A stretch of 23,597 bases of DNA. Origin: Candidatus Pacearchaeota archaeon. GTDB taxonomy: Archaea; Nanobdellota; Nanobdellia; Pacearchaeales; GW2011-AR1. Every line of letters begins with the position of its first letter. The first letter of the stretch is position 1. The stretch covers positions 1 to 23,597 of the forward strand of contig JAGVWT010000006.1 in assembly GCA_018304175.1 (NCBI GenBank), given 5' to 3'. This document shows, one piece after another, positions 1 to 23,597 of the stretch. The notes beneath the pieces are model-generated. The model searched no databases. It saw only the letters and a program-made list of their open reading frames with translations, and was not told where the DNA came from. The translations under genes were made by a program, and so were the position numbers.

Positions 1-2705
1 CGCCTCATTGCCGCGTGCATGTAAGGGCTTGCAAATAGTCCTTGCGTATTTGAAAAACCTATAAACCTGCAAATAACCCCTGCACAATTATGTGGGGCCA
101 TGCAAACCCCTAACTGCCCAATTAAATCATCTTTTTTTCTAACGTTGTAAAAAGGTTCCATCTCATAGAATCTTACAAGCAAAGAATCAATAAAATTGCA
201 AACCCTAATAAAAACATCATCAGCTTTTTCATCTCCCGACTCTGGGCATGATGGAAGAATAACATCATGAGGCTTCAGTTCAAGAATTTGTTCTTTATCC
301 AAAAGTTTTTTTCCCAAATAATCTTTTTCATAACCAAGTTCCATCAACCTTTCAATACTTACTGAAATTTCTTTCGGTTTAAAATGAGTTATTGGAAGTT
401 CTGTTGCATCAAACCTAATCGTCCCGTCTTTATTTACCTGTAAATTATACATCGCACGCAAAATTCCTTTTGCTAAATGTTCTATCTTATGTTCTGCAGA
501 AGAAGTTCCTTTAACACCTTTAATCAAGATTGGTACATCATTTTTTTTGATTCCAAGCTTCAAAAGTGTTTTTTCAAAATAGTGATTTATGTCTATGGTT
601 TTATTTGAATATTGAAATGATTTTTCATGTTCACTACATCTTTCAAAAAAACTTTTCCCACATTGTGGACAATAAAATTTTTTTCTTGTTCTGGAATTAC
701 ATTCTTCACAAACAGAGAATATTGTTTCTTTATTGCATTTTTCACAGTAAAAAATTGGAAAATCGCTTCTTATCTTCCCTATACTGCAAGCATCATTAAT
801 ACTCCTAAACCTTCCCCCTTCAGCACCGACAGGAAATAATATATTTGGGCTTCCAACAAGTTTTCTTAATTTTGCCTTCTCCGGCCTTCCCATTCTCGCC
901 CCAATAAAATCACCTGCCTTGTCTTTTATTTCAAATTCAGAAACAGAATTTATAATTTCGAGAACTTTTAAATTCTGTTTGAAGTCATTTATATTTATTT
1001 TATCCTTTAATTCAAAACTTTCTTTCTCAAGTAAATTAAAATCAATTCCTAAATTAACAAACAGCGCTTTACTCATTTCTTTTGTAAGGATAACATTTTC
1101 TATTGTAACATCATGCTCAACACCCAGAAGTTCAAGCGCTCTCTTTCCTTTAGCAAATTTTTCTTGTGAGTGTTTATCGTATGGGAAAATTATTTTTCCG
1201 TCCGCCCTCGAATGCAACAACCATTCAATCAAACCAAGTAAATCCTCTTTGGAAATTTGTGTCCAATAAAAAATAAATTTTGGATGAAGAGGTATTTTGT
1301 GATTTTTACTTAAATCAACAGCTTCTTCAAAAGAAAGATTAAAATGATCGGTTTTTAAATCCAGATTCTTTTCCATTAATTCTAATTTCCACCATTCTTC
1401 AACATAACCTGGTTTTATCAACTCATGATTTCTGTTACTTAAATCTCCTAACGAAAATAAAATATCACCTAAATAGATTATTTCTTCAACATCTGGATAA
1501 AATTTTTTCGCCTCTTCTTTGCTTTTTATTTTTTTTACACTTCCATTAAAAAGTTTTACAGTTGGCCCTTCTAAATCGTCGCTGGAAGTAATCACACAGC
1601 CTTTAGTTGGCTTTTCTATTTTTAACTGAGTTCCTGTTGCTATAAATGAGTCTGTTATCGCCATTGTTGCAGGATGCATAGAAGTAGCACTGAAACCACT
1701 AACTCTGCTCCTACCATACCTAAATCTAAATGCTCCTGACGCAGAAGGATGTCCGAAAACAGGTCTGCCGGCAACTAAATCATTAAGATAAGTTGGACCT
1801 GCATTCTTGTCACTTCCAGAATCTCTTCTTTTGTGTATTTCAATATATTCATCTAAAAAATCCCAAGAGCTTATTTTAAATCCTTTTTTCTTTAAGTCGG
1901 AAATATATCTTTTTATTTTCTGGGCTTTTTGTGCAACCCCCTCTGCAAGAGTCAAACAAAATCCACCACGTATAGAATTCGTCTCAATTCTAGCAAGATT
2001 TTTGTAATTCGATACTTCTGATTTCTCGGTAGCGTCCCCATTTATCTGAACAGGAATATTCTTAGCCAAGAATAAAGCTTCCTCTTCCGTCGGCATATAC
2101 TGTAAATTAGTTACTCTTTCATGATAATTAACCAACTCGATATAGCTTCTTTTTATTTCCTCTTCTGTAGGATCGTATTTTTCAAAACCGAACATTTCTC
2201 TCAAATAATCAACTATTAATAATGAAAATGCGGCCCCTGTTCCCCCTGCACTTCGTATTGGTCCTGAAAAATAGGGTGAGAAATATCCTTTTCCTTCTTT
2301 TGTTTTTAAAATTTTTATTCTAGTAAATCCCTCGATAGGGCTTGACACAACACCAAGTGTACTGTATGCAAATCCGACTCTAACACCTGCTTCAATCGCT
2401 TCAACGACGTTTGAAAATTTACAGAATTTTTCTTTCGCAACTTCCTCTGCAATCTTCATTGAAACCCCAGGATCTAATTTACCATATTCTTTTTCTAATG
2501 CAAGAATCCTTGCAGCAATCCCAGAGCCAGAAATTTGAGGGTAAACAGAAGCTATTAATCCTTCAACTTTTTCAGCAAGGCTTCTTGCCAAAGGTATTTC
2601 AACTTTATCAGCAGGATCATAACCTTTTTTTCTTGCTTCATTCATAATATCATAAACGTGCTTCACGTTTTTTTCCAAATCCTGAAAATATTCTTGAGTG
2701 TTCAT
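1..2705 (-). CDS. polC: DNA polymerase D large subunit DP2 (partial, runs off the left edge)
   Basis: Not in the ORF track. Translated by hand from ATG at 2705: MNTQEYFQDLEKNV...GPIRSAGGT...AGRPVFGHP...GFSNTQGLFASPYMHAAMR; frame spot-checked at start, about 1800 and window edge. These are conserved DP2 motifs. Confidence 0.97.
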   Translation of the reverse strand, partial: MNTQEYFQDLEKNVKHVYDIMNEARKKGYDPADKVEIPLARSLAEKVEGLIASVYPQISGSGIAARILALEKEYGKLDPGVSMKIAEEVAKEKFCKFSNVVEAIEAGVRVGFAYSTLGVVSSPIEGFTRIKILKTKEGKGYFSPYFSGPIRSAGGTGAAFSLLIVDYLREMFGFEKYDPTEEEIKRSYIELVNYHERVTNLQYMPTEEEALFLAKNIPVQINGDATEKSEVSNYKNLARIETNSIRGGFCLTLAEGVAQKAQKIKRYISDLKKKGFKISSWDFLDEYIEIHKRRDSGSDKNAGPTYLNDLVAGRPVFGHPSASGAFRFRYGRSRVSGFSATSMHPATMAITDSFIATGTQLKIEKPTKGCVITSSDDLEGPTVKLFNGSVKKIKSKEEAKKFYPDVEEIIYLGDILFSLGDLSNRNHELIKPGYVEEWWKLELMEKNLDLKTDHFNLSFEEAVDLSKNHKIPLHPKFIFYWTQISKEDLLGLIEWLLHSRADGKIIFPYDKHSQEKFAKGKRALELLGVEHDVTIENVILTKEMSKALFVNLGIDFNLLEKESFELKDKININDFKQNLKVLEIINSVSEFEIKDKAGDFIGARMGRPEKAKLRKLVGSPNILFPVGAEGGRFRSINDACSIGKIRSDFPIFYCEKCNKETIFSVCEECNSRTRKKFYCPQCGKSFFERCSEHEKSFQYSNKTIDINHYFEKTLLKLGIKKNDVPILIKGVKGTSSAEHKIEHLAKGILRAMYNLQVNKDGTIRFDATELPITHFKPKEISVSIERLMELGYEKDYLGKKLLDKEQILELKPHDVILPSCPESGDEKADDVFIRVCNFIDSLLVRFYEMEPFYNVRKKDDLIGQLGVCMAPHNCAGVICRFIGFSNTQGLFASPYMHAAMR

Positions 2706-3290
2706 TTAAACTAAATATTGTCTAACTTCTTTAAGATTATTTATTCTCGATATATTCTGATGGCCATTATAACTATTATTCCAAGGTTTATTCAAAAGAA
2801 AAACTTTAATTCCCCTACTAGCGCAATCGAGAGCAAAATCCATATGATCATCAATTAAAATTTCACACTCATTTTTCAAACATAAATCTGACTTATTTGT
2901 TCCAAAACCGTAGCCGTGTTTTGATACATAATTAGAAAAGTGTACTTCTGAAAAATAACCGGGAAAAAATTTTTCCAGCCATGAAGTGGTCTTCGTCCTA
3001 ATTAAATCTGGTCTGCCAGTTATTGCTACAAATTTATTTTCTTTTGCTAATAACCTGACGGCATCAACAGAGTCTTCAATAGGAGACACATCATCAAAAA
3101 ACATAGAGTCATAATAATCCAATAATCTATGGACTACCTCTTCCCTATCAACTTTCCAAATTTTCTCCAAATTAAAACAAAAAACATTTTCCACAGTTAA
3201 GTTCGTGCCATAATTGTGATTATGAAAATCCATCAAAGGACCCATGTTTTCCGCTAAAACACCATCAATATCAATCCCTATTTTTTTCAT
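2706..3290 (-). CDS. HAD-superfamily 5'(3')-deoxyribonucleotidase-like protein (NT5C-like)
   Basis: N-terminal HAD motif I IGIDIDGVLA, ITGR motif II, ILIDDH motif IV, C-terminal PWN; stop codon directly abuts the DP2 ATG. Confidence 0.8.
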   Translation of the reverse strand: MKKIGIDIDGVLAENMGPLMDFHNHNYGTNLTVENVFCFNLEKIWKVDREEVVHRLLDYYDSMFFDDVSPIEDSVDAVRLLAKENKFVAITGRPDLIRTKTTSWLEKFFPGYFSEVHFSNYVSKHGYGFGTNKSDLCLKNECEILIDDHMDFALDCASRGIKVFLLNKPWNNSYNGHQNISRINNLKEVRQYLV

Positions 3291-3305
3291 TTCAGTTTTT
3301 AATTT

Positions 3306-4934
3306 TTAATTATAAATCTCCAAAACATCTTTCTTATTTTCTTTTTTCTTCAAGCTGTCTTCTTCATCATAAAAATCTAAGATTTTTACCTGCCCTGTCT
3401 TCAAATTAAACATTGGAACTTTACAATAATCTGATTCAAACCCCATTTTTTCCTGATAAGGCATTAACTCTTCCCAACAGGTTGTTGATAAAAGTAAGAT
3501 ATTTTTGTAATATAAAACCCCCCCTTTATGAGTATGTCCCGAGACAAAAATATCCGGAACTACTTTAATTATTAAATCATTATCTGTAAATGGTAATGTT
3601 TGAACGAAAGTATTATGTGTAGGACCTAAATGCCTGTTTTTTAGCAAGTAAGCCATTATTTTTTCGGGGTTTAATGGGGAGCCTCGAGTCATTAAACTTG
3701 GGATTGTATTTACATAATAAGGATATGAAAAACCATGATAGGTAAGGATATTAAATCCAGGAAAATCTCCTCTTTCCCCAATATTTATCAGAGATGGATT
3801 TGAAGCATGAATCACATTCTCCATTTCATATAGTGGTTTTGCATATTTCTCGTCGAGAATTGGTTGCGGCTCCATCAACCTGACGCAATCGTGATTTCCC
3901 GGAATGATTATTATCTTTATGTCTTTTCTTATTTTCCCTAGCAATTCAGCGGCTTTTTCGTATTGTCTTTTTAAATCAACTATGGCCAACTCTTTTTCCT
4001 GATTTGGATAAACACCAACTCCTGCAACTAAATCACCAACAATAAAAAGATATTTTATTTTTTTTGCTTCTTCAAATTCAGGTGTTTCCAAATTTAGATA
4101 ATCTATGAATTTCAAAAGATTCTTTTCAAGAAAAAGTCTGCTTCCCACATGCACATCACTGATAAAAACAACTGATTCATCTATGGGGGATTTTTTCCTT
4201 ATAGGAAGAGAGGCGTCGGGAAAAATAACATCATTTGCAAAAAAAATCTCTTTGTTGCTGAAACCTTTAAATCCGATTACAGAATCCAAAGAAATATCTT
4301 CCGCTTTAGAGTAAGTATCTTCTTTATTTTTGTTTATCAAGACTTTTAATCTTCCAGTGATATCTTCCACTTCCAAAATTATGTTTCCATTTTTTGTAAT
4401 ATTTTTACCATAAACCAAACCTATAATTGAAGCAGCTTGCCTCATGCCAGACAGCTTACTTATAGAAACTAAATTTTCCAATTCGTTTTTATCCTGTAAG
4501 AATTTCTTCATTTCTATAACTCTATTTTTGAAATAATTTGTAAAGTCATCAACTTCAATCTTTTTATTATGTGGGGAAAAAAAAGGGTATACTTTAACTT
4601 TGTCATCAATCTTCATTTTCTCCTTATCTAGCTCAGAAATTTCTATATTTTCTCTGGTATTTTCATTTGAAATTTCAATACTCAACCCTAGTTGTATCTT
4701 CAATTTTTTTATTGTTTGGTTTTCTTGAGGAAAGGATGATAAAAACTTCTTCGCAACTTTTTCGTTTTCGAAAAAAGTTTTAGTTATAAACCTCTGACCT
4801 GTTTGTTCTTTAATTCTTTCTATAATAAGTTTCACAGACTCAAAGTCGTTTGCATCATTAAAAATCGTAAGGAGACCCTTATCTATTAAAATTCCTTTCC
4901 CAATGCAAAAATTTGAGATTTCTTCAGATTTCAT
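3306..4934 (-). CDS. polB: DNA polymerase D small subunit DP1 (3'-5' exonuclease)
   Basis: OB-fold segment (IIGLVYGK...ILEVEDITG) plus calcineurin-like motifs SDVHVG, GDLVAGVGVYPNQ, PGNHD, YHG, SGHTH; between cdc6 and DP2. Confidence 0.95.
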   Translation of the reverse strand: MKSEEISNFCIGKGILIDKGLLTIFNDANDFESVKLIIERIKEQTGQRFITKTFFENEKVAKKFLSSFPQENQTIKKLKIQLGLSIEISNENTRENIEISELDKEKMKIDDKVKVYPFFSPHNKKIEVDDFTNYFKNRVIEMKKFLQDKNELENLVSISKLSGMRQAASIIGLVYGKNITKNGNIILEVEDITGRLKVLINKNKEDTYSKAEDISLDSVIGFKGFSNKEIFFANDVIFPDASLPIRKKSPIDESVVFISDVHVGSRLFLEKNLLKFIDYLNLETPEFEEAKKIKYLFIVGDLVAGVGVYPNQEKELAIVDLKRQYEKAAELLGKIRKDIKIIIIPGNHDCVRLMEPQPILDEKYAKPLYEMENVIHASNPSLINIGERGDFPGFNILTYHGFSYPYYVNTIPSLMTRGSPLNPEKIMAYLLKNRHLGPTHNTFVQTLPFTDNDLIIKVVPDIFVSGHTHKGGVLYYKNILLLSTTCWEELMPYQEKMGFESDYCKVPMFNLKTGQVKILDFYDEEDSLKKKENKKDVLEIYN

Positions 4935-4949
4935 TTTAAATTATAATTT

Positions 4950-6191
4950 TTATTTTTTAAAATTCAAAGAATCTTCTATTAGTTTCTTTGCTTTATTAAT
5001 GAGGCTTTCAGTTATAGTAAGTTTAATCTCACTCATTCGTCCTCCACGACCTTTCGAGATAATTTTGACATCAATTATTCCCAACATCATAAATTCATGT
5101 ATGATATCATTAACTCTCCTCGAAGTAAGGACTTCAAAATTATTTTGGCTACAAAGCTTTTGGTAATGTCCATAAACTTCACCAGTGAAAACTGTTCCCT
5201 CCCTATTGTTATTCAACAAAGATTTCTGTGGTTTGTTTTTCCTTTCGGCTAAATTGATTATGGAGTAGAGGACGATTTGGAATTGTTTCGGGCTTGTACT
5301 TATAGTTTCCAATATTTTATCACGTTCAATCTTACTGTTTGCTTCATCAATATGTTTTATTGTAATTTTTTTGGAACCGTCCCTTTCAGATAATTCCCCG
5401 GCAATTCTTAACAAGTCCAATGCACGCCTAGCATCACCATGTTCTCTCGCTGCAAATCCCGCACATTTTTCAATAACACCTTCTTGCATAACGCCCTGTT
5501 TAAAAACCTCTTTAGACCTCATTTTCAAAATTTCCCTAAGCTGGACTGCATTATAAGGGGGAAAAACTATCTCTTCCTCTGACAAAGAACTTTTAACCCT
5601 AGGGTCTATATTATCAAGAAAAGTTAAATCATTGCTTATCCCAACAACGCTTAATCTTGTTTTTGAAAGCTCTGAATTGAGTCTTGTTAGGTTATACAAA
5701 AAATTATCAGATATTTTCTTGACTGTTTGATCTATTTCATCTAAGATTAACACAACCAGTTGTTTTTCAGAATCAATCAGTTCTATGAATTTGTTATAAA
5801 CTGACTCTGTAGGTAAACCTGTCGCAGGAATATTTCCTCCAAGCTTTTTTATCAACTCAGCTAAAATTCTGTACTCTGTATCAGAAACTTTTTTCAATTT
5901 GCAGTTGACATATTCTATCCTCAATTTAAAATCAGACCCTTCCTTTACACGATTTATTAAATTTTTTTGTATGTATTGTATTGAAAGAGTTTTTCCTGTT
6001 CCTGTTTTTCCATAAAGGAATAAATTACTTGGTTTTTCGCCCCTAAGAACTGGCGCCAATATAGAAGCTATTTGTTTAATCTCATTATCCCTGTACAGAA
6101 TTTCCTTTGGTACATAGTTCGTCTGAAGAATTGATTTGTCTCTAAATATTACATTTTTACTAAAAGATTCGAAGATACTGTCTAATTCCAT
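4950..6191 (-). CDS. cdc6: Orc1/Cdc6 replication initiator
   Basis: Walker A GKTGTGKT, Walker B LDEID, sensor-2 HGDARRALDLL, C-terminal winged helix (KGRGGR); GGAGG-type RBS just upstream. Confidence 0.97.
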   Translation of the reverse strand: MELDSIFESFSKNVIFRDKSILQTNYVPKEILYRDNEIKQIASILAPVLRGEKPSNLFLYGKTGTGKTLSIQYIQKNLINRVKEGSDFKLRIEYVNCKLKKVSDTEYRILAELIKKLGGNIPATGLPTESVYNKFIELIDSEKQLVVLILDEIDQTVKKISDNFLYNLTRLNSELSKTRLSVVGISNDLTFLDNIDPRVKSSLSEEEIVFPPYNAVQLREILKMRSKEVFKQGVMQEGVIEKCAGFAAREHGDARRALDLLRIAGELSERDGSKKITIKHIDEANSKIERDKILETISTSPKQFQIVLYSIINLAERKNKPQKSLLNNNREGTVFTGEVYGHYQKLCSQNNFEVLTSRRVNDIIHEFMMLGIIDVKIISKGRGGRMSEIKLTITESLINKAKKLIEDSLNFKK

Positions 6192-6310
6192 TTTGAATAT
6201 AAATTTTCCTCCTTTTTATTTGAAATTTTTTCTCGCTTTTCACCTCAACTTTGTTTTTAAACATTTTACTTATTAAATTTTAGTTGAGTTGAAGTTTTTA
6301 CTTAAACTAT

Positions 6311-6331
6311 CACCTCTATTTCCTATAGAGG
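6311..6331 (-). promoter_or_regulatory. ORB-like box (degenerate)
   Basis: Minus strand CCTCTATAGGAAATAGAGGTG, 14/21 identical to the box at 8660-8680; also an 8-bp inverted repeat (6312-6319/6325-6332). Confidence 0.5.
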
Positions 6332-6415
6332 TACATAAAATAAAAAACTTTCAGACGGTTTAGAATGAATTAAGTATAAAAAAGGTTATAACTACTAACA
6401 AAGAATAAACCTGTT

Positions 6416-6429
6416 TTTCCTATGGAAAT
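6416..6429 (-). promoter_or_regulatory. mini-ORB-like box
   Basis: Minus strand ATTTCCATAGGAAA with a TTTCC-N3-GGAAA dyad; identical over 14 bp to 8659-8672; no G-string. Confidence 0.6.
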
Positions 6430-6479
6430 TTGTTTTTGTGAAACTTGTTTTTGTAGACCTACAGAAAACTAGTTTGTGG

Positions 6480-6544
6480 AAAACTGTTTTTATGGGTTAG
6501 TAGAAGAGGTGTAGGTCAGTAAAAACTGTTTTTATGGGTTAGTA
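6480..6544 (+). repeat. 23-bp perfect direct repeat, 2 copies, 42-bp period
   Basis: AAAACTGTTTTTATGGGTTAGTA at 6480-6502 and 6522-6544. Confidence 0.95.
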
Positions 6545-6671
6545 TTTTTGTTATAAGATATTTTAAAATGTTTTTAGATATAAATACTACAACCTAGAAA
6601 GATACTCATATATAATATATAAAATACAAAAATATATTTAGATTGGGTGTTATGATATATAAAAAATATAA

Positions 6672-6720
6672 TATATAGTATAGTATATAGTATAGTATAG
6701 TATATAGTATAGTATATATA
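6672..6720 (+). repeat. TATAG/TATATAG tandem array in the AT-rich core (candidate DNA-unwinding element)
   Basis: tatatag-tatag-tatatag-tatag-tatag-tatatag-tatag-tatatata. Confidence 0.85.
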
Positions 6721-6772
6721 ATTTTATAAATAAATAATAAATATAAAAAATTTGTGATTTTCTTTTTAAATC

Positions 6773-6793
6773 TTTCTACAAGAAACAAAGGAG
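6773..6793 (+). promoter_or_regulatory. ORB-like box (degenerate)
   Basis: TTTCTACAAGAAACAAAGGAG, 16/21 identical to 8660-8680; opposite orientation to the boxes at 6311 and 6416. Confidence 0.55.
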
Positions 6794-6895
6794 AGAGAAT
6801 ATAACCGGAAAGAGAGAGTATAAAGGGAATTAACTCTTTCTTTCAAACCACTTAAATTTTTACTTTATGTCTCTTTTTTAATGTATATTCATTTT

Positions 6896-6913
6896 TACAG
6901 AAAAATTTATAAG
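6896..6913 (+). promoter_or_regulatory. BRE-TATA promoter of the PRC-barrel gene
   Basis: TACAGAAAAATTTATAAG (purine-rich BRE plus TTTATAA); AGGTGA RBS at 6943-6948 before ATG 6959. Confidence 0.7.
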
Positions 6914-6958
6914 CAAGATATCTCTAAAATTAAATAAAAACAAGGTGATTTTTACAAA

Positions 6959-7216
6959 ATGCCAGAAAGGAACCCATATACATCGCTTGCAGGGAAAATG
7001 ATTGTAACAAAAGAAGGTAAAAGAATGGGGTTTGTTAAAGACCTTACTTTTGAAACAGGTTCTGGAGAAGTGATAAATATTATTGTTAAAGATTCAACAC
7101 TCTACACAAAGAACCTTAATTTGGAAAAAACAAACTCAAACGAGATGCTTATTCCCTACAATTCAATAATTGCTGTTGGCGATTTTATAGTTGTTTCAGA
7201 GGAAGATTTAATATAA
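6959..7216 (+). CDS. Small PRC-barrel domain protein (CdpB-like size)
   Basis: GKMIVTKEGKRMGFVKDLTFETGSGEVINIIV...LIPYNSIIAVGDFIVV matches the PRC-barrel pattern; good RBS. Confidence 0.8.
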   Translation: MPERNPYTSLAGKMIVTKEGKRMGFVKDLTFETGSGEVINIIVKDSTLYTKNLNLEKTNSNEMLIPYNSIIAVGDFIVVSEEDLI

Positions 7217-7235
7217 AGGGAGAATTCTTATCAAA

Positions 7236-7418
7236 ATGGTTGAAAATGACGCAAGACTTAATGTAAGGTATTATGAATTAATAGGTGAATTAATAGGTGA
7301 ATTAATAGGTGAATTAATAGGTGAATTAATAGGTAAATCAACAAAAGAAAGTGCTTCTTCTTCCACCCAGAAACAACTAATAAACAAAAATTTAAAAATG
7401 CCTTTTCTTAATAAGTAA
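7236..7418 (+). CDS. Possible 60-aa protein containing (ELIG)x5
   Basis: Fills the gap between two genes with operon-like spacing (stop 1 nt before next ATG); no recognisable family. Confidence 0.3.
   Translation: MVENDARLNVRYYELIGELIGELIGELIGELIGKSTKESASSSTQKQLINKNLKMPFLNK
7275..7334 (+). repeat. 12-bp perfect tandem repeat x5
   Basis: GAATTAATAGGT at 7275, 7287, 7299, 7311 and 7323. Confidence 0.98.
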
Positions 7419-7419
7419 A

Positions 7420-7830
7420 ATGAAAGTAATAGGTTTCAACTTTAACAAAATCAGTGTTGAGAAGAAGTCAGATAAGTTTGAGAATATGAAGATACATAAC
7501 GATATCTCTATAGCCAGTGTTAAGCAAATAAAGTCGCAAAGCCCATTTCAGACAAAAGACGACATTTTAGAGCTGGGTTTTAATTATGACTTGACTTACT
7601 CTCCAGACATTGCAAAAATTTCCCTTTCTGGAACAATGATTCTCATGGTTGAACAAAAAGTGACAAAAGAGTTTATGAAAAGGTGGAAAAATAAAAAAGT
7701 CCCTGAAGAATACAAAATATTGATATTTAATGTTATACTTAAAAAATCAAACCTTCGCGCAGTCCAGCTTGAAGACGAGTTGAACATTCCAATACATATC
7801 CCTCTTCCTACTGCAAGGGATAGCAAATAA
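7420..7830 (+). CDS. Hypothetical protein, possible SecB-like fold
   Basis: 136 aa, beta-rich N-terminal part, then a helix ending in NIPIHIPLP, which recalls the SecB C-terminal P-rich motif. CDS is solid; fold is tentative. Confidence 0.55.
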   Translation: MKVIGFNFNKISVEKKSDKFENMKIHNDISIASVKQIKSQSPFQTKDDILELGFNYDLTYSPDIAKISLSGTMILMVEQKVTKEFMKRWKNKKVPEEYKILIFNVILKKSNLRAVQLEDELNIPIHIPLPTARDSK

Positions 7831-7854
7831 TTTTTCTAATATCCAAATATAAAT

Positions 7855-8096
7855 ATGGAATCCAAAATAAGACCTTATGATATTTTGCCACTATAAATGC
7901 CCAAAGAGATGATATCCCTGGAAATATTGAACTAAGATGTTATTTTGCAGATCTTGTTGGAGAGCCAAAGATAAATCCCAGAGATTCTGTTTATGAGTCC
8001 CTTTGGATAAATAAAAATTGGAAAGAGAAAAATTACAAGCTTTCAACATCGTTTGAGAAATTAATGTACCTTCTTGTAGCGAAAGAGCACCTCTAA
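7855..8096 (+). pseudogene. Frameshifted, 5'-truncated gene remnant, possibly NUDIX C-terminal half
   Basis: MESKIRPYDI (ATG 7855) joins an open frame FATINAQRDDIPGNIELRCYFADLVGEPKINP...LWI...EHL* (7884-8096) if one T is added to the T4 run at 7883-7886; no Nudix box present. Confidence 0.35.
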
Positions 8097-8132
8097 CCTA
8101 AAATTTATATAACTTTGTTTGGATATTCATTT

Positions 8133-8411
8133 ATGAAAATATCTGACAAAAAAAGAGATAAGATAGCAGAACAAATCCTTGCCTTGCTTTTTTCTTCACA
8201 TAAGCCAATGTTTACATCACATGTTGCAGAGGAGATTGCGAGGGACGAAGAGTTCATAAAGAAAATTCTTGAAGATTTAAAAAAAAGAAAACTTGTGATT
8301 GAAATAAAAAAAAATCCAAAGGGAGTTGAATATATCAAAAGGTCTAGATGGAGGTTAAGTGACTCTGCCTACAAAATATATAAGCAACACCAAGCCAACA
8401 AATTTTTATAG
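8133..8411 (+). CDS. Small winged-helix DNA-binding protein
   Basis: Likely ATG at 8133 (ORF track starts at TTG 8115); QILALLF...FTSHVAEEIARDEEFIKKILEDLKKRKLV followed by a wing hairpin; TTTATATA at 8104-8111. Confidence 0.75.
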   Translation: MKISDKKRDKIAEQILALLFSSHKPMFTSHVAEEIARDEEFIKKILEDLKKRKLVIEIKKNPKGVEYIKRSRWRLSDSAYKIYKQHQANKFL

Positions 8412-8436
8412 TCTTTTAATCTGATAAAAAACGAAA

Positions 8437-9069
8437 ATGGATCAAATCAAAGACGCTTTTAAAAAAGTCAAAGAAGACATTGATTTTCTTATGTTAGAAT
8501 TGTCCTCAATAAACTCAGAATTATCTAGTATTATGGGAGAAATAAGTCAAATAAAGGATTTTTTAGACTCAACACAAAACTCTAAAAATCCAGCATCTCC
8601 AACACATATTCCAACACATCGACAGTCTTTTAAGCCTTTTAAAACCAAAAATATAGGGATTTCCATAGGAAACGAAGGGGTTCCAACAGACAGACAGACA
8701 AACCAACAGACAGACAGACACATAAAAAATACCAATATAATTGACTCTGCCGCAGAGATTTTAGACTCTCTGGACTCTGTAAAAAAGGAAATAAGACTAA
8801 AATTCAAACGGCTTACAGATCAAGAATTTCTCATTTTCTCGACACTATACAAATTAGATGAAGAAATAGGCTTTGTCGACTACAAAACGATTTCAACCGA
8901 GCTTGGGTTAACAGAAAGTTCGATAAGAGACTACATCGGCAAACTCATAAAAAAAGGAATTCCTATTGAAAAACAAAGGATAAATAACAAGAACATAAGA
9001 CTCTCTATAGCACAAAACCTCAAGAAAGTCACAACTCTTCAAACAATCCTCCAATTAAGGGATTTATAA
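8437..9069 (+). CDS. Coiled-coil + low-complexity linker + C-terminal winged-HTH protein (paralogue A)
   Basis: N-terminal heptad region; C-terminal LTDQEFLIFSTL...YKTISTELGLTESSIRDYIGKLIKKGIPI resembles a BirA/HTH_11-type wHTH. Confidence 0.85.
   Translation: MDQIKDAFKKVKEDIDFLMLELSSINSELSSIMGEISQIKDFLDSTQNSKNPASPTHIPTHRQSFKPFKTKNIGISIGNEGVPTDRQTNQQTDRHIKNTNIIDSAAEILDSLDSVKKEIRLKFKRLTDQEFLIFSTLYKLDEEIGFVDYKTISTELGLTESSIRDYIGKLIKKGIPIEKQRINNKNIRLSIAQNLKKVTTLQTILQLRDL
8660..8680 (+). promoter_or_regulatory. Full ORB-like box with G-string, inside a CDS
   Basis: TTTCCATAGGAAACGAAGGGG: TTCC-N3-GGAA dyad plus GGGG string, the canonical archaeal ORB architecture. Confidence 0.6.
8683..8720 (+). 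repeat. 18-bp direct repeat x2, 20-bp period, with internal (CAGA)n
   Basis: CCAACAGACAGACAGACA at 8683-8700 and 8703-8720. Confidence 0.95.
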
Positions 9070-9222
9070 CGAGATTCTTACAAATTAACCGTTTAACCGA
9101 ATAAAGTTTTCACTATATCTCATTTTGTTTAAAAGCCAAAATTTCTCATTTTTAAGCTTTAAAAAAGGCTTTTTTATTATTCACTCACTTTAGTTTTCTA
9201 GCATTCATTTTTAATCCATTTT

Positions 9223-9825
9223 TTAATCTTTTCTTTTATTTCTAACTCTCACTTTTGGCTTTTTCAGGAGTTTATTTTTGATTTCTTCAGGTATAAACAT
9301 CCTCTTTTTACCATTTTTCTCTGCTATTTCCTCTAAAATATCTTCACTTTTCTGTTTTATAGAGTTTATCTGCCCCCTTATAGTTGACTTTTCTTTACCT
9401 AATAAAGAAGCAATGTCCTCATAACTTAATTTTAAGTCTGTGTTTATTAAAGTCCAGAGTATCAATCTTTCATTTGATGAAAAATCATTAAAATTTGGTG
9501 TTTGAACAGCTGTTTGAACAGCTGTTTGAACAGCATGAACACCTGTTTGTTTACCAAATATCTGTTCACCTGTTTTAAACAACCTCTTTTTTGGAAGATT
9601 GTTTGTCAGCGATAGATGGTCTTTTATTGATTCCAACTCTTCTTCTATCGTCGATAAAACATCTTTTATTTCAGAGATCTCATTTTTATGAGACTCTTTC
9701 TCAGAATTCAGGTGTTTAATCCAATTTCCCATATCATTAATGTCTTTTTTCACTAAATCAAAACTATTTTTAATTTCATCCCTAACTTTCTTTACTTCTT
9801 TTTTTCCAGAAAACGGCCAAAACAT
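9223..9825 (-). CDS. Coiled-coil + linker + C-terminal winged-HTH protein (paralogue B)
   Basis: DEIKNSFDLVKKDI aligns with DQIKDAFKKVKEDI of 8437..9069; FSSNERLILWTL...SYEDIASLLGKEKSTIRGQINSIK aligns with its HTH. Confidence 0.85.
   Translation of the reverse strand: MFWPFSGKKEVKKVRDEIKNSFDLVKKDINDMGNWIKHLNSEKESHKNEISEIKDVLSTIEEELESIKDHLSLTNNLPKKRLFKTGEQIFGKQTGVHAVQTAVQTAVQTPNFNDFSSNERLILWTLINTDLKLSYEDIASLLGKEKSTIRGQINSIKQKSEDILEEIAEKNGKKRMFIPEEIKNKLLKKPKVRVRNKRKD
9499..9534 (+). repeat. 12-bp perfect tandem repeat x3 generating AACAGCTGTT palindromes
   Basis: TGTTTGAACAGC at 9499, 9511 and 9523; encodes (AVQT)x3 on the minus strand. Confidence 0.97.
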
Positions 9826-9957
9826 AGTGTTTTTTATGAAACGTTATTTAAAAATCTTTTGTCTTCGACGCTAAAAAATCATTTTTAATAGTAAAAAGCC
9901 GTTAAAAAATACCTTAAAAATTAAGCCAAATTTCCTGATTTTTTGCTAAAAAATGAC

Positions 9958-9972
9958 TTTGAACAGCTGTTT
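9958..9972. promoter_or_regulatory. Intergenic copy of the intragenic repeat motif (candidate operator)
   Basis: TTTGAACAGCTGTTT is identical to 9501-9515 and lies upstream of the 9223..9825 gene. Confidence 0.5.
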
Positions 9973-10170
9973 AAAACTGATTTAAACAACTTAAACACCT
10001 TTAAAACGTCGATAAATTGTAAAACTGCATAAATTTCTGACTTTGAATTAAGGGTAGATAAGTGAATGTTTTCCAAAAATTGGAAAATTTTTTACATTTT
10101 TCTTAAAATTACTCCTCAAAAATTATTATTAATGTTTAATAATAAACCTAAATTCCCTTTCCCCTTAAAA

Positions 10171-10602
10171 ATGGCGTCTGAAAAAAAACAAATCACAGAA
10201 TTGAAGCATGAACTTGTAAAACAGTCTGTTGTAGATGAAATTCAGGAACAGCAAATAAACAAACTGAAAAAAGAGTTGGATAAGGAGAAAGAAAAAACGA
10301 GGTTCGCCGTAGATCTTTCTCTTAAATCAATAAAGGTTTTTGAACAGGAGGCTAGGAAACAAGTTATGACTGCAGTGATGGCTGCGTTTGGTTTCCTACT
10401 TGCATTAGTCTGGCGAGACACAATCGTAAACTATGCTTCACATATCGTTGATTTTTTTAAGTTCCCAGCCCCGGAAATTTTAGGAATCCTTTACACAACA
10501 ATCCTCACAACTTTTATAGCAGTTGTGGGTATAGTTGTTTTAAGTAGATGGACCCCAAAAAAAGAAGAAATCCTCCGTGAAATCCAAGAACAAAAATATT
10601 AA
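10171..10602 (+). CDS. Membrane protein, DUF5654-like, with N-terminal coiled coil
   Basis: Likely ATG at 10171 (MASEKKQ); AAFGFLLALVWRDTI motif plus a second hydrophobic helix. Confidence 0.7.
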   Translation: MASEKKQITELKHELVKQSVVDEIQEQQINKLKKELDKEKEKTRFAVDLSLKSIKVFEQEARKQVMTAVMAAFGFLLALVWRDTIVNYASHIVDFFKFPAPEILGILYTTILTTFIAVVGIVVLSRWTPKKEEILREIQEQKY

Positions 10603-10665
10603 CTAAGGTAAGCTAAGTGCACAAAGATTTACAAAATTTAAAAACTAATTTTTTCTTGGATTTTT

Positions 10666-10992
10666 ATGATAGAAATATTTCCTAGAACAAAAAAGGATTA
10701 TGAAGACCTGAAAGGCTTTGAAACAGAAATTTTAGATTTAGATTTTTTAAGAGAAAGTCCTGATAGAACTAGTGATTATGGGATTTTTGTTTATAGAGGA
10801 GGGATAATTTGTGCTAATTCAGGAAGTCAATAATATGACATAACAGAAAAAATGCAATCTGAAAATATTTTGGCATTTGTTAATGCAAGGTTTTCTCCAA
10901 TTGATAGTGGTCATTCTATTACAGTTAAACTTTTCTTTGCAGGAGATAGATATTACGGGCTTCCTGTCCGAAGAAATACAAGACTTATTTGA
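10666..10992 (+). pseudogene. 108-codon ORF interrupted by one in-frame TAA
   Basis: MIEIFPRTKK...NSGSQ*(10831-10833)YDITEKMQ...YYGLPVRRNTRLI*; both halves are in the same frame. Confidence 0.55.
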
Positions 10993-11029
10993 ATTAATTC
11001 CTATAAATTACCTTCAACCTTCTAAAAAG

Positions 11030-11100
11030 CCGAAATATTTATTAACTTAGGGCACCCTAAAAGAACGTGAACCTACCCAGGTAAGCCCTAAGTTCACGTT
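11030..11100 (+). promoter_or_regulatory. BRE-TATA promoter followed by nested inverted repeats
   Basis: CCGAAATATTTATTAA; TTAGGG-CA-CCCTAA (11047-11060); AACTTAGGGC/GCCCTAAGTT (11044-11053/11085-11094); AACGTGAAC/GTTCACGTT (11064-11072/11092-11100). Confidence 0.65.
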
Positions 11101-11112
11101 TAAAGAGGGAAA

Positions 11113-11223
11113 ATGACAAGGGGAACAGCGCGCGATAAGGCATTGGAAAAAATTGTCCAGCATCTTGAAGAAATTTTGCAAATTCCTGGAGATGATCCAA
11201 GATACAAGGAGTTTCTAAAATGA
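11113..11223 (+). CDS. 36-aa ORF coupled to the recombinase
   Basis: MTRGTARDKALEKIVQHLEEILQIPGDDPRYKEFLK; purine-rich AGAGGG upstream; its TGA overlaps the recombinase ATG (ATGA). Confidence 0.55.
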   Translation: MTRGTARDKALEKIVQHLEEILQIPGDDPRYKEFLK

Positions 11224-11981
11224 CAAAACCACTCGCAGCAATTTACATTCGTGTTTCGACAGAAGATCAAGCGAAACAGGGAATCTCGCTTTCAGCCCAA
11301 GAAGAAGCGCTGAAAAACTACGCCTCTGCATTGGGTTACGAAGTTTTGAAAATTTACAAAGATGAAGGAAAATCCGCAAAAGACATCAAAGGTCGGCAGG
11401 CAATGAAAGAAATGCTTGAAGACGCAAAAGTGAGAAAATTTCAGGCGATTTTCACATACAAGCTTGATAGATTTTCGAGAAGTTTAAAGGATTTGATTGA
11501 AACAATCGCGTTATTGAAAGATTGGGGAATTGATTTTGTTTCCCTTCAGGATAAAATTGAAACAACATCTGCGTCAGGAAAGCTAATGTTTCACATTATT
11601 TCTGCTTTCGCTGAATTTGAAAGAAACGTAACAGGAGAAAGAACTAAATTTTCAATGGACAAAAAAGCCCGCGACGGAGGTTTGGTTTCTCGTGCACCTT
11701 TAGGATACAAAATCGAGGACAAAAAACTAATTCCAAAAGAAGATTCCTACATGGTTCAGGAAATTTTCCAGGATTTTTTAAACAACAACACAAGTCTAAC
11801 ACAATTGGCAAAAAAATACAATTTAAGTGTCAATGGTTTGAAAAAAGTTCTAACAAATCAAACATATCTCGGGAAAATAAAATTCGACGGTCAAACTCAC
11901 CCAGGAACGCACCAACCTCTTCTTTCCCCAACACTTTTCAATCATGTTCAGAATAAGTTGGAGAAATTAAGGATTAAATAA
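11220..11981 (+). CDS. Serine recombinase (catalytic domain + recombinase domain, no zinc ribbon)
   Basis: YIRVST with catalytic Ser, DEGKSA, KLDRFSRS, AFAEFER, APLGY; 253 aa. Confidence 0.93.
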   Translation: MTKPLAAIYIRVSTEDQAKQGISLSAQEEALKNYASALGYEVLKIYKDEGKSAKDIKGRQAMKEMLEDAKVRKFQAIFTYKLDRFSRSLKDLIETIALLKDWGIDFVSLQDKIETTSASGKLMFHIISAFAEFERNVTGERTKFSMDKKARDGGLVSRAPLGYKIEDKKLIPKEDSYMVQEIFQDFLNNNTSLTQLAKKYNLSVNGLKKVLTNQTYLGKIKFDGQTHPGTHQPLLSPTLFNHVQNKLEKLRIK

Positions 11982-11984
11982 AAC

Positions 11985-12734
11985 TTACTTCATCCTAAAA
12001 ACAGCTGTTACACTCGCTGTGACTTCTTGGTCAGTTGGGGTTATGCTCGTGGATTCCTTCGCTGCACCCACGTCTCTTCCTGTTTCAGAAACAAAAACTT
12101 GCCATGGTTGGTAGTAGAAATCACTCGTTGAAATTGAAACCAAATTTCCTAATTCATTTCCAGAACCCTCAGCAAGAGCTTCTGCTTTTGCCTTTGCATC
12201 CTGCGTCGCCATCTTTATTGCTTCGGCCTTGTAGAAATTTTCATTTCCTTGGCTCAACTCGAAATTTATATAGCTGATTCCGGCTCCAGCATTTACTCCT
12301 GCGTCAATGACCCTGCCGATTTTACTTTTATCTTCTGCAGAAACTTCAATTTTTATCAAATGATAAGCAACATATCTCGTTACCTTAGGAGTTGAACCTG
12401 AATAATCATACTCTGGATAAATGCTGAAGCTCTGCGTTTTTATTTCATCTTTCTCGTAGCCTTCTGTCTCAAAAATATTCTTCATTGAGGTAACAATGTC
12501 TGCGTTTTTACTGCTTGCTTCAGAACTTGTTTCTCCATAAGTCTGTACTGTGAAATAAACAGAAACTAAATCAGGCATGACTTTTATCGATGCAAAACCA
12601 TTTGAGCTTATTGTATTAGATAAACCGGTAGAATTCATGTAAAGAATTCCGATAAGTGATACTAAAACAATTCCTGAAACAATTATTAATGTTATTAAAA
12701 CAGAATCGCTTATTTTTTTCATAGAATAAGACAT
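11985..12734 (-). CDS. SIMPL (DUF541) domain protein with N-terminal membrane anchor
   Basis: N-terminal TM helix, ISSNGFASIKVMPD..., AIKMATQDAKAKAEALA...LGNLVSIS, C-terminal VTASVTAVF. Confidence 0.85.
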   Translation of the reverse strand: MSYSMKKISDSVLITLIIVSGIVLVSLIGILYMNSTGLSNTISSNGFASIKVMPDLVSVYFTVQTYGETSSEASSKNADIVTSMKNIFETEGYEKDEIKTQSFSIYPEYDYSGSTPKVTRYVAYHLIKIEVSAEDKSKIGRVIDAGVNAGAGISYINFELSQGNENFYKAEAIKMATQDAKAKAEALAEGSGNELGNLVSISTSDFYYQPWQVFVSETGRDVGAAKESTSITPTDQEVTASVTAVFRMK

Positions 12735-12760
12735 TTTTCCCTATTCAAAAAGCTTTCTCT

Positions 12761-13060
12761 TTAATTCTTACTATGTTTGCTATGTAGGTTATGCTCATAC
12801 TTGCTCATGCTTTTTTCCAATTTTCTAAATGGGAAAGGTCTTTTGTTAGATACAAATATTATATATCTCTGGAAAATATACCATTGAGTGTTCCAGATTT
12901 CACTTAGTTCCGCAACTTCTTTCAATCTTCTTCCAGCAAACAAAGTGAAGAAGAAATTTATCACGATTAAGACTGTTACAAACCATTTCCAAACAGATAA
13001 AATAATTCCAGATACGATTGTAACAATAATCCTCATCAATGCTTCTATTCTTTCTCCCAT
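12761..13060 (-). CDS. Small membrane protein, DUF4389-like
   Basis: Likely ATG at 13060 (MGERIEAL); two hydrophobic helices, then YIIFVSNKRPFPF. Confidence 0.65.
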   Translation of the reverse strand: MGERIEALMRIIVTIVSGIILSVWKWFVTVLIVINFFFTLFAGRRLKEVAELSEIWNTQWYIFQRYIIFVSNKRPFPFRKLEKSMSKYEHNLHSKHSKN

Positions 13061-13090
13061 GATTATGATATACAAAAATAATTTTTAAAA

Positions 13091-13117
13091 CTACCTTAAT
13101 GACTTCTGCCTCTTTCT
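13091..13117 (-). repeat. Degenerate duplicate of the last 8 codons + stop of rps9
   Basis: 20/27 nt identical to 13145-13171, 54-bp period; encodes RKRQKSLR* versus RKRQKSFR*. Confidence 0.8.
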
Positions 13118-13144
13118 TTCGGACGACATCACCACAGCGTTTAT

Positions 13145-13549
13145 TTATCTAAATGACTTTTGACGCTTCCTTCTTGCCTTACTATCTCCTGGCTTGTAAG
13201 TTTCCTTTCTTCTAACATCTGCAACTAACAAACTTCTATCATATCTTAAAAAAGCCTCTATCAAATCTTTTGAATTTGAAAATTTTACTATTGCTCTAGC
13301 CAAAGCAAGCCTTGCCGCTTCAATCTGGCTTTTATTTCCTCCTCCCTTCACATTTATATTAACATCAAAATCAGTATTCCCAATAATATTTTTTGCAATT
13401 CTTAACGGCTCCTCAATTTTAAGTTTGTCAAAGAAATGCAGAGTGTTGTAATCAATTCTGTTGATTTTTACTTTTCCAGAACCCCCTATCAATACAGCTC
13501 TTGCAATAGCTCTTTTTCTTTTTCCTGATGTGACTATTTTACTTTCCAT
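13145..13549 (-). CDS. rps9: 30S ribosomal protein uS9
   Basis: SGKRKRAIARA, VKGGG, AARLALARA, YDRSLLVADVRRKE, C-terminal RQKSFR; likely ATG at 13549. Confidence 0.97.
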   Translation of the reverse strand: MESKIVTSGKRKRAIARAVLIGGSGKVKINRIDYNTLHFFDKLKIEEPLRIAKNIIGNTDFDVNINVKGGGNKSQIEAARLALARAIVKFSNSKDLIEAFLRYDRSLLVADVRRKETYKPGDSKARRKRQKSFR

Positions 13550-13550
13550 T

Positions 13551-13943
13551 TTATTTGAATATTTCTCCAATTTTTATATGTTTATTTTCATTTTCTTCAA
13601 AAGTTATTTTTTTTGATTCCTTGAATTTTTCAGGAATTCCGACATAACATCTTATTCTGTTGAATGCATCTCTTCCTCTTCCATGGCGATGATTTGGAAG
13701 CATCCCCCTTATAGCTCTTTTCACAATTTTGTCGCTGCTTCTTGAATACTTTGGACCTTTTTGTCCGCTTCCGATTTTTGTTCTTTTTTCCAGGAAATCT
13801 TTTTTTATTTGTGTTTTATTTCCAGTTATAATAACTTGTTCACTGTTTAATATTACTATTTCTTCTCCCTTCATGGCCTCTTTTGCCACATAAGTTGCCA
13901 ACCTTCCCAAAACAGCGTCTTTACCGTCGATTATTTTTGTCAT
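13551..13943 (-). CDS. rpl13: 50S ribosomal protein uL13
   Basis: IIDGKDAVLGRLATYVAK, IVKRAIRGMLP; between rpl18e and rps9. Confidence 0.97.
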   Translation of the reverse strand: MTKIIDGKDAVLGRLATYVAKEAMKGEEIVILNSEQVIITGNKTQIKKDFLEKRTKIGSGQKGPKYSRSSDKIVKRAIRGMLPNHRHGRGRDAFNRIRCYVGIPEKFKESKKITFEENENKHIKIGEIFK

Positions 13944-14308
13944 CTTAAAATTTTTATTCCCTTTGCACTAGGATTTTTTTTAATTTCATCACTAATTCTT
14001 GAAAAGTCAGTTTTTGTTTTTAACAATTTTTCCTCTGTAGTTTTTGAAAAGTTTAATGCGATTATTTTTATTTTTTTGCTGATTTCTCCCTGTGAAAGAA
14101 CTTTTCCTGGAATTAAAACATTTTCACCATCTTTTGACTCTTTATTTATTTTGTCTAGGTTCACAGCGATTCTAATTCTTCTTGGAGATGAAAGAATTTC
14201 TGCAACTTCTCTCCAGCCATCATTTCTTTTTGCATTCAAAACAGTTTCAACTACTTCTGGATTTGTCTTTCTTTTAACTTGCCTTGCAATTTTTGTTTTA
14301 CTTTTCAT
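13940..14308 (-). CDS. rpl18e: 50S ribosomal protein eL18
   Basis: KTNPEV, W...AEILSSPRR..IAVNLDKI, VLIPGKVLSQGEI, NPSAKGIKIL. Confidence 0.95.
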   Translation of the reverse strand: MKSKTKIARQVKRKTNPEVVETVLNAKRNDGWREVAEILSSPRRIRIAVNLDKINKESKDGENVLIPGKVLSQGEISKKIKIIALNFSKTTEEKLLKTKTDFSRISDEIKKNPSAKGIKILR

Positions 14309-14398
14309 GGTAAGACACCTGTGGTTTCTTGACCATCAACTTCCCTTAAATTAGGCAGAGAAATATTATTCCCTGCTAAACGCGTTAACTCGCAGTTG
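14309..14398 (-). promoter_or_regulatory. Candidate structured 5' leader of the rpl18e-rpl13-rps9 operon
   Basis: TTTATAAA at 14419-14426, then about 90 nt with several hairpins before the ATG at 14308. Confidence 0.45.
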
Positions 14399-14446
14399 GA
14401 AATTCAAGATAAAAGTGCTTTATAAAAGTTATGATTAATAAAATGA

Positions 14447-14962
14447 TTATCCTACAAGTTCTTGCTGAATAACTCCTTCTAAATTTCTAGCATTGCTTGT
14501 GTAGTTACCCTTTGAGTCATAATACATATTGTAAATTAGATTAGCAACTCCTTCTACATCTAATTTTGAGAAAATACTATATTCTTTTTCAGTCATGGAC
14601 CTATCTCTCATTTTAGACAGCCATTTTTGTGGCTCTAATGCCCACCTATATATCCGAGCTGTAAAATTATTTCTACCGACATTAAACTTCCTAAATTTAT
14701 CCCACAGGATTTTTTCAGCATCTTTTATTTTTGCATATACTTGATCCTTTTCTATATTACCATATTCGGCGCTAGTGTCGCCACCGACAATGATTATGCC
14801 CTTACCCTCAAAATATCCATTAGCGGCTAAAAGCCTATTATCTTTATCTGATAAACTTATTAATCTCTCAAAGTATTGTATTAAATCACTTATTTTATTG
14901 TTTCTTTCAGTAGCCTTGCTAATAAACGCTTTCAATTTAGTTCTTCTTTTCACAGAACGCAT
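14447..14962 (-). CDS. Hypothetical protein
   Basis: Long open frame; first ATG at 14962; no recognised motif. Confidence 0.65.
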   Translation of the reverse strand: MRSVKRRTKLKAFISKATERNNKISDLIQYFERLISLSDKDNRLLAANGYFEGKGIIIVGGDTSAEYGNIEKDQVYAKIKDAEKILWDKFRKFNVGRNNFTARIYRWALEPQKWLSKMRDRSMTEKEYSIFSKLDVEGVANLIYNMYYDSKGNYTSNARNLEGVIQQELVG

Positions 14963-15024
14963 TTTAAAAATTCCCAATATATCTTTATAAATTTATGTAT
15001 CTGGTGGTGCAAAAATATAGCAAT

Positions 15025-15543
15025 TTATAAAATGTTTTGTTTCCTAATCTCCATAATTTTAAACAACATCTCATCAATCATTCTCTCTGGATTTGAATCA
15101 TCTGTATTAACGACAATGTTTGCGTGTTTTTTAAAAAGACCTTCTCTTTCTAAAAAAATGTCTTGAATACTTTTGTCCTGCAGGCCAACAATCCCTCTTA
15201 CCTTGAGATTACTGAGCCCATTCATCACCACATTCAAATTTGCCTCTAAAAAAATAACTACAGAAATTTCTTTTAACAGGGCCATTGCCTTTTCCGAATA
15301 AATCACACTACCTCCGGGAGATATCACAGAATTTTTCACATCTTTTAATTTTATAATCTCTTTTTCTTCCAAATCAATAAACTTTTCAGGGCCTAATGAA
15401 TCTAACAATTCCTGAAGGCTTTTAGAATTATTTCCTTCCATTATTTTGTCTATATCCAAAAAAGAAAGATTTAGTTTTCTAGCTAGCTTTTCTCCCAAAA
15501 AACTTTTTCCAACTCCGGGCATCCCAATTAATGTTACATTCAT
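15025..15543 (-). CDS. aroK: Bacterial-type (P-loop) shikimate kinase-like protein
   Basis: True start ATG at 15543 (the ORF-track extension runs across a tRNA); LIGMPGVGKS, FLDID, SPGGSVIY, VIFLE, LERE. Confidence 0.75.
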   Translation of the reverse strand: MNVTLIGMPGVGKSFLGEKLARKLNLSFLDIDKIMEGNNSKSLQELLDSLGPEKFIDLEEKEIIKLKDVKNSVISPGGSVIYSEKAMALLKEISVVIFLEANLNVVMNGLSNLKVRGIVGLQDKSIQDIFLEREGLFKKHANIVVNTDDSNPERMIDEMLFKIMEIRKQNIL

Positions 15544-15548
15544 AGTAA

Positions 15549-15632
15549 TGCAGGAGAGAGGATTCGAACCTCTGAACCTACTAAAGGACGGGATCTTGAG
15601 TCCCGCGCGTTTGACCACTTCGCTACTCCTGC
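15549..15632 (-). tRNA. tRNA-Leu(CAA)
   Basis: GCAGGAG/CTCCTGC acceptor stem, anticodon arm CGGGA-CTCAAGA-TCCCG, long variable arm, GGTTCGAATCC T-arm; CCA not encoded. Confidence 0.96.
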
Positions 15633-15684
15633 TTGAGTTTAGTAAAAAACAAAGATTTAAAAATCCTCTCGATTTCAAAAAAAT

Positions 15685-15796
15685 AAGACGGCCATAGTGG
15701 ATTGGAAACACCTGTTCCCTTTCCGAACACAGAAGTTAAGCTTTCCACGTTGGTAGTGCTAGTGTCTGAAGAGATGCGAACCTATCAAGCTGTCTT
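15685..15796 (+). rRNA. rrf: 5S rRNA (stand-alone)
   Basis: Helix I AAGACGGC/GCTGTCTT; conserved CCTTTCCGAACACAGAAGTTAAGC segment; about 112 nt. Confidence 0.92.
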
Positions 15797-15832
15797 GCCT
15801 AATTTTATAAAATCTTTTTACATAATACCAGA

Positions 15833-16144
15833 ATGATAAATAAAAAAATGTCAAAAACTCAGGCAAAGGAAGAGATAATTGAATTCTTTAGTCACATCAA
15901 ACATAAAACTCCTGAGCAAGTTAAAAAGATAAAAAAATTGGCTATGAGCCACAACATAAAACTTGGTGACAAAAGAAAATTATTCTGTAAAAAATGTTTG
16001 AATCCTCACAAAAATTCAAGCATTAGCATAAAAGATGGTTTCATAACAATAGTCTGCGAAAACTGCGGTTTTATTAATCGCTGGAAATTTAAAAAAGAAA
16101 TGGATTTTGGTATAAGATATATCTCTCAAGGTGATTGTTGTTGA
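15833..16144 (+). CDS. rnp4: RNase P protein Rpp21/Rpr2-like zinc-ribbon protein
   Basis: KKIKKLAMSHNIKL...RKLFCKKC...IVCENCGFINR; start may be the ATG at 15848. Confidence 0.75.
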   Translation: MINKKMSKTQAKEEIIEFFSHIKHKTPEQVKKIKKLAMSHNIKLGDKRKLFCKKCLNPHKNSSISIKDGFITIVCENCGFINRWKFKKEMDFGIRYISQGDCC

Positions 16145-16343
16145 ATTCCTTTGCAGTTATGATTTCTAAACAAGAGATGTCTGTACTTGACGATACACTA
16201 TTTACACTTAAAGAAATAGATATTGTTTTTTCTTCACAAATTCTTTTCATGATTTTTATGGCATTTTCATAATTTTCTGCATTAAAGAACATAGGATAAA
16301 AATTTCTATGACGCACGTTCCAAATTTCATAATAATCAACCAT
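16089..16343 (-). CDS. Hypothetical protein
   Basis: Open frame from ATG 16343 directly downstream of rpoN; overlaps the Rpp21 3' end by 56 bp. Confidence 0.4.
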   Translation of the reverse strand: MVDYYEIWNVRHRNFYPMFFNAENYENAIKIMKRICEEKTISISLSVNSVSSSTDISCLEIITAKEFNNNHLERYILYQNPFLF

Positions 16344-16401
16344 TATTGCAACATACGTTAAAATCAATCAAAAGCTATTTTTATAAGAGTTACTGTGATA
16401 A

Positions 16402-16599
16402 TTAAGATTTTTTGAATTTTCCAACTAATTCAATCAAATCAGTTTGGCCGATGAAAACTGCACGGCAGCAATATCTTTCCAAACCAAGTTCATCAAGGAT
16501 TTTTTTTGAAGATTCTCCTTGAGAAACTCTTTTTTTGTATTCTTCCCAAAGGTGTGCAATTGGTTTCCCACATGAAAAGCAACGAACAGGAATTATCAT
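16402..16599 (-). CDS. rpoN: RNA polymerase subunit Rpo10 (N)
   Basis: MIIPVRCFSCGK...LGLERYCCR. Confidence 0.98.
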   Translation of the reverse strand: MIIPVRCFSCGKPIAHLWEEYKKRVSQGESSKKILDELGLERYCCRAVFIGQTDLIELVGKFKKS

Positions 16600-16674
16600 A
16601 ATTATAAACCTTAAATATTGTTTTTAAACCTTATGCACCAATAGGTTTTTAATATAAAAAAATTGAGACATGAC

Positions 16675-17358
16675 ATGGGAAAAAACACTATAATTGAACT
16701 AAAGAATGTTGAAAAGCATTATCAAATGGGAGACTCTATAATAAAAGCTTTAGATGGAGTTTCAACGGAAATCAATAAAGGAGACTTTATTGTCATTCTC
16801 GGGCCTTCTGGAAGTGGAAAATCAACTATGATGAATATGGTTGGTGCTTTGGATTTGGCAACAAAAGGAAGTATTTATCTTGACGGAGAAAATATTGAAA
16901 ATTTTACAGAGTCTGAACTGGCGCAAATTCGCGGAAGAAAAATAGGATTTGTTTTTCAGACTTTTAATTTGATTCCAACACTCACTGCATTAGAAAACGT
17001 CATGATTCCGATGATATTTCAAGGTGTTGAAACTGAAAAAAGAATTGAAAAAGGAACAAAAATATTGAAAAAAGTAGGTTTGGGACACAGGACAGGTCAT
17101 CTTCCCGGCGAACTTTCTGGAGGAGAAAGGCAAAGGGTCGCAATTGCAAGGGCTTTAGCAAATAATCCTGATGTTATTCTAGCCGACGAACCAACAGGAA
17201 ATCTTGATAGTAAAACAGGAAAAGAAATAATGAAAATTTTCACAGACTTAAACAAAAAAGGCAAAACAATAATCTTAGTAACTCATGATTTAGCCCTTGC
17301 AAAACATGCGAAAAAGATTCTTAAAATAAAAGATGGAAGACTCGAGAAGCAGTCTTAA
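16675..17358 (+). CDS. ABC transporter ATP-binding protein (MacB/LolD type)
   Basis: [50 protein letters not shown]; likely ATG at 16675. Confidence 0.96.
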
Positions 17359-17374
17359 CTTTACAATAGTTACA

Positions 17375-17392
17375 TACAGAAAAATTTATAAG
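17375..17392 (+). promoter_or_regulatory. BRE-TATA promoter
   Basis: TACAGAAAAATTTATAAG, 21 nt before ATG 17414; identical to 6896-6913. Confidence 0.7.
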
Positions 17393-17413
17393 TGAAAATC
17401 TCCAACGATAATT

Positions 17414-18256
17414 ATGAAAACAAACAAAATAGTTTTTGGAATGATTTTTTTAGTCTTGGCTTTAAACTTTGTTTCAGCAGTAATAATCAATCCAAGCTAT
17501 GTAACAATTTTTCCAGGAGCAGACGGAAGAGTCACAATTGAAATAGAAAACAATGAGAACTTTGATATCGAGGGAGTTTCACTAGCTTTAGAGTTAAGCG
17601 ATTTACCATTCATAACTGTAGGAAGCTCTGAAAAAAGTTTTGATGATATTGACGAAAATGATGAAGACTCAACAAGCTTCACGTTAAAATCCTCAACAAA
17701 CATAATTCCCGGAGATTATGATATTCCTTATGTATTAAAATACACAAACGCTGAAAATACTTCTGAAACATTCGAGAAAGAAGGAAACTTTGGTATAAGG
17801 GTTTCGGCAAAAACAGATTTGGATTTTTCTGCAGAAACAAATGAAAACGCAATCATTGGAGATGAAGGAAGAATAACAATAGAAGTTGTCAACAAAGGTC
17901 TAGGAGAAATAAAGTCAGTCTCAGTACAAATAATTCCAAATGGTTTTGAGCTGTTGTCAAAAGACAAAATATTTGTTGGAACAATCACGTCAGATGATTC
18001 AGACACTGCAACCTTTGATGTTATCTATAATTCTCAAAATCCAAGTTTTTCAGCAGTAATAACCTACAAAGATTTTGATAATAAAGACCAAACTGAAAAT
18101 GCAAATTTTAACCTAAAAGTCTATACAAAGGAAGAGGCACTAAGCCTCGGTTTGATTCAACAACAAAGCTATATTATTTACATAGTGATTGGAATATTGG
18201 TTGTTGCATTTATAATCTATAGAATTGTGAAAAAAAGAAAAAAGAAGAAGGAGTAG
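17414..18256 (+). CDS. Exported Ig-like/S-layer-domain protein (COG1361-like) with C-terminal membrane anchor
   Basis: Signal peptide, two acidic beta-rich domains (IENNENF, VVNKGLGEIK), C-terminal TM helix plus lysine tail; between ABC ATPase and permease. Confidence 0.8.
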   Translation: MKTNKIVFGMIFLVLALNFVSAVIINPSYVTIFPGADGRVTIEIENNENFDIEGVSLALELSDLPFITVGSSEKSFDDIDENDEDSTSFTLKSSTNIIPGDYDIPYVLKYTNAENTSETFEKEGNFGIRVSAKTDLDFSAETNENAIIGDEGRITIEVVNKGLGEIKSVSVQIIPNGFELLSKDKIFVGTITSDDSDTATFDVIYNSQNPSFSAVITYKDFDNKDQTENANFNLKVYTKEEALSLGLIQQQSYIIYIVIGILVVAFIIYRIVKKRKKKKE

Positions 18257-18257
18257 A

Positions 18258-19469
18258 ATGAAAAATCATTTGTTCCTGGCCTTTACAAATCTTAAAAGGA
18301 GAAAATTGAGGTCTTGGCTTACAATTCTCGGAATTTTCATAGGTATTGCAGCTGTTGTTTCATTGATTTCTTTAGGTCAAGGATTACAAAATTTCATTGA
18401 TACACAATTTGAGCAGCTAGGGGCAGATAAAATAATAATAGAGCCGGAAAGTTTTGGACCTCCGGGTTCTGTTTCAGATGAACAATTAATTTTGGATGAT
18501 GGAGACTTAAAAACTATACAAAATTTTAGGGGAGTTGAAAGTGCTGAAAGTATTTTGACAAGGACAGGAGTTATTGAAAACAAAAAAGAACAGGAAGTTG
18601 TTTTTATTAATGGAGTTAGCGAAGAATACATTAATTTGTTTGATGGTTCTGATTTCGTGGAAGTTATTGAAGGAAGACAAATAAAAAATTCAGATAACTC
18701 AAAAACAGTTGTTGGTTACAATCATGTTTATGGAAATATTTGGGAAAATGAATTGAGAGTTGGAAGTAGCATTGAAATCAAAGGCAAAAAATTTGACATT
18801 GTTGGAGTTCTAAGAAAACAAGGAAATCCTTTTGATGATAATTCTATCTGGATTGAAAAGGAAACACTTAGGAACATATTTGAAATTGGAAATGAAGAAG
18901 GAATAATTGTTGCTAAAGCTGATAGTGGGTTTGATGTTGAAGTAATTGCAGAAGGTATAAGAAATGAATTAAGAAACGAAAAAGACCAAGAGGAAGGAGA
19001 GGAAACTTTTAGTGTTCAGACTTCCGCACAACTTCTTGAAACTTTCTCGACAATATTTACAGTTATTCAAGCTGTTTTTGTTGGTATCGCTGCGATTTCT
19101 CTCGTCGTTGGAGGTATTGGAATCATGAACACGATGTACACCTCTGTTTTAGAAAGGACAAAAGAGATAGGAACTATGAAAGCTGTCGGAGCAAAAAATT
19201 CAGATATTCTCTTTATATTCTTATTTGAATCAGGACTTCTGGGTTTAGTTGGAGGAATTATTGGAATTTTACTTGGTGCAGGAATAGGAAAATCTGTAGA
19301 ATATGTCGCGACAGTACAACTTGGTACAAATTATCTACAAGCTATTTTTGGTTGGCAGCTTATAATCGGAGCGATGACTTTTTCATTTATTATCGGAGCA
19401 CTTTCAGGAGTATTGCCTGCAATGCAAGCAGCAAGCCTAAAACCAGCAGAAGCCCTAAGACATGCCTGA
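18258..19469 (+). CDS. ABC transporter permease (MacB/FtsX type)
   Basis: RSWLTILGIFIGIAAVV, GGIGIMNTMYTSVLERTKEIGTMKAVGA, LPAMQAASLKPAEALR. Confidence 0.96.
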   Translation: MKNHLFLAFTNLKRRKLRSWLTILGIFIGIAAVVSLISLGQGLQNFIDTQFEQLGADKIIIEPESFGPPGSVSDEQLILDDGDLKTIQNFRGVESAESILTRTGVIENKKEQEVVFINGVSEEYINLFDGSDFVEVIEGRQIKNSDNSKTVVGYNHVYGNIWENELRVGSSIEIKGKKFDIVGVLRKQGNPFDDNSIWIEKETLRNIFEIGNEEGIIVAKADSGFDVEVIAEGIRNELRNEKDQEEGEETFSVQTSAQLLETFSTIFTVIQAVFVGIAAISLVVGGIGIMNTMYTSVLERTKEIGTMKAVGAKNSDILFIFLFESGLLGLVGGIIGILLGAGIGKSVEYVATVQLGTNYLQAIFGWQLIIGAMTFSFIIGALSGVLPAMQAASLKPAEALRHA

Positions 19470-19508
19470 TAAAGATACTTTTTTAAATCAATTCTTTCTG
19501 AGTAAAAT

Positions 19509-19781
19509 ATGAAACAGAAAAATATCAGGGAAAAAGGAAAACTCAAATTTAGTAGGTACTTTCAGGAATTAAATGAAGGAGACAGGGTTTCAATAGTCCG
19601 CGAATTGTCGTTGAAAGCTAATTTTCCAGGAAGGTTCCAAGGTCGAACAGGTGTTGTTGAAAAAAAGAGAGGCAGAGCGTATATTGTGATTGTAAAAGAC
19701 AACGACAAAGAAAAAAGGTTTATCATTGAGCCAATACATTTAAAAAAAATAGAAAATATTAAAGAAAATGATAAAAAATAA
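19509..19781 (+). CDS. rpl21e: 50S ribosomal protein eL21
   Basis: YFQELNEGDRV, RFQGRTGVV, IIEPIHLK. Confidence 0.95.
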   Translation: MKQKNIREKGKLKFSRYFQELNEGDRVSIVRELSLKANFPGRFQGRTGVVEKKRGRAYIVIVKDNDKEKRFIIEPIHLKKIENIKENDKK

Positions 19782-20061
19782 AGAATCACTAAGTATGATT
19801 GAAGTAGTCCAATACTTAGAAGAAAACAAAGAATTGGAAAAATTTGTAAAGAATTTTACAAAATTAAAACCAAAAGAAGTTGCAGAGTTGAGAAAAAAAC
19901 TTGAAGACTTGAATATGATGAAAATGAAAAAGGAACATATTGTAAAAGTAATTGACATACTCCCTCAAGACAAAGAAGATTTAAATAAAATCTTCATTGG
20001 GGTGAGTCCTAACGAAGATGAAACAAATAAAATTCTCGACACAATTAAAGAATTTAGTTAA
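19768..20061 (+). CDS. rpoF: RNA polymerase subunit Rpo4 (F)
   Basis: HRDC-like KLKPKEVAELRKKL...VKVIDILPQDKEDL; canonical position between rpl21e and DUF655. Confidence 0.88.
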   Translation: MIKNKESLSMIEVVQYLEENKELEKFVKNFTKLKPKEVAELRKKLEDLNMMKMKKEHIVKVIDILPQDKEDLNKIFIGVSPNEDETNKILDTIKEFS

Positions 20062-20066
20062 AGAAA

Positions 20067-20603
20067 ATGAAAAAGGAAGAAAACGCGATAGTCATAGACT
20101 ATTTACCACACGGGTACCCATTGGAAGGGAAGATGATGCCTTTAGCGCAGGCAGTAGGCGAGTCAACATTGATACTTTTGGAATTAGCTCCGAGAAAGGG
20201 AATTTCTCTTGAACTTGGAGAGAAAGTTTACATAGGTGAAGGAAAAAGGGACAAAATATATTATATTCTTGGCAGAATTAGAAAAGATAAAATCACAGAA
20301 ACTGCAAAAGAGAATCTAAAAAAGTTCGTTGAAATCGCAGTTAAGCAAAGGGAAAAAGAGTTCGTTGATTTTTTCAACAACGCAGGTGCGATAAGTAAGC
20401 GAGTTCATCAGATAGAACTTCTTCCTGGAATGGGTAAAAAATACATGCACGAAATATTAGAGCAAAGAAATATAAAGCTATTTGAATCATTTGAAGACAT
20501 CAAGAAAAGAATCTCAAATCTTCCCTTTCCGGAAAAAGCAATTGAGAAAAGAATTTTCCTGGAGTTGACAGAAGACGAAAGACATAATCTTTTCACGAAT
20601 TAA
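20067..20603 (+). CDS. DUF655 putative RNA-binding protein
   Basis: IVIDYLPHG, AQAVGE...LLEL, FFNNAGAIS, HQIELLPGMGKK. Confidence 0.92.
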   Translation: MKKEENAIVIDYLPHGYPLEGKMMPLAQAVGESTLILLELAPRKGISLELGEKVYIGEGKRDKIYYILGRIRKDKITETAKENLKKFVEIAVKQREKEFVDFFNNAGAISKRVHQIELLPGMGKKYMHEILEQRNIKLFESFEDIKKRISNLPFPEKAIEKRIFLELTEDERHNLFTN

Positions 20604-20610
20604 GAACAAA

Positions 20611-21090
20611 ATGGAGCAAAAAATACAAGAAAAGTCAGAAGCATATGATGAAGGAATTGTAAGAATCCTCTCCACAGACATAGAGGGAAAAATGAAAATT
20701 TATCCTGGACTGACTAAAATAAAAGGAATATCTTGGAGTCTTTCCAATGCAATTTGTAACATATTAAAATTAGACAGAAAAAGAAAAATAAGTAGTCTAA
20801 GCCAAGAAGAAATCAAAAAAATTTCTGAGCACGCTAGTGGGCAAAATATTCCAGCTTATCTTTTAAACAGGAGAAGAGATCTTGAAACAGGCGAGAACAG
20901 ACATTTAGTTACATCAGGTTTAGAGCTTAGAAAAGATTTTGACATAAAAAGAATGAAAAAAATAAAAAGCTACAAAGGAATCAGGCATATAGCGGGTTTG
21001 CCGGTAAGAGGACAAAGAACAAGAGGAAATTTTAGGAGGAATAAAGTTAAGAGTGTTGGAATTAAAAAGAAAATTAAGACAGTAAAATGA
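20611..21090 (+). CDS. rps13: 30S ribosomal protein uS13
   Basis: IVRILSTDIEG, LTKIKGI, YLLNRRRD.ETG, SYKGIRH.AGLPVRGQRT. Confidence 0.97.
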   Translation: MEQKIQEKSEAYDEGIVRILSTDIEGKMKIYPGLTKIKGISWSLSNAICNILKLDRKRKISSLSQEEIKKISEHASGQNIPAYLLNRRRDLETGENRHLVTSGLELRKDFDIKRMKKIKSYKGIRHIAGLPVRGQRTRGNFRRNKVKSVGIKKKIKTVK

Positions 21091-21557
21091 AGAGAAAACA
21101 TAAAAAATATTCGAGGCCGAAAAGGCCCTTCAACAAAGCAAGAATACTTGAAGAAGAGCAAATAAAAAAAGAATTTGGACTAAAAAATAAGCAGGAAATT
21201 TGGAGAGCTGAATCAAGAATTAAGGAGATAAGAGAAAGGGCGAAAAGTCTTATCTCAAAAGACGCAAAACAACAGCAAGATTTATTTGTAAGATTAAGAA
21301 AAGTTGGATTCAATGTTAATTCAGTTGCAGATGTTTTGTCTCTGGACAAGATAGCATATTTGAAAAGAAGATTGCAGACAATTATTGTCCAGAAAAAAAT
21401 AGTTCCAACAATGAAAAGCGCGAGGCAATTAATAACTCACAAAAAAGTCTTAGTTAATGGAAGTGTTATTGACAGCCCATCATACATAGTTCCTGTTGAA
21501 ATGGAAAATAAAGTCTCGCTTAAAAATAAACAAAAAATAGAAAACACAAAACAGTAA
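21087..21557 (+). CDS. rps4: 30S ribosomal protein uS4
   Basis: YSRPKRPF, FGLKNKQEIW, LKRRLQTI, ARQLITHKKV.VNG. Confidence 0.97.
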   Translation: MKRKHKKYSRPKRPFNKARILEEEQIKKEFGLKNKQEIWRAESRIKEIRERAKSLISKDAKQQQDLFVRLRKVGFNVNSVADVLSLDKIAYLKRRLQTIIVQKKIVPTMKSARQLITHKKVLVNGSVIDSPSYIVPVEMENKVSLKNKQKIENTKQ

Positions 21558-21558
21558 A

Positions 21559-21972
21559 ATGACCGAAGCAGAACAAAAAATTACAAAATCTCCAAAAAAA
21601 GAATTTGAAGCTATAGTAAATATTTATACTTCATTTAACAACACTTTAGTTCATACAACAGATCTTTCAGGAAAAACTCTATCAAAAATTAGCGGTGGAA
21701 TGGTAACTAAACATGATAGGTTGAAAGCAAATCCTACGATAGCAATGTTTATTGCAAAAAGATTGGCGGAAGAGATAAAAGATACTGGAGTAAAAAACCT
21801 TTACATTAAGATAAGGGCTAAGACAAGAAACCCTGCCCCTGGCCCCGGAGCAAATTCAATAATAAAAAGTCTTTCAAGGGAAGGATTTAAAATACTAAAC
21901 ATTTTAGACACAACAAGATTCCCGCGTGGAGGGCCAAAAGTTAAGGGTGGAAGGCGTGGAAGAAGAGTATAA
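21559..21972 (+). CDS. rps11: 30S ribosomal protein uS11
   Basis: IYTSFNNTLVHTTDLSG, SGGMV, PGPGA, C-terminal KGGRRGRRV; the usual TPIPHDG segment is diverged to TRFPRGG. Confidence 0.95.
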   Translation: MTEAEQKITKSPKKEFEAIVNIYTSFNNTLVHTTDLSGKTLSKISGGMVTKHDRLKANPTIAMFIAKRLAEEIKDTGVKNLYIKIRAKTRNPAPGPGANSIIKSLSREGFKILNILDTTRFPRGGPKVKGGRRGRRV

Positions 21973-21990
21973 ATTCACACAAAAATTACC

Positions 21991-22698
21991 ATGAAACTCA
22001 TAGAAAAAAACGAAAACCAAATTACTTTTGTTGCTGAAATAGAAGATAGTTTAGCTAATTCAATAAGAAGGTATGTTAACCATATACCAATAATGGCTAT
22101 TGATGAAGTTGAAATCTTAAAAAATGATTCTCCAACATATGATGAAACAGTTGCTCATAGAATTGGCCTTATTCCATTAAAACCAGGAAAAAGTGAAAAT
22201 CAAAAAGCAAAATTAAATGTCAAAAAAGAGGGTATAGTTCATTCAGGAGAAATAAAAGGTGTAGAAGTTGTTCATAAAGATATTCCCATCACTTTTTTGA
22301 ACAAAGACCAGGAATTAGAGATAGTTATGGAATCTAAATCAGGAGTCGGAGTCGAACATGCAAAATTTTCTCCTGGGATAATGTTTTATAGGAATGTTGT
22401 TGAAATAACCATCAATAAAGACCTTCAAGACAAGATAAAAAGTTTTGTAAAAGAAAACGAAGTAAAAGAAAAAGGAGATAAGATAATTATTTTAGATAAT
22501 AAAAAAAGGGAAATAGCAGATGTCTGTGAGTCAATCTCTAAAAAAGCTGGAAAGAGCGCAGAGATTGATGTGAAAAAAGACCTTGTAATAACTGTCGAAT
22601 CATTTGGCCAGATTAATGCTAAAGATATTTTCACAAAATCAATTTCTGAATTGAAAAAAGAGTTAACTGGTGTTTCAAAAAAAATTTCTAAGGAATAA
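21991..22698 (+). CDS. rpoD: RNA polymerase subunit Rpo3 (D)
   Basis: LANSIRR, IPIMAIDEV, DETVAHRIGLIP, EHAKF, VESFGQI; follows rps11. Confidence 0.95.
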   Translation: MKLIEKNENQITFVAEIEDSLANSIRRYVNHIPIMAIDEVEILKNDSPTYDETVAHRIGLIPLKPGKSENQKAKLNVKKEGIVHSGEIKGVEVVHKDIPITFLNKDQELEIVMESKSGVGVEHAKFSPGIMFYRNVVEITINKDLQDKIKSFVKENEVKEKGDKIIILDNKKREIADVCESISKKAGKSAEIDVKKDLVITVESFGQINAKDIFTKSISELKKELTGVSKKISKE

Positions 22699-22749
22699 TT
22701 CTAAAGGTTTTAATATTTATATACTCTTATTCTAATAAGTTTAAAATCT

Positions 22750-22833
22750 GCGGGAGTGCCAGAGTGGTCAAATGGGCTGGATTAAGGCTCCAGTGGCTTA
22801 GTGCCTGCGAAGGTTCAAATCCTTTCTCCCGCA
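22750..22833 (+). tRNA. tRNA-Leu, anticodon AAG by stem register
   Basis: GCGGGAG/CTCCCGC-A acceptor stem; anticodon arm CTGGA-TTAAGGC-TCCAG; variable arm GGC/GCC; GGTTCAAATCC. Confidence 0.9.
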
Positions 22834-22897
22834 TGTTTCGAAGAAACACGCGCTGAAAAAATCCCTGATTTTTTCTATGCCAAATAAAGATTAATGT

Positions 22898-22971
22898 GCC
22901 CTCGTAGCTCAGCTGGATAGAGCATCAGGTTCCTAACCTGAGGGTCGCAGGTTCAAATCCTGTCGAGGGCA
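22898..22971 (+). tRNA. tRNA-Arg(CCT)
   Basis: GCCCTCG/CGAGGGC-A; anticodon arm TCAGG-TTCCTAA-CCTGA. Confidence 0.96.
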
Positions 22972-23049
22972 TTTCAGATTTGAACTAATAAATCGGTTTA
23001 AACGAATTAGGAAGGGGTTAGTGTAAGGGGAAACGTAGTTGCCCCTCAT

Positions 23050-23074
23050 GGTTCAAATCCTGTCGAGGGCATTT
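23050..23074 (+). repeat. 25-bp exact duplicate of the tRNA-Arg 3' end (att-like)
   Basis: GGTTCAAATCCTGTCGAGGGCATTT at 22950-22974 and 23050-23074. Confidence 0.93.
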
Positions 23075-23148
23075 TAATTACTGAAACTAAATTATTAAAA
23101 ATAAATTTTAGAAAACTTTATTAAACAAAATTTGATGTTTAGACATAT

Positions 23149-23219
23149 GCGCTGGTAGTATAATGGTAGTATTTCTGCCTTCCAAGCAGATGGCCCGGGT
23201 TCGAATCCCGGCCGGCGCA
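23149..23219 (+). tRNA. tRNA-Gly(TCC)
   Basis: GCGCTGG/CCGGCGC-A; anticodon arm TCTGC-CTTCCAA-GCAGA; GGGTTCGAATCCC. Confidence 0.96.
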
Positions 23220-23286
23220 TTTCACTATAATTTCATAGTGGTGACAAAACCACAATATTTATAAACCCCAAAATTCTGTGAAATTC

Positions 23287-23597
23287 ATGGCACCAATAAT
23301 TAAGGTAAGTGATGAAGTTCTGAAAGGACTTGACAATCTTAGAGTGGCTTACGAACTTGAAAGAGCGGAACCAACTCAAAGAAACGAACAAAATGAAACT
23401 TCCCTCAATTTAGAAAAAGACTTTATCAAACTTCCATCAGGAATTTATGTTGCGAAAGAAAAAACTCTTCATGGCAAGAATTGGTTTGATTCTCATAAAG
23501 CACTTCAAGAACAAGGAAAAAGAATGTTAATACCTCTAGAATTTGTTGAGTTCTTGAAATACACAAGGGAAAACTTTCCAGAAATCTATCGTGATGT
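23287..23597 (+). CDS. Hypothetical protein (partial, runs off the right edge)
   Basis: ATG at 23287, open to the edge: MAPIIKVSDEV...GIYVAKEKTLHGKNWFDSHKALQEQGKRMLIPLEFVEF; TTTATAAA upstream. Confidence 0.8.
   Translation, partial: MAPIIKVSDEVLKGLDNLRVAYELERAEPTQRNEQNETSLNLEKDFIKLPSGIYVAKEKTLHGKNWFDSHKALQEQGKRMLIPLEFVEFLKYTRENFPEIYRD

What the first reader, a model, noticed from the sequence alone, without database searches (positions are those of the whole stretch)
8133..9972. Candidate undescribed origin-linked module: three wHTH genes, two of them convergent coiled-coil paralogues carrying their own DNA sites
Seen: 8437..9069 (+) and 9223..9825 (-) share architecture and sequence at both ends (DQIKDAFKKVKEDI / DEIKNSFDLVKKDI; ExLIxxTL...YxxIxxxLGxxxSxIRxxI), joined by variable linkers. 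Both linkers coincide with DNA-level features (ORB plus CAGA repeats in A; palindromic 12-mers in B). A small wHTH gene precedes A, and all lie 1.2-2.9 kb from oriC. No ParA/SegA ATPase is in the window. Inference: a heterodimeric coiled-coil DNA-bridging system for origin organisation, segregation or initiation control, with centromere-like sites embedded in its genes, by analogy to RacA, MatP or SegB and to lambda O, whose gene contains its origin.
Basis: partly seen in the sequence, partly recalled or inferred. Interest (0 to 1): 0.8.

Follow-up and report, generated by a model that had tools for sequence, protein, structure and literature searches.

The report
Origin box hidden inside regulator genes
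Beside the replication origin of tiny DPANN archaea lies a conserved trio of DNA-binding-protein genes, and two of them carry protein-binding DNA sites inside their own coding sequence, including a conserved box for the replication initiator, which points to an undescribed layer of origin control.

Summary
Genes A (8437-9069,+) and B (9223-9825,-) are paralogues. Each has an N-terminal long helix, a disordered linker and a winged helix. A small winged-helix gene S (8133-8411) precedes A.

The linkers are not simply variable. The DNA that encodes them is the most conserved DNA in the locus.
- A carries one canonical origin recognition box (ORB) in all 121 loci examined across class Nanoarchaeia. 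Its synonymous positions are invariant and it uses rare codons. Extra copies are read in another frame.
- Strand-specific, phased CA-hexamer repeats flank the ORB.
- B carries 3-5 ACA-SS-TGT palindromes, which recur in its non-coding upstream region.

The trio stays 1-15 kb from cdc6/oriC in every genome where both could be located, whereas most other window genes do not. The canonical origin (inverted ORBs around an extremely AT-rich stretch) is next to cdc6. The trio has no such stretch.

Best reading: a self-encoded accessory docking site for Orc1/Cdc6 and winged-helix proteins beside oriC that regulates itself and initiation. Binding and function are inferred, not shown. The heterodimer, bridging and segregation ideas remain untested. 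I rate it a new variant of known kinds (Pyrococcus dp1 ORBs, Haloarcula oriC2D, lambda O).

The parts
4950..6191 (-). cdc6/orc1 initiator gene (context)
   Evidence: Pfam Cdc6_lid, Cdc6_C and AAA. It diverges from S/A in every same-order locus where both are on one contig.
6192..6958 (.). Canonical oriC: ORB-like boxes at 6308-6331(-), 6405-6428(-) and 6775-6793(+) around an AT-rich core at about 6600-6760
   Evidence: Pattern and PWM scans. In 48 of 51 related loci the most AT-rich 80 nt of the locus lies here.
8133..8411 (+). S, a small winged-helix gene, probably in an operon with A (25-nt gap)
   Evidence: Weak TrmB/HTH matches. Found in 34 of 41 relatives and upstream of A in 78 of 80 loci. 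The start codon was set from orthologues.
8437..9069 (+). A: long helix (residues 2-43), disordered linker (44-100), MarR-like winged helix (101-209)
   Evidence: Pfam HTH_36, AlphaFold model, Foldseek MarR-type hits, and more than 2300 relatives.
8569..8624 (+). Upstream array of sense-strand CA-hexamers (YCRACA) in the linker-coding DNA of A
   Evidence: Density is 17.4 per kb in A linkers against 0.4-1.4 per kb elsewhere.
8660..8683 (+). Canonical ORB (dyad plus G-string) read in frame as S-I-G-N-E-G-V
   Evidence: 39.8 bits, the best ORB in the 544-kb genome; the next best scores 12.3. Present in A in 121 of 121 loci. Synonymous sites are invariant.
8683..8722 (+). Downstream CA-hexamers and the (ACAG)n repeat, starting 2 nt after the G-string
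9096..9104 (+). Conserved 9-mer in a short inverted repeat just after the A stop codon
   Evidence: Present in 58% of A-B spacers against about 3% expected. It also occurs upstream of S in some loci.
9223..9825 (-). B: long helix (residues 6-75), disordered linker (76-111), winged helix (117-187), basic tail
9499..9547 (-). Three ACA-SS-TGT palindromes (9505, 9517, 9538) encoded as the xVQT repeat
   Evidence: Density is 6.05 per kb in B genes against 0.0-0.07 per kb elsewhere. This is the only such cluster in the genome.
9958..9975 (.). The same palindrome in the non-coding spacer between B and the divergent DUF5654 gene
   Evidence: At least one copy lies within 400 nt upstream of B in about three quarters of loci, at 3.11 per kb.

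Best explanation
S, A and B form a core, origin-proximal module of Nanoarchaeia (DPANN).

Shown:
- The DNA encoding the disordered linkers of A and B is under purifying selection as DNA.
- A carries one canonical ORB flanked by phased, strand-specific CA-hexamer repeats.
- B carries an array of ACA-SS-TGT palindromes that recurs in its upstream spacer.

Inferred:
- Orc1/Cdc6 docks on the intragenic ORB.
- The module's own dimeric winged-helix proteins occupy the neighbouring repeats: A or S on the direct repeats, B on the palindromes.
- The sites lie in transcribed DNA, so occupancy and transcription would oppose each other. This would make the module self-regulating and sensitive to initiator occupancy.

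Proposed function: an accessory initiator-binding locus a few kb from the true origin that tunes Orc1/Cdc6 availability or the timing of initiation. It would act as a single-box, protein-assisted counterpart of Haloarcula oriC2D or E. coli datA, rather than as a centromere or a second origin.
For: 1. The box in A is a genuine ORB.
- A matrix built from the A boxes finds, outside A, almost only the inverted boxes beside cdc6.
- It matches the published Pyrococcus ORB1 apart from a shorter spacer.

2. Selection acts on the DNA.
- Pairwise codon identity is 1.0 over A residues 76-85, with rare codons used 21/21. At invariant residues elsewhere in the gene it sits at background, 0.2-0.6.
- Second copies, and one sole copy, are read in another frame.
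- In B the third base of the x codon stays T while the residue changes among A, G, P and R.

3. Breadth: the ORB lies in A, in sense orientation, in 21/21, 80/80 and 20/20 loci, the last set from about ten other families.

4. The ORB in A is the strongest in the genome: 39.8 bits against 12.3 or less elsewhere.

5. The palindromes occur in non-coding DNA upstream of B at roughly 50-80 times the flanking background. Clusters of either repeat type occur nowhere else in the genome, apart from one borderline pair on another contig.

6. Linkage to the origin.
- The trio lies 1-14 kb from cdc6 in all 21 same-order genomes with both on one contig, and 4.5-14.5 kb away in three other-order genomes.
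- Within 20 kb of cdc6, only DP2, DP1, PRC, orf7420, S, A and B are retained broadly. DUF5654 and the recombinase persist in one same-order genome. The other 16 window genes are not retained.

7. Precedents exist for accessory ORB clusters that bind Cdc6 or restrain an origin.
Against: - No binding data exist for any of the proteins.
- One ORB is a poor titrator compared with the 11 boxes of oriC2D.
- The hexamer repeats could partly be slippage products tolerated in a disordered Q/T/N/P-rich linker. In other orders the repeat after the ORB is a different short unit.
- No winged-helix residue in S, A or B covaries with the CCAACA versus TCGACA repeat type.
- The reading frame of the ORB is almost always the same, so a peptide role for S-x-G-N-x-G-V is not excluded.
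- Linkage to oriC could be inherited gene order rather than a functional requirement.
Confidence: 0.4

Rival explanations
1. Ordinary autoregulated transcription factors with an initiator input. A and B repress (or activate) their own and neighbouring promoters through their repeats. Orc1/Cdc6 bound at the intragenic ORB acts only as a transcriptional roadblock that couples A expression to the cell cycle, with no feedback on replication.
For: A has a MarR-like fold. The palindromes lie in the divergent B/DUF5654 promoter region. The ORB sits 195-500 nt inside the gene, where it could block elongation. Neither repeat type occurs in oriC.
Against: This does not explain why the strongest ORB in the genome is kept here, or why the module stays near oriC across the class. 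Operators inside coding DNA are unusual for MarR-type regulators.
Confidence: 0.2
2. A and B form coiled-coil (hetero)dimers that bridge or anchor origin-proximal DNA through centromere-like sites inside their genes, for origin organisation or segregation (RacA, MatP or ParB-like).
For: Both have long N-terminal helices and share an N-terminal motif unique to the pair. They carry arrays of sites near the origin. Seven of the genome's 12 ten-base palindromes lie on this 23.6-kb contig.
Against: No partition ATPase is linked. The flanks of 80 related loci show no excess of extra palindromes. Sites are essentially confined to the two genes and one spacer. Heterodimerisation was not testable with these tools.
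Confidence: 0.15
3. A gene-embedded second origin, or the distal half of a bipartite origin (lambda O/ori-lambda or B. subtilis-type). A would be a lineage-specific co-initiator binding iterons around an ORB.
For: An ORB with phased direct repeats sits in the linker-coding DNA of a DNA-binding protein. Some loci carry two ORBs, or an inverted second ORB, in A. About ten loci have an ORB of opposite orientation upstream of B. A gives weak HTH_36 and DnaD_N matches.
Against: The trio contains no AT-rich unwinding element: the minimum GC over 80 nt is 17-25%, against a median of 3.7% at the cdc6-adjacent origin. Most loci have a single ORB. No relatives were found on viral contigs or plasmids. 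The canonical origin lies only 2-15 kb away.
Confidence: 0.1
4. No DNA-level function. The motifs are conserved peptides or low-complexity repeats, and the DNA similarity is a by-product of codon bias and slippage.
For: The frame of the ORB is nearly always the same. C/A-only codons encode the polar residues typical of disordered linkers. The repeat units differ between orders.
Against: Rare codons are fixed 21/21 while other invariant residues are saturated at synonymous sites. The box is identical in kind to the oriC ORBs. Copies are read in other frames. The palindromes also occur in non-coding DNA. Eleven-nt units are read in three frames.
Confidence: 0.04

Closest known systems
ORB3/mini-ORB cluster inside the dp1 gene of Pyrococcus and Thermococcus (Matsunaga et al. 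2007, PMC1904270)
   Same: Initiator boxes lie inside a protein-coding gene a few kb from oriC. They are conserved across an order and bound by Cdc6 in vivo, and their role is unresolved. This window also has the same dp2-dp1-cdc6-oriC gene order.
   Different: Here the box lies on the other side of oriC, in a winged-helix gene rather than dp1. It is usually single, is flanked by other repeats, and is conserved across a class. No significant ORB was found in dp1 of this genome.
oriC2D ORB-rich region of Haloarcula hispanica (Wu et al. 2014, PMC3936714) and E. coli datA
   Same: A separate set of initiator sites close to an origin that restrains it, probably by titrating the initiator. datA additionally needs an accessory DNA-binding protein (established knowledge).
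   Different: oriC2D has 11 ORBs in non-coding DNA. Here there is one ORB in coding DNA, with lineage-specific repeats in place of further ORBs.
Lambda O protein and ori-lambda; parS inside spo0J of B. subtilis (established knowledge, not tested here)
   Same: The cis site is embedded in the gene of a DNA-binding protein. In lambda it lies in the part that encodes the inter-domain linker.
   Different: Lambda's site is a complete origin with an AT-rich region, and the trio has none. It is not shown that A or B bind their own genes. No ParA or CTP-clamp features were found.
UBP/ucm of Sulfolobus origins (Dhanaraju et al. 2025, PMC12141716)
   Same: An accessory, non-initiator DNA-binding protein recognises a short motif beside ORBs and modulates origin function.
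   Different: The ucm lies inside the origin's unwinding region, and UBP is an abundant nucleoid protein with hundreds of sites. Here the repeats are absent from oriC and confined to the module.
MarR-type winged-helix regulators
   Same: The fold of A's C-terminal domain, and palindromic sites in a promoter region for B.
   Different: These proteins add a long N-terminal helix and a disordered linker. Their sites lie inside their own coding sequence. No MarR Pfam model reaches threshold.

Membership tests
Archaeal origin recognition box (ORB) | A TTCC..GGAA dyad followed by a G-string | tested here: met
   The box at 8660-8683 has both. It matches the published P. furiosus ORB1 apart from a spacer about 5 nt shorter.
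Archaeal origin recognition box (ORB) | The same motif occurs as inverted copies flanking an AT-rich element next to cdc6 | tested here: met
   The matrix built from the A boxes recovers inverted pairs beside cdc6 in most loci. The AT-rich minimum lies there in 48 of 51 loci.
Archaeal origin recognition box (ORB) | Bound by Orc1/Cdc6 | not testable with these tools
   Needs EMSA, footprinting or ChIP.
Canonical archaeal replication origin | Inverted ORBs flanking a duplex-unwinding element | tested here: not met
   Most loci have a single sense ORB in A. Minimum GC over 80 nt is 17-25% in the trio against a median of 3.7% at oriC.
Initiator-titration locus (datA / oriC2D type) | A cluster of many initiator boxes | tested here: not met
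   One ORB in most loci, two in a minority.
Pfam HTH_36 (PF13730) | Score above the gathering cut-off of 25 bits | tested here: met
   A scores 30.2 bits. B scores only 14.8 bits and does not meet it.
MarR family | Winged helix with flanking dimerisation helices, and the Pfam MarR model above cut-off | tested here: inconclusive
   Foldseek top hits are MarR-type proteins (E=1.8e-4, TM 0.3-0.45). No MarR model appears in Pfam, even at E<=1.
ParABS / SegAB partition systems | An adjacent Walker-type partition ATPase | tested here: not met
   None in the window. The two AAA_31 genes lie on other contigs.
Gene-embedded origin of the lambda O type | Repeats in the linker-coding DNA of the protein that binds them, plus an adjacent AT-rich region | tested here: inconclusive
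   The repeats lie in linker-coding DNA. Binding is untested, and no AT-rich region is present.

The most novel reading that the evidence does not exclude
The ORB-plus-repeat segment inside gene A is a working replication element of the cellular chromosome. It would be either the distal half of a bipartite origin or a loading or licensing site, with A as a lineage-specific co-initiator that binds iterons in its own gene. That would make it a lambda-O-like replicon module in which protein and site are encoded by the same DNA, fixed for the whole history of a DPANN class.
Probability: 0.15. Interest if true: 0.9.

Novelty: new variant of a known kind. Interest (0 to 1): 0.72.

Why it matters
Almost nothing is known about how DPANN archaea control replication. 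They have 0.5-1 Mb genomes, depend on hosts and are mostly uncultivated.

This locus offers a clean, conserved and directly testable handle:
- a single initiator box under dual coding constraint in more than 120 genomes, stronger than the origin's own boxes;
- candidate accessory proteins and their candidate sites encoded beside it.

If the inferred binding holds, it would be a compact example of origin-proximal initiator control by an intragenic site. It would also be a rare case in cells of a protein's gene carrying the cis sites of its own system. The locus is also a practical marker for locating origins in Nanoarchaeia MAGs. Finally, it is a warning for motif-based protein annotation, because the conserved S-x-G-N-x-G-V 'peptide motif' is largely a DNA motif.

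Tried and rejected
- Covariation test. I looked for residues in S, A or B that track the CCAACA versus TCGACA repeat type in 72 typed loci. Only the repeat-encoded residues themselves associate; the best other column has MI 0.29. The binder of the repeats therefore stays unidentified.
- Mobile-element origin. No relatives of A were found in IMG/VR viral contigs or PLSDB plasmids.
- RNA explanation. Rfam gives only one sub-threshold twister-P3 match (21.4 bits against 39.9), taken as chance.
- Curated families. NCBIfam has nothing significant for S, A, B or orf7420. The PDB sequence search gives only marginal HTH hits.
- S as a third paralogue of A. There is no detectable similarity.
- Second origin. 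Rejected as the main reading for lack of an AT-rich unwinding element.
- Wider regulon or centromere array. Clusters of either repeat type occur only at A and B, apart from one borderline pair on another contig. The flanks of related loci show no excess of palindromes.
- Not attempted. Whole-genome GC skew was skipped because cdc6 and A are at most 15 kb apart everywhere, below its resolution. A multimer prediction for A plus B was not available.

Full report
**What is in the window.** The window is a whole 23.6-kb contig of a 544-kb genome that is 88% complete. Related records are named Pacearchaeota, Woesearchaeota or Nanoarchaeota.
- Its left part reads dp2, a 5'-nucleotidase gene, dp1 and cdc6, all on the minus strand.
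- Next comes a 767-bp AT-rich spacer (6192-6958) with ORB-like boxes in inverted orientation around an AT-rich core.
- To the right lie a PRC-barrel gene, an uncharacterised gene (7420-7830), then S (8133-8411), A (8437-9069) and the convergent B (9223-9825).

**Checking the observation.**
- A and B are paralogues: 28% identity, E=1e-7, with similarity at both ends. Their shared N-terminal motif is found in no other of the genome's 1349 ORFs.
- AlphaFold models give A a helix (residues 2-43), a disordered stretch (44-100) and a winged-helix domain (101-209). B has a helix (6-75), a disordered stretch (76-111), a winged helix (117-187) and a basic tail.
- A's C-terminal domain resembles MarR-type regulators.

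**The linkers are conserved as DNA.**
- A belongs to a large family (2382 hits at 55-64% identity). In it the 'linker' holds a conserved peptide, and B behaves likewise.
- Codon alignments of 21 orthologue sets show why. Across A residues 76-85 every synonymous position is fixed, including rare codons: TCC 21/21 against a background of 5-11%, GGG 21/21, GAC 15/15.
- Invariant residues in the winged helix, by contrast, use codons at background diversity (pairwise codon identity 0.2-0.6). Synonymous sites are therefore saturated elsewhere in the gene.
- Some loci carry a second box read in another frame, and one distant locus reads its only box in that other frame.
- In B the repeat is SST-GTY-CAA-ACA. 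Thr is ACA in 18-20 of the sequences at each repeat position (19 of 21 at one) and Gln is always CAA. The x codon keeps T at its third base while the residue changes among Ala, Gly, Pro and Arg. This preserves an ACA-SS-TGT palindrome with a free centre.

**The box in A is a true ORB.**
- A weight matrix built only from the A boxes finds, outside A, almost exclusively the spacer next to cdc6. There it typically appears as inverted copies on either side of the AT-rich core.
- It resembles the experimentally bound P. furiosus ORB1, with a shorter gap before the G-string.
- In this genome the A box scores 39.8 bits. The next best site anywhere scores 12.3, and the origin's own boxes score 9-11.

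**Breadth.**
- A, B and S are each found in 33-34 of 41 relatives and in 10 of 10 high-quality genomes.
- In 80 further species-level loci, the sense ORB in A is present in 80 of 80, S lies upstream in 78, and B is convergent in 77. The misses for B are at contig ends.
- cdc6 is divergent about 1.3-2.3 kb upstream in all 53 loci whose flank reaches that far.
- At class level the A profile matches 122 of 301 genomes.
- Twenty loci from about ten other families, where A is only 27-36% identical, all keep a sense ORB at the same place in the gene.

**The other repeats.**
- Sense-strand CA-hexamers (YCRACA) occur at 17.4 per kb in the 280 nt around the ORB, against 0.4-1.4 per kb elsewhere and 0.2 per kb on the antisense strand. 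In oriC they occur at only 0.37 per kb.
- They form arrays on both sides of the ORB. Spacing is often 11 or 12 nt, and 11-nt units are read in all three frames. The first hexamer starts 2 nt after the G-string.
- Within a gene the copies are mostly of one type (CCAACA or TCGACA), which indicates concerted change. I found no covarying winged-helix residue.
- In other orders the repeat after the ORB is a different short C/A-rich unit. This part may co-evolve with a binder or may be partly slippage.
- The palindromes give the stronger case for binding sites: 6.05 per kb in B, 3.11 per kb in the 400 nt of non-coding DNA upstream of B, at most 0.07 per kb elsewhere and none in oriC.
- In the whole genome, clusters of either repeat type occur only at A and B, apart from one borderline pair on another contig.

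**Link to the origin.**
- In all 21 same-order genomes with both genes on one contig, the trio lies 1-14 kb from cdc6.
- In three genomes of other orders the distance is 4.5, 6.9 and 14.5 kb, in genomes of about 0.7-0.9 Mb.
- As a control, I searched 27 window genes against 40 kb around cdc6 in five genomes. Only dp2, dp1, PRC, orf7420, S, A and B were retained broadly, plus DUF5654 and the recombinase in one same-order genome. Sixteen other genes were not retained.
- The true origin remains the cdc6-adjacent spacer. It holds the most AT-rich 80 nt of the locus in 48 of 51 cases (median 3.7% GC), whereas the trio never drops below 10% and has medians of 17-25%.

**Interpretation.**
- Shown: the ORB is constrained as DNA, it is the same kind of box as the oriC ORBs, the palindromes also occur in non-coding DNA, and the module is linked to oriC.
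- Inferred: Orc1/Cdc6 binds the box, and the module's dimeric winged-helix proteins bind the repeats.
- I favour an accessory initiator-docking locus that regulates both itself and initiation. Precedents are the Cdc6-bound ORB cluster inside Pyrococcus dp1 and the origin-restraining oriC2D of Haloarcula. UBP/ucm is a precedent for accessory origin proteins.
- Against a simple titration model: there is usually only one box.
A purely peptide-level explanation is largely excluded.

**Novelty.** No curated family, solved structure or paper in the searched library describes these proteins or an intragenic ORB in DPANN. No relatives occur on viral contigs or plasmids. It is best filed as a new variant of known kinds: accessory ORB sites, and cis sites embedded in the gene of a DNA-binding protein.

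Noticed in passing
window 7274-7338: A perfect 12-nt tandem array (5.4 copies) sits in the roughly 200-nt spacer between the PRC-barrel gene and orf7420. Cdc6-to-S spacing in related loci suggests the two genes are usually closer together, so the array looks lineage-specific. It creates a spurious 60-aa ORF (7236-7418).
   Followed up: partly
window 3-7830 and L135-L144: The origin island dp2-(nt5c)-dp1-cdc6-oriC-PRC-orf7420 is conserved across orders of the class. The dp2-dp1-cdc6-oriC order is the same as in Thermococcales. In one genome (G197) the PRC-oriC-cdc6-dp1-dp2 block is inverted relative to A.
   Followed up: partly
window 7420-7830: orf7420 is a confidently folded protein with no family assignment and a strongly conserved acidic/proline C-terminal tail. 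Similar clusters occur in Aenigmatarchaeota and Methanobacteriota.
   Followed up: partly
window 9070-9222 and the A-B spacers of about 100 loci: The convergent A-B spacer is long (median about 230 nt). It holds a conserved short inverted repeat with the 9-mer at 9096-9104 just after the A stop, and that 9-mer is also seen upstream of S in several loci. It also holds 1-4 copies of an 8-mer (window 9183-9192), which partly overlaps B's basic tail codons. The 9-mer could be a site for S.
   Followed up: partly
L046, L048, L051, L056, L068, L071, L076, L084, L099, L106: About ten loci have an additional ORB roughly 100 nt upstream of B, in the opposite orientation to the box in A. L026, L027, L034 and several others have a second, inverted ORB-like box inside A. 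L022, L023 and L092 have two tandem boxes.
   Followed up: partly
window 12000, 15707, 19646: Three further copies of the 10-base palindrome lie on this contig outside the B locus. In total 7 of the genome's 12 copies are on 4% of its DNA, against about 1.6 copies expected genome-wide. No such excess was seen in the flanks of related loci.
   Followed up: partly
window 10066-11981: The DUF5654 membrane/coiled-coil gene and a small serine recombinase lie next to B. They are found in the same order beside B in a genome of another family (G034), with the recombinase 63% identical.
   Followed up: no
G197, G271, G285: Genomes of other orders carry a second, divergent cdc6 paralogue (31-34% identity) 100 kb or more from the main one. 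G000 shows only one.
   Followed up: no
A linkers of 101 loci: Positions 1 and 3 of the hexamer covary: CCA and TCG are common, while TCA and CCG are rarer than independence predicts. All copies in a gene tend to switch together.
   Followed up: partly

Follow-up and report, generated by a model that had tools for sequence, protein, structure and literature searches.

The rps9 locus

The stretch of DNA analysed here (the window) is a whole contig of 23.6 kb (23,597 nucleotides) from a Pacearchaeota-type DPANN archaeon, the assembly of which amounts to 544 kb with 33% GC and is 87.7% complete. The gene for ribosomal protein uS9 (rps9) is the terminal gene of an L18e-L13-S9 block in this contig, and its stop codon is followed by a second version of the gene's own end. 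The features of the region, in order of their coordinates, are:

11220-11981, plus strand: serine recombinase, 253 aa (Pfam: Resolvase and a weak Recombinase domain), convergent with the rps9 block
11985-12734: SIMPL-family gene, beyond the DUF4389 gene
12761-13060, minus strand: gene for a small DUF4389 membrane protein, 99 aa (PF14333 on the gene calls of same-population contigs)
13061-13090, minus strand: AT-rich spacer with the TATA-like TTTTAAAAA, directly after the TAG of copy 2
13091-13117, minus strand: copy 2, the stranded tail, AGA AAG AGG CAG AAG TCA TTA AGG TAG (RKRQKSLR and stop)
13112-13129, minus strand: pseudo-start, ATG TCG TCC GAA AGA AAG, resembling the first DUF4389 codons
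13130-13144, minus strand: spacer of 15 nt, ATAAACGCTGTGGTG, for which no kin was found
13145-13171, minus strand: copy 1, the working tail, AGG AAG CGT CAA AAG TCA TTT AGA TAA (RKRQKSFR and stop)
13145-13549, minus strand: rps9 (uS9) coding sequence, an ORF call of 134 codons plus TAA; 134-aa protein with PF00380
13551-13943, minus strand: L13
13940-14308, minus strand: L18e

Homology of uS9 to the product of the window rps9 was found in 39 of 41 relatives, and the gene calls of same-population contigs agree. The closest uS9 outside the window population is 78% identical, and the window genome thus has no close relatives. A DUF4389 gene likewise lies directly downstream of rps9 in seven relatives (G010, G009, G014, G017, G104, G360 and G250; tblastn), and the AT-rich segment with the TATA-like box is its presumed promoter in the window.

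The serine recombinase gene lies 1.1 kb downstream of the tails, outside the repeats, and its homologues adjoin rps9 in many genera, whether or not the tail is duplicated there; we treat it as context only and claim no involvement. It is 78-82% identical to its copies in two other genomes (G022 and G012) whose uS9 is 62-69% identical, and because the recombinase is the more similar of the two proteins, it may move between genera. Many other genera have a lone C-terminal Recombinase domain in a gene of 150-180 aa that is convergent with rps9, sometimes stop to stop (loci L009, L014, L015, L037, L046 and others). At L037 a tyrosine recombinase adjoins the recombinase-domain gene. In G018 that gene has a zinc-finger-like N-terminus, and the region downstream of the tails (L046, G018:C2 4994-9835) contains a Fic-domain gene (motif HPWTDGNGRAARL), the recombinase-domain gene, three genes without assigned function and a XerC/D-like tyrosine recombinase. 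The region after rps9 is, in general, variable among genomes and rich in recombinases.

Some features elsewhere in the window may be recorded here. A 12-nt tandem repeat of about six units (TGAATTAATAGG; 7262-7341) and a TATAG-rich repeat (6667-6724) both lie within a stretch of 25% GC with a change in the sign of the GC skew (about 6000-7500). Genes for tRNA-Leu(CAA) (15549-15632, minus strand) and 5S rRNA (15684-15798, plus strand) stand back to back under a long, spurious-looking ORF (15025-15711), and the call of a shikimate-kinase-like gene nearby may start further in.

Two tails at one gene

The first-pass annotation had described a duplicate of the uS9 tail, in frame, right after the rps9 stop, and this description is exact (13145-13171 versus 13091-13117, the end coordinate being right for the pair). 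The 54 nt after the TAA of rps9 read, in the same frame, ATA AAC GCT GTG GTG ATG TCG TCC GAA AGA AAG AGG CAG AAG TCA TTA AGG TAG. As had been noted, the two copies differ at seven of 27 nt: six are third codon positions (TAA/TAG included) and the seventh is a first-position difference (CGT/AGG), such that F/L is the only change in the peptide. If positions 13118-13171 are deleted in silico, an intact uS9 reading that ends in SKARRKRQKSLR and a stop is left. The window thus has a direct repeat of the rps9 3' end while rps9 itself is complete.

The duplication is real and confined to this locus. A degenerate 27-nt pattern with up to three mismatches finds the two tail sites alone in the window (and none in 100 shuffles), and again just copies 1 and 2 in the entire 544-kb assembly. 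A blastn-short search of the genome with the 82-nt stretch returned no further copy longer than 14 nt, save one chance match of 22 nt. The genome search that the first-pass annotation proposed has accordingly been carried out, and the segment is not the dispersed repeat that would have spoken against its reading. A dispersed repeat or mini-element can also be set aside for the relatives: the spacers of g70 and g17, like the window segment, are confined to their own rps9 locus. Exactly these 54 nt are also present in four contigs that were assembled independently from the same population (ENA and Logan; identity 99.9-100%), which rules out an assembly artefact, as does the occurrence of the structure in several species. 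Among the protein genes of the window genome no other duplicated gene end was found in a scan of about 1200 ORF ends. The same scan turned up a near-perfect 48-nt tandem repeat of at least four units inside a coding region of another contig (C14, about 43.85-43.94 kb).

The codon pattern of the differences

The synonymous character of the differences is not peculiar to the window. With one genome taken per genus, the differences between copies 1 and 2 fall on codon positions 1, 2 and 3 in the numbers 9, 5 and 31 (P about 1e-6 against a uniform distribution and 0.008 against 0.5), which is not the codon-blind drift of a redundant copy that a tandem duplication would leave. Two relatives are particularly instructive. 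In G360, nine of 24 nt are changed, in seven codons, all synonymously, so that the peptides are identical; in G235, again nine of 24 nt are changed, in six codons and all synonymously, including Ser TCC/AGT and Arg CGT/AGA. Such recoding cannot be reached by free drift or by gene conversion, which makes copies alike. For the window, where six of the seven differences are silent, a hand estimate gives P of about 0.002-0.04 under free evolution in place, depending on the polarity taken from relatives.

On our reading, the differences are silent because each tail, prior to the joining, had been evolving as the end of a working gene; the copies must have diverged in different alleles or lineages, an origin that we infer from the codon pattern. 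Gene conversion of the kind seen in g130 (see below) could be a partial source of the synonymous bias. The first-pass annotation read the pattern as a signature of protein-level selection. The synonymous pattern is indeed real and general, but it reflects divergence before the joining and not selection on a product of copy 2. A further codon peculiarity belongs to copy 1, which has the rare codon CGT in five of 16 carriers of the duplication and in none of 37 non-duplicated relatives examined (Fisher about 0.0015 by our own estimate).

The segment between the tails

The 27 nt that separate the tails (48% GC) consist of two parts. The 15 nt next to the rps9 stop contain ACGCT, the reverse complement of AGCGT in copy 1; they have no second copy in the genome, no significant similarity to upstream rps9 and no related matches in metagenomes. 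The pseudo-start that follows resembles the DUF4389 starts of relatives, which read ATG TCG GAA AGA A in G360, ATG AGC GAG AGA AAA GAA (MSERKE) in G010 and ...GAA AGA AAG GAA GCA in G250, and about ten informative nucleotides suggest, without proving it, that a DUF4389 gene once began here. The segment closes with AGAAAG (6-7 nt), which overlaps copy 2 and provides a microhomology with the rps9 tail (AGA AAG AGG). Two head-to-tail units meet at AGAAAG, a sequence common to the DUF4389 start and the rps9 tail, as in a tandem duplication. Their intergenic parts are unrelated, however, one being 15 relatively GC-rich nucleotides and the other 30 AT-rich ones, and the window spacer has no similarity to upstream rps9 (z -1.5), so that the units are not homologous over their full length. 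Considering these two facts, the two junctions were already distinct when they were joined. Searches of genome and metagenome collections with patterns for the donor-type junction, for the copy-1 tail plus spacer and for the spacer 18-mer found nothing related.

Recurrence in the family

The first-pass annotation had proposed an inspection of the region downstream of rps9 in related genomes, and this shows that tandem tails recur. We searched 401 genomes of the same (Pacearchaeota-type) family with a strict pattern of two tails separated by 20-50 nt. Tandem uS9 tails were found in about 15 of the 401, in 11 genera, and none with a reversed-pattern control; the survey also gave two low-complexity false positives. 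The carriers are G000; G018, G364, G275; G227, G073; G175; G360; G235; G250, G133; G170; G378, G182; and G415. Beyond the survey, degenerate copies were found in G215 and G382, and a further carrier is G480. The periods of the tandem tails are 52-71 nt, and no genuine tail pair occurs in the 401 genomes at gaps of 51-81 nt, nor any at periods of 41-51 nt. Among 45 genomes of other families of the order there are no tandem tails, in a sample too small to show absence. A limited literature search found no earlier report of the recurrence, the narrow size or the recoded copies across this DPANN family.

Carriers are scattered on a quick, weakly resolved tree of uS9 and L13. Spacers are homologous within genera and also between g70 and g89, g179 and g167, and g130 and g38, and are otherwise unrelated; each is found only at the rps9 locus of its own genome, so that they are not dispersed elements. 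No local template was found for any spacer; a comparison with upstream rps9 shows that the g130 spacer was clearly copied from codons of that gene (z about 5).

The second tail can change or disappear. In g130, copies 1 and 2 are identical within each species, whereas the species differ from one another at about ten of 36 positions and have the spacer in common, which points to gene conversion. The second tail of G382 is decayed, with indels and stops, and G313 and G399 are without one. Finally, G340, the sister of G364, has a single tail made up of the 5' part of G364 copy 1 and the 3' part and flank of copy 2, which argues that the duplication is lost by recombination between the copies.

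Three genomes have perfect arrays of at least 3-4 units of 59 nt or 65 nt, each unit with a uS9 tail: G227 (L047, G227:C6 21104-21245), G073 (L048, G073:C7 19681-19977) and G175 (L051, G175:C2 49874-50176). Runs of N break the arrays in two assemblies, and the unit numbers are lower bounds.

Origin of the second tail

Which of the two ends is the older one? In G010, the working tail (AGA AAA AGG CAG AAG TCA TTT AGG TAG) is followed at once by TTTTATAAAA, and the order of copy 2 and TTTTAAAAA in the window mirrors this order of TAG and TTTTATAAAA at a working rps9 stop. In addition, copy 2 is closer than copy 1 to working tails of relatives, matching 25 of 27 nt in G010 and 22 of 27 in G002 of the same genus (20 and 18 of 27, respectively, for copy 1). 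Third-position identity between the window genome and four relatives is about 0.5 in a sliding-window comparison of rps9, a sign that synonymous sites are near saturation, which would mask a mosaic rps9 with an imported 3' part. The polarity with copy 2 as the ancestral tail therefore rests mainly on synteny. On these grounds, it looks like copy 2 and its downstream flank represent the earlier end, with copy 1 and the 27 nt as the addition.

We consider it probable (about 0.55) that copy 2 is an untranslated relic of an earlier rps9 3' end, left behind by a recombination event that supplied a new end. The earlier end would still be joined to the TATA-like box and the DUF4389 gene, as these follow the rps9 stop in relatives. 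Recombination would have put 54 nt ahead of it: first copy 1, a synonymously diverged rps9 tail that ends in a stop of its own, then 15 intergenic nucleotides of foreign origin, and last the opening codons of a DUF4389 gene. The event was most likely an unequal or illegitimate crossover of two diverged rps9-DUF4389 junctions at AGAAAG, where the DUF4389 sequence GAA AGA AAG and the rps9 sequence AGA AAG coincide; the placement of the junction at this point is an inferred one. Such an event is harmless because the gene keeps a complete end. The stranded copy would then drift, would sometimes be converted by copy 1, and would finally be lost through recombination between the copies.

Among the options put forward in the first-pass annotation, the stranded 3' end of a displaced rps9 allele is thus the one that fits the data, in terms of synteny, synonymous divergence, recurrence, and loss or decay. 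Against it stands the fact that neither a donor allele nor any relative closer than 78% in uS9 identity was found.

Alternative explanations

One alternative is a plain in-place tandem duplication of the rps9/DUF4389 junction by slippage or at a microhomology, followed by drift and occasional conversion of copy 2 by copy 1. Such a duplication would be tolerated since the first copy retains the stop, and it fits both the head-to-tail layout with the AGAAAG microhomology and the perfect arrays of 59 and 65 nt. The concerted evolution in g130, with its spacer copied from rps9 codons, agrees with it as well. For the window, it is difficult to reconcile with intergenic parts that are unrelated (15 versus 30 nt) and a spacer unlike upstream rps9, and with copies that are 26% different and yet have at most one non-silent change in copy 2. 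The nearly maximal recoding in G360 and G235, with identical peptides and a switch of Ser codon class, argues against it, as does the lack of any other duplicated protein-gene end among the ORF ends of the genome. All told, we regard this explanation as unlikely.

Several features of the family, namely the narrow period, the pairing at the start of the spacer, the CGT of copy 1 and the conserved spacers of g130 and g17, hint at a mechanism or function beyond a one-off accident. The tandem tails may be the products or working parts of a process specific to this locus in the archaeal family, either an end-copying insertion with a ruler of about 60 nt (also at work at tRNA genes) or a 3' module under selection, whose anti-tail segment can pair with either of two identical tails. 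We take this broader proposal to be distinctly unlikely.

A site-specific integration scar is a third candidate. An element carrying its own gene end (attP) would have replaced the end of rps9 and displaced the host tail, and would later have been deleted down to 27 nt. There is a precedent in the streptococci, where ICEs and IMEs have repeatedly integrated at the rpsI 3' end; the direct repeats there can be long or short, elements accrete in tandem, and some have decayed (PMC5357655). Many genera have a serine recombinase, or its DNA-binding domain alone, immediately downstream of rps9 and convergent with it, the full-length recombinases are more alike between genera than uS9 is (see above), and many tRNA genes of the same genome have short inserts between duplicated gene ends. 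In no case, however, is an element or an integrase found between the tails, the gap being just 27 nt in the window, and the far-apart second tails checked on other contigs (G151, G159, G205, G379, G104 and G020) are chance matches in genes, such as one for a 398-aa ATPase. The periods of 52-71 nt are too uniform for remnants of random deletion, the identical core of the tails is just 8 nt (AAGTCATT), and the recombinase, itself not flanked by the repeats, occurs irrespective of tail duplication. An integration scar is thus very improbable.

The tRNA inserts just mentioned are worth a brief description. Downstream of tRNA-Arg(CCT) (22897-22972), a 75-nt insert with GGGGTTAGTGTAAGGGG...CCCCTCAT is followed by a perfect copy (23050-23074) of the last 25 nt of the tRNA. 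The GGGGTTAGTGTAAGGGG...CCCCTCAT element has at least 13 copies in the 544-kb genome (on G000 contigs C1, C4, C5, C12, C13, C14, C16 and C17, and at 22897-23074 of the window); most are at tRNA gene ends with an end duplicate of 13-25 nt, and one is intron-like inside a tRNA gene. The insert has no match in Rfam.

The second tail could also belong to a selected cis-acting 3' module. The sequence that comes right after the stop would pair either with the first tail or with the identical second one, which has a T-rich tract behind it. If true, such a module would tie the completion of rps9 translation to termination, to mRNA stability or to how the following gene is expressed. Relative to shuffles, the first 22 nt beyond the copy-1 stop are indeed more complementary to the copy-1 region in carriers (mean z -1.19, n=16) than in others (0.02, n=37), although the p value of 0.0007 (MWU) is overstated in that related genomes are not independent. 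The pairs AAGCGT/ACGCTT in G275, AAACGT/ACGTTT in G360 and AGCGT/ACGCT in the window look compensatory (AARCGT/ACGYTT), a T-rich tract usually follows copy 2, and the duplication persists across species in g17 and g130, where spacers are 75-82% identical compared with about 50-57% for the next 60 nt. On the other hand, the fold in the window is weak (-15.2 kcal/mol, z -1.14), the segments that pair are not the same from one species to the next, and sister species have lost the module or have it in decayed form. Both the module and its proposed coupling role appear very doubtful to us. A search of Rfam with 12950-13300 gave only sub-threshold chance matches and no known RNA family.

The first-pass annotation also raised the possibility of translation, either by read-through of the stop, giving an extended uS9 with the same final residues, or as a 12-aa peptide mimicking the tail (MSSERKRQKSLR). 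Copy 2 in the window is in the rps9 frame, an ATG is available at 13127-13129, and GGTGAT just 5' of it resembles a Shine-Dalgarno core, but this motif overlaps the ATG with zero spacing. Over the 16 other genomes and the window, the period is divisible by three in six of 17 cases, which is the chance level. An in-frame stop stands right before copy 2 in g17, g179 and G170 (GGC TAA AGA GCA..., GCA TAG AGA CAA...), and the ATG is present only in the window genome, with no start in G018, g17 or g179 and with G018 also out of frame. Moreover, the second tail decays (G382) or vanishes (G313, G399 and G340) in sister species, and programmed read-through of TAA is not known in archaea. Given the lack of conservation of frame or start, the in-frame stops and the decay or loss in relatives, the frame and the ATG in the window are incidental. 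Neither the read-through isoform nor the micropeptide is supported, each being extremely improbable, and copy 2 is most likely untranslated.

A few other candidates were dropped. Translational bypassing, as in T4 gene 60, came to mind with a gap of about 50-70 nt, a stop and a hairpin, and is unnecessary because copy 1 already completes the protein. CRISPR-like ectopic spacer integration was rejected, as no Cas1 (PF01867) was found in the 87.7%-complete assembly with positive controls, and the spacers of the G227 array, being identical, speak against it as well. Inspection by eye showed neither the boxes of a C/D-box RNA nor the staggered bulges of a bulge-helix-bulge intron, and both readings were dropped.

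Comparison with known systems

How does the rps9 double tail relate to known rearrangements of gene ends? By analogy, it works like displaced gene ends of the integration type and like junction tandem duplications. The streptococcal ICEs and IMEs at the 3' end of rpsI (PMC5357655) involve the same gene, keep a complete end and strand the earlier end downstream as a direct repeat, and they too have decayed and tandem forms. Unlike their attL/attR, the window has 27 nt between the repeats, with no element or integrase, in a DPANN host; unlike their repeats, those of the family have periods of 52-71 nt, and the window copies are 26% different with an 8-nt core.

Junction duplications by microhomology or slippage are alike in the repeat that runs from a gene end to the next start, in the microhomology joint and in being harmless by virtue of the first stop. 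They also share a variable copy number (G227, G073 and G175) and loss by recombination between copies (G340). Unlike them, the window has units that are not homologous throughout and tails that are recoded rather than decayed, and the phenomenon affects one gene in 11 genera. The double tail is a member of neither class, because it lacks a defining feature of each: an element enclosed by the repeats in the one case, and in the other, units that are homologous along their whole length and drift freely.

In naturally transformable bacteria, homology-facilitated illegitimate recombination proceeds from a homologous anchor and is completed at a microhomology joint. With the conserved rps9 as the anchor and AGAAAG as the joint, a process of this kind would import a short foreign stretch and could duplicate recipient sequence. 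It is not known from archaea of this group, no donor is at hand here, and the narrow length range is unpredicted by it.

The tRNA-gene inserts of the same genome likewise have the order gene end, insert and gene-end copy, with the gene intact. They differ in their GGGGTTAGTGTAAGGGG...CCCCTCAT core with at least 13 copies, whereas the rps9 spacer is unique and without that core.

Implications

The tail of uS9 contacts the P-site tRNA, and a second tail behind the stop invites the attractive idea of another uS9 isoform, or of a peptide mimicking the part that makes this contact. The present analysis does not support that idea and puts a concrete evolutionary reading in its place. It also shows that, in this family of ultra-small archaea, recombination has recurred at the boundary after the conserved L18e-L13-S9 block. 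The characteristic footprint is an additional gene end, recoded through synonymous changes, that lies 52-71 nt downstream of the first. Annotators could mistake this footprint for a small ORF or a read-through signal, and in evolutionary work on uncultured DPANN lineages it could serve to trace allele exchange.

The single locus in the window can be understood as an evolutionary scar, while the recurrence across the family, the narrow size and the recoding leave room for a dedicated mechanism. If the narrow length, the hairpin tendency and the CGT bias do reflect a dedicated mechanism or a regulatory module, it would be a new one.
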